A DNA stretch of 60,215 nt, counting the filler, from Basidiobolus ranarum (lineage: Eukaryota): NCBI GenBank assembly GCA_040143965.1. It is 7 parts of 7 records of this genome, joined end to end, with 100 filler letters (N's around TTAATTAATTAA, not from the genome) between each part and the next. Parts side by side here need not be neighbours in the genome. Positions count along the whole stretch, not along the records: positions 8,640 to 17,172 come from JASJQH010000958.1; 6 more parts are not named here. One strand, 5' to 3'. Positions 1 through 60,215 of the stretch are shown piece by piece. Position numbers and translations under genes: made by a program. The notes under the pieces were generated by a model. It had not been told where the DNA came from, searched no databases, and worked only from the letters and a program-made list of their open reading frames with translations. Numbering within the stretch: position 1 is the stretch's first letter; each line of letters opens with the position of its first letter.

Positions 1-538
1 TCTGGCTGCTTCTCTCATGTATAAGCGAGAAGTAGAATTAATTTGCCCACGTATATTCGTGAGATATACTGAACTATTGAGCTCCATGTTCAGTTTTGTA
101 CTCTCTACACCATCGATAGAATTGTGGGATTTTAAGTTGAAAAATTGAACAGCCAGATTTATTCCCGACTCTACATTATTTGGAGATGAGAATTGATTTT
201 TTGAACAAAATAGTTACACTTTGGATACGATGAATAATCATATTATTTACGCGAATTATCCGAAATGTTTGTTTGACAAAAATCCATATACTCTAATGAT
301 TTTCTATTAAAAATGGAATCTTAGGATATCCTCCATCAACGTTTCCATAAAATTGGATAAATACATTCAAAGTAGATGGTTTTTGATTAGTGATATTTAG
401 ATCAAATTAGAAATGTTTGGTATGAGGGATGATGACTTTGGAAAATAAACAATTCAGCAACTAGTGAAGCACGAACGCGTTCTCTACCAAAGAGTAGAAT
501 CTATTCTTAAATCTATTTCTATCAGACTGGTCAACAAT

Positions 539-2243
539 ATGTCAGGTGGCTCTTCAGAGGTTCAAAGTAAAAAAATGAAAGTAAAAGAGGAGGTGACTTT
601 ACATACCAATCCAACCGACGATTTAACGGATAAAGTCATCAATAAGGATAAAAAAGACAAAAAAGTCTCTAACACTACTTCTGCTACCGTTGACGAGGTC
701 TCAAATACAGAGAAAGCTAAGCCAGAAGCAGAGGTCTCTCTAGGCGATTCTACGTTGAGTAAGGAAAATACTTCCACTGTTGGCACAGAGAGTTTGATTC
801 CTTTATCTACTGAAAATGGTAATCTTACACCGGAGATGTCTGTTTCCAAAGAAACTCAACTTACCGAAGAAAATATTACAACGGCAGAACCTCAAGATAA
901 GGCTGAAGATGTCACTTGTACAACCACTTTGCAAGTTGAATCAAAAATCGTAACTGAAGTTCTCTACACGAAAGAAGTACATGAAATGTCGTTCGAGGAA
1001 CTTAAAGAAGAGATAGTTACCTTACGCGAAGCTACTTTACAGAAGAATCGTTTACTAAATGAGATGACTAATTCAAATCCCAAATATAAACAAGGTTTAG
1101 TTCATTTTAATTTAAACATGGTGAACTGTATACTAACTGAATCTTTCAGGACTCAGTTGTGCCATTTGTGTAGACTATTTTAAGACACCATGTACTGCTG
1201 AATGTGGTATAGTATATGTATATATGTATCAAGAAAACTATGAATTTAGTGTGATTAATCAAGTTTTTATGTAGGTCATACATTTTGCTACTGTTGTTTA
1301 AATGAATGGCTCAAAGTACGTAAGGAATGTCCAAGTTGTCGTAAAAAGATTAGCCGAAGACCATATTTCAGTTTCTCAATTAAGGAGTTGGTTGAATCCT
1401 ATCTGGATCAATTGAATTCTTTACGCGAGGATGTTCAAAAGCATACCATCAAATTAGAGATGTTCGACGACGATGAAGACCCATGGGAGGGTGTATTTCC
1501 TTTGGATGGTGCTGGTGTCATTGTAGATTCTCAGGATAACGTCAGGTAAGCATTTTCTTGCTAACTTTCTATGTAATTGTGCTAATGTTTTCTTGTCACG
1601 TAGTCGTTGTCCTCGATGCTCTTGGGAGGTAGTTGGAAGAGAGTGTGCTAACTGTGGATTGCTATTCTCAGATATGGAAGACGAAGAGGATGAAGAAGAA
1701 GACGAGGAAGGTGACGAGGAAGAGGAAGAAGAATCTGATTCACAAAATTCGTTCATTGATGATGAAGCTATCGAAGACAATGGTAACGAAGATTCTCAAG
1801 ATGCTTCGGATGAAGAGCCTGAGTACGAAAGGAGGCCTCGTCACAGATATGAAGACGAAGATTCCGTTGACGAGGCTGATAATGCTGATGATTGGTATCG
1901 TCGGAATCGTAGAAATTCGGACGAAGAAGATGATGAACCTAACGAAGATGGACCGCAATGGGATGAAGAGAATGACCACCATCGTAATAATAATGATGAG
2001 GATGGATTCAGCTCTGCTGACGGAGACGTAGCCAACTTTTCACCTATAGAAAACGACTCTGGCGATAGTGATGGAGCCAATGATGATGAGGATAGGGAGA
2101 GTGACAAAAGTGATGAGGATGAGAACAATGTTGGTGTACGGACTCGTCTCGAGCTGAGCGAGTCGGAGGAGGATGTCATGATCCCATCACGCAAACGAAG
2201 ATGCCATAGATCATTACCCAAAGCATTGTCAGACTCAGAATAA
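539..2243 (+). CDS. C3HC4 RING-finger E3 ubiquitin ligase, Psh1-like (4 exons: 539-1094, 1150-1206, 1275-1545, 1604-2243)
   Basis: GT-AG splicing joins the frames into CAICVDYFKTPCTAECGHTFCYCCLNEWLKVRKECPSCR (RING). A second CxxC..CxxC module (RCPRCSWEVVGRECANCG) and a long D/E-rich tail follow, as in fungal Psh1. The start codon is inferred. Confidence 0.85.
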
Positions 2244-2566
2244 CTTTTGATTTTACTTCATTTAATGTCCACTGGACTTTCATATAGTATTCTTTTCTGG
2301 TTGAATTTGGTCATTAATCGTTTCATTCATATGTACATATTATCATCAATATGTATATTTTGATATCTTATTTTTCAACTCTTCATTTGACTTGTAATCA
2401 ATAATGTATTTCCTATTTCTTTCCAATCCGTTGCTGTAGACGAGAACCATAGATTCAAGCTTGGCTTGCTTTACTGTTCAATAAAGAAAGTCTTCAGTTT
2501 TCAAATAATTCCAACTTTATAAAGTCTATTTATCACTGCTAGTGCGAGCCACTTATATTTACAAAC

Positions 2567-3926
2567 TCATTGTGCTTCTTGCTCATTCAAATCAATCTCC
2601 AGGGGCGAACACTAGTAAACTCATGTGTTAGCTAGAGGAATATCTCACAATCAACAAATACATTCATACCAGTAGTTCAACAAAGCTGATCTCTGTTTCT
2701 GTTGGGATCATAAACTAAAAGAATGCCCGTTCAGTCAACAGCCTACAAAGAAAGTTTACATCATGATTTACCTGCATTGCAAGGAATCCTTTCTCGTTAG
2801 TTCGTATGGAGGTTTTGGAGGAAAAGCCAAGCGCTTTCAGCGCGTGTTGTACCTGAGAAAGCTTATAGCTAAAATCAATTGCAATGTGAGTAGAGGTGAG
2901 ATGTGAGCAAGCATATATATAAATATGAAATACCAATTGGACATCGTTTCTGTACAATAGAATGACTCTAGTACATCAGTGTCTCTGGGATAATCCATCT
3001 ATAAGTCTATTATTAGCATTTGTGATATGTATTATTTCTGTTGAACTCACTACCTCTGTACTTCCACTGATACCTATGGTAGACATACGAAAATATGGTG
3101 GTTGTGGTGAAATTAGGAAGGTGATTTTCTCGCTAGATATATCCAATTCACTCAGAGCATCACGTAGCCACTCTGACTAAAGCAATAAAGAACATATTAA
3201 AGGGACTTCCTTCACTAAGTAAGTAGGTTCTGAATCGAGATACCTTCATGATTATCTTCTGAGTAATGGAATATTCTTGAAAATTAAAAGTCAACAGATT
3301 CTCCGGTTCGAAGGTGGATAGTTTACAAACGGTGATGACCCCGTTTTCTTCCAAGCTAAGGATTTAGTTGAGTTCGAATTAGTTCCTTGTTAGTATTGAG
3401 GTAGGAAACAAACACTCGTACGTTAAAACCAAATTAGCGCCATATCCTTCATAAGACATAACAAGTGCAGTTTGACTTTTAAATATCGGCATAGTTGAAG
3501 CAGTCCCATTGGTAGCTGTAGTGTTGTTGAGCTGATTTACATTGGCGGTACCAAATATGTTGAGGCACTCTATTAACGTATTCAATTGTACACCAAAGAT
3601 AATATCTTCTTGAGAGTTGATAGAAGAAATAGGTGCATCGAACTGGTACTCTTGAAATAAGCTAGATTGTAAATAAGCGTGCGCCTGAACACAACGTGAT
3701 TCTTCAACTGAAAATTTGAGCCCATTTGAAGTAATAGTGCAAACGGCTCTCTTTAAATACAAGATTATAGTCAGAATGAAACTTGAGACAAACGCGGAAA
3801 ATAGAAAAAAAATACTTCTTTAAACTGAATGGCTCTTAATAAATTGACCAAGGAACGAACATTTTGCAATCTACAACGAAATACACTTCCAGTATAGCTG
3901 CTTTGTACTGCTTCCTCGTTGTTCAT
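2567..3926 (-). CDS. RAD1: 9-1-1 checkpoint clamp subunit Rad1/Rec1/Rad17 (multi-exon)
   Basis: Exons give FRCRLQNVRSLVNLLRAIQFKE, AVCTITSNGLKFSVEESRCVQAHAYLQSSLFQEY, LIECLNIFG, SKTSIRTNEKGFLAMQ and SFVEL..CSPLE, all typical of the Rad1 family. Confidence 0.92.
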
Positions 3927-4455
3927 TTCAGTCTTAGTTTGTTTTGACAAAGGTTGCTTAAGCTTTTTGTAAATCACTTTGTTTAATTTGATTCATAAAT
4001 TATTGTAAAGCAGTCATAGTTTTATGTCGTGTCATGATGTTTATGTTATCAATCTTGGTGCGAAGAATATCGAAATATTCAATTCAATCTCTATGCATTC
4101 ATAAATAAGCAATATATATATGCTTTTTTAACATAATATTGAAAACTTCATATTAACAAATTTCACAATAAACTTTATTACTAAAGCCATTACATAGATA
4201 CAGTAATGACCGTCTACACGTCACCTAAAGGAAATAGCGCATTTACTGGATATAAAACTTAACCCAAGAAAGCTGTTTCTATGCAGTATTTTTAAATTTC
4301 AATCATAGAAACCGATTTCTTTGCATGGATCATATTAGAAAAAGTACATTTGTTTAATAATTTTTTTCCTCACCAAAAATCATTCATTTTAATATATGGT
4401 AAAAAATTCACGCAGTAATCAGTGGTTGTTCACTTTTACAAGAGAGTAGTTAAGT

Positions 4456-6175
4456 ATGAGTACAGAAAACGGTGAAAAACTTAGTATGTCTGAATTAAAG
4501 ACTTACGCTGAACGAGTACGCGCCACATTGGAGAATACTCAAGAAGAGATTGAAAGATGGCGTACATATGCTGCCGATTATGAAGCAACTCAAAAGACTT
4601 TACTTAAACTACCTGAAGAAACCTCATATGAAGTGATGGTAATGGAAATAAACCACACCATATATGAATATCAATAGAAATCCTCCATTTTCTAAACTCT
4701 ATTAACTTGTGAATAGGTTCCTTTCGGAAAGTTGGCCTTCATGCCAGGAAAATTAATTCATACCAATGAGGTGTTGGCTTTATTGGGTGACAATTGGTTT
4801 GCCGAAAGGTCTTGTAAACAGGCAGTGGAAATTATCGGACGTAGAAAAGAAAGTACGCCTTGATTAACCACCATATAGAATATCTTTTTTCATTGTACTC
4901 ACCTACCTCCTTTTTAAAAAGTGGTCGACCAGAACCTTGAGATTTTGGAAGAACGTCTAAAAGATTTGAAACAAAAGTTTGGCCTCACTCCGGATTTATT
5001 TGGTACTCAGGAAACAGGGGAGGTAAACTATACATAGCTTTTTCTCTGTTTTGGTTTCCAGTATCACTTAATATATAGATATAAGGTTAACGAAGAGGGA
5101 CTCAAATATATGGAGATTCGCGAAGAATATAACCCTGAAGATGAGCAGAAAAATCGTCCAGGTATTACTGTATTCCTGATTTTATTTTACATCTTGATAC
5201 TTCTAACTTTATATCGCTATTAGTGATTGATAAGAAGCCCGTGACTAAGCGGGAAAAGTCTGCGGAGGAACTGAATGAAGATCAGAAATTCCTAGATATG
5301 CTAGCAGAGATGGAGTTAGAAGACGAGGAAAAGGACGACGAAGAAGAGGAGGAAGTAGAGGAAGAAGAAGAGGATGATGATGAGGAGGAGGCAATGAACC
5401 ACGATATTACAGATCAAGCAATTGAAACAGTTCTACAGCCCGCAAGGTTTACCGGAGAGACAAGCCAAAGTCCTAAATCTGCTAAAAAGGTTACCTTTTC
5501 ACCAGATATTGTCGATAAATCCGAGCCAGAGAAGATTCAAAACCCAGCTGATTTATATCGTAGAATGTTGTCTGCAGTTAAAAAATCCGAAGCTCCACTT
5601 CAACCAGTAGTTCCTAAATCAGAGCAGCCCCAAGTTGTAAATAATCCTGCTTCATCTATAGCTGAGAATCCAAAGCCTAAGAAAGTGTCTCGATTCAAAG
5701 CAGCGAGAATGGGGGTTGAGTCAAATGAACCAACATCAAATGCCATTCCTCAAGTTCAACCCAAACGTCAATCCAAAGGTATCCCCCAAGTTACTTCAGT
5801 CATGAAAGGAGTAGTTGTAGAGAAAGAAGCGGAACCAACAAATGAAGAAGATATCGAGGATGATATGCACATGCGTGAGGTACATTGGCTATATTTACTT
5901 TCATATGTGTTGAAACGTATTAACATTCTATCTCATTCTAGGTTACTAATGAGTACCAACGTAGAAGGCAGAACTTCATTTCTGCCAATAGTGGATTTGC
6001 AACCGTGAGTAATGAAGATATGGAGGTAAGATACAATAAATAACTTTTGATTGTTAGCCATCAGCTAAAATTATATTTACATTTCAAGTATGTTGAAGCT
6101 GATAAACCTGCTAAAAGAGTATCGAAATTCAAGGCTGCACGACTTGGTCAGCAACCTAATGATGAATCGCACTAA
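4456..6175 (+). CDS. BUD27: Unconventional prefoldin RPB5 interactor (URI/Bud27), multi-exon
   Basis: Prefoldin-alpha domain (YEVMVPFGKLAFMPGKLIHTNEVLALLGDNWFAERSCKQAVEIIGRR), an acidic stretch and two URI-box-like motifs (KVSRFKAAR, RVSKFKAAR). Confidence 0.88.
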
Positions 6176-6428
6176 TTATCATATCTCCTCCACTTCTAAT
6201 GCTTTATGTAATATTTTCCTTCAAAAACAAGTATTTTCCCTCTTCGTACAAAATTTGTACTTGGAATTTAAAGATAGAAGATCTCAAGTCTCAGATTGTA
6301 ATTTCATCTGTGATAAGCTAGTAAGCTTCTTGAATTTTTTACAATTTTAGAGTAAGTAGCAATTTATTCAAGACAGATGATTATTATGACTTGATGTTGA
6401 AATAAAATGTCTATATATATTTATGTGA

Positions 6429-6632
6429 TTATGTACTTGTAGTTTTTTGGGTTTTGGTAGTGGTGGTAGGAGCAGGTGTAAAGACTCCTTCGGGATGATC
6501 AACTGCATTCGGTGGTACCCAAAGCATACCTGCTTGAGCTTCGTAAGGCGCAGGAAAAGCAGAGATCAATGAGGTGAAAGCTTGGACAGCTACGAAAATA
6601 AGTGTAATCTTTTTATTCATCTGGAAGGTCAT
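6429..6632 (-). CDS. Small putative secreted peptide (63-67 aa)
   Basis: Signal-peptide-like MNKKITLIFVAVQAFTSLISA followed by a Pro/Thr-rich tail. A TATATAAG lies on the minus strand at ~6769-6776. Confidence 0.5.
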   Translation of the reverse strand: MTFQMNKKITLIFVAVQAFTSLISAFPAPYEAQAGMLWVPPNAVDHPEGVFTPAPTTTTKTQKTTST

Positions 6633-8410
6633 GATGAACTGTTTCGTAAAGGAAGTTAAGGTATATCTATGCCAGTGCGGTGAGTCAGCGTAGATTAGGC
6701 CGAGGTATCGAAGGGAAGAAAGAAAGAACCAACTCTATGGTACTAAGCAATACGAAGGAGCCGATCCACTTATATACAAATGAGAAAAAAATGGACTTTT
6801 AATTCTGTAACAGGCTCATTCTTCATGGTGCAAATGCGATATCACTGAGATTAGGAAACACACGGAATCTTGAAAGTATCCCTGTCATCCCTTTACCCTG
6901 CTGAAATTTCCTTTGTTATGTATCTGCTTCTTCAACAGGTCGGCGAATTGTTTTCTGATTTTCAATGGGGAATTAAGGTTTGGCATCCAGTAAGAAAGGT
7001 ATTCAGAACTTGCAGGAGTGGTATTGCAGTCTCTACAGTAATTGATGCTAAGCCACTCTAATTTAATCAATGTTTGAAATGTGGCAAACCCTACTCAATG
7101 ATCTAATACAATGTATGAGGTGCATTATTTGGTCATAGTAACAGAACCGTGTGGCCTCATCGATCACACCAGCAAATATGGAGGTACACATTATTGTCAT
7201 GCGAACGAACTTCCTGCAAAAGTGTTTCAACAGCAAAATAAAGCTGTTGAAGGAATTATGACGTATATTGGCAAAATGGAAGTACGTCATATTACAGCTC
7301 TCTTGACGAAGTAACATCTTTCCACGTGTTATTCAAATTCGAAAAGAGAAGTCATGGAAATGAGAGAAATCCCAGAGGATTTGGATATACTCGCAGTCCG
7401 AAATCGTGGATACTGATTTACTATTGTAAGATGATTTGAATTTGTCCATCAAAACCTCTAAATTACCTTAGGCAGTAGAGAATTCGTACCTATTGAACAA
7501 GATTTAATTGGCATGCAGTATTTGGATGCAAGTTGTGACATTCACTAAACATACTAGTTGATATAACAAAACTTTGCTAAGCTTTTCATTTACCAATGAA
7601 ATATTCTAGGGGTTCGGTAAAGTCTCATGCCTCTAGAGGGTATCATCTGATCTTGGTAGAGTTTCAAGAAGGAATAAAAGTACAAGTACTATAATAGGAA
7701 TCATGCCCTATTACAAGCAAGGAAGATCTCTCCAAGAATTGCCGATTTGTAGTATCTTTAATGAGAAAGGTGTGGTCAATCCGTATTGATCATTAGCCGA
7801 CGGATAATATAGCGAGGAACTCAGCAATATTGCAAAAGCAAAATGAGGAATGGTTTTGTTAACTCAATCTCACAATGGTGTTACTCCATCAATACCCTCT
7901 CAGACGGTGAGCAATGATTTACTCTTCTCAACAAATGTGGAGTGGCTACTAGAACAGGTGCATTTATGGCGTAGAAGTTCAAACTTGAGTCATCATCTAA
8001 CCCTAACCCTCTATTTTTATTTCAATTTATCGGTACAGTCGACTAGAAATGGAAATGCCTGTTCCATAGATTACATAACCGCTGATCATTTTATCCATTA
8101 CTCAAATGGGAATACGGTGCATCGGAATGACTGATCTTTTACATCCCAAAAATTAACCGTCTTAGCACGACATCAATTCCTTTTGAGAGAAATCCGAAAC
8201 AAATACCTTGACCCATTTAGAAAGCAGCTGAGAAATCCGATGGATTAGTTATTGTGTTGACTTCATCTTCCCAAAGATTTAAAGTATGCGTGAATTGCAA
8301 GAAAAGCCAGACACATATAAATAGGTGCACAGGGGCTAAGAATTGCATCAATAAAACTAACTTAAACTTATTATTCATAGAGACTTCAAGTCAACAAATT
8401 TTTCCAAAAA

Positions 8411-8539
8411 ATGGCATTTTGGGATCACTACAACCTTTGGAGCAAGGACGACAAGTACGTTCGTGACAGTTTCATCGCCTTATGGACCCTGTGGATGGTG
8501 TGGGCGCTACTTCAGCTAGCCAAGTACTTCTTCACCTGG
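8411..8539 (+). CDS. 5' fragment of a membrane protein gene, truncated by contig end
   Basis: TATATAAATA at ~8316, then aaaaATG opening MAFWDHYNLWSKDDKYVRDSFIALWTLWMVWALLQLAKYFFTW, which stays open up to the linker. Confidence 0.5.
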
Positions 8540-8639
8540 NNNNNNNNNNNNNNNNNNNNNNNNNNNNNNNNNNNNNNNNNNNNTTAATTAATTAANNNNN
8601 NNNNNNNNNNNNNNNNNNNNNNNNNNNNNNNNNNNNNNN
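8540..8639. other. Artificial contig linker
   Basis: 100 nt: N run, TTAATTAATTAA (stops in all six frames), N run. Confidence 0.97.
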
Positions 8640-9698
8640 GTGACAAGCATAGTAAAAGCATATGTTACTACTCTTGAAACGTTTCATATGACTGCATCTA
8701 TAGCTGAAGGAGATCAAGTCTAGAGAGATTATTGAAGGAGCTTTCCATTACCTGTATCAAATGATAATGTAGTATAAAACAGAATTATCGTAAAGTACTA
8801 ACAATTGACCAATTTACAGCATGCAAAGTGCCAAATGATTAATCACAATGGAAGCAAATTCTGAAACGATCAAGAAATCATTGACAAAACAGACTGATTG
8901 AAATATTCAGGGATTATGTTACCAATGTATATTGATATTATTCTCATCTTTTAAAGGCCTTCTACTTCTATCGAATCAATATTGACAACTCTTGAATGAG
9001 ACAGGGCTATTCTTGAGACATAGCTGTATAGATAGAACTACTATCAAACCGAAATTTCTTTCCAAGACACTTGTATCATCACATGGTGAGAAATTGAGAG
9101 ATGCAAATGATATTCTCGATGGTGAGGTTACGAATATTTGGCATACACTAAAGGCTTGACAATACTTGGAAAAAGTTGATGTATTTCACTCGATGTTTTA
9201 TTGAATTCAAACCAACTATAGTTAGTTGCGGTGAAAATAATCTCTTAAAATAATTTCTTCTGTGCCAAGAAATTTGGGGAGGTTTCGTCCAAGATATTTC
9301 TATTCATTCTGGTATCTCTGTGCTACATCAAAGTTCAATTCAAGCTATTCTAACCTTGTCATATGAATACAATATTTCAACGAGTTGGCTTTACCTGCAA
9401 TAATTTGGGCATATGATGGGCACATACTTCGCTGAACTATACCTCTCAGCCTGTATTTTCTAACAATATTATGGTCAAGTCTCTAAGTAATATTACAACA
9501 TTACCATTTAATCAACACCCTACTTGAAATTCCACATCTGCCAGTCGTAACTTGATCATTGAGTACATTCTGGATAAAGCCTATTCAAGCTCAAAGTCCT
9601 ATCTTATATAGAAGCTGTCTGTATCAAGGTGCAAACTATAATTTCTTTTTTCCATATATATTGCTCTAAACACAAAGTTGTTACTTACTGGATTGACT

Positions 9699-10259
9699 TT
9701 ACCTTCGCCATGGCTGGGCGGTATTTCTTTTCGAGATGCGCAAGTTATCAAGTGCTGAATTGAAGTTCAAGTCTGCAAGTGCTGAATTGCAAGAACTTCG
9801 CAAGGAATTAATCTGCAATAAAGCTTCATCCAGCTTTGTCAATGAACTAGTTTCAATATTAGTGGCATCAAACCGGCTTAAGCCCAAAGTAGCGACATTA
9901 ATATTCGCATTAGTGCTTATAGCTTGATCTTCAGTCTCGTCACGGAAGCTCGGCGAGGCATGATTGAAAATTTGGATGGTATATACGTTAGTGTGGGTGA
10001 AAATGCGATCAATTTTAACCAAACGCTGATCAATTTCTTCTTGTATTGCTTGTAATCCTGCTGGAGAGCAATTGTCATTACGGGCCTGAACCACCAATTC
10101 ATGTATTGTTTGAATGTTGTCAGCAACATGTTGTAGTGCACGTTCTGCAGTTTTAGCTAGGAGAATTCTGTCTTCATCTACCCACCACGTCATCGGACCA
10201 ATTTGAGCCTCAAAAGCAGCTACATAGGCAGTGGTTAGCGAGGCCCATGAACAAGACAT
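9699..10259 (-). CDS. Flagellin-derived protein (D1 domain helices only; no D0, no D2/D3), probable bacterial HGT
   Basis: [55 protein letters not shown] aligns without gaps to FliC [82 protein letters not shown] matches NPLQKIDAALAQVDALRS..RFNSAITNL. The alignments are by eye. Confidence 0.85.
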   Translation of the reverse strand: [186 protein letters not shown]

Positions 10260-10650
10260 AGTTTATCAGATTCAGTGTGTTCAGAATAATAGCTGATAAC
10301 ATTTGACTTTATAGAAGTTAGAAGTGAACCAGGTAAGTCCAGGTTTTAAAAATAGCTCCGGAATGGTTTCCGCAGTGGAGACTTTTTCCCACCATTTGAG
10401 CTGTGGTATCTAAGGGTGATCTAGAGATAGCTGAGTTTTTTATTTGCCGTAATATTCTCATCCTCATATTGGTCAAGTTCGAAAATATTCCTGGTCACAT
10501 GGTTACTGATAAATTTACTTTTCTCTTTTGCATTGTGTTGGTTAAAGTTTACAAATTAGTGGTATTACTCAAAATTAATATGGTAATTTGTTTACTCTTA
10601 TTCCAGGGAATAAGTATGCTTAAATGGTTATTTCAAGAGTTAACATTACG

Positions 10651-12018
10651 CTAAACTCTAAGGGAATTTGTTGTGATAGCAGCGGTTTCTAAGCTCAAGT
10701 CGCTAGCCTCAGTAATGGTATGTGGAAACTTTGCACGAGCATTTTCTACATGATGATAGGCAGATTCTCCTAGTTCGGAAAGGTCCAGTCCAAGTCTTTC
10801 ACTTTCGACATCAGCACGAAGGCTAAGTCCTGGTATTCTATCCATGATACATAAAATCAAATACGTGACGATAAAGGTCCATGCGAAGCCCGCTGAGCTT
10901 CCAGCGAGTTGGTAAGTAATCTGCATGAAATTTCCATTGATCCATCCTCCGGAAATAGTAGATCCATCTAAAGCAGCTATACGTTGTTCAGCAAATATAC
11001 CTGTCAGAAGGTCTCCAAGAAAACCGCCAACTGCATGTACAGCAAACACATCTAAAGCATCATCAAAGTCCAATAAATGGCTCAAATGACGAGCATAATT
11101 ACACCCGAATCCAGCAACTACGCCAAATAGCAGTGCAGGGGCTGGCCCCACATAACCTGATCCAGGTGTGATAGCAACTAATCCAGAAACCGCCCCGGAG
11201 CAAAAGGCAAGCGCAGAGAATTTATGTCCAGTACGGAAATAATCAATCAATACCCAAGTCAGTGCACCTGAAGCAGCAGAGATGTTGGTTACTACGATAG
11301 CCATAACGGCTCTTAGAGAGCCAGACAAAGCAGAACCACCATTGAAACCGAACCAACCAAACCAAAGAAATGCGGTTCCCAATACAACATTGGACATATT
11401 GTGGGCCTTAAACTCTTCCGTGCCATGGCCTTCCCTTTTTCCCACTTTAATTGCATAGGCTAAAGCAGCAACCCCTGATGAGATATGAACCGGTGTGCCA
11501 CCAGCAAAATCAAGACTTCCTAATTTCATGGCCCAACCATCAGGAGACCAAGTCCAATATGCCAATGGATCATACACGAGAGTTGCCCAAATAAAGATAA
11601 ATATAATTGTAGGGAAGATACGTGCACGTTCAGCTGAAGCGCCGATTGCTAATGCGGGAGCAATCGAAGCGAACATAGATTGATAAATCATGAAGGCAAT
11701 ATCAGGAATCTTCGGACTACCTACACTAGGGTCTCCTAATAGGTTGCGTAAAAATGCGTGGTCTAGATTTCCTATAAACCAGCTGCCACTAGAAGAAAAA
11801 CAAAGAGAATAGCCCCAGATAAACCATTGAACTAGTACAACGGCAACTGATAAACAACATAAGATTATAAGAGAAAGAGCATTCTTTGAACGAGCCATTC
11901 CACTGTAGAAATAGCCGACACCTGGTATCATCAAAAAGACTAGACTAGTTGACACTAGGACCCAAGCAATATCCCCGGAAGAATATAGAGAAGCGGATGC
12001 AGGAGCTGATGTACTCAT
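10651..12018 (-). CDS. Ammonium transporter (Amt/Mep family)
   Basis: Intronless 455-aa ORF with DFAGGTPVHISSG, FLWFGWFGFNGGS, GLVAITPGSG and DDALDVFAVHAVGG motifs. Confidence 0.97.
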   Translation of the reverse strand: MSTSAPASASLYSSGDIAWVLVSTSLVFLMIPGVGYFYSGMARSKNALSLIILCCLSVAVVLVQWFIWGYSLCFSSSGSWFIGNLDHAFLRNLLGDPSVGSPKIPDIAFMIYQSMFASIAPALAIGASAERARIFPTIIFIFIWATLVYDPLAYWTWSPDGWAMKLGSLDFAGGTPVHISSGVAALAYAIKVGKREGHGTEEFKAHNMSNVVLGTAFLWFGWFGFNGGSALSGSLRAVMAIVVTNISAASGALTWVLIDYFRTGHKFSALAFCSGAVSGLVAITPGSGYVGPAPALLFGVVAGFGCNYARHLSHLLDFDDALDVFAVHAVGGFLGDLLTGIFAEQRIAALDGSTISGGWINGNFMQITYQLAGSSAGFAWTFIVTYLILCIMDRIPGLSLRADVESERLGLDLSELGESAYHHVENARAKFPHTITEASDLSLETAAITTNSLRV

Positions 12019-12136
12019 TGAAAGTTAGTTGATATTATGTTGCTAATGACTTTCCTTTGGACTTATAAACAAGTCTTGGTTTTCTTTGATACAATAGATA
12101 GGCAAATACTCCAACCAGTTAGGGCCAATAATGTTC

Positions 12137-12251
12137 GATAAGTTTATCTTCTTTCCGAAAATCAAGGGGCGCTCTAACAGCCGAATATACTATCGGCAAA
12201 TTGACTGTTTCTGAATATTCGTAAGTGTGCTATTCCATACCCTTTCTTATC
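12137..12251. promoter_or_regulatory. GATA (nitrogen regulation) sites upstream of the Amt gene
   Basis: Inverted pair GATAAGTTTATC at 12137 and CTTATC at 12246, 120-230 bp upstream of the ATG. Confidence 0.45.
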
Positions 12252-13060
12252 TTGAAATGCATATCTAACTATAATACAAGCTTTTAAAGAGCTGATCACT
12301 TATTTAAACTTTTTGCTCTACAGCTGGGAACTACATGATCGATGCGGAACCTCATCCGAGCTATTCCGAGATATCAACATCCTCTAAACTAAATAACTAA
12401 TTCAACAGAATACAGCCGGTCCTACGATATTTCAGCATCACCTGATTTATTTCATCTTCCAATGATGTTAACCAATGTTGCAAAGTTTTGATATGTTTCA
12501 AGCCGATGTTTTATTACATGCCAAAGAAGTTTAAGGCATTCATAAATATTGCATGTAATAAGGTAACCAAGCTTAAACAAGCGCGCTGCACTTCATTAAA
12601 TACCGTGATACAGCCAAGTGATGATGTAAATGTGAAAAAAAATGGCAAGAATCACCAATTAGTAATACAAGAGTCACAACACCAACACGATCCGATACAA
12701 CTCTAGTTTTTTGGCATATTTATAATATTAAAGCGGCTTGATGAGGTGGTTTAAAAACGTCCACTTGAGATATATTTAACAACAATCTGGACTTCCAATA
12801 AATAGAATTCATTCATCATCAACAGTAACAGAATATACCACTCAGCCATCCAAAGCCAATCCTAAATGCTCGATCTGTTTAGTTGGCTCTAGTGTATTTT
12901 AGATGATGACTTATAAACACACGTTTCATGGCCTCTACTCAAAGTATATCTAATAGTTTCACAAAGCTGAAAATAGAGGCTGAACATGAAATATTTAAGT
13001 ACATGTGAAGTATAAAAGGGCAATGAAATCACTGATCAAAGAAAAACTCTTTTTTGCACG

Positions 13061-14224
13061 ATGAAGTGGCCGACCCTTTGCTCCTTCCTGATATTTGGCT
13101 GTCAAGCGATATCAGGCGCCCATGGCTTGGTTGACCCGCTGAAGCCTACCTCCAATATAGACACCATGACTTTTGGACCTGCCCTAGAAGTAGTACACGA
13201 ATTTCACCAACAAATGCCAACAGGAGTGGCGGTAAGTACCAAAGGTCGTGTATTTGTCAGTTACCCAAGATGGACGAACGATGTGAGATACTCTGTCGCT
13301 GAGATCATTAATGGGAAAGAAATCCCCTACCCATCTTTATCCATGCATCCAGAAACATCGGAAATTCAATCGGCCAACGTCACTCACAAGTCGTTCAAAA
13401 ACTTCATTGTGAGTGCTCAGACGATCGAGTTGGACGGCCAGGACAGGCTTTGGATTGTCGACACTGGGAGTGTATTCCGAGGAAAGACGGTTAAAGGAGG
13501 AAGCAAATTAATCTGCTTTGATCTTCGAACAAACAAAGTGGTGAAAAGCATCATATTCAGTGATCCGGTGATTCATGATATTTCCTATATTAACGATGCA
13601 AGATTCGATTTGTCTCGCGGTTATGCTTACATCACTGATTCAAGTTCCAGACCTGGCCTAATCATAGTTAATTTGAAAACTATGAAAGCGTGGAGAAAGT
13701 TGAATGAACACCCTTTCACCTTGGCTACCGATAAATTTGTCCCTATTGTAGAGGGGGTTCCTATCCAACCAATTACTAACGGGGTATATGGACATATGGA
13801 CGTTGGATCCGATGGAATCTCACTGAATGCCGATGGAACCCGACTTTTTTGGTGTCCACTGTCTTCACGCTTACTCTTCAGCGTTGACACCAAACTATTG
13901 ACCGATCCCAATCTTCAAGATACAGATCTGGAAAAATCCGTGACACAGCATGGAGATAAAGGCGGCGGTGCTGATGGTTTGGAGATCGACTCGAAAGATC
14001 GGCTTTATATGACAAACTATGAACACAACTCAATCAATAGATTTTATGCAGATACTGGTAGGATCGAACCTTTTGTTCGCGATCCTAGAAATATTTGGCC
14101 GGACACGATGCACGTTACCGATGGCTATTTGTATTGGATTGCCAATCAAATCAACCGAGAGAGCGGTATCAGGCCTTTCTACATGTTCAGAGTGCCAATA
14201 GATGCTAAAAGAGTGCTTCTTTAG
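13061..14224 (+). CDS. Secreted Yellow/major royal jelly protein-family beta-propeller, bacterial type
   Basis: Signal peptide plus MPTGVAVSTKGRVFVSYPRW, DGQDRLWIVDTG, YINDARFD, AYITDSS, GSDGISL, ADGLEID and WPDT motifs. Intronless, with TATAAAAG at ~13011. Confidence 0.9.
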   Translation: MKWPTLCSFLIFGCQAISGAHGLVDPLKPTSNIDTMTFGPALEVVHEFHQQMPTGVAVSTKGRVFVSYPRWTNDVRYSVAEIINGKEIPYPSLSMHPETSEIQSANVTHKSFKNFIVSAQTIELDGQDRLWIVDTGSVFRGKTVKGGSKLICFDLRTNKVVKSIIFSDPVIHDISYINDARFDLSRGYAYITDSSSRPGLIIVNLKTMKAWRKLNEHPFTLATDKFVPIVEGVPIQPITNGVYGHMDVGSDGISLNADGTRLFWCPLSSRLLFSVDTKLLTDPNLQDTDLEKSVTQHGDKGGGADGLEIDSKDRLYMTNYEHNSINRFYADTGRIEPFVRDPRNIWPDTMHVTDGYLYWIANQINRESGIRPFYMFRVPIDAKRVLL

Positions 14225-15727
14225 CACTGATGGCTTTTCCAGTATGCGTTTCTTATAAATAAAGTATATAACTTTGCTTATTGCCTACATCATCAGCTTA
14301 ATATCGTTATAGTGAACGCATTACTAATCGCTGTAAATAACAAGCCCACTTGTGTGAGTATTGTACAGTTATCCATATAGTCAATATATCCCGTTCTACC
14401 TGTGTAATATTCGCTTCATAGAAGCCCAACTTAAATAAAAACCTTTCTAACGTTTCCTCAAGTTGAGATTATTAAGACAGTTGGTCAAGCAAAGGGCACA
14501 TTTTACTAACATCAAATCCTATAGAAAATGTAGATCTAAGATCTAGAACAGTCGGAGACATATACTAAATAGGCATATTAAATATATGCTAGCCGATGTG
14601 TTAGTATGCTCAAAATATACAATGTTCTTTAAGAGTGTTCGTGAATAGCTCAGGAATATGGCCAATTAATGTATAAATCACCCATCCGTTATGCATGACC
14701 CACTAACCCCATACCTAGCATACATATATCTAACACAGCCAAGAGCAGTAAGAATACACACATTACAGTCCAGATGCCACTGATCCTCTGCCAGGTAACA
14801 GATCCAGATCAATGCTTCATTGTCAAACGAGTAAGCAACAAGTACGCCATAACTATGTATAGGATTCCGGAATGATAATAGAAAGCAAATATTAAATTCA
14901 CGGACTGACAGGAAGGAGCCATCATCTTTGGCAAAACAAGCGCTGTGAATGAAATTTAAACTTTCCCTTACTTGCCGCTAGTTCAATCACAAAAGCAGTT
15001 GAGACAAGGAACTAGATTACTTTATCTTATTGAGACAATGCTATATGTATTGGAATTGGAATAAGGCGATTCTATCGATTAGTGGGATATGTGCTACCCT
15101 CGGAAATCCACAGAAGAATCGACTAATCTTGTACCACTACATCGTGTACTAAACATTCTCCACTCACTTTCATTGGAATTTTACTTTTTAACCCTAACCC
15201 TAATCCATTGTACGGCAGTGGTGAAGATATCGGTTTCCCCATCCCCATCACCCTTTGCCTTACATAAACCGGAATGTATTTACATCTCGTTTCTGTTGTT
15301 GTGAAACCACCTCTCCCAATGAAATAGCTGATTTGAGGCTGAAAATATTGGTAGAATACTAAGCCTACATCGTAGTAGATCTTGCAGCTCAATTCTCCTT
15401 TATTTTGCTGTTGGGCTGTTGCGTTGCAAGTACTCCTCTACTTGGTTAACCTTTCTCATTCCATGTAAGGAAACTTCCAAGTTAGGCCACAGTAGAATGG
15501 GAATATCTGCCAATATAGGACTATTCAACATGTACTTATAAAATAACCGATATTGAGATCAGACTATGTATTTGTGGATCAGATATGGATCAGAGGTGAA
15601 TCAAACCCTACGCTTTGACACATTTGGTCACCTTGCACCCTCCAGCATGATATAAAGGTCCCGCCTCCTCCTCTCCACTCTGTTAATCATTTTCTTCACA
15701 ATAACTCTGCTAGATTTCCCTACACGT

Positions 15728-16972
15728 ATGGATCCCTATTATTATCGAACTGAGATACACCCAGAAGGGCTATCTGAGCACACCACCCCTTCATCACATT
15801 ATCTCACCAACTCACGAACTCTACCTCAGGTCTTTCTAGCAAGTAAGCGTGCCTTTTCTTTGATCTCTAAAGCAAAGTGCTAATGTATTTTGTTGATAGA
15901 TTCCAGAGTCTCGCCTGAGTTTCAAGGTAGATCTAATAGTAATGAAGTAAAAAGTGGATCCACAACATCATCTAGATATGAGCCATACCCAAAGCATTCC
16001 TCCAACTCCTATCCATCATTGGTGGCGACTGAAAGTCCTCAGAAGGTAGAGGTGAAAATCAACGAACCATCTTTCTATCGCGATTATTGCAATAAGCGAC
16101 ATGACTATCAATCACCTGAAATAGACTCTCAACTACATTCTGCGATACAATCTATATTGACCGAATTTGAGTCAAAAAAAACCTTCACTACTACTGATAC
16201 TTCATCTACAGCCAAAAGGAAAAGAGCCAGCAGTGAGCAATTAAGGATTCTCAAGCAGGTCTTTGAATACACTTTCTTTCCATCCACTGAGCTTAGAAAT
16301 GAACTAGCCAGAGTGCTTGAAATGACCCCTCGTGCTGTTCAAGTCTGGTTCCAGAATAGACGACAATCCTGGAAATCCTCCAAGGGAAAGGGACCCAATG
16401 GGAAAGAAAGTCATTCTCCATGCTCGAGTCCTCTGAAAGGTCTCTCCCCTGCGAGATTCGACTCCCCCGCACTATCCCCACCAATTTCAAATGAGGCACA
16501 CAGCACCGGCTACATCTCCATGAAATCAACTGTAGTACAAGTACCAATGGACAGATTCGGTGGGCCTACACTAGATAGTACTTCTGTTTCTAGAGTCTCA
16601 GGTTCTCAGTATTCACCCCCCAATAACATAGATTTCAAGGCTAGTCAACGCGAACCTACTGTTGAGTCTCTAGCCCCTTTTGGTATGCTTAACTCGGGAA
16701 GCCATCAACAAGTCTCGGAAACAACTCGGATACCGTATGGTCATAGTGGTAAATTGCCATCATTATTGGAAATGGGGATTGATTCACGGAGCAACACATT
16801 GAAACCTTTACCTTATAACCATAATCAAAGCCATCGGATTCATCATTCGGCTATTCCCGAAAAACGGAATTCCAATTTTTCTGAACAAGGGAATCACTAT
16901 ATGCCATACACCTCCCCTATGCCATACACCTCCCCTATTCCCACCCATTTTCCGCTCACCAAAAATCATTGA
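15728..16972 (+). CDS. Homeodomain transcription factor (Yox1/Yhp1-like); intron 15843-15899
   Basis: KRKRASSEQLRILKQVFEYTFFPSTELRNELARVLEMTPRAVQVWFQNRRQ. An in-phase GTAAGC...CTAAT...TAG intron and a TATAAA at ~15651 are present. Confidence 0.9.
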
Positions 16973-17172
16973 AAGCTATGACATTGTATGTTAGGCGAAT
17001 CTAATCGATATTCCTTAATTATGTTTTGTATGTAATATAGTCTCAACATGTATACTACTACTTTGACTATCTGTTTCGTTGACTACTAGAAAATCTCAAT
17101 AATACTTAGACCTCATTTGAACAGAAACCCCGTATATGCGTGTCCATTAACGTATCCATTAGTGTTTCCATT

Positions 17173-17272
17173 NNNNNNNNNNNNNNNNNNNNNNNNNNNN
17201 NNNNNNNNNNNNNNNNTTAATTAATTAANNNNNNNNNNNNNNNNNNNNNNNNNNNNNNNNNNNNNNNNNNNN
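17173..17272. other. Artificial contig linker
   Basis: Same 100-nt N/TTAATTAATTAA spacer. Confidence 0.97.
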
Positions 17273-20200
17273 TTTCCATCATTTTCAAGACAGTTTCGAC
17301 ATACTCGTACTTCTCCTCTAGTGGAACTTCCATAGGTTGACGCATTTTAGCTGAGAATTGTAAAGCTTCACGAACAGTCAAATTGGGATTATGAACATCC
17401 ATTTGTTCAACATATCCAGTGATACGTTCAAAATCTATATGCAAAGCGTTTCCGTTCAAGAAGATATCTCCTTCTACAACTCCAATGGTTTTTCTCTTTG
17501 CGAGCACGTCAAGTAATGTGGTCTTACCAGCACCAGAAGAGCCCATAAGGGCGGTCATCTGTCCTGGCTTGATCCAACCTTCACAGTTGTTCAGAAGTTG
17601 TAACTTGCCACCTTGGAAGGGAACAGTGTAATTCACTCTATCCCAGGTAAATATACCAGCTTCAGCAGCGAAGTTGTCACCCATGTTGTCATATGCAGCC
17701 TGAGCCTCTTGGACTCGCTGTAATTCTTCTTCATCAGAATGTCCCGGGGCTTTTCCGGCTTTGTAAACCTTCTTCACGAAGCCACCAGTTACCCAGTTAA
17801 TCTTCTCCATGGCAAGCATATTGCAAGCTACAAAGAATAACCAAAAGAGTAGCACAGCGATAATGTCGAGGCTCATTTGTGAAGTCAAATATCCATAAGC
17901 AGACTCAAGGTAGGCATCTCCTGTGACAAATAGTTCACCTGGTTTAGCGCCAGCAAGGACACATACTTGATGAGCGGCATCAGTGTAACCTGGTCCACTA
18001 GGTGCCAAACCGGGGCCAACACAAGGAAACTTGAGTCCACGCATTTCATTGGTGAACAAGGCTTTAAAAGCATAGGCATATGGATCAATCCAATAAATCC
18101 AATATAACTGTGGAGATGAATGAAATTCTGTGTTATTCATTATCTAGAATCAATGTAAGCCAATGAAATACGTACCCAAGGATGCATCTTATTATATGGA
18201 ATGGAGAAACCACAGTATGTAATCAATGTAATCAGGACAACACCAGTGAGCTGAAATGCAACATAAATCGAAGGACTGCAATTACCGAGTAATCTATCAT
18301 TATAATAAGGCAAATATGAAGAGCGTTAGTTCAATGTAATTCAAATGTGATGTATGGAAAGAGCTTCCTTACCTGAAAAGATCCGTTGTAGCTAAGGTCG
18401 TCAGAACGTTGGTAAATAGGAAAATGAAGAACTTTCCAGCATCTCTATCCAGACCAAACATGAAGTATGTAATAATAGCATACATCAGACACTGTACAAC
18501 AACGATAGGTATATCTGTAACTACACGGGCAATATGAAATGCGGATGGATGATACATGGCGTAAGACTTGTGTTTTTGTAAGGTCATACGACCTGTTAGG
18601 ACATTAGGTAATTCGGCTTGAGACAGGAAGGCATTGAATAGAAGAGAACTTAGAAGTGCACCACCTCTTTGGAAGGCACCAGTAGAATTTAGACCCATTA
18701 AGTAGAAAACGGAACCGTAGACAAAGCCTTGGATGAGGACGGAGAGATAACGTTCATATAATGCATGTTTGTCTCCCCATAAGATTTGGAATTGACGTGT
18801 GGTAAGAGCAACAACTTGTTCATAAAAATTGGCAGAGTAGACACTGCTGTTGGGAACACCTTTCTGCTTGATTTCTTTAACATATTCTTTAAATTCAGCA
18901 GCGGGTTGTTCACTTTCTATCTTGGCCTCATAGTCGGCTATGTTCTGAAGAAGAGCCTTATAATCTTGAGATTCTTGGAAATATCTTTCGAATTCTTCAG
19001 GGCTCTCTGGCACTCTACCTTCGAATCCTTTAGCAATAATACGTTCATTTGGATTCGTGATACCAGTCAGGAAATCAGGAATACTCTTTCTTGGTTCACA
19101 GGTGTATCCCATCTCCATGAAATAATCCTTTGCCCGATCTTTTGGCCCGAAAAAGATACAACGCCCTAGATAGAGGAGCATAACTTTGTCGTAAAGATTA
19201 TAGATACTATCGGAAGCCTGGTATAATGTGGATATCGTGGTTTTGTTGAGCGCATCGCACTGAATACGAAGAGATTTGTTATAATCTAAAGCACTTGCTG
19301 AATCGAGACCTCTGGTTGGACAATCCCAAGTTGCGATCGCACTACGAGCAGTCATAGCTTCGGAGATGGTCATACGCTTTCTTTCACCACCAGAAAGTCC
19401 TCTTACCCAGGCGTTACCAACAAGCTGTTTGGTGAAAATGAATCCTGTTAGAAAATGCCGATTCCTGTTTTACATGTATGATAGTACTCACCGTATTCTC
19501 TTGCTTCTTTAAGCCAAAGATTTTCAAAAGAGTATTCATGAAATCTTCCTGGAAATCTTTACGACTAATACCAGGTAAACGACGAGCGGGAGTTTTCATT
19601 TTTAATGCAAAGCCCAAAGTCTCCTTGACAGTCAGTTCTGGGTAATGTGCATCTTCTTCCATACAATAAATCGCTTCACCAAGATATTTACCAAAATTTT
19701 CTGCGGAAATACCACCAAATTTAACATCACCAATGATATTAAGGAATCCTTGTCTAGAGTTTGCGAGAACACGTAATAAACTCGAACAACCAGAACCTGG
19801 TCGGCCTAACACCAATAACATCTCCCCTTCTGGGCAATAACCGGTAACGTTGTGAATGATGTCGAATTTAGTACCTTTCCTCCCCTCTTTGCACCTATTG
19901 TTCCAATAAAGTTAAATATGGCATCATTTAAAATAGATCGGAGAGTGTACTTACCATCCTAAGGGGTTGAGCAATTTACCAATAGCTTTAAAAGGACTGA
20001 GAAGTGTCAATATACTGGATGCATCACTACCTTCCCCGACAATGGTAAGGTTTTTAAAGGTCACACCCATGTGATGTCTACGGATGCCATTCTGATCAGC
20101 AACACGAATGCCAGATTCCAAATAATCTTGGAAATTGAATTCCTCTTCTTGTTGGGGACCCTTTTCAGGATCGTTATGATTTGTCGATTGTCTTGATTGT

Positions 20201-20403
20201 ACTTTTAGTGATTGCTTCGTAGAAACTCTCGATATACGGCGCTCAAGATCACGAAACATCTCAGTGTTGCGCTTTACATCGATGCTTTCCTCGGAATCAT
20301 TAATATATGTAGAGTGGTCATCGTCTCCTAGAGCATAGGACACATTTGTGTTTTGGGGATTTGAGTTGGGCGACTCGTGTGGTGTCCCAGGTTGTTGTGA
20401 CAT
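17273..20403 (-). CDS. PDR-type full-size ABCG transporter, 3' end truncated at contig edge (multi-exon)
   Basis: NBD1 has the degenerate Walker A GRPGSGCS, signature LSGGEKKRMTISE and WDCPTRGLDSASAL. TMD1 follows, then NBD2 GSSGAGKTTLLDVLA and GYVEQMDVH. Confidence 0.95.
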
Positions 20404-21034
20404 GGCACTATTCTAAAACTCTAATAAGCACTAGGATTCTTAAAGTCTGTTTTCAAAAAAGAAATTAGAAGAGGTAGAATGATTTGGTTAGCACTCTTAG
20501 TTGTGACTTATATACAAATCAGCTCTCGATCGAAATGGATGAGATAAAGAAAATTACGGCTTTATCCATAATAGGAAGAACTGGTTCTTTTGCACCAATC
20601 GGTGGTCAATCTGAATTTTATCCGCTTAATCAAGAACAAGTATTAGTATATATAGGGAAAACACCAGAATTTTGCAAATCGGTGATTGGGCAAACCTCAC
20701 TGCGGACACTCATCACGATTTTCATAATAAAAATAACATTGTGGATTTTAAAGCTTATCATGAACGATAATGAGATTTTCACCCACAAACTCTAATAATA
20801 TTCAATAGAAATCTACTTCATTTTTATTCTGATCGGCGGTAATTTCGGTTTAGGTTTAATTTAGCGACGGCATTGAATTAGTAAGCTAAGGGTTGGTTAC
20901 TCAACAAATATTTAACCCCATGTCGAAGATTGAGATCTGAGGCAAGTGGATCGATCGCTTCACTCATAACCTTATCCATCACCAATAATAATAATATAAT
21001 ATCCTGCGGAGTATGATGATGAAGTAATGGTCAA

Positions 21035-21067
21035 CTCGGCGGTTTAGCTCGGCGGTATAGCTCGGCG
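21035..21067. promoter_or_regulatory. Three tandem 13-bp CTCGGCG units upstream of the PDR gene (possible Zn2Cys6 sites)
   Basis: ctcggcggtttag-ctcggcggtatag-ctcggcg, ~630 bp upstream of the ATG. Confidence 0.35.
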
Positions 21068-21769
21068 ATTACGGCTAAATAATAGCCTTAGCTTAATTGA
21101 CTTAATGCTAATGATTATAACTAAAAACCTGTGTACCACTTACTAATATTGAAAAGTAATTGCGGAAATCTTAGAAATACCCCCATACACTTTCACCGGT
21201 TTGGTTCCTAAACACAAGTTCTCACAGTTCATCAGAATTTATCTCCTTACTGACAGTAATATATTACTAATAAGAATACAATCGAACCAACCTTACTCAA
21301 CATCTAAAAACATGAGTCTGTAGTCTTCAGTACTGGAGAGGAGTTCCAAGTGTGCAGTAAGAGAATTGAAAATAAATATATGATTCGTAGTGAAGATGGT
21401 TGAATACCACTCAATATTATAGGTATACTTTGCACACATTTGTCAGCGACGAGTTGTTGGTGTTTAAGATTTGTAAAAGAAACATATGGTGAATCATCAA
21501 AGAAAAAAGTGAGAAAACATCTGGAGCTTTACTGAACCAAAAAGACAGTTAAGTGCAAATCTTGGAGCTGTTTAAGTAGGGGATATCAGCATAACAAATC
21601 TTACCAATATTAGCTTTGAGAACAAGAAAGGTTTGCTATTTTATGATAGAGAGGTTATTTACTAGGCAGCAAGGCTTGATATTCTGTGGATGGTGGATAG
21701 ATTAGGATTTGATATATATGAGAAAACATATCAAATTTGGTGAGATATGGATTGTTGAATGGTTAATAC

Positions 21770-22098
21770 TGTTGAAATTAGCATTGCCTACACACCTATA
21801 TAGTCATATATAGCTTAGTACTTAGTTATCTGATAATTCCCTAAGATATTATCCATTATTATCATAAGGAATTTACTTATAGGTTTGAAAATATATAGAT
21901 TTTTATAACTTGTGCTAGAAGCTCAAAACTTTGCACACATGTTCCTGGGACCTTCTGTAACATATTCTACATGTTAGTTTGTTTACATCTTGACAAAACT
22001 AGAAATGTCAACTTTCTACTCAATTAATTAATAAGTGAAAACCACCAATTCCTCTAATTCTCCAAACCACTTCCAACAGGCTCTCAAATACTTTAACA
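21770..22098 (+). mobile_element. Solo LTR, Copia family 1
   Basis: TGTTGAAATTAGC...TTTAACA ends with a perfect 5-bp TSD (AATAC) on both sides. Confidence 0.9.
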
Positions 22099-22302
22099 AA
22101 TACTGATTCAATATCTTAGTTAACTTTAGTTATGAATCATACATCAGAAGCATGAAAGCCTTGTGTCTATAGCCTCTATATTTAATTAAGGAATATCTCT
22201 ATATATATGTAACTTGCATATCTTATTGCCCCCATCAATATCTTATATCTTATTATACAAACTCCTTAGTATTTCCAACCATTGATTAAATTAGGTAATC
22301 AA

Positions 22303-22650
22303 TGTTAAAGTATTTGGGAGCCTGTTGGAAGTGGTTTGGAGAATTAGAGGAATTGTTGGTTTTCACTTATTGATTTATTGAGTAGAAAGTTGACATTTAT
22401 AGTTTTGTCAAGATGTAAACATACTAACATGTAGAATATGTTACGGAAGGTCCCAGGAACATGTGTGCAAAGTTTGGGGCTTCTAGCACAAGTTTGAAAA
22501 ATCTATATATCTGAGAACTTCTAAGTTGGTGTCAATATTCTAAGTAAATTCCTTATGAGAATAACTGGTAATATCTTAGTGAGTTATAAGATAACTAAGT
22601 ACTAAGTTATATATGACTATATAGGTGTTTAGGCAATGCTAATTTCAGCA
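22303..22650 (-). mobile_element. Solo LTR, Copia family 1 (inverted relative to the previous copy)
   Basis: Reverse-complement match to the 21770 copy with a perfect TSD (ATCAA). Confidence 0.9.
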
Positions 22651-22674
22651 ATCAAATGTTGGTACTGCTGAGGT

Positions 22675-23150
22675 AAGCAAACAAATGTGTAGAATGTGCT
22701 TAGTAAAATCCCAGGAACATGTGTGCAAAGTTTGTGGCTTTTAAAATAAGTTTGCAAAAGATATATATCTTCAAACTTCTGAATAAATTCCTATTAAACA
22801 TAGTGGGTGATATCTGCTGAAGTATTTTGGGGACTTGTTACAAGTGGTTTGGAGAACTAGAAGAATTGAAGGTTTTCAATTATTGATTTATTAAGTAGAG
22901 AGTTGACATTTATAGTTTTGTCAAGAACCAAACAAGCAAACATGTAGAAAGCGCTAAGAAAGGTCCTAGGGGTATGTGTGCAAAGCTTAGAGCTTCTAAC
23001 ACAAGTTTTAAAAATCTCTCTATCCAAGAACTTCTAAGTAGGTATCAGTATTTCAAGTATATTCCTCTTAGCAATAATGATTGATATCACTTCAATAGAG
23101 AATAAGTAAGTGCCAAACTAAATATGACTATATAGATATCCAGGCTATAC
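22675..23150 (-). mobile_element. Older, degenerate family-1 LTR fragments
   Basis: Two partial reverse matches (gaacatgtgtgcaaagttt; aagtggtttggagaac...atatgactata). Confidence 0.7.
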
Positions 23151-23249
23151 TTTTTTCAACAAAAAAGATATCAAAATTCTGACGGAGAGAATTTAGTAGG
23201 TGCCCAGCTTTTATGCCATGTAAAAGAATATAATATTGGAGTTGTTTCA

Positions 23250-23372
23250 TTTTGCCAGGGATTATTGGACCTGGGCTAAATATATTAAAGTAATTGTGAT
23301 TGAAATTGATTGTGCCAAATTGTGGTGCATAAAACTTAAAATATCGAGCACAATCTGGCACTATCGTAGGGA
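23250..23372. repeat. Dispersed repeat with internal inverted repeat (second copy at ~39255-39415)
   Basis: Both copies share aatatattaaagtaa..gtgattgaaattgatt..gcacaatctggcactatc. Confidence 0.6.
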
Positions 23373-24320
23373 ACCACTAGACCCATTGATTAGGTGCTAG
23401 ATCATAGTATTTTGACAAGACAAGGTTAAGCTACTAGAGGTAGAATTAGCCTAAGATTTGCTCAATGTTTGTAGAGTTTAGAACTAGTTACGAAGCTGAA
23501 ATTAAGCCTAATTAATATCTAGGTAAAGATTCGTGGATATTTGACCAAGTTTGCTAATGAGAGATTCAGATGATTATATATTAGAAATACTTTGCAGATG
23601 TACTTTAAATATGGTAAGCAGGATACACAATGCTTGATTAAAATATTTCAACCATTGAAGTGTATTCTAGAAGTAGTCATAGTCGTAAGAAACTCCTTAT
23701 AATATTGTTTTTTCAAAATCTCGTGTTTCTTTCACAAGGTTTGAAAGTGCTAAAATTTGCATCTATATGGGAAAGGAAACTAATCCTACTGAAGCATGTG
23801 CCAAGTATTATCGATCTTTCTATAATTGATCGATTAACTTATTAATGGACGCTATCAAATTAACTTCAACAATCAATTATCAAGATTTAATTCAATATGT
23901 CCATATGGGATCATAATGAAATCGAAGCATCTACTTTCCACCATATACCGATACCACTTGGAACATTCGTATGTTGAGGCATTTTAGCTTAATGAAGGGT
24001 ATCTGAAACACTAGTGGAATAATATCACATTTGTACAAGTTATCGGTTGAAACGACTGTCAGGTATTTGTATTCAAGCTTGTTGCTGCCGTTATCGCCAT
24101 CGTTACGGTTGCTTGGTGGTTACTCTCCAACCCAGGTGAAAGTACTGACTTGTGGATGCTCCTCAAGTACGCAGTAACATTAGTCTAAAACAAAATTGCT
24201 TGATTTAGATAAATATCATTTTGAAAAAACAACAGATTCCATCGTTCCAGTAAGTGGGATTGTTTGATCTAGACATGATCGATTCCGCAATATAGGAAAT
24301 TAATTTTCCAACTAAGTATA

Positions 24321-24362
24321 GATTCATCTCAATTCATCTCAATTCATCTCAATTCATCTCAA
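24321..24362. repeat. 10-bp tandem repeat (AATTCATCTC)x4
   Basis: Directly visible upstream of the sugar transporter gene. Confidence 0.9.
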
Positions 24363-24629
24363 ATATCCCAAACCACTTTGTAGAATCAGTCTGATTTGAG
24401 GATTTGAGTGGCACTCCGACAATGTGGCTAGTGCTAATTATTGGAGTATCTTGGTTGTTCACCACTGACACAGTTGGCTGAAATAGTATGCATAGGGTAT
24501 GACATGATTGGCACGTACGCAGAGGGTAAGAAAGATGGAGTAAGAGGAAGGACCATTGCTTATGACGAAAAGGCTTATAACCACCGTCACAAAGATCTTT
24601 CTTCGGATAGAATGCTAATGAGGCGCCTG

Positions 24630-24695
24630 GATTCAATGGTAAATAATTCAATGGTAAATGATTCAATGGTAAATGATTCAATGGTAAATGATTCA
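24630..24695. repeat. 15-bp tandem repeat (GATTCAATGGTAAAT)x4 just upstream of a TATA box
   Basis: Directly visible; TATAAAG follows at 24711. Confidence 0.9.
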
Positions 24696-24778
24696 CCTCA
24701 ACCTTTTGCTTATAAAGACTAAACTCTCAAAGCTTGAACAACAAAAACAATTCCAACGCTTACTCTTCGCATCTACAA

Positions 24779-25800
24779 ATGGGTGAGATTAAACAAGATT
24801 CTACTCAGGTTGCGAGTCCACATGACTCTCGCAACGTCAACTACCCTTCATACACTGTATTCTGTGTAATGATCGCTAGTATTGTGATGTTCTGCAGTGG
24901 TTTTAATACATCTTCCACTAATATCAGTAAGTGGAATTCATCCTGTTCCATGATATCCAACTTTTGCTAACCATACCGTTCTTTTCTAGCTGCCGATTCT
25001 ATTCGTAACTGTGACCAATCAAATGAAAAATTGAGCGGTACTTTCCCTTACTGCTTTAATATGGGCTCCTGGCTATGGGGTTTCGCCGTCGGCAGTGGTG
25101 CTCTCGGTGGTACAATTGGCAGTATGTGTGCTGGCTATGCACAAGAAAGATTTGGCCGTCGTAATGCTCTTTTGATCAACAATTTCTTCTTCATCTTGGG
25201 TGGTATTTTGATTGGTTGCTCCATCAATCCCGGTATGTGGACTGCTGGCCGTTTCTTCATGGGCTTCTCTTGTGGTTACGGCGGTGTGGTCTTGCCCACT
25301 TATATTGGTGAAATTGCTCCTACCAAGACCAGAGGTACTTTTGGCTCCATCAACCAGTTCTACACCGTTATCGGTATCGTCGTTGTGCTATGCATGAGTT
25401 TGGGTATGTCTACACCTATTGGCTGGAGAGTGTTAGTCGCCCTACCTGGTGCTTTCGGACTGGTGCAAGTGTTCTTGATGCCACTTTGTGTTGAAACTCC
25501 ACGTTATCTTGTTTCAAGAGGGCGTCTTGAAGAGGCAAGAGCTGCTTTGGTCAAATTAAGAAGTGGATACGATGTTGAGGCTGAATTCGAAGAAATCGTT
25601 CAAGCTCGTGAGGCTGCTAAAGATCTTCCAAAGAGTCTTGGTTTCGGAGAAATCATGAAAGATCCCTACTGCAGAAAGAACTTCTTCATTTCTATTGGTA
25701 TGAGTCTCCTCCAACAATGGTCTGGAATTAACGGTGTCATGTACTACTCTACCTCTATCTTTACCGATATCTACGGTGATACTGCTAAATATGTTACTGT
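24779..25800 (+). CDS. MFS sugar porter (GLUT-like), 3' truncated; intron ~24927-24990
   Basis: ERFGRRNALL, YIGEIAPTKTRG, VETPRYL and QQWSGINGVMYYS motifs. Confidence 0.93.
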
Positions 25801-25900
25801 NNNNNNNNNNNNNNNNNNNNNNNNNNNNNNNNNNNNNNNNNNNNTTAATTAATTAANNNNNNNNNNNNNNNNNNNNNNNNNNNNNNNNNNNNNNNNNNNN
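25801..25900. other. Artificial contig linker
   Basis: Same 100-nt spacer. Confidence 0.97.
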
Positions 25901-26692
25901 GAAGACCGGAGATCTACAACAGGATACTTATTTCTTTGCTAAAATGGAGCTATTTCTTGGAATTCAAAGAAACAACCTACCATAGCAATTTCAACCACAG
26001 AAGCTGAATACATGGCTGCCTGTGAGGCAACAAAAAAAGCAATATGGCTAAGAAAACTCTTAACAGATTTGGGTTATTCTCAAAATTCACCAACAACAAT
26101 ATTTCAACATAATCAAAGTTTTATCAAATTAGCTAAAAATCCCACATTTCACAATAGAAGCAAGTATATAGATATTAAGTATCAGTTCATTAGAGAGACT
26201 ATAGAGAATAAGTTTATTCACTTAACTTTTGTTCTACAGAAGACATGAGTGCTGATATATTTACCAAACCATTAGCTAGAAAGAAATTTGACAAATTTAG
26301 ACCTTTATTAGGATTAGTTAATATGACTATTTAGTTGAGGCAGAGTATTGAAATTAGCTTTGCCTAAACATCTTTATAGTCATATATTGCTTAGTACTTA
26401 GTTATCTTAAAATTCACTAAGATGTTATCCATTATTCTCAATTGGAATTTAATTGGGATATTTTACCAACTTAGAAGTTCTCAGACACATAGATTTTTCA
26501 AACTTGTGCTTGAAGCCCCAAACTTTGCACACATGTTCCTGGGACCTTACCTAACACATTCTACATGTTGGTTTATTTACATCTTGACAAAACCATGAAT
26601 GTCAACTTTCTACTCAATAAATCAATAAGTGTTAATTACCCATTTCTCTAATTCTCCAAGCCACTTCCAACAGGCTCCCAAATACTTTAACA
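25901..26692 (+). mobile_element. Ty1/Copia 3' end: RNase H, polypurine tract and 3' LTR (family 1, 26346-26692)
   Basis: ISWNSKKQPTIAISTTEAEYMAA..AIWLRKLL..KNPTFHNRSKYIDIKYQFIRE..ADIFTKPL, then PPT agttgaggcagag and the LTR. Confidence 0.92.
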
Positions 26693-26919
26693 ATCACTGC
26701 CCAGCTATGGTTACCCTGAATTGGTATCTTTGTACTTGTATAGTTACAATTGGAAGAGTCAGCTCATCTTAAGAGTTGAGTAGGAAAGTGGTGGACTTAC
26801 TTTCAATGGCTCATTCAATATTTATTGGCTCCTCTTTAATACATTGGCTTTATCTATCTCCCTTTTGAAGCTCTGAGAGGTTTTCTCTATATACATAACA
26901 CTATTTTTTAAATGCTCTT

Positions 26920-27266
26920 TGTTGAAATTAGCTTTGCCTAAACACCTATATAGTCATATATAGCTTAGTACTTAGTTATCTTATAATTCACTAAAATATT
27001 ATGCATTATTCTCAATTGGAATTTACTTGGAATATTTTTACCAACTCAGAAGTTCTCAGAGATATAGAATTTCAAACTTGTGCTAGAAGCCCCAAACTTT
27101 GCACACATGTTCCTGGGATCTTCCTTAACACATTCTACATGTTAGTTTGTAAACATCTTGACAAAACCATAAATGTCAACTTTGTACTCAATAAATCAAT
27201 AAGTGAAAACCACCAATTCCTCTAATTCTACAAACCATTTCCAACAGGCTCCCAAACACTTTAACA
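26920..27266 (+). mobile_element. Solo LTR, Copia family 1
   Basis: TGTTGAAATTAGC...TTTAACA with near-TSD CTCTT/CTATT. Confidence 0.88.
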
Positions 27267-27961
27267 CTATTTTATCTTCTGATCCAATAGAATAAGGAAG
27301 CAGGAATCTTTCACAAATACATGTTTTTTCTTTTAATTAAGTCTATCTCCAGCTGTAGAAGCTGAGTTGAATGTATTTAAAAACTCACTAGAAAAATCAA
27401 GTACATTTTGGAAGATTTCTTATTATTTCTCCCTAAATAATTTCAACAAAATTGGTTTACAACTTGAAGTTCTTCTTTGCCATTCACCATTTTAGTCATT
27501 GTTTCTAACATTATAAAGAGGATAGGTGGTTTGTATTGATGGATAGACCACGTTACCAAGGAATTTTCTTATCTTTTGACCCTTGATCACATTCATATGA
27601 TAAGTAATAACAAAGTCAAATTTAAATTGGACAGTTATTAGCTCATAATAGACATGAAAGTTGTACTTGTATATTTAATGTGATATAGAACAAGGAAGTA
27701 CTTGCACATTGCATCATTGGTATATCCCATTGGAATAGTAAAAAAATTGGTCTCCAACCATATGATAGATATATTCTCAGAAGGATAGCTTCCAATGGAT
27801 AGTAGTAGGCATGTTTGTGAGTACCAATGCTTGAATGTACATGGTCCTACAGGTTAAATTTCCATTACTAGCCATGTTCTTCTTATAATAAATAACCAGT
27901 CACTAAAGTTATGCTGTGGTCATCCAACAAAGATATTAGTAGTACCCAAGATACCAGTTTT

Positions 27962-28600
27962 CCTAACAGAAGTTTGAGGATTGTTATTGTAAGAATACTA
28001 TCACAATATTGATCCATTTTGGATTGACCTTTATTTACTTTCATAAGATCATCAAGTTAGATGTGATTTTAATCAATTTTTCAGTTTTAGCAGTGAAATT
28101 TCAAGATCTTGCAAAATAGCTGCATACATTTAGCTACAATCTCAGAAAACTATGGATCAACACATCTGCAAAAAATGTAACTCAAATTGTATATACTCAT
28201 TACTTGATTGCTAATATGTCACCTTCAAAATCCCTAGTTTCCTTGATAAATTCTTCTGAATATTTTTATAAATTTCTTCATACCCAAGGTTTAGCTCATA
28301 ACCCCTAACAGAAATAAAATCAATTTGATTTGGATTGTATCCACCCTTCTGGATTGCAAAACCATCAGAGAACCATCACATTGTTTGTGGCTTGTATTCT
28401 GTCAGGGATTTTGATGGTGAGATGGCAGCTTCTTGATGGTATTTTGATGGTATTCAGACATGGCAAAATATTGATCCTCATATTTGGCATAAAAATATTT
28501 GCAAAAAAATTATTTTTGAATGGCAAATTACTGGCTTCACTGCTGTAGGAATTGTTGCTGGCTACAGACCAGGTACAAATGGAAAACACTTGTCAATTGT
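27962..28600. mobile_element. Termini of a CCCCTAACAGAAAT-ended DNA transposon (CMC/CACTA-like); two ends at ~27962 and ~28302
   Basis: The first ~340 bp match 34523-34896, 40938-41300 and 50669-51030. The second end carries repeated CCATCA/TGATGG subterminal motifs. Confidence 0.65.
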
Positions 28601-29292
28601 AAGACTTGAAATCCTTTAGTAATTAAACTATCTCCATGTCCAAATGGTTCTTTGGCTTTTACCCATGATCTGAAAAATCTGAAGTCACATACTGTTTGCA
28701 CACAACTGGCAATCACTGAATCTGGTGAATATTATTCATATTAGGCATAGATTCCATTGATTTCTTATCTTAAAGTTTTGATGAAATCATCTAAATATAG
28801 ATCATTGATCTAGTACCAAAGTACTCACTATTATTCTATTATTAATCAAATTTTTTTTTGCTAACCTGCTTTGACTCACAATCAAAACCTTTCTGGGAGT
28901 AGATATTCAAACCTATTAGACAGGTACTAATAGCCAACCAAGAACCTCCAAATCACATGTCAATGCTTTAGACAACCTCATATATGAGGTCATATGTATA
29001 TCAGGGATTTTAGAAGCAGCTTCATTTACAGAAGCCCTTTTCTAATATATTTTCCAAGAGCAGTACTGAATGATTTTGTGTTTGAGCCATTTGTGATATA
29101 ACAAAAGAAGTTGGGTAAGTTGCAGACCAATCACCAAGAATAGTGCTTTACAGATAATGGTTAGGTCTAATTTAATGAAATAGTAATAAAGGAGTATATC
29201 ATAACTTTGCTATGTTAGCATCTTGAGCACTTTCAGGTGCTGGAAAGAAGGTACTTTAAAATAAAAGTAAAGAATTCAGTCAAAATCTAATC

Positions 29293-29949
29293 ATGTCTCA
29301 AATCAATACTGTCGCAGTTGCTAGTGGAAATGGTGGAGTTGGTAGATTTATTACAAAAGCCCTTATCCGTAGTAAATACGTTGTCGTTATTCTATCACGA
29401 AAGACTAATGTTAGCATTCCAGGAGCCAAATTTATTGTTGTTGACCACATCCACCACTCGAACTTGGTCAAATCACTTGAAGGTATTGGAGCTGTTGTTT
29501 CAGCAGTCGTTGGAGTAGCTCTACTCGAGGCTCTACTACCTCTAATTGGTGCAGCACTTGAAGCAGGAGTAAAGAGATTTGTGCCCTCAGAATACTGGAT
29601 TGATCAACGAGATGTTGGGGATTTAAAATCCGAATACAAAGCTCTGTATGAAGGTGATCTTAATCCTAAGAATATTACCTGCAAGGAATTGATCAAGCAT
29701 CAAGATACCTTGCCTTGGACCTCTCGAAATATTGGCTACTTTACTGACACCACTTTCATTCCTGAGTTTGGGTTCGACTTCGCTAATAGAAAGGTTACTC
29801 TTTTAGGAGACGGTAACGCGTTAGTAGCATGGACTAGTCGCTACGACGTTGGGGAATTTGTGGCGGCGATCCTCCGTAATCCAGAGACTCATAATCAAGA
29901 AATTACCATCTCGGCAGATATCGTAGACACTACGGATCTTCTTACATAA
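29293..29949 (+). pseudogene. NmrA/isoflavone-reductase-like NAD(P)-binding protein, apparently truncated or decaying
   Basis: VAVASGNGGVGRFI, AALEAGVKRFVPSEY and WTSRYDVGEFVA motifs. The first Gly motif is altered and the ORF ends at 218 aa, shorter than the usual ~300. Confidence 0.7.
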
Positions 29950-30216
29950 TAATGTAAAGTGTATCTCGTTCAAAGTACTCCCGTAGGTAAACAGATCCTT
30001 ATCTGCAGGTTCAAAAAGCCCAGATAAGAATTTGAGTAATGTGTAGACAATCTGCAAACCCTACCGCATGAGTAGTTTCAGCATCTAAGGTGCGACTACA
30101 ATCAATGATTGACATCATTTACGCTTAGGAGTATAATCCATTTGGGAATAATACATATCATCCTCAATGGCTATTTAAGCAGGTATTTCAGTGTTCATTA
30201 CCAACAACCTCACAAT

Positions 30217-30798
30217 ATGCTTCTCTCCACTTTTCATTTGTTGGTCTTTTGCTTAGCTTCTTCTGTGTCTGGTCTAGTATTGCCAGCAGTTCAACCCAAC
30301 GTTGATATCCCGTGTACGTTTCGTGGTGCGAATATTCCACTCAGATTGAATGGTGGTACCGTACTGCTCAACGTGCAGGGCGAGTTAACTTTGCGAGAAG
30401 TTATCAAAGATACCAAAAAAATAGGTCTCAAGTTGATCAAGTTCAATGGCTCAGCTACCGATCCTATGCTAGGGAATGTCAAGTTCGAGCAGGTTTTAGA
30501 TAAAACACCTAGTACTGGATCTATCCCAGTAACAGATATATTAGCTGGAGGGCCTTACTTATCTTTTTACGCAAACTTGAAGGTTACTAGTCAACACTCT
30601 TTAGCTTCTCCAAGTGGCTTTACGCTATATACTCTGCAAGAAGCTAAGTTTGTTGCTCCCCAAGTTAATGCGCTTCCACCTATTAGTCAGTACTTCCAAC
30701 TCGAGTCTCCTATATCATTGGGCTCTTTGGGTGCTGATCCTGCTACGTCCACTCAAGGGTTTCCTAGTTTTTCAATTGTTGTCAATGCGATTTTATGA
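30217..30798 (+). CDS. Secreted 193-aa beta-rich protein resembling uncharacterised actinobacterial proteins
   Basis: Signal peptide MLLSTFHLLVFCLASSVSG; intronless. The mature part (DIPCTFRGANIPLRL..LPPISQYFQLESPISL) resembles Streptomyces hypothetical proteins, from recollection only. Confidence 0.7.
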   Translation: MLLSTFHLLVFCLASSVSGLVLPAVQPNVDIPCTFRGANIPLRLNGGTVLLNVQGELTLREVIKDTKKIGLKLIKFNGSATDPMLGNVKFEQVLDKTPSTGSIPVTDILAGGPYLSFYANLKVTSQHSLASPSGFTLYTLQEAKFVAPQVNALPPISQYFQLESPISLGSLGADPATSTQGFPSFSIVVNAIL

Positions 30799-32233
30799 TA
30801 CAGTCACTAGTTATAATGCAGCTACTATAATGCTTGATATACCTTGAATTAGAAATGGTTAACATAATAAACAATGCCGATTATCAACTACTTAATGCTA
30901 TCCCCATAGCGACTATTTAAACAACCATAAGGTACTTTCCTATTGCTTCGGTATAATCGTTATTGAAATTGAAAGGCACTATATATAAATATAAGCGCTG
31001 TTCTTCGAAAATCTTACAAATAATATCAATCTCCGAACTGCACTCTAAATTTGGGCAATAGTAACTCAAAGAGTTACTTCTAGGTTTAAATAAAAGTTCT
31101 ATCGATCTGCGGCTGGTGGTGCGGCTAGTGGTGCGGCTGGTAGTATGATGCATACAGTGAATTGACAATGCCCAGAAATTGATTATTCCTTAGGGGCTGC
31201 ATCCCAGCACGTAGATCTTTACGTATTCAATGGGAATTCTCAGTTTAGTTTTAAAATCTAACTGGCAGTGTTGATGGTAATCGAGGACATAATTCGGATC
31301 ACAGATGATCTACAACTGAGTTCGATCTACCACTGGGTCCATACATTAACTCAAAGGATATTCACGATGAAGCTATCTTTGCATTTGCTCAGCTGAGTAG
31401 GAGTTTGCTACAATTAGCTCATATATCACTATTCCCTGACATTTATCTATGGGAAACTGATATTATAGCAATACCCAAAACATTTGGAATATCGAAATCC
31501 TCAGATGTTTGATTATTTAAATCAATCCTAAAGAATTCCAATTTTCTTCACGCATACATAATTCATACCTGACTTCAGGCCAATTATTAGTAACTCTGTA
31601 CTCGTATATCACTGTTTATTTATTTACATTTTTGTGTGATTAATTTGTAATTTGTTAGGTAATTTTTTTTGATTTCCCACATAATGTGAAAGCCCCACGA
31701 TATTACAAATACAGCCAACAAACGTAAAATCATGGCTTAAAAAATTAGCACACTGTGCGATTTTTAGTGAAGAGCCCCATATGCTGAAGAAGTTCTCCTT
31801 CAAGTACATATAATCCATGGAAACCAAGGTGATTCTGTTCTCAAGGGTTAGCTTAGGTGTTCGCTAGTCAGCTTCAGGTGCAAGTAGCACAAATTATATG
31901 TGTGAATTTAGCCAAGAATATCGTTCCGAGATAGCCGACAACCTGGAGAACATATTCAGCACAACTATGAATAAATGAGAGGGTTGACAAGAATGAATTA
32001 TGAACAAAGATATCCTTGTTCTTATAATAGTCAGCACTAGGTTGCTTTACCTGCCCAGCTCCGTAAGCAAAAGTATAACACATTGCTTAGGCACGCGTAT
32101 ATGACGCTTCGTTGTCTTCACTTAAGGTTAGTTTTTGCTTAGCACTGTTACCAGAAACCATTACAACTTGAGCAATGTGAATATAAATAGACAAGACAAT
32201 TCCGACACAAAGTATTAGTCCTGACCTAGCTTT

Positions 32234-32547
32234 GAAGTTGAAGATAGTGGTGTAAAATCCGACCAGGGAGAAGTTGTGGATTCAGAGTCGTATGATAATA
32301 ATATTACACCAGGAGTGTATCAAATGCCACCGGAATTTCTCCAACACCACCAGCGGATGATTCTAACTCTGAAGATGCTTTACCGCCTCAAGCAGCAGAT
32401 TCAGGATTTGATAATGAGAGTAATGATGCACAACGAATTACTGATACAAGCTCAGCAGATGGTATACCCTTCGATTTACCTTCTCAATTAGCAAATACTC
32501 TTGGACAGTCTTTACCTCGGCAAGCTTTACCTGATCAGGTTCAAGGT
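32234..32547 (+). pseudogene. Possible frameshifted coding remnant (acidic, low complexity)
   Basis: Frame EVEDSGVKSDQGEVVDSESYDNN shifts near 32316 into SNATGISPTPPADDSNSEDALPPQAADSG..., ending at a possible GT donor. Confidence 0.3.
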
Positions 32548-33688
32548 AATTCAGCGTCAGATCCGAATCAGTTTAATCAAGCCATATTTCGAATAATATA
32601 TTTGAGTAAATGTAGCACGGGTCATTTTGTTATTCTTATTCTTATCCTTAGCATTAAGCTAGTAATCAGGCCTACTCCTCGCATTAGTCTTCCTTGATTA
32701 AGTATCCGTAGCAAACTCTCTAATCACAACAATGAGTAGCCAGCAAACGTTGAGACTCAACCTTAGCCAATTCTTACCTCCGATATTAGAAATCATGATA
32801 ATTTGCGAGTTTCAATAATAAAGGAAATCATGATCAACCTTTGGTTGGAGAGTTATGCTACAGCAAGGAGAAGTTGCAGAATCCGGGTCCAGTTACATAA
32901 TAGTCTTTTACTTCAACCGGAAGTAATACCATAAGCAGAATAGGATCCTGAACAAAATTTAAAATATCAATTATTTTTCTCAGTTAAAGCAGCAATAGTT
33001 CGGTTGTAGTAGCTGTAAACAATGCTAGGATATTATTAAATATATATCTCTAGTGGCATGGAACGTTTTATGATATTAAGAGAATTACAAGCTGTCAGAA
33101 TGTGCGAACCGTTCTCTCCTGGCTATGAAATGAATATCTACGTTACAACATGCCATTCCTGTGCGCATACGACAAGCGACTACTTGAAAACACGTAGGAT
33201 GAGTCTTTTGCATCAATCATGAAATAACCCTAACCCAACAAGCAATGCAATATTTTAGGCAACATTTTGGGTAACAAAGGACGATTGAAAAGTGTAAGAA
33301 CTCGTGGTTAAAGAATCAATAACAAAAGAGCCCAAAAAAGGATTGTCAAAATGCATTATAACGATCTGCTTAGTAGTACAACGTACTGTCACTGGCGTGA
33401 TCAATCAGAGATGTAAATTATGGCAGTCCACTTTGGCAGGTTTACCTACAAAGCCGCCAAGGAGATATGGTAGCAAATATACTAACATGTTCTTATGTGG
33501 GCATATGCTGGTTCGTGATGCAACGTTCAATTCATTGCTACCATCTTGTTTATGTTCTATGGTGGAAATACACTAGTTTCACAACCATTGTCTTTCTGAA
33601 CATTCGTAAATAGGTTTAATTTGATGTTTTGCATTTATTCTAAGGCTTTTATGAACTGAGTTGTACATAGAAAAGTTAAATAAGAAGG

Positions 33689-34422
33689 TCAAATTCCTGA
33701 CCGACTTAGTTCTGCTTTGAGATACTTCTGGAAAGAGGGAACGTAGTGATGGTTCATCAGTGTGTAATGGGCACCAGGCACATCGATGTAATTGTTAGCC
33801 TTTCGAGTGAACCCATCCCATCCCTTTAGCATTCCATTCAACCAATCTTCCTTCTTTCCAGCTAGAGGTATGGCATAAAATACTGATACTTGCTCTACAT
33901 TGCCACTAGGCTCGTAATTACGACCACATTTGAGTAGAGACTCCGCGATGTCAACCCATTTTTCTAGTTGAATTCGATCAATCTCTAACTCCTTGATTCT
34001 ATCAGGAGAGGCCTTTAACCAGACATAGTTGATTTGTTCTGCACGAGTCAAGGTGTGAAGATGAGGGGAAACCTTCTTGGCCTCTTCTTTGGTGATAAGG
34101 TCTAGGAAGTAAGATAAATTCAAGAATCCTTCAGTCCAATTTAGTTCAAGCATTCTTGGCTTGATGTGAGGCGGAATGTTTACTAGCCCGACAAAAGCTA
34201 CTCGTTGGTTCTGAGCTTCCAATCGTTTAGCAATCTCATATGCTACCACCCCACCGTAAGAATATCCAGCTACAGCGTAAGGACCTTCCGGTTGAGTTTT
34301 GCGAATGGCTGCAGTATAGATATCAGCCATTTCTTCCATTGACTCAAAGTAAGTTTGATTTTCATCAAATCCTCGAGCTCTCAATGCGTAGAATGGACGT
34401 TCATTCACAAAATACTTGGCCA
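33689..34422 (-). CDS. C-terminal thioesterase of an A-T-TE NRPS-like alpha-keto-acid-dimerising enzyme (atromentin synthetase AtrA/InvA-like); 5' part missing at contig edge
   Basis: RPFYALRARGF, GPYAVAGYSYGGVVAYEIAKRLE, VNIPPHI, LNLSYFL, VFYAIPL and DVPGAHYTLM closely follow the quinone-synthetase TE pattern. Confidence 0.88.
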
Positions 34423-34522
34423 NNNNNNNNNNNNNNNNNNNNNNNNNNNNNNNNNNNNNNNNNNNNTTAATTAATTAANNNNNNNNNNNNNNNNNNNNNN
34501 NNNNNNNNNNNNNNNNNNNNNN
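34423..34522. other. Artificial contig linker
   Basis: Same 100-nt spacer. Confidence 0.97.
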
Positions 34523-34896
34523 GATGGAGATATTGATACAAACCCGTGTTGGGTATGAGCTAAACCTTGGGTATGAAGAACTCTATAAAAATATTCAGGA
34601 GAATATATCAAAGAGACTAGGGATTTTGAAGGTAACAAATTAGCATTCAAGTGGTAATTGTGTAAAATTTGAGTTACGTTTTTTGTACATGTGTTGATCC
34701 ATAGTTCTCTGAGATTTTAGCCAATCATTTGCAACTATTTTGCAAGATCTTGAAATTTCACTCCTGAAACTGAAAAAATTAATCAAAATCAAATCTAACT
34801 TGACGATTTTATGACGGTAAGTAAACAGTCAACCCCAAATGGATTAAACTTGTGATGGTTTTCCTACAATAACAATCCTCAAATTTCTGTTAGGGG
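34523..34896 (+). mobile_element. 3' end of the CCCCTAACAG-ended element, abutting a Copia RT
   Basis: ORF tail MEILIQTRVGYELNLGYEELY, then terminus aaatttctgttagggg. Confidence 0.75.
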
Positions 34897-35863
34897 CTTG
34901 CTGTATACTGTCTATTGGACTGTTTGTCAATATCACCAAAATGCAGGATCCAAACACAATAATGCAGCAAGACATATATTCCGGTATTTGAGAGGTACTG
35001 TTGATCTAGTTGTGGAATACTTTGGCAGTCTTAATGCACAGATTTTTAGTGAATGCAGTGATGCAGACTGGGGAAAAAGCCATCATGGTAGATGATCACA
35101 AGCTGGGTACACTGTTCTCTATGGTTATGGAGCCATAACCTGGAATTGTAAGAATCAACCAACTGTAGCACTTTCCATTACAGAAGTCCCATATATGGCT
35201 GCCTCTGCTAATATACAAGAAGCTTTGTGGCTGAGGAAGCCAGTTTTAGACGCAGGATACATGCTGAACCATTCTATTATTGTATTTGAAGATAATCAGA
35301 GTAGTAATTTTTTGGCAAAAAACCTTTTATTTCATGCTAAAACAAAACATATAGATATAAGATATCTATTTGCTACAGAACCAATAGCAAATGATAATAT
35401 TGAACATGTCTATAGCCTCACTGATAGAATCAGTGCTGGCATCCTTATCAAACCTTCAGGTAGGACATAACTTGAATTATTAAGGTGTTAGTTAGGTTCA
35501 AGAGTAATATGAAATAATTATTTAGTGGGAATGTTTAAATCAGGTAAATAGCAACTTATTATTTAGTAGCTAGTTTATTTATATTCTGAGGATTTAGCAC
35601 TCAATTGTGGCATTTAAAACCTTGTGTTTACTATATTGATTGATAGAAAATTAATTAGATCACTTTTACCATTTTTCACTATTATCTCAAAACCTCTCCT
35701 AATAACCTCAAATTTTTACCTATGCTTTACAGGCATTATTGCTATAATCTAAGCATGTCATATTGTGCTTTTTCATAAAAAACTATATATAGCGCATATG
35801 CAATTCAATAAAACTCAAGTGTCTAACTCACAAATCTAAATCTTGTCCTAAACACTTCTATCA
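34897..35863 (+). mobile_element. Degenerate Copia RT end, RNase H and 3' LTR (family 2, from 35532)
   Basis: HIFRYLRGT, CSDADWG, AITWNCK and FHAKTKHIDIRY motifs, then purine tract agtgggaa and TGTTTAAATCAGGTAAATAGC. Confidence 0.88.
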
Positions 35864-35869
35864 GGCTCT

Positions 35870-38300
35870 TGAATGTAAAATCTTGCAGTTAGGAGTTCTA
35901 TTTGTATGTTATCAAAGCATACACCAGTAAGAGTAAACTCCAGTGACCCAATGGATTCTATAGCAAGATTGTGTATTGTGTCTGCAAAAACCTTCAATTT
36001 TTCTGATTGCAGGAATGATGCCACTACATACAATGTTGATCACATTAAACAAATTCTGCAATCAAAGGCTCCAAGAAGCTATCTGTAATAACCAATCTAA
36101 AGCAAAACAGTGCACTTTGCTTGCAAAAATCTACAAGTTAACTGATGGCAGCCGTGCCATCAAAATATGCAATAATAATATCTATAAAAAGATAAATATG
36201 TATCTGAACTCCATTGGACGCCCTTTCAAATTCTGCAAGCAGTGGCTTCAAGTGGTCAACTAAAAGTCCAGGTAATCAAAGTTCAAATATACTGGATGAT
36301 AATAGGATATTTTGACTCTAGCAACATTCCAGAGAAAGAAGATTTAAGTTGATTAAAAGTATTGGCCAGCAAGCCTTGCCAATAGTATAATTGTTCAGGG
36401 AGAAACCATCCAGAGCCAATATGATGGATAGTATTACAATAATTTGAATGTTATACCAGTCAGAAGGAGGAAGTTCTAAGTTGATTAAAAATATTGGCCA
36501 GCAAGCCTTTCTAAGAGTATATTTGTTTAGTGAGAAACCATCCAGAGTTAATGCAAATGCATGATTATACATGTTCTCAAAGAAACCTTGACTTTTCAGA
36601 TTCTGGTAGTGCTATCCATCAGGTATATTGGCAATACCATCAGCTTTATGGTGAGTACTTTGGTAATGGCTCAATGATCTACAATTGGGTGATCTTATCA
36701 ATACATAAAGTCAAGGAATAACTGGTATGATTGCCAAATATGAAAAATATTTGTTTGATTGCCAGATTGCCATTTGTGTGAAACAGTAGATGACTTCAGG
36801 ATTCTCATATTCTGAAAAGTTAAGGTTTCTTTGTGAACACATAGGATTATGCATTTGTATTGGCTTTGGATTGTTAGCCAGTACTTTTAATTTACCTATA
36901 CCTTCCTTCTTGTGAACAGTTGCAAAGTCAAAATATTCTGTTACCATCCATCATATCTGAACCTTGATTGCCTCCACTTATAGTTAACTTCTTTGAGCCT
37001 CTGCTTGCAGAATTTGAATGGGTATTAAATGGGGTTCAGATGAGTGATTATCCTTTTTAAGCTACTGTATATGTTGATGTCACTCCTGCCATTGGTAAAG
37101 TTGGTGATTTTGGAGGCAAAGGACACTATCTTGCTATAGATTCTGTCAGATCAATGGAGCTTACTCTGCTAGACATATGAATTACTACTATTTTTATATC
37201 ACACTATACTCCATGGTTATACCACTGAGGGCCCAGTCAGATTCCAACATGCTAAATGATATCAATTCACCATATTATCAGTCTAACATCAAGCTTGAGA
37301 TAGGCTGGCAGCTTACAAATATATGGCTAAAGGGGATGAGCTGAGGCCAGAGCTACCTGATGCACTATACACTTACTATCAAACAACATTCTAATACTAC
37401 TCACTCAGCTGTTTGGTCAGAAGTTCAATCTGAATCAACCTTATTAAAGAGAATCAAAGTTTTAAATGATTGGGAAAATGCTAAAGAACTTCAAGATACC
37501 ATTATATTTCACCTAGACTCCTAGCAATTTCTACTCATCTTGGCATTTATTTAAATTCAAAGACTGGATGCATTGGATTTGTATCTCTTCAAGTGAACTC
37601 TTGAAAAGATTTTTGCCTCATAAGTATTGGTACCAAAGGGAGATGTTTGTTAATAATATAAACAAATTCTCATGGTATCAACTCACATTGGCAGATCTCA
37701 GACTGATGCACAACTGGGCAAAGACGTTGTAATGGGATATGAAAAACTTTCATACAGGTTTAAAGAAGATAGATTGAACCTTTGCTTGTATTTTAGACAT
37801 TCCCTGCTGTATCTTGTGCAATGCTTAGAGATTATGGGCCCTAGCTATACATTCTGCAAATTCCCAATGGAGCATACTTGGGGTGAAATGATGCTCTGTG
37901 TGAAATTGTCAGTTTTACCCATGTCAATCTGAATAACAATCTATCAGCAAAATCAATGATGGATAAAATGCAATTGGTTAAGGAAATTCCAAATTGTATC
38001 AATCTTCCAGAACAGTGCACTTTATAATGTGATCATGGGTTTTGCATAGATCACACACAATGATAGTAACAAAATGCAATACAAGGACATAGATTATGTA
38101 CCTCTATAATTTGGATGTTTTGTTCATGTGATAATCTCTGGTATTTGTAGGAAAGCTGTAAGACAGACTTCTTAGTGAGAATGATGTAGATAAGCAATAT
38201 AGTTATCTTAGCCATGGGGTAATTGCCTGTGTCTAACCAAATATAGATCAATGTCATACTTACTAAGGAAATGTATCCCTGTTTGGTCAAAGGAAAAGAA
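35870..38300. mobile_element. Decayed, rearranged CMC-EnSpm/CACTA transposase (Tnp2-like) fragments on both strands
   Basis: Minus strand ALTLDGFSLNKY..ACWPIFLINLELPP, locally duplicated. Plus strand HSLLYLVQCLEIMGPSYTFCKFPMEH. Many stops and frameshifts. Confidence 0.75.
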
Positions 38301-38384
38301 GAAATGGCCACTGCCCCATATTAAGGAAGATGTCAGCAACCATTTCATAAGTAGGGCAATAGACAAACTTAATTACAACATTCT

Positions 38385-38733
38385 TGTTGAAACTAGGTAA
38401 ATAGCAACTCATTATTTAGCAGTTAGTTGATTCATAATTTAATTATCTAGCACTCAATTCTGCCATTCAAAAACATGTGTTTATTGCCCTAATTGTTCAA
38501 AATATCAATTAAATGACTTTTACTAATTTTCTCAATTTTCTTAAAACTTCTCCAAATAACCTCAACTTTTCACTTATGCTTAACAGGCATATTTTTTATA
38601 ATCTAAGCACATCCAATAGTCCTACTACATAGTAAACTATAAATAGGACTTGTTCAATTCAATGAAACTTAAGTGTCTAATTCATGTATTCAAATCTTGT
38701 CCAAAACACTTTAAAATCCTCAAATACTTTAAT
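38385..38733 (+). mobile_element. LTR, Copia family 2
   Basis: Starts TGTTGAAACTAGGTAAATAGC and is collinear with the 35532 and 46151 copies. Confidence 0.82.
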
Positions 38734-39699
38734 TAATGCTTTCATGCTTCTCTAGCACACTAATGCCTAATATCTACATGTCTTGTTCAAGTATAAAATG
38801 TAGGGTTTTTAGTTTATGAAATGCAACTTTGATTATCTTTGAATGTAGTAATAGCATGTTTTGCATGTCTTATAAGTCAGTAAGAAACTTCCTTTACCAC
38901 ATTGCTTCTAGGGACCTCCTCACAGATCCAATTTGTTTATAGTTTGGATTGCTATGCCTAAATCTAGCTAATTTTGAAACCCTTAGGTCAGTTTTTACTG
39001 CCCATGGTGGACTAATCTACTATGCAGCATTGGACAGCATATTTCACCTGGTTTGGCCAGGCTTGCATGCTTAGAACACATTTTGTTGATTTCAAGCTTA
39101 TAAGTGTTAACTTTGGATCACAGTAGCTAATCAGGTATTATATCAAAATCTGTAAATGTATGGAGCCTAGCTGGACATAGATTTCTTTCTTTGACCCACT
39201 GCTTGGCTTATGGATCACAGATTCTTGCTATATCCAATGGACTTGTTCCATTGTGCCAGGATTTATCGGACCTTGGATCAATATATTAAAGTAAATGTGA
39301 TTGAAATTGATTATGCCAGAGGGTGCTCAATAGTGCCAAATTGTGCCACATGAATTTTAGAATACTTTATCCAATATGATATATACAGCACAATCTGGCA
39401 CTATCACAGAGAACAAGTCCAATACATAGGGTATAGCATCCAATCTTGCAAAAGCTCAATTTTGGTCCTAATTGTGCACAATTGTGCCCTTACCAACTTC
39501 ATCTAGTGTATAGTTACATATTAAGTGGACTTTTGTTGTTTAGAATGATATTAAGCTGGAAAGCAAATGTTTCTTATTTGACACATGCAGTGAAGCTGCT
39601 GTATTAATGTAGCATATATGTTAGTCTTCCTTAGAGGTTAATAATAGAATTGACATAAATAGAAGATCTCATTGGTACTTGCCTGTTGGTTTGTTCCAA

Positions 39700-40060
39700 G
39701 CTCTGAGGCAAAAATCCATTTTCTGCAATCTTTGATTAAATGGCCTGGTTGCTGGCAATACTTGCAGATGTTTGATTTCTTATCAGTAGTATTATTATTG
39801 AAGCCTGTTGGATGTTCTATGCCCCCAAAAAATGACTGAGCAGCATTATTTTGCTGAAAATCAGATCTTCTTTGTACCTCATCTCAAAGACTAACTCCTT
39901 TCAAATGGCAGGGATACTTTCTGGTGATGCCTTTAGCTCTACATCTTCTCCTGTAGCAATTTCCCAATGGTCCTTGTCTTCTAACAACATTTACATCTTG
40001 AACTTCCAAAAGTAAATATCTTCACCATCAAACATCTGTGTGGTTACAAAAATGTTAGCA
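39700..40060 (-). mobile_element. Copia gag N-terminus remnant
   Basis: FDGEDIYFWKFKM*MLLEDKDHWEIATGE matches the Copia gag N-terminal motif. Confidence 0.75.
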
Positions 40061-40087
40061 ATGTTGCAAATTGTAATCAGGAACCCA

Positions 40088-40410
40088 TTATTTAATAGTT
40101 AGCTTATTCATCTTCTGCTTATTTAGCTCTCAGTTCTGTTATTGAAAATGTTTGTTTATTGCTCCAATGATAGATACAATAATTAGCTCACTTTTACCAA
40201 TTTTCACTAATTTCTCCAGACTTCTCTAAATCATCCCAATATCTCACCCACACTTTACATAAGTGTTTGTTATGATCTGTACATGTCTAGTACTCCCATC
40301 TTGTAGTAAACTATATACAGGACATATTCTATCAAATACATCTAAAGTGTCTAATTCACAAATACAAATCTTGTCCACAACACTTCTATGTAAACTAAAT
40401 ACTTTTATCA
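40088..40410 (+). mobile_element. 5'-truncated family-2 LTR
   Basis: Collinear with other family-2 copies and ends TACTTTTATCA. Confidence 0.75.
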
Positions 40411-40539
40411 GGTAATGGTATGTTATACATTCCCCAGACAGCTAGCTTTAGACTTGTAATGTAATATATATATTTAGGGGATTTGGAATTTTACACTTCA
40501 AATTATTTAGACAAAATATGTCCAGCTTATAGTTTACTA

Positions 40540-40937
40540 TAATATGGGACTGTTAGACCAGTATAGATCATTACAAACTTGGCTGTAAAGCATAGGTAAA
40601 GATATGAGGAGATTTAGAGTGGCCTTCAGATTACAGTGAAAATTGGTAAAAGTGATAATATTATTATATCTATCAATTAGAGCAATAAAACAATGTTTTT
40701 GAATATGAGAAACATTTGCCATTTAATAATCATAAAGTATTATTTCATATTAATACTGCCACAGCAGTGTCTGAACATGTTCCAACCAGTTTAAACTTTA
40801 AACTAATCACCATGGACTGATAGAGAAACTTGTGGCATTGATTTGAGTCATTTTTGGCCAAATATGAAATTCTTATTAATTTCATATTGAGAGCCATGGG
40901 TATTGATGCAGGCTTGCTATTCTCCATTGCCCTTGGT
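40540..40937 (-). mobile_element. Family-2 LTR fragment plus Copia RT fragment
   Basis: ENSKPASIPM..LYQSMVISL..VGTCSDTAVAV is a Copia RT motif; 40540-40710 reverse-matches the LTR. Confidence 0.7.
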
Positions 40938-43032
40938 GCCCCAAACAGAAATTTGAGGATTGTTATTACAGGAAACCCTTCACAATTTAATTCATGTGGG
41001 ATTGGCTGTTTGCTTACCATCATAAAATTGTCAGGTTAGATTTGATTATAATCAATTTTTGCAGTTTCAGGAGTGAAGTTTCAAGATTTTGCCAAGTAGT
41101 TGGGCATGATGGGCTATAATGTCAGAGAACCATGGATCAACACATGTGCAAAAAACATCACACAAAATTTACACAATTACTACTTGAATGCTAATTGATC
41201 ACCTTTAAAATCCCTAGTTTTTTGATATATTCTCCTGATGATTCTAATAGAGTTGTTCATACCTAAGGTTTGACTCATATCCAACACAAGTTTGTATCAA
41301 TATCTCCATCAGAGCCCACCATTGTATCAACATTGCTGAATCAACATTATACCTGCTATCTGGCAGATAGTCTGCAATATTGTGCCACTCTATATTAAGT
41401 TCTTCCCAGATATCTGCATGGTCATCACCAGACTGAACATCAAGTGGAATGTTCATCTTGTGAAGCTACTTTCTGCATACTTGCTTTGTATTTTTACCTT
41501 CATACTTTTGAAAATACTCCACAAGCACTTTTACCATTATTATATATCTTTGTAGTGTGACACTACTGAGGGTGCTTTGCAGTGCTTGTGTGGCTTTTTG
41601 CTTGCCTTTAAGTTTGGTGCTAATTTCAACACTTTGGAAAGTACTAGTTGAGGTTTGAGAGCTGTTAGCTTTATTTGCTGGTATTTTGGCTCATTGAGAG
41701 GTGCCAGGTGTTGAATAAGCTTCCAAATTTAGCATTCTTCCAATTGGTGTACCTGGTTCCATGGTGAAATTAAGCTTTTTTGCCAGTATGTCTGACTCTG
41801 TAAATACAGATCTTCATATTAGTGTGAAAAACTTGGTAAGTGAGACAATAGAGCCTAAGCTCCCTGGCTCCTTTGCCTTTCCCTTGGGTTTACTAACTTC
41901 TTGCTCCTGGAGTACTTCTTTAGCTGAGTTTCTATCTTTTGCAAGTCAATAATTGTATAAATTTTTGAGATGTATCATGAATAGGACTATAATAGCACAA
42001 TTGCCATTTGCTTGCTAAACCCAGGATAAGAAACAAGAAATGATTCAAGGAACTTCAGAGTAATGTCTGGTTTCATGCATTTTCCACAATTGGCTCTAAT
42101 AAGATGACTTTAGGCAAGATTCCACACAGTTTCCAAAATTTTAAGCCACTCATTATCACAGCTAGTGACAGCAGCTCTGACATTCAGTGTCTTTTGGCTT
42201 GCCAGTTTTCCTATCAGATTTCTACTTTCATGTGCCCAAGTAATATTGGGTCATTGCATAGGCATAATGGTCCAACACATATTCTGCTCTGCTAGATTGT
42301 CATGGTGACATTCATATGTAATGTGTGGGATTGATTGAAATCCCATATGAGAATGGATGGAGGGAGCAGCATGTTGCTGTAGCACCAGTACAGCATTCCA
42401 AAGGTCTTGTATCACTGTTGAGTGACTCCCTAACTGTTGACTATTAGCTTCTGAATCCTGCATTAACTGCAATATTGCGGCATCATTGCTTGTCATGGCC
42501 TGTATCACAACTTTGTAGTTTTTTCTTATCATTGCATACAAATCATTATGGTGTTCAGCCTGTAATTCCCTTGTAGTATTCAAATTTTCTACAGAGGGTT
42601 GTTGAATACTTGGCAAAGTAGCCATTTTTGAAGTTGATGGTCTTGATGGTGTTTTAGTTGGACTTTGCTCAACTATTGATTTACTATGTAATTGGGGGAT
42701 TATCATATCTTCACTTGCACTTTTGCTGTAAAGTAAAACATCTGGTAAATTGATCAATGTTTGATCATTACTTGAGTTTGTTTCTGGCATGACAATGCCT
42801 TCCAAAGCAGATAGTGGATCACTAGACTACTCTTCAATTAAGTGCTCAGCTCTTGACAGTTTTTTTTATTTTGTGTCAGCAGGCTTTTGCTTGGTTACCA
42901 ATTCTGATGTAGATTTTGAATGCTTTTTGAATGGCATTGAAATTTTCAGATGGTAAACTAGGTGTAATGAAATTGCTTAGAAACAGCTTATAATAAACCA
43001 AAATTCCCATCCATTACCGGAAATATCTTGTA
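40938..43032 (-). mobile_element. CCCCTAACAG-ended element arm with a decayed accessory ORF (~42940 to ~41190)
   Basis: Terminus ccccaaacagaaat. ORF pieces 42251-42805 and 41244-41456 are shared with the copy at 50669-51470. Confidence 0.75.
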
Positions 43033-43132
43033 NNNNNNNNNNNNNNNNNNNNNNNNNNNNNNNNNNNNNNNNNNNNTTAATTAATTAANNNNNNNNNNNN
43101 NNNNNNNNNNNNNNNNNNNNNNNNNNNNNNNN
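43033..43132. other. Artificial contig linker
   Basis: Same 100-nt spacer. Confidence 0.97.
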
Positions 43133-43225
43133 GGCCAATCAGTTGCTTGTATAGCTGAAATGCCAAAGTACCATACATTGACAGACTAGGTTAAGGTTCC
43201 CTAGCAATATAGGCATAGCATACAA

Positions 43226-43298
43226 GGACTGGTAGCTCAGTGGGTAGAGCACCTTGCTAGAGTGAAGGAGGTCCCAGGTTCAAATCCTGGCCAGACCA
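43226..43298 (+). tRNA. tRNA-like sequence or pseudogene (anticodon AGA, short variable loop)
   Basis: GGACTGG-TA-GCTC..GAGC-A-CCTTG-CTAGAGT-GAAGG-AGGTC-CCAGG-TTCAAAT-CCTGG-CCAGACC-A folds into a 73-nt cloverleaf with A and B boxes and two stem mismatches. Confidence 0.7.
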
Positions 43299-43308
43299 AT
43301 ATTTCTCC

Positions 43309-44010
43309 CTATATAATTTCAATTGAAAGTGCTATGATAGGTAGCTTGTTACTGTTCCATGTTATAGCACCATTACCATAGAGAAAAGTGTACTCAGTAG
43401 TAAATCTTCTCACATGAAAGTTTCTTCCCCAGTCTGTATCACTGTAGCCTTCAAGACTTAATGCAACCTGGGTCCCTGAGTATTCTAGAACTAGATCTAC
43501 AGCTCCTCTCATATACCTCAATTTTGCTTTACTGTGGTTTTGTGCCTAGATCCTTGTTATTTGAGATATTGCCTGACAGTTCCCACTGCCACAGCAATGT
43601 CTGGATGTGTTCCAACCAGTATATACATTAAACTACCCACCATGGATTGATAAAGGAACTCCTGGCTTTGATATGAGTCATTTCGGGCCATATCAGATGA
43701 AATTTTGACTAATTTCACATGGGATCCATTGGTGTTGATACAGGCCTGCTATTCTCATTGTTCAAGCCTTTTAGATTTTCATGGATGTATTTAGACTGAT
43801 CCAGCAGTGATTTGTCATTGAATTTATCTCTCTTAGTATGGATTCCAGGTAAATAACTCAATTCTCCCATATCAGTAATCTGACATTGGTTCAATAGGCT
43901 GTTTTTTCTCTGATTAATTGCTTCTTGATCATTTGTGGCTGTGATGAAGTATTCTCTATGTATAGTGCCAAGATAATGATCATATTTGCAATTGTCTAGA
44001 TATAAGTTCT
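43309..44010 (-). mobile_element. Degenerate Copia RT/RNase H
   Basis: RYMRGAVDL, EGYSDTDWG and GAITWNS motifs; upstream TDMGELSYLPGIH-like RT segment. Confidence 0.85.
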
Positions 44011-44039
44011 ATGAACTGCTGTGCCCTAACCCTAACCCC

Positions 44040-46499
44040 TGATAATTGCCCAAGAAGCAAGATCAGAGCCATTAACAATAGATTATGTTGGTGCTAGGCT
44101 CTGATATGAGGAATTGAGGAGATCTAATTCTCAGCAAAATAATACAGATCAGGCATTTTTTGGAGCTGCAAAATGTCCAACAGGCTTCAATCATGGTGTC
44201 CCCATTAGGAGATACGTTATCTGCAAGTATTGCAAGAAACCAGGTTATTTAATTAAAGATTGTAAAACAGGATGTTTGCCAAAAAGCTACTATCAGAACA
44301 AGCAAAACAAGTAAGCACTGAGCAGAATCATCTGTACATGTCTTTGCTAACAGTAGCCACTAAGAAAGACTCAGAAATGTGGTACATTGAATCAGGAGCT
44401 TCCCAGCACATGACTAACTAGGAAGATTGGTTTTCCAGCTTAAAACCCATCTAAACAAGGAAGATCTGCTTAGATGATGACTATGCACTGCATTCAGTTA
44501 GTAACAGGCCAGTTGTGCTCAATTTAGATTGCATATAGCTACACCATCTGCAAATTTGGATGCTGTAATCTATGTACCAAATATAGTTAAGAAACTACTC
44601 TCAGTCAGCCAAGCAACAACTCAAGGACTAATTTCTGTAATTAGCAATGCTGGATGCACTATAGCAGACTAGAATGACATTAAATTAGCTACTGGGATTC
44701 ATATTGAAAGCTTTTACATGCTATAAATCAACAAGTTGCATTCTGAGCATGCAAACTTGGTCACAACTGATGAATTCACCTTCAAATATGGCATGAAAGA
44801 TTAGGCCACATTGGGGAGCAAAAGCTGTCCCAAATGATTCAAAAACAGCTTGTCTCAGGCTTGAAAATTGAGAGTATCACTAATTTGGAGCTGTGAGAAG
44901 GTTGCATATATGGAAAACATCACTTACAGCCATTTTTAAGTTCTTAAGAGATCAGATCAACTCAGAATCTTGCCCTGATTCATTCTGATGTGTATGGGCC
45001 CATGAAAAACATCACACTAGGTAAGAAATGGTACTTTATGACCTTGAGGGATGACTAAGCAACATATAAATGAGTATTCTAACTCAAGTCAAAATGTGAA
45101 GCCTTAGCTGTGTTCAAATAGTACAAAGCAGTGGTAGAGGCAGAATCAGCACAAGAAATAGGAGTACAAAGGAGTGACAAGGGTAGAGAATACTGCTCTA
45201 AATACTTTGCTAGTTTTTGCTCTAAACATCAAATCAAGCAACACACTACTGTATCATACACTCCAAAGCAAAACGTAGTTGCAGAAGTTGCTAACAGAAC
45301 CATAGTGGAGATGGCACAATCAAGGTTACATGATCAAAAGTTGGATCACCAATATTGAAATGAATCTGTCTACACTGCAGTCTTTATCAAAAACACATGT
45401 TTAACAAGTTTGCTGCAAAATTCTATTCCATTTGAAGCTCTATAAGGATCAAAACCAAGTATGGTTCATCTCCAGATCTTTGGTTGCATGGCTAATTGCT
45501 TAATTTCAGCTCAAAATGCTCTAAGTTGGAACCCACAAGCAGAAAATGCATATTTCATGGTTACTGTGATGGATCTAAGACCTACACACTGACTGACATC
45601 AAAATTCAGAAGTTAATTAAGTGCAGAGATGCAGTAGTCAATGAAAAAGCAAATATATAATGTCAAATCACAGTTGATCCTGAACACACAATCAGCACTA
45701 TTTAGGAAGTGTCTGGCAGAACACAGCTGTATTTGAGCCCTGTTTAATCAGAGTTCCAGCCCCAATTACCTCAGAGGATTGAGGCCCTAGAAGATCATCC
45801 AGAAGAAGGAAGAAGCCAAGGAACTGGTGGAAAACTTCCAATGATGATGTCTATGCATATGCAGCATTCTGTGAACAAGCCACAAGCTCTGGATCAAGTC
45901 CTGTATTTGAAGATAAATGAAGTTGTGTCTCATTAGCTAAAAAACCTACTTTTCATGATAAAACAAAACATATAGATATTTGGCATCATTTTGTTTGTGA
46001 ATTTATAGAAAATGATGTAATTGATTTTTCTATTGCCTTGCCAAGGAAATGATTGCTGACATGTCACTGAACCTTCAGCTAAAGCACAATTTGATTATTA
46101 AAATATAAGTTAAATTTAAAAGAAAGACAAAATAATTAGTTGAGTGATCATGTTGAAGTTAGATATATAGCACCTCATGAATTAGTAGTTGGTTTATTTA
46201 TACTCTGATTATTTGGCACTCAATTCTGCCATTCAAAAACATGCGTTTATTGCTCCAATTGATAGAAATACCAAGGAGATCACTTATACCAATTTTCACC
46301 TTTTTTTCAAATCTTTTCCAATTCATCTCAAATTTTCACCAATGCTTAACAGGCATGCTTGTTATGATCTAAGCATGTCCAATATTTCCATTTCATAGTA
46401 AACTATAAATAGGACATATTCAATTCAACCAAGCTCAAGTATCTAGCTCACAAATCAAATTTTGCACAAAACATTTCACAACCCCCTATACTTTTATCA
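44040..46499 (+). mobile_element. Degenerate, internally deleted Copia (gag knuckle, protease, integrase, RNase H end, 3' LTR family 2 at 46151-46499)
   Basis: CKYCKKPGYLIKDC, WYIESGASQHMT, WHERLGH, IHSDVYGPM, RSDKGREY, TPKQNVVAEVANRT and FHDKTKHIDIWHHF motifs; the RT core is missing. Confidence 0.9.
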
Positions 46500-46786
46500 T
46501 TTAGGCTCAGTATACGTGCCTCAATTCAGAGTCTCATAGATGAAGACAAAGTGTGGAGAGTGATTTCCTCTACTTCTTGTGCAAGACAAGGAGAGCTTCA
46601 GGTGATCCTTTTGGCTCTATTCCTTCATCTGTAACAAATCCCCAATGATCCTTGTTTTTTTGCACCATTTGCATCTTGAACTTGCTAGGGTGCAAGTCCT
46701 CACTATCAAACTTCTATCTAAATGCTTAAACATTGATAATAGTACTGGTAGACACTCCTTTAGCAGCTAGATTGTGGCTGATAACC

Positions 46787-47134
46787 TGATAAAAGTGTTC
46801 AGGGGACTTGGAAGTGTGTTAGATAAGATTTGGATTATTGAATTAGACATTTCAGTTTTATAAATTGAATATGTCCTATATCTAGTTTGCCATAAAGAAG
46901 GATTATTGTAACTGCTTGATTATTACAAACATGCCTGTTAAGCATGGGTGAAATTTTGAGATGATTTGGAGAAGTTTCGAGAAAATAGTGAGAGTTGGCA
47001 AAATTGATGTAATTGACATATTGTCAATTAGAGCAATAAATGCATTTTTTAAATGGCTTCATTGAGTGCTAAATAATCAGAATATGAATAAACTAACTAC
47101 TAAATGATGAGTAGCTATTTAACTAATTTCAACA
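46787..47134 (-). mobile_element. LTR, Copia family 2 (inverted)
   Basis: TGATAAAAGT...ATTTCAACA is the reverse complement of the family-2 ends. Confidence 0.82.
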
Positions 47135-47149
47135 TGATAATCACAGCTC

Positions 47150-49300
47150 AGATTTGAGTGGAAGATTTCGGAAAGATATTTCATGTGCAATCCCATCATT
47201 ATTTCCATATAAATTTGTCTACATGGCTGCAGTGCTTTGACTAGTGATATGAAACAAATGGCTGAGTTTAGCAGCCAGAATGAGGTTTCAAACTGCTATC
47301 TGCCAAGTGTTACTCATATTCTGCAAAAATACTAGTGATACATTGCTTAAAGAGCATAATAAGCTCACCCAGATATAGGTTCAGAATATTTTAGTGAGAT
47401 GATTATCAAGCAACTAATGGAGTGTCCAATATTAGACAGGCTTGAACTCCTGGTAAAACCATACTAAGGACTTTTTTATTGGATTCTTTAAGAAATCATT
47501 TGCCTTAGAACTTGGTGGTTTGCTCTGAATAAATATACCTAGTGCAAAGCCTGTTGGCCTGTAATTGTGCCAAATTTGAATCCTCCATCAACAAGGCACT
47601 ACAATTGTTAAAATTTTACTATGCTCTCACCAGTATCTGAACTTCAATTGCCTGTTAATCTGGATTGTATCTGTAATCACTGATATACATGTTTCATCAA
47701 CTTTGCAATGGGGTAAATACAGAAGGTTATGTGGTGAGAGGGTATATCATGGTATGTATTGGTCCTCCCACAACACAGGGCAAAATGGTTAATTGCAAGA
47801 GCACAATACACAGCTGTGTTGCAAAATTTGTCAGACTCAAGGAGTGAAATCAGTGGAAAACTTGCATTACTACATACAAATACCTACAAGAACAAAATCA
47901 TCATAACAGTGGAAAGACAGAATGAATGCAAAATACATTTGGCATTCAAACCAAGTAGTTAACCATCAATAGAGTCAGGACATAATTAGCAACCAGGGAT
48001 CATCTAACTCAGGGGTCTTAGCTGGGCCATTAGTTTTCCAGTGGGAATCATGCATCTTCTATTAAAGAGTGTTGTTGAATTGATTGTGGGCAAACTAATT
48101 GAAGCAATCCAAACTTCACAATATTTGATCCAATGCCTAATTGACACTAATACCAGCTTAAGGTTTTATAGGTGCAACAGCTGGAATAGTTGGATATGCA
48201 ACTGTTTCAGTGCTATGTTTTAGACAAACTTGCTCAATATATTAAGTAGGCATTGGGAACTGTTGGTAGATGCAGATAGTTTTTTTCAAATATTCATAAA
48301 CCATCATTGATTGGTGTCAGCTTGAACTTCTTGATGAGCAGTTGGTGAGAAAAATGATAAGTTGTTTTATAGACATATTCAAGTGCTAATCAAACTCTGC
48401 CAATACTTAATTTTTGCTTTGCACTGTTTGTCATAGTGTTTGGGGGATATGGAGCCATGCTTTACTCTCTGGTAATATCCAATAGAACAGATATCTAGAA
48501 AAAAAATTACATCAAGCCAAATCCAATGTGTCATCATATGTAAGCCATAACAAGACCATGACAGCCTACTTGATTGTAGCATTGACTCTCTGGAACATCA
48601 AAAGATAAAGAATACCACAATGTCAAACAAGGCACACATAGCTCTGGCCATAGACAATCAATGGTGCTGGTCAATGTAAAGAAAGCAGTTAGAAACATAT
48701 CCATAATTAGTACCACTTGATCATATTGTTTGTTATGATTTTATTTGCATAATCATTGACTTTGACTCTGAAGCAATTGGGTCAATATGTTCATAGGATT
48801 TTTTGGGATGTATTGTAATACTATATTATTAAAAGTTATGTAATATACTCTAATTGCAGCCAAGATATTGGCCTAGGACATTTATTTGAGTCAGTGAAGA
48901 AATATTTTGGCTGTATACTCCACATATTTGTGCACAAATTGATTGTTTCTTTGAGGTGAGTACAATTGATGAAGCCTTTCTATTTGCCAACACTGTACAA
49001 TATTGAAGTAGCAAAATATGTATAGCAACTCTGCCATAGCAATTAACAAGCAGAGAAGCAACATAATTTTGTAGTTGTGTCGGCTTTATTGCCATTGTGT
49101 GTTTATAGAGATGAAGAATAGAGCAATCAATATTGAATACTAGTATACCAAGTTTGAGATATGATAAAGGCCAAAATGATTTTGCCTGGAACAGGTAGAA
49201 TTCAAAATAAGGATTTTGCTGGTGTGAATAAATTGCAATTGAAAATCTGTGACAGAAAATACCATAGAAATACCATCAGAAAGACATAGGGTAATTGATA
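47150..49300. mobile_element. Second decayed CACTA-type transposase region
   Basis: Plus strand ~47500-47610 reads FALELGGFALNKYT*CKACWPVIVPNLNPP, homologous to the 36318-36572 motif. Boundaries are approximate. Confidence 0.6.
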
Positions 49301-50031
49301 TCTAAGTACCTATATGACACAAATTAACACATGGAATAAGCAGAAATCTCAATTGAACAGAAAATTCAAGATGAATCTCAAGCAAAGGATCTTGACAATG
49401 CTACAAGCAAATATTGTTAAATGGTTGCCACTATGGTTTTACAAGTAATAATCTTGATGAATTGATTCTCTAGGATATTCTTGATGAAAAGTATGGGAAT
49501 GAATACCATAGGAAAAACAAGGAAACCCAAGCATACTAGTAGGAGCTTGGTAATAAGATGAGAGGAAAAGAAAACTGGTAGGAGTGCAATGAGAAATGGG
49601 TGAAAAACTAGAGATACAAGAATTGTATGTTATGCAAACCTAAAATGTTTTTGAAAGGGAATGATGCATTGTGGAATACAATTCAATAACTATCAATGAA
49701 ACTTTAAGGAACTTGTTGAGGCTACAAACACCATCTGGACTCCAGAGACTCTCAAGAATAAGATCAAAACTCTGTTTCATCGTTTCAAGACTGCAGGGTG
49801 AATATATTGTATAGCTCTATGCCTAAGCAAACTGCTTTTTTTGTTAATGCTATTGGTATTAAATTTTCAAAACTAAAGATGCAGCCAAATTATGTCCATG
49901 ATTAAGAAAATATGCTCACATAACCTTACACTGTATGGTATGGTTTATACTGGAAGCTAATGAAAGACCACTTCTTTGTTAGAATAACAAACCTGGCCTC
50001 CTTGTATTTTCATGCTTATTGAATGTGCCTT

Positions 50032-50665
50032 AGAGAATTAGAGAAATGGGTGAGTTTCTCTTTTAGTGCATAGAGTTGAAAGTCAACGTACATAGCTTTG
50101 TCAATATGTTAGCAAACTAAATGTAGAATGTGCTAAGGAAGTCTCAGGAACATATGTGCAAACTTTGGGGCTTCTTTGAACCACCAATATATTAGAGAGC
50201 TGTAAATTTAGTAAAGTATTCCAAAGAAATTGCAATAGAGAAAATGGGTGATATACTGTTGAGATGTAAGATAACTAACTACTAAGCTATGTATGACTAA
50301 ATTGGTGCTTAGACAATGCTATTTTCAATACTCTCCTTCAACCAGACAGTTGTATACCCTAATTCTAAGGAAGGTTTAAATATCAATAATTTTGTCTAGC
50401 AAATGGTAAAAAATGAGCAAACATGCATTCTATTGGACAATAACTAAAGTCAAACAATATTTACTCCTGAGTTTCTCTATAAAAATAATTTCCAATATCT
50501 TTATGATTGCTTCTAGTATTTAGCATGGGATTTCTGACTTATTTGCTACAACCTTAAGTATTCTTGATCAATATATTCAGTGATATTGGAGAATAGCTCA
50601 AATCTGGTGCAAGTTCTGCTAACCATCATGCTTCTGTTGCTACTTTACAAGTAACTAGATGTGCT
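50032..50665 (-). mobile_element. Copia RNase H remnant, PPT and family-1 3' LTR
   Basis: The reverse strand shows ggttgaaggagag-tattgaaaatagc, paralleling 26333-26360. Confidence 0.75.
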
Positions 50666-50668
50666 GCT

Positions 50669-51540
50669 CCCTAACAGAGATTTGAGGATTGTTATTGTGA
50701 GAAAACCTTCACAATTTTAATCCATTTGGGATAGACCATTTACTGACCATCATAAAATCAGCAAGTTGAATATGATTTTTATCAATTTTTTCAGTTACAG
50801 GAGTAAAGTTCAAAGATCTTGCAAAATAGTTGTGCATGATTGGCTACAATCACAGAGAACTATTGATCAGCATGTGTGCAAAAAACATAACTCAACTTTT
50901 ACACAATTACCACTTAAACACTATTTTGTCACATTTGAAATCTCTAGTCTGTTTGATATATTCTCCTGAATATTTTTATAGAGTTCTTCCTCCCAAGGTT
51001 TATCTTGTAACCTGTACAAGTTTGCATCAATATCTTCATCAAAGCCCACTATTGTATTAATGTTGCTGAATCAACATTCTTCCAGCTATCTAATGGATAC
51101 CCTGCAATATTGTGCCACTCTGTATTAAGTTCTTCCCAGATATCTGCATGGTCAACACCAGACTGAATGTCAAGCTGAATGTTCTTCTTCTGAAGCCACT
51201 TTTTGCATACTTGCACTGCATTTTTATATATAATGCCTTCCAAAGTGGATAGTGGATTGCTAGACTGCTCATCAATTAAGTCCTCTGCTCTTGCAGGTTT
51301 TTTTCCTTTTGTGCCAGCAGACTTTGGAATGGAAGCCAATTTTGACTTTGATTTTTATTGCTTTTTGAATAGCATTGAAATTTTCAGATGTTAAACTTGG
51401 TGAAATGAAGTTGCTTAGACACAGCTTATAATAAACCAAATTTGCCATCCATTACCAGAAATATCTTTTAAATCCCCTGATTACTCATCAGTGACACCAT
51501 CTCACAATCAGCTGATGATATTGATGGGCTATACTTAAAA
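50669..51540 (-). mobile_element. Internally deleted copy of the CCCCTAACAG-ended element
   Basis: Matches 40938-41490 and then jumps to 42800-43030. Confidence 0.78.
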
Positions 51541-51631
51541 TACCACCCTTACATGAGAGGTGTTCTTTTTTTTACAATATCCTTCTCATGCAGCAACACA
51601 AACATTTAAAGAAGCCCTGCTATCATTGTCA

Positions 51632-51731
51632 NNNNNNNNNNNNNNNNNNNNNNNNNNNNNNNNNNNNNNNNNNNNTTAATTAATTAANNNNNNNNNNNNN
51701 NNNNNNNNNNNNNNNNNNNNNNNNNNNNNNN
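51632..51731. other. Artificial contig linker
   Basis: Same 100-nt spacer. Confidence 0.97.
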
Positions 51732-51980
51732 AATGCAATGTCCAGCTTTCTGTTGAATAATATGCTGGTGCCTGACAAAAGAATATACTGGCTTCAGCAT
51801 CCTTTGAGAATGATCAGATAAAAAGAGTATATCCAATCAAAAACAACTGTAAACTCAGCCAGCAGGGTCTTGAACAAGGATGCACTAGTAGTGATTTATT
51901 CAAGGATATGAAAAAGTTCCTTGCCTATGCAGACAAAGCTAGGGAAAAATTTATAAAGTATCAGAAATATAACACCTACC

Positions 51981-52642
51981 TGTCAGTACTTCCTTTGAGC
52001 TGGTCAAGTTCTTTCTAGTCACACAGTAGCCTGTAACTGCCTCTAGTAGTCTCTCTTGAGCTTCCTCTTCAAAGGTCTTGTAAGCGGTGGTGAAAATAAG
52101 AGGTGATCACAAGTAGTAATTGTTAGTTGAAAACCAGGATGATTTTTATTTGAAAAGATATGGCTCCTATTTATACTTTTCTGAAGGTAGATATGATTAC
52201 TAATGAGAATTTCCAGAAAGTTCCAGAGAATTCTATTGGTGGGGATCTGGGGTTATGATATCATCATAAATCATAAGATTAGTAATCCATGGAATGTTCC
52301 GGAAGGTTGTAGAATAATCCAGAAAGTCATGGAATGTTCCGGCAAAATCAAGTTTTGATTGGTCAAAACTCAATCAATCATCAAATATTCCAAGAATCTT
52401 GTGGAATGTTCCGGAAGATTGTAGAATTTTCCAGAAAATAATAGGGCTAATGTGGGTTAATACTGATAAATCTGAAGTAATAGGGGATAATACTAATAGT
52501 GTGATATGATTGGCTAGAAAATATAGGTAAGTCAAATAAGGATAATAAAATAGAAACTGTGTGATAGTAATGATATGAGCTTGGAGTGGAAATCAGTCAA
52601 CCTGCCAGTGGGTAGCAATGCTACCCCACTACAGCGGTGACA
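51981..52642 (-). mobile_element. LTR-like element (third family)
   Basis: TGTCA...TGACA ends, minus-strand TATAAATAGGAG at ~52165-52176, three GGAATGTTCCGG repeats and a terminal hairpin GTGGGTAGCAATGCTACCCCAC. No clean TSD. Confidence 0.55.
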
Positions 52643-52869
52643 TTACATGTAAGGTCTAAGTGGAAATAAACTATGGGTGGGATGACATGATTGGTTGGGT
52701 TTCACGGAAAGTTCTACAGAACATGACTGCTATACAAGGTAACTGGGTTGAACTACCACAAAACTGCCAAGAAAGGATTGCACAGCAGATATGTTGTCAT
52801 AACCTAATAATAGAAGACTTCTATTTGCAGTGGATGAGTGTGCTGAGATCAGAATCATGCCACAAGAAG

Positions 52870-55800
52870 AAATGGGTGACAGTTGTTCCGCATAGACTCA
52901 GTAGCAATGCAATTCTTACAAATTCATAAATATTCCGCATGTTTCAATGAATTGCGCATGAATTTTCCCAAAAAGGGTCCTAATTGTGAGGCACAGAGTC
53001 ATTCAAAATGGAATTGCAACACATTCATTGAGAAAGATTTAAACATGATGGGATCAAAAATGAGCTCTAATTGTTTGGGACAAAGTCAGTACTTATGGAA
53101 TTCATACTACTTTAACAATAAAAGAATGTGTTGCAGATGACTTATGCATAAAGTTACTACAAATGTATTTAAATGGTATCACAATCAATGGTGATGAGTG
53201 TGTCCTGATAGATTTGAAAAAGTAACTAAAGTATTAGAAACTGAGTCAGTTATATCGAAATTCTTATAAATTCAATGAGAACAAAGTGTGTTCTAATAAA
53301 TTCAAGCATGAAATGATGAGAAATGGACTCTGCTTGCTGGCAAAGAGTCAGGACTGATGGAATTCTTACAAATTTATGAGTACAGATTGTGCTTCAACAG
53401 GTCTATATGTGAAATGATCAGAAATAGACACTAATTATGTGGCACAGTTTCATTACTAAGGAAACACTTACTAATCCCACAAGAAAAAATGCAATGGGAA
53501 AAGAGTGTGTTGCAGTTGATTAAAGCATGTAATGATTAGATATGGGCTCTGATTCTTTGGCACAGAGTCAAAACTGATGAAGTTCTGACAAAGGTTAAGG
53601 AGAAGATCAAGAGTTCTAATGAAGACATGAGTGACAAGATCTGATATTGGCCCTAATTGTTTGGCACAGAGTCAATACTAATGAAATTCTAATTATTTTA
53701 ACAACAAAGGAGGGTGTTCTAGTCAATTTATTTGTTAAATAACAAGAAATGGGTTTTTGGAACAGGCTGTGTATAAGTAGATTCAAACATGAAAATACCA
53801 TACATGGATTCTAATTCAGAGTCTTAAACTCTGTTCTTGTGACAATCCTGAAGTCAGTACAAATGAAATTCTGATTAATTCAATGCAAAAAGATGGTGTT
53901 TTGACAGATTTACACATGAAATGATCAGCAACAAGCTTGAATTGTTTTGCACAGAGTCCAATTTGATGAGTGTTTTTAAAGTCAAATGTGAACAGCATGT
54001 GTTCTTGTTGATATATATGAGTCTACCCCAAATGTGGTTTAACTGGCAGTCACAGATTAAGTAGTAAGAAATTTCCATCTAATTAAATGAAAAATCAGTA
54101 TTTTCTAACTGAATATTACATAAAATTATTAGAAATGGGAACTAGTTTCAGGTGCAGACCCAGATCAGAAGGAAGCCTTCATATTCAATATGAAAGAATG
54201 TGTTCTAATAGATCTACCAATGAAATGATCATAATTAGGCTCTCATTGGTTGAAACCAAGTCATTAATGATGAATTATTGACAAATTTAATGAGGAAATC
54301 CTTCTTTAATATATTTACAAAGAGAATATTAACAAATTGTCTCTAATTGTTTGGCACAGAGTCAGTACTAATAGAATACTTCTATTTCAGAAAGAAAAGA
54401 TTGTTTTTCAGTTGTTGTATATATGTAATACTTGAATTGCATTCATTTTGTTTAGCCCAGAGTCAGTACTAATGGATTTGAGCAAACTGAATGGGAAAAC
54501 AGTATGTTCAAATAAATCTAAGCTTGATATGCACAGAAATGGCCTTTGCTTGCTGGCACAGAGTCAGAACTATTGAAGTTCTGACAAAACCAAGGAAAAT
54601 ATAATATGTGGTTGATAGAGTTAAGTCTGAAGTTCCAGAAATTGGCTTCAATTGGTTGGCACAGTGTCAGTTCTAATTACATTCTGACATATTCAATGAG
54701 AGAAGAGTATTTTCAAATGGATTGACACTTGTAATAATCAGAAACAGGCTCCAATTGCTTGGCACTGAATCAGTATTAAAGAAGTTCTGGCTAATTCAAT
54801 CAGAAAACCATGTTTTCAAGGAGGTTTTTGTGCATAAAATGATCAGAAAGAGGTTCTTATTGCTTGGTACAAAGTGAATTCCAATGCAATTCTTGCAAAT
54901 TGAACAAAAAATGTGTTAGTTCTAAAGATACTCATTAAACATTTACACATCAAATGATCAGAAATAAGCTCTATTTGTTGGTCACTTAGTTGGTACTAAT
55001 CTAGTTCTGACATTTTCAATGAGAGAATAGTTAGTTCATATAACTATCTATGCATAAAATTATCAGAAGAGGGTACAAATATCTTGACACTCAGTTCAAA
55101 TGAAATTCACAGAGTCAGTACTAATGAATATCAAACAAATTTATTGAAAAAAGAGTGCTGCATCAGAGCTTATGCATGCACTCTGAGTTTCCAGATATAG
55201 GCCCTAAATGTTTGGCACAGAGTTGGTACTAATGGAATTCATTCAAATTCAATGAGGTACATTTTGCTCCAAAATATTGAAACATGAAATGATTAGAAAT
55301 CTGCTCTAATTGTTTGGCCCAGAGTCAGTACTATAGAAATTTGTTCAAATTCAATACAAAAAGAGCATGTTCTAGTTTCTTTATGTGTGAAATTCCATAA
55401 ATTGGCTCTATTTTGTGTCACAGCATCAGTTCTAATATAATGATTTCATATCCAAAGACATAAATGTGTGTTCTCAAGGAATTATGCATGAAATTTAAGA
55501 AGAAGGTTCCAAAAGTTTGGCACACAGTCTGTACTAAAGAGGTTTTGGCAAATTCAATGAGAAAGTAGTGTGTCCTAATAGATTTAAAAATCAAATATCC
55601 AGAAGTAGGCTTTAAGTGCTAGGCACAAAAGCCTGTATTATTATTTACCTACTAATTCAACAAGAAAAAAGTTACTTCTAGTTATTATATGTATGAAATT
55701 ACAAGATATGCATTCTTATTATTTTATACAGAGTTAGTATTAATGTAACTCTTAGGAATTTATTAACAAAAGAGTACAACCTAATTGATATATGCAAGTC

Positions 55801-58800
55801 CTTCCCAGTGGAATTCTTACAAATTTATTTTTGTAAAAGAGTCCATGCTAATAGATTCAAGCAGAAAACAATCAGAATTCAGTGAGTTCTAGTGCAATTC
55901 CTTACAATCCAATGAGAAAAGAGTGTGTTCAAATTGATTTTCAAATGAAATGATCTCAAATAGTTGCTAATAGTTTGGCACTGAGTCATAACTAATGGAA
56001 TGGTTAGAGGTTGGAGTAGAAAGGAAGTGTTCTATAGATTTATGCATGGTTTGTAAAGAAATGAACTCTGCAAGTTAATTTCAGAGTCATATTTAATAGA
56101 CCTCTTTCAAATTCAATATGAGAGGGGTGTGTTCTAAATGATATGAGCATAAAACAATTAGAATTGGGCTCCAATTCTAAGGCACAGAGATGGTCCTGAT
56201 GGAGTTCCTTGAAATCCAATTACAGATGAGTATGTTACAATGGAAGAATGCAAAAAAAGATCCAACATAGGCCTCAAACACTTGGCACAGAGTTAGTACT
56301 GATGGAATTCTATCAATACAATGGGAAAAGTATCAATTGTGCAATACTCACTCATCAGATGATTGGAAATAGGCTCCTACTGCATAGCACAGAGTGATTG
56401 CCAATGGAATTCTTTCAAATCCAATGATAAAAGAGTCTGTTCTCATAGATCTTAGCACAAAATGGTTTGAAATAGGGTATAATGCTTGGTGTAGAGTCAC
56501 TTCTAATGGAATGCTTCCAAATTCAAAGGAAAAGGGTGTGTTCTGATAGACCTAGGCATTTATAAATCAAAAAAGGATGATAATTCAAGGGCTCGGAGCC
56601 ATTTCTATTGTATTTCTAATGAATGCATAATCAAAACTATGTGCTTGCATGAATTGATACAGAAAATATCTACAACAAGGCCCTAATTGCTTGGAACAGA
56701 TTCATTATTGATGGGATTGCTTCCAATCAATGACAAAGGAATGTGTTCCAATAGATTGAAGCATCAAGTCATCAAAATAAGCTCTAACTGCTCAGCACAA
56801 AGTCAGCACTAATGGATAATTCTCAAATACAACAACAAAAGAGTATGTGTAAATAGATTTATGGATCAAATGATCAGATAGGCTCTAATAATTTGCACAG
56901 TCAGTACTGAAGGATACTTTTCAAATCCAACAATAAAAGAGTGTGTTTTAATAGATTTAAGGATTAAGTGATCAGAAACTGGCTCTGCCTATTTGGCACA
57001 GAGTTAATACTGGTGGAAATCAATCAAATTTGTTAAGTAAAGAGGATGCACAAACAGATTTATGTAGGAGTTGATCAGAGATTAACTCACACTGTTTGGC
57101 ACAGAGTCTGTTCTAATAGAATTGTTTCTAATCAAATGATAAAAGAATATATTCTGCTGGTTTAAAGATAAAATGATGAGGATTAGTCTTTATTAGTTTG
57201 AGGTAGGGTCAGTACCAAAAGAATGCTTTCAAATTCCGTAAGAAAGCAGTGTGTTCTAATAAAGTTTAGCATGAAATGATCGAAAATGGGCTCTGACTTT
57301 ATGGTGTATGGCAATTTCTGACAGAATTCTTTCATAGCCAATAACAAAGAAATGTTTTGCAATCTATTTATGCTTGTGATTTATGGAAATTGGCTGAAAA
57401 GTAAACTCTAATTGCTTGGCACACAGTCAGTACTAATAAAGTTCTAGCAAATTCAATGAGAAAAAAGTCAGTTCTGACAGTTAAACATATTAAATGATGA
57501 TCTATTTATGCTTATTTTTTTGCACAGAGTGAGCACCAATGAATTTCATTCAAATTCAATGATAATGAATGTACACTAAAGGACTTAAACATAAAATTAG
57601 CAGAAATGGGCTATAACCATTTGGCACAGAGTCAGTGCTGATGAATTTCTCTAATATGAATTGGGACAGAGTCTGTTGCAAGTACTTCAGCATGTGATAA
57701 GCAGCAATGGGTGCTAATTGTTTGGTGTAGAGTCAGTTCAAATCATATTACTTTAAATCCAATGACAAAAGAGTGTGTTCTAATGGATGAACCCATGAAT
57801 TTCCAAAAATAGCTTTTACTTGTTGAGCACAGAGTTGGTACTAATGGAGTTGATCCAAATTTAATGAGATTGAATGTGTTCTGCAAATAGAAGCCTAATA
57901 ATCCGAAATGTATTCTTGTTTTTTGTTGCCAAGTGAGTTCTAATGAGATTTGATCAGATCCAAAGCCAAAAAATGTGTTCTAACAGATTAATACATTGTA
58001 TGATCAGAACAGGCTCTCATGTCCTGACATAGAGTGGGTACTAAACTAGTTCTGATAAGTTCAATGAGAAAAGAGTCAGATATAACCATTAAATACATTA
58101 AAAGATGAACAATTTATGCAAATAGTTTTGGCACAGAGTCAGTACTAATGAATATCATTCAAATCCAATGATAGATAAGAGTGTTCTAATGGATTTAAAC
58201 AAACATGGGTGTTTACTCTATGGTCATGGTCAGTTCTAACAGACTCAAAAGCAGACTCTAATTATTTAGCACAGAGACAGTACTGATGGAGTTCTCATAT
58301 ATTAAAGGAGAAAAAAGACAAGTCAGAACTAATCAGAATATGTATAAACTAACTACTAAATAATGAGTTGCTATTTATCTAATTTCAACAATGGATAAGC
58401 CCAATATTCAGATAAGATTTCTAATTATTTGGTGCATATTCAGTTCTAATGAGATGCATTAAAATCTAATGGCAAAAAAGTGTGTTCCAACTGATTTATG
58501 CAACCACTGATTGAAAAAAAACTCTCACAGTTCAGCACAGAGGAAGCACTAAAGGAATTCTTACAAACTTGATGAGAAAATTGTGTGTTTCAATAAAATT
58601 TAGCATGAAAGTATTGTAAATGGGTGTTAACTCTCTGGTACATAGTCAGTTCCAATGGAATTCTTTCCTATCCAATGATAAAAAAGTGTTTCCTTATAAA
58701 TTTATGCATGTGATTTACAGAAATGAGCTGGAAAGTAGACTCTAATTGCTTGGCACTGAGTCAGTACTAATGAAGTTCTGATAAATTCAATGAGAAAAGA

Positions 58801-60215
58801 GTTAGTTCTAGAAGTTACACATTGAATAATGATCAATTTAGGCTCATAGCTTGGCACAGGATCAGAACTAATGAATTTCACCTGACTCTAATGATAAATG
58901 AGTGTGTTCTAAAGGGTTTAAACTTATAATTAGTGGAAACAGGCTCTAATTAAGTGGCAAAGAGTCAGTATTAATGGAATTGTTTCAAATTGATTGCAAC
59001 AGATTTTGTTGCAAATATTTCAACATGAATTGTTCAAAAAGAGATACTAAATGTCTGGTGCAGAGTCACTTTGAATGAAATTATATCAAATCCAATGACA
59101 AAAGCATGTGTGCACATGGAACTACCTATGAATTTCCAAAAGTAGACTGTAATATTTTGGTACACAGGCAGTACTAATAGTATTTATTCAAATTCATATG
59201 AAAGAATGTGAGCAGTATTGGTAAGCCAAATAATCAGAAATGGTTTCTGATTGTCTGCTGAAGAGTCAGTTCCAATGAGATTTGTTCAAATCCAATGACA
59301 AAAGAGTGTGTTCTAGTAGATTTATGCAAGAAAAGATCAGAAATATGCTCTCAAGGTTTGGGACAGAGTCAATAGTAATGGAAATTTTTAAAATTCCAAA
59401 GACAAAAGAGTGTGTTCTACTGGATTTAAACATCAAAGGATCAAAAATGGGCTTGAACTATCTTGCACAGAGTCAATATTGGTGGAATTTTATTAAGTTT
59501 GTTCAGAACAAAGTTTTTGCAAACAGATTTACATATAATTGCTCAGAAGTATATCCTCATTGTTTGGCTCAGAGTTGTACTTACAGAATTGTTTCACATC
59601 CACTGACAAAAAAACGTGTTCAAGCAGGTTTATGCCTGTGAAGATAAGAATTTGGCTCTAATTTTTTGGGGTAGGATCAGCACTAATAGATTGCTTTTTA
59701 ATTCCATAAGCAAACAGTGTGTACCAATAAAGTTTAGCGTAACAAGGTCAAAAATTGGCTTTGAATTTATGATACATTGTCAGTTCTAATGGAGTTCTTT
59801 CAAAACCTGCAGCAACAAAGTGTTTTCCAATGTATTTATGTATGTGATTTTGAGCAAAGGGCTTGAAGTTGACTCTAATTGCTGGCACAGAGTCAGTACT
59901 ATTGAATTCTGACAAATTCAATGAGAACAGATTCAGTCCAACCAATTTACACAACCAATCATCATCAGCTTAAGCTAATTATTTGTACAGTGCTAGTACT
60001 GATGGCTATCATTCTAATCTAATAATAAATGAATGTGTTCTAAAGGATATTAGCATGTGATTCTTAGAAATGGTCCTGGGGTGTGGGGCACAAATATATC
60101 ATACATTGTCAGTCTCAATGGAATTCTTTCAACTGTTATGACAGCCATGTGTTTTCCAATTGACTTATGCATGTGCTTGACCAAGATGCACTGGCAAGTA
60201 CATGTTATTGCTTGG
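52870..60215. repeat. Degenerate tandem satellite, ~102-103-bp monomer, roughly 70 copies
   Basis: The anchor GGCACAGAGTCAGTACTAATGGAATTC recurs at 54353, 54555, 54658, 54761, 55214, 55316, 56181, 56284, 56995, 57098 and elsewhere. Confidence 0.92.
58330..58390 (-). mobile_element. Family-2 LTR end fragment inside the satellite
   Basis: taaactaactactaaataatgagttgctatttatctaatttcaaca matches 47089-47134. Confidence 0.75.

Follow-up and report, generated by a model that had tools for sequence, protein, structure and literature searches.

The C-terminal D0 of flagellin is the part concerned with polymerisation and FliS binding, and it holds the NAIP epitope. Short FliC-type flagellins of the D0-D1 kind are found in Gamma- and Betaproteobacteria, for example in Billgrantia pellis (L006, 285 aa), Castellaniella hirudinis (L042, 279 aa), Morganella morganii (L016) and Halomonas (FliC proteins P0002 and P0003). 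Flagellin without D0 is known from engineered or proteolytic fragments, namely SF-deltaD0 (PMC5578693) and F41 (PDB 1io1); D0-less fragments are described in PMC5578693 as soluble and as not activating TLR5, and they keep the native TLR5 hot spot, F41 together with D2/D3. In PMC5247705 the hot-spot arginine (R90 in Salmonella, R89 in B. subtilis) is reported to insert into the LRR9 cavity of TLR5, and threonine is reported at this position in the TLR5-evading flagellins of Campylobacter and Helicobacter. A short and highly diverged ND1 remnant is present in an Arsenophonus MAG (P0120 / P0271, 91 / 107 aa), with a branch length of 4.24.

Basidiobolus lives in the guts of amphibians and reptiles (PMC7466969; PMC10964425). 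Bacterium-to-fungus transfer in this genus is already known: PMC7466969 reports bacterial HGT candidates at 2-5% of Basidiobolus genes, and publications have dwelt mainly on enzymes and secondary-metabolite genes. Tabima et al. 2020 (PMC7466969) stresses the latter and lists the candidates in its Tables S4/S5; 'flagell' has 0 occurrences in its main text. Full-text literature searches, which covered main texts, turned up no paper that connects a transferred flagellin gene with fungi or Basidiobolus.

The locus and its fungal contig

The window, that is, the whole stretch of 60,215 nucleotides analysed here, consists of seven contigs, each of about 8.5 kb, with N44-TTAATTAATTAA-N44 spacers as joints. 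One of them, spanning positions 8640-17172, holds an ORF that a sequence-only reading had described as an intact, intronless and AT-rich gene of 186 aa derived from the D1 domain of bacterial flagellin, with a eukaryote-style TATAAAG about 50 bp upstream and with a Mep transporter and a homeobox gene on the same contig. The intact ORF and the TATAAAG are both present (Table 1), and in-frame stops lie two and three codons 5' of the ATG. The shared contig holds within 8640-17172 and not beyond, the window being seven joined contigs. 'Intronless' stands in the sense that the homology is collinear without frameshift, and 'AT-rich' only in a relative sense: with 42.4% GC the ORF matches the neighbouring genes (41-46%), and its flanks have 33.5%.

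Table 1. Features of the flagellin-derived ORF and its surroundings, in positions of the window
Feature	Position	Strand	Description
Contig-end stretch 3' of ORF	8640..9698		1,059 bp, 33.6% GC, few ORFs
Flagellin-derived ORF	9699..10259	-	186 aa, ATG start, TAA stop at 9699-9701; flagellin homology
aa 137-186, CD1 helix	9702..9851	-	modelled helix 137-185; stops where CD0 would start
Two 22-nt copies	9741..9789	-	27-nt period, 19/22 identical, in frame
Connector, aa 101-136	9852..9959	-	replaces D1 beta-hairpin, spoke and D2/D3
aa 30-100, ND1 helices	9960..10172	-	best conserved part; Pfam Flagellin_N match
T51 codon	10107..10109	-	site of the hot-spot arginine for TLR5, R90 in Salmonella and R89 in B. 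subtilis
aa 1-29	10173..10259	-	N-terminal stretch, poorly conserved, collinear with flagellin residues ~39-67
Spacer, Mep stop to ORF ATG	10260..10650		391 bp, 33.5% GC; both genes on the minus strand
TATAAAG	10313..10307	-	54 nt 5' of ATG at 10259 (read from sequence)
Amt/Mep, fungal Mep2-type ammonium transporter	10651-12018	-	Pfam 8.2e-118

The contig is fungal. Compared with known structures, the Mep protein matches fungal Mep2 at 1e-135 and bacterial AmtB at 1e-77 to 1e-87, and it is 89% identical to its counterpart in Basidiobolus ranarum and 87% identical to that of B. meristosporus. A search of the ESM Atlas with the Mep protein gives mixed eukaryote labels, which are uninformative on taxonomy. 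An MRJP-family ORF and a homeodomain ORF are also on the contig and, unlike in the case of bacterial flagellin genes, no flagellar genes adjoin the ORF. Since the contig is fungal, with a Mep protein 89% identical to that of B. ranarum, the transfer was from bacterium to fungus. This agrees with the earlier proposal of a flagellin D1 fragment of bacterial origin in a fungal contig, and the identity of the Mep protein places the fungus in a genus of amphibian and reptile guts (PMC7466969), the setting on which that proposal had made the gene's relevance depend.

Nothing else bacterial was recognised nearby. By tblastn there is no flagellin similarity in the spacer between Mep and the ORF, and with 38 flagellins as queries against the window, the 36 HSPs lying outside the ORF all had E >= 0.26, so that no other flagellar sequence was recognised. 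The contig-end stretch contains neither a bacterial gene nor a D0 remnant. We saw no sigma-70-like site upstream of the ORF on the minus strand, and a scan of the flanks for bacterial promoters and terminators gave no excess (three promoter-like sites found, 4.8 expected). The search for a mobile-element signature or flanking repeats around the ORF yielded only short, probably chance repeats, five small ORFs around or antisense to it have no Pfam family above cut-off (one match, at E 0.034, is below it), and Rfam returned a single tRNA and nothing else over the whole window. The ORF resembles the Basidiobolus HGT candidates as described in PMC7466969 in having bacterial best matches and fungal genes on the same scaffold, in having no intron (here in the sense of collinear homology), and in its host-like composition and codon use. 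It differs from the usual candidates in its cargo: a structural filament protein without enzymatic use is unusual.

Homology, fold and missing parts

HMMER reproduces, far above chance, the flagellin D1 alignments previously made by eye, and on sequence and modelling grounds the ORF is a true flagellin homologue. Pfam Flagellin_N matches at E 5.7e-11 with 43.1 bits against a gathering cut-off of 26.6, covering only aa 31-100, which correspond to profile positions 67-136 of 139. Flagellin_C (PF00700) is not among the two Pfam families listed for the ORF at E <= 10, and the CD1 stretches match weakly in phmmer (i-Evalue 2-14). The NCBIfam FliC/FljB family is matched at 6.7e-18; all 18 NCBIfam families listed stay below their whole-protein cut-offs, the best being NF005294 with 65.4 bits vs 387. 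All 60 PDB sequence matches listed are flagellins or flagellin homologues, headed by flagellin 9n59_A (3.1e-12) and including the F41 fragment 1io1_A (7.7e-11). In the HMMER alignments against Salmonella-type chains, iqeeidqrlvkidri is paired with iqaeitqrlneidrv, and further blocks pair tlgl with tlgl and fnsaldnl with fnsaitnl.

In the models the ORF has the D1 helical-bundle fold. AlphaFold with a 69-row alignment gave pLDDT 82.1 and pTM 0.74, a model that depends on the aligned flagellins; a prediction from the sequence alone was poor, at pLDDT 58.6, and was left out of the fold search. The best Foldseek matches of the predicted structure are flagellin filament cores, with 8cxm at TMq 0.71 and E 3e-6, 16 matches at E <= 0.001, and TMq 0.60-0.71 with probability 1.00 against flagellin cores. 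An alignment-free model from the ESM Atlas gave TM 0.69-0.73 to flagellin clusters over aa 24-186.

Of the flagellin domains, the ORF holds D1 only. The missing parts were scored on the 69-row MAFFT alignment, which bears out the proposed loss of both D0 termini, flg22 and D2/D3. Sixteen N-terminal family columns of D0 have no counterpart in the ORF, and 21 more columns, those of the flg22 core AIERLSSGLRINSAKDDAAGQ, are gapped. In an alternative, collinear reading the ORF begins near flagellin residue 39, and its first 13 residues replace the second half of flg22 with scattered identities only; some phmmer matches reach query aa 10-16, equivalent to flagellin 47-54, collinearly. At the other end the last 42 family columns, C-terminal D0, are absent, and the ORF terminates in ...NTAQPWRR. 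There is no D2/D3, because only about 36 residues separate the N- and C-terminal D1 helices. Flagellin homology stops at the ORF borders, even though conservation among flagellins is highest in D0, and all length differences from the family are in frame without exception.

The remaining parts are conserved to different degrees. The N-terminal stretch (mean identity to other rows 0.23, pLDDT 52-65) is collinear with the end of the flg22 region and helix ND1a and contains W5, W25, W26 and C3. The ND1 helices have pLDDT 89-97 and a mean identity to 68 flagellins of 0.41, with a maximum of 0.51. In the connector, where aa 101-120 have pLDDT 61-65, the conserved FNG motif reads VYT (F92V, N93Y, G94T). 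The CD1 motif LGAxQNR is replaced (G158N, N164L), and the two 22-nt copies encode NSALADL and NSALDNL at the site of the conserved LGAxQNR-F motif of flagellins. Among the 54 columns conserved at >= 80%, 25 are lost in the ORF, FNG and LGAxQNR included. The ORF has three Cys and four Trp; 58/68 flagellins are without Cys and 45/68 without Trp.

The short D0-D1 flagellins are collinear with the ORF over ND1, connector and CD1, and the D1 helical fold and hydrophobic core are common to both; over aa 30-174 the Billgrantia protein has 40% identity to it (E 2e-17), and that of Morganella covers aa 30-179. Unlike them, the ORF lacks ND0, the flg22 core and CD0, has the 25 changed columns just described, and contains Cys and Trp. 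With the D0-less fragments it has in common D1 without D0 (PMC5578693), but it has Thr at the hot-spot arginine and a rewritten CD1 motif, and it is a natural eukaryotic ORF.

Descent, maintenance and rival explanations

Among 1.84 billion representative proteins, 565 match the ORF at E <= 0.001, and the ORF is a singleton there: the next match has E 2.8e-13 and 40% identity. Nine of the top matches, those identified by name, are all bacterial or unnamed metagenome proteins, and the 80 best related genome loci are all bacterial. No orthologue was found in the protein collections, which include B. ranarum and B. meristosporus proteins: in 5.8 billion clustered proteins a near-length search returned, among 83 candidates, the ORF itself alone, and a longer-length search returned 0/829. 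A metagenome scan with the protein found relatives in 5/269 stretches, all of them ordinary flagellins (38-42% over aa 29-101), and again no orthologue. The ORF thus appears to have no fungal homologue, as judged from the absence of any close match in a collection that carries no taxonomy.

Over 182 columns the closest flagellin is 37% identical to the ORF, whose terminal branch is 4.98 against a median of 0.26, about 19x. In a quick-method tree the ORF falls in a polytomy with an SH-aLRT of 82, whose 52 rows belong to Enterobacterales, Oceanospirillales and Burkholderiales; the tree carries a long-branch warning that concerns a Streptomyces row. The phylogeny places the ORF among proteobacterial rows and singles out no one donor; the donor was probably a gamma- or beta-proteobacterium. 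Synonymous sites between the ORF and its bacterial homologues are saturated. The Arsenophonus remnant is 48% identical to the ORF over aa 29-90 and, like it, is without the two arginines of LQRxREL; being bacterial, confined to ND1 and grouped with Sodalis/Brenneria apart from the ORF, it illustrates decay and is no relative.

The best explanation, in our view, is that the genome of a Basidiobolus-like fungus received part of a flagellin gene from a proteobacterium. This gene would have been of FliC type and probably encoded a short flagellin, D0-D1 only, some 270-285 aa long, of which the transferred part would correspond to about residues 39-228. That part would now be a free-standing ORF of 186 codons, 391 bp downstream of the Mep2-type gene, which selection since the transfer would have kept open and foldable. 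The product, of about 21 kDa, would be soluble and based on the D1 helical bundle, with three long helices; it would be neither exported by a flagellar system nor able to polymerise, and would lack the FLS2 epitope, the C-terminal NAIP epitope and the TLR5 hot-spot arginine. Its place of action would most likely be intracellular, since hydropathy shows neither a signal peptide nor a membrane segment, and it would serve there as a helical module for binding or scaffolding that has nothing to do with motility. That the ORF is a maintained, expressed and non-polymerising helical-bundle gene has, in our estimation, about an even chance.

The main rival, possible though on balance unlikely, is a neutral relic: a fragment of bacterial DNA downstream of Mep that is not, or no longer, under selection, and whose frame is open by chance or owing to a recent transfer of an already divergent, AT-rich flagellin, for example from a host-restricted symbiont. 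In neutral runs from five starting sequences (substitutions only, indels ignored) the frame stayed open in 0-7/300 per start at 50% amino-acid identity and in 0-2/300 at 40%, or p of about 0.00-0.02 for each start when identity is <= 50%; these values speak against a relic but are not strictly zero, and the ORF was picked because it is open, an ascertainment bias. Hundreds of HGT candidates are reported in a Basidiobolus genome (PMC7466969), so a few open relics are to be expected. The hydrophobic core is kept beyond neutral runs: 33/35 core columns are still hydrophobic and 21/48 conserved polar/Gly columns are identical, whereas runs matched to the polar divergence kept 0.78 of the core on average and reached 0.94 in 0-1/400. 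Divergent but complete bacterial flagellins look like the ORF in this test (29/34 to 31/33 hydrophobic, 18-22/47 polar), and so does the 107-aa Arsenophonus remnant (18/20 and 20/35), whose branch length is near that of the ORF. The long branch, the singleton status, the loss of conserved columns and the unusual Cys and Trp all fit a relic; the in-frame length differences and the end of homology at the ORF borders do not. The TATAAAG 54 nt 5' of the ATG counts in favour of a maintained gene.

Codon use bears on the age of the transfer. On the host table the synonymous codon choice of the ORF scores -1.161 per codon, and host genes score -1.04 to -1.21. The log-likelihood ratio (LLR) favours host usage over that of flagellin genes from the closest donor groups in the sample, which also speaks against a relic: 42.6 (95% 20.6-64.8) for Providencia/Xenorhabdus, 40.5 for other Enterobacterales and 57.8 for Halomonadaceae. 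Host usage is not separated from intergenic composition (0.4) or from one AT-rich gammaproteobacterial MAG (9.0, interval -4.3 to 23.6). Host-like codon use therefore indicates long residence if the donor was of the sampled kind, and long residence would lead one to expect orthologues, unless lost or unannotated; none is seen in the collections. We rejected base composition as proof of amelioration, since by codon position the ORF equals Providencia flagellin genes, which have the same GC; a recent AT-rich donor with an already divergent flagellin could therefore explain the open frame without selection, and a composition equal to both Providencia-type genes and the intergenic model is what a relic could show. 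For the suggestion that the fragment was repurposed, the open frame, the core and the host-like codons together give moderate, indirect support, and the singleton status counts against it.

Other accounts are less probable still. It is improbable that the ORF forms a single exon in a longer, spliced gene of the fungus, whose product would have other, non-flagellin parts and perhaps a targeting signal among them. The sequence AG|GTAAAG contains the stop codon, and GTAAGT comes 11 nt later, both resembling 5' splice sites, and genes of the genus have a median of two introns (PMC7466969); but there are the in-frame stops 5' of the ATG, the five neighbouring small ORFs give no Pfam match apart from the one below cut-off, tblastn finds no flagellin pieces elsewhere in the window, and 61% of the HGT candidates of the genus are reported as intronless (PMC7466969). 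Least probable of all we consider an assembly chimera or bacterial contamination, in which the flagellin piece would lie physically outside the fungal genome. The assembly is fragmented into contigs of about 8.5 kb, and a fungal gene is found on one side of the ORF only, the other side running 1,059 bp to the contig end. A contaminant should show flagellin at full length, D0 included, and densely packed bacterial genes, yet both ends are missing here, identity to any flagellin is <= 51% even in ND1, the flanks have 33.5% GC, few ORFs and no excess of promoter-like sites, and the codon use of the ORF is host-like.

Immune recognition and meaning

The sequence-only reading had put forward an immune decoy or non-activating TLR5 ligand. 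In ungapped HMMER alignments, with query residue 29 at chain residue 68, the hot-spot arginine position is T51 in the ORF; the neighbours L55, I72 and E75 are kept, matching L94 (L93/94), I111 and E114. Threonine at this site is shared with the Campylobacter jejuni and Helicobacter pylori flagellins (PMC5247705), but these are complete and filament-forming, with Asp at the E114 position where the ORF, without D0, keeps E75; nor is there special kinship, the nearest rows being Gamma- and Betaproteobacteria. As had been remarked before, there is no evident signal peptide: by simple hydropathy no signal-peptide-like N-terminus is seen (maximum KD(9) 1.5, no K/R in the first 10 residues), nor is a membrane segment.

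A secreted decoy would require that the D0-less D1 reach the gut lumen or host tissue, bind TLR5 without activating it and dampen the response. In PMC5578693, D0-less flagellin is described as binding TLR5 without signalling, and a D0-less fusion as lowering TLR5 activation by the wild type; the fungus belongs to a gut-dwelling genus (PMC10964425), and the kept hot-spot neighbours would fit. Against this stand T51, the replaced LGAxQNR motif, the lack of a signal peptide or membrane segment by hydropathy and, for any TLR5 ligand, the lack of an orthologue in the collections, so that we regard the decoy as very improbable and the original suggestion finds no support in that form. Slim, though not quite as slim, is the chance of a domesticated, immune-silent D1 bundle, without D0, flg22, the NAIP epitope and the TLR5 arginine, used toward gut bacteria or the host, for instance as a ligand that leaves a flagellin-recognising protein untriggered. 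The further suggestion of a binder of bacterial flagellar components finds no backing either, as we know of no basis for such binding without D0.

What use a fungus without bacterial flagella could have for a filament protein is not obvious. A D1-only ORF that is intact and host-adapted and keeps its core therefore asks whether a eukaryote can co-opt a structural and immunogenic bacterial module, in the setting of a gut common to the fungus, flagellated bacteria and a TLR5-bearing host. If the ORF is a lone relic, it would be a small but instructive record of the types of DNA that enter Basidiobolus genomes. Orthologues under purifying selection in other Basidiobolus would make it a clean natural case of domain-level domestication, and a domesticated ORF would be a natural 'D0-less, arginine-less' flagellin variant, relevant to TLR5 biology. 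Should the reading as a domesticated D1 prove true, it would be the first flagellin-derived gene working in a eukaryote.

Flagellin homology, fold and retained parts

The flagellin-derived ORF is an ATG-started minus-strand frame with in-frame stops two and three codons 5′ of its ATG, and it and the upstream TATAAAG lie where the sequence-only reading had placed them (Table). Its likeness to flagellin, proposed by eye, is borne out by Pfam Flagellin_N (E 5.7e-11, 43.1 bits against a cut-off of 26.6, with aa 31-100 covering positions 67-136 of the 139 in the profile) and by the NCBIfam FliC/FljB family (6.7e-18), although the whole-protein cut-off is reached for none of the 18 NCBIfam families listed. 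Every one of the 60 PDB sequence matches listed is a flagellin or a homologue of flagellin; 9n59_A leads (3.1e-12), with a weak second stretch on the C-terminal D1 helix (CD1). AlphaFold with a flagellin alignment gave pLDDT 82.1 and pTM 0.74 and predicted three helices (24-61, 66-89 and 137-185); from the single sequence the model was poor. Foldseek with the alignment-based model ranked flagellin filament cores first (8cxm, TMq 0.71; 16 matches at E ≤ 0.001). As the alignment-based model depends on the flagellin alignment, the independent check is the alignment-free ESM Atlas model (pTM 0.67), which matched flagellin clusters with TM 0.69-0.73 over aa 24-186.

When aligned with 68 of the 149 non-self matches listed (all short ones and selected long ones), the ORF has no counterpart of 16 N-terminal columns, of another 21 (AIERLSSGLRINSAKDDAAGQ, the core of flg22) or of the last 42, which are the C-terminal D0 (CD0). 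Several phmmer matches are instead collinear, with ORF aa 10-16 on flagellin 47-54, which puts ORF residue 1 near flagellin residue 39. Under either reading the N-terminal D0 and the flg22 epitope are missing. The two D1 segments are joined by just ~36 residues, so D2/D3 are absent, and the earlier claim that both D0 termini, flg22 and D2/D3 are missing stands. Among collinear matches, the top ones are to short flagellins, 278-285 aa long (loci L006, Billgrantia pellis; L042, Castellaniella hirudinis; L072). The two in-frame copies in CD1 may have arisen through duplication by slippage, or by chance. The motifs at the stop codon resemble fungal 5′ splice sites, so the real C-terminus might differ from the annotated one.

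Features of the ORF and its surroundings
Feature	Position	Strand	Remarks
Flagellin-derived ORF	9699..10259	-	ATG start, 186 aa
TATAAAG	10313..10307	-	54 nt 5′ of the ORF's ATG
Two in-frame copies	9741-9789	-	27-nt period, 19/22 nt identical; inside CD1 helix; encode NSALADL and NSALDNL in place of otherwise conserved LGAxQNR
Possible 5′ splice sites at ORF end	9680-9703	-	stop TAA inside AG/GTAAAG; GTAAGT 11 nt further on
Mep, ammonium transporter gene	10651-12018	-	391 bp upstream of the ORF
MRJP-family ORF	13061-14224	+	same contig as flagellin ORF
Two adjoining ORFs, PDR_CDR + ABC_tran and ABC2_membrane	17217-19373	-	next contig
tRNA	43226-43298
Spacers	8540-8639, 17173-17272, 25801-25900, 34423-34522, 43033-43132, 51632-51731		N44-TTAATTAATTAA-N44

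The host contig and the relatives of the ORF

Seven separate contigs, each of 8,484-8,539 bp and ordered from longest to shortest, make up the window, and linkage claims are therefore valid only inside one contig; the ORF sits on the second (8640-17172), together with a homeodomain ORF. The neighbouring Mep gene is an ammonium transporter by Pfam (8.2e-118), matches fungal Mep2 structures at 1e-135 and bacterial AmtB far more weakly (1e-77 to 1e-87), and is, over its full length, 89% identical to a Basidiobolus ranarum protein and 87% and 78% to two from B. meristosporus; the following matches (~67%) are from Mucoromycota. The adjoining ORFs on the next contig probably belong to a single fungal PDR-type ABC transporter gene, which an intron divides and the contig end truncates. 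The Mep identities and fungal neighbours thus point to a Basidiobolus-like fungus as host. The MRJP-family ORF matches PDB 2qe8, an uncharacterised cyanobacterial protein, at 7.4e-26, whereas its matches to MRJP and dopachrome-conversion enzymes of insects reach only 1e-5 to 9e-5; ~1 kb beyond Mep, there may thus be another gene of bacterial type. Coding GC in the window is 41-46%, below the mean of 48.65% reported for B. meristosporus genes (PMC7466969), so that the DNA probably comes from a different Basidiobolus lineage. The gut-dwelling host that had been supposed agrees with reports of Basidiobolus in amphibian and reptile guts (PMC7466969; PMC10964425), and 2-5% of its genes are reported as bacterial HGT candidates, described as mostly intronless and with codon use no different from host genes (PMC7466969).

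The ORF's flanks are ORF-poor, with 33.5% GC and no excess of bacterial promoter-like sites. A tblastn search of the whole window with 38 flagellins found no other flagellin similarity (none of the 36 HSPs outside the ORF has an E below 0.26). The ORF is cut at both ends and reaches at most 51% identity to any aligned flagellin, even in the N-terminal D1 helix (ND1). On this sequence evidence we consider it no contaminant of the fungal contig.

Run exhaustively against 1.84 billion representatives, phmmer yielded 565 matches at E ≤ 0.001, the self-match (2.9e-116) being followed only by 2.8e-13 at 40% identity; named top matches were Halomonas FliC, Lamprobacter, Streptomyces and a 107-aa Arsenophonus piece. 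Word-indexed protein searches matched nothing but the ORF itself, and a metagenome scan found ordinary flagellins and no others. The protein collection includes proteins of two Basidiobolus species, and none of these searches returned an orthologue; with the next match so much weaker, the ORF is a singleton. With one genome per prokaryote species, at least 296 relatives were found among the 575 pattern matches listed, the best 80 being nearly all Gamma- and Betaproteobacteria (Halomonadaceae, Alcanivorax, Enterobacterales such as Morganella, Providencia, Hafnia and Salmonella, and Burkholderiales). A quick ML tree (88 rows, 184 columns) places the ORF inside a polytomous 52-row clade of these groups, on a terminal branch of 4.98 against a median of 0.26 that carries a long-branch warning. 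The donor was probably a gamma- or beta-proteobacterium. The Arsenophonus match is a highly degenerate flagellin ND1 piece (P0120/P0271, 91/107 aa) that is annotated as a hypothetical protein in a MAG; it offers a useful comparison for how flagellin decays when a bacterium is host-restricted.

Maintenance or decay

Whether the ORF is maintained by selection is, in our judgement, evenly poised; that it is a neutral relic we think somewhat unlikely. In neutral runs (HKY, kappa 2, the contig's intergenic base frequencies, substitutions without indels, five starting sequences) the 186-codon frame was seldom still open: it survived in 0-7 of 300 runs once identity to the start had fallen to 50%, and in 0-2 of 300 at 40%. 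The ORF was, however, picked out for being open, and no orthologue accompanies it. Of the 35 columns where at least 90% of flagellins are hydrophobic, the ORF is hydrophobic at 33, and of 48 conserved polar or glycine columns it is identical at just 21; runs matched to this polar divergence retained 0.78 ± 0.06-0.07 of the hydrophobic columns, reaching 0.94 in 0-1 of 400. In this comparison of core columns, however, the Arsenophonus remnant and flagellins that are divergent but complete score much like the ORF, which has lost 25 of 54 highly conserved columns (FNG and LGAxQNR among them) and holds three Cys and four Trp, residues rare among flagellins.

Synonymous codons fit the host table as closely as host genes fit one another, and much better than they fit flagellin genes from the three donor groups sampled (LLR 40.5-57.8), yet host usage is separated neither from bare intergenic composition (LLR 0.4) nor from one AT-rich MAG, and GC by codon position is the same as in Providencia flagellin genes. 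Against decay, flagellin homology ends at the ORF borders even though flagellins are most conserved in D0. If the transfer was recent and the donor was AT-rich, unsampled and already had an odd flagellin, everything would be explained with no fungal selection needed.

Immune recognition and possible role

D0 is needed for flagellin export and polymerisation, and its C-terminal part carries the inflammasome epitope. Lacking D0, the predicted protein could be neither exported nor polymerised and would not carry that epitope; D0 is also reported to be needed for the TLR5 response (PMC5578693). In ungapped alignments (ORF residue 29 on flagellin residue 68), T51 falls on the TLR5 hot-spot arginine, and L55, I72 and E75 on L94, I111 and E114. 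R89A is reported to lower TLR5 binding ~10-fold and activity ~49-fold, and threonine at the hot-spot site, as in the ORF, is reported for TLR5-evading flagellins (PMC5247705). By hydropathy, the N-terminus is unlike a signal peptide, as had been noted, and there is no membrane segment. The arginine replacement and this N-terminus count against the proposed immune decoy or TLR5 ligand, a low-probability reading. Should the protein be made, it would most economically be read as a soluble helical bundle that stays inside the cell and has taken on a new binding role.

In full-text searches, supplementary gene lists aside, we found no report of a gene derived from flagellin in Basidiobolus or any other fungus; 'flagell' is absent from the text of the searched papers on HGT in Basidiobolus or early-diverging fungi, where a silent supplementary listing is possible. 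Bacterial HGT into a gut fungus is known; what is unusual here is the structural-protein cargo, and the weight of the finding hinges on orthologues and expression.
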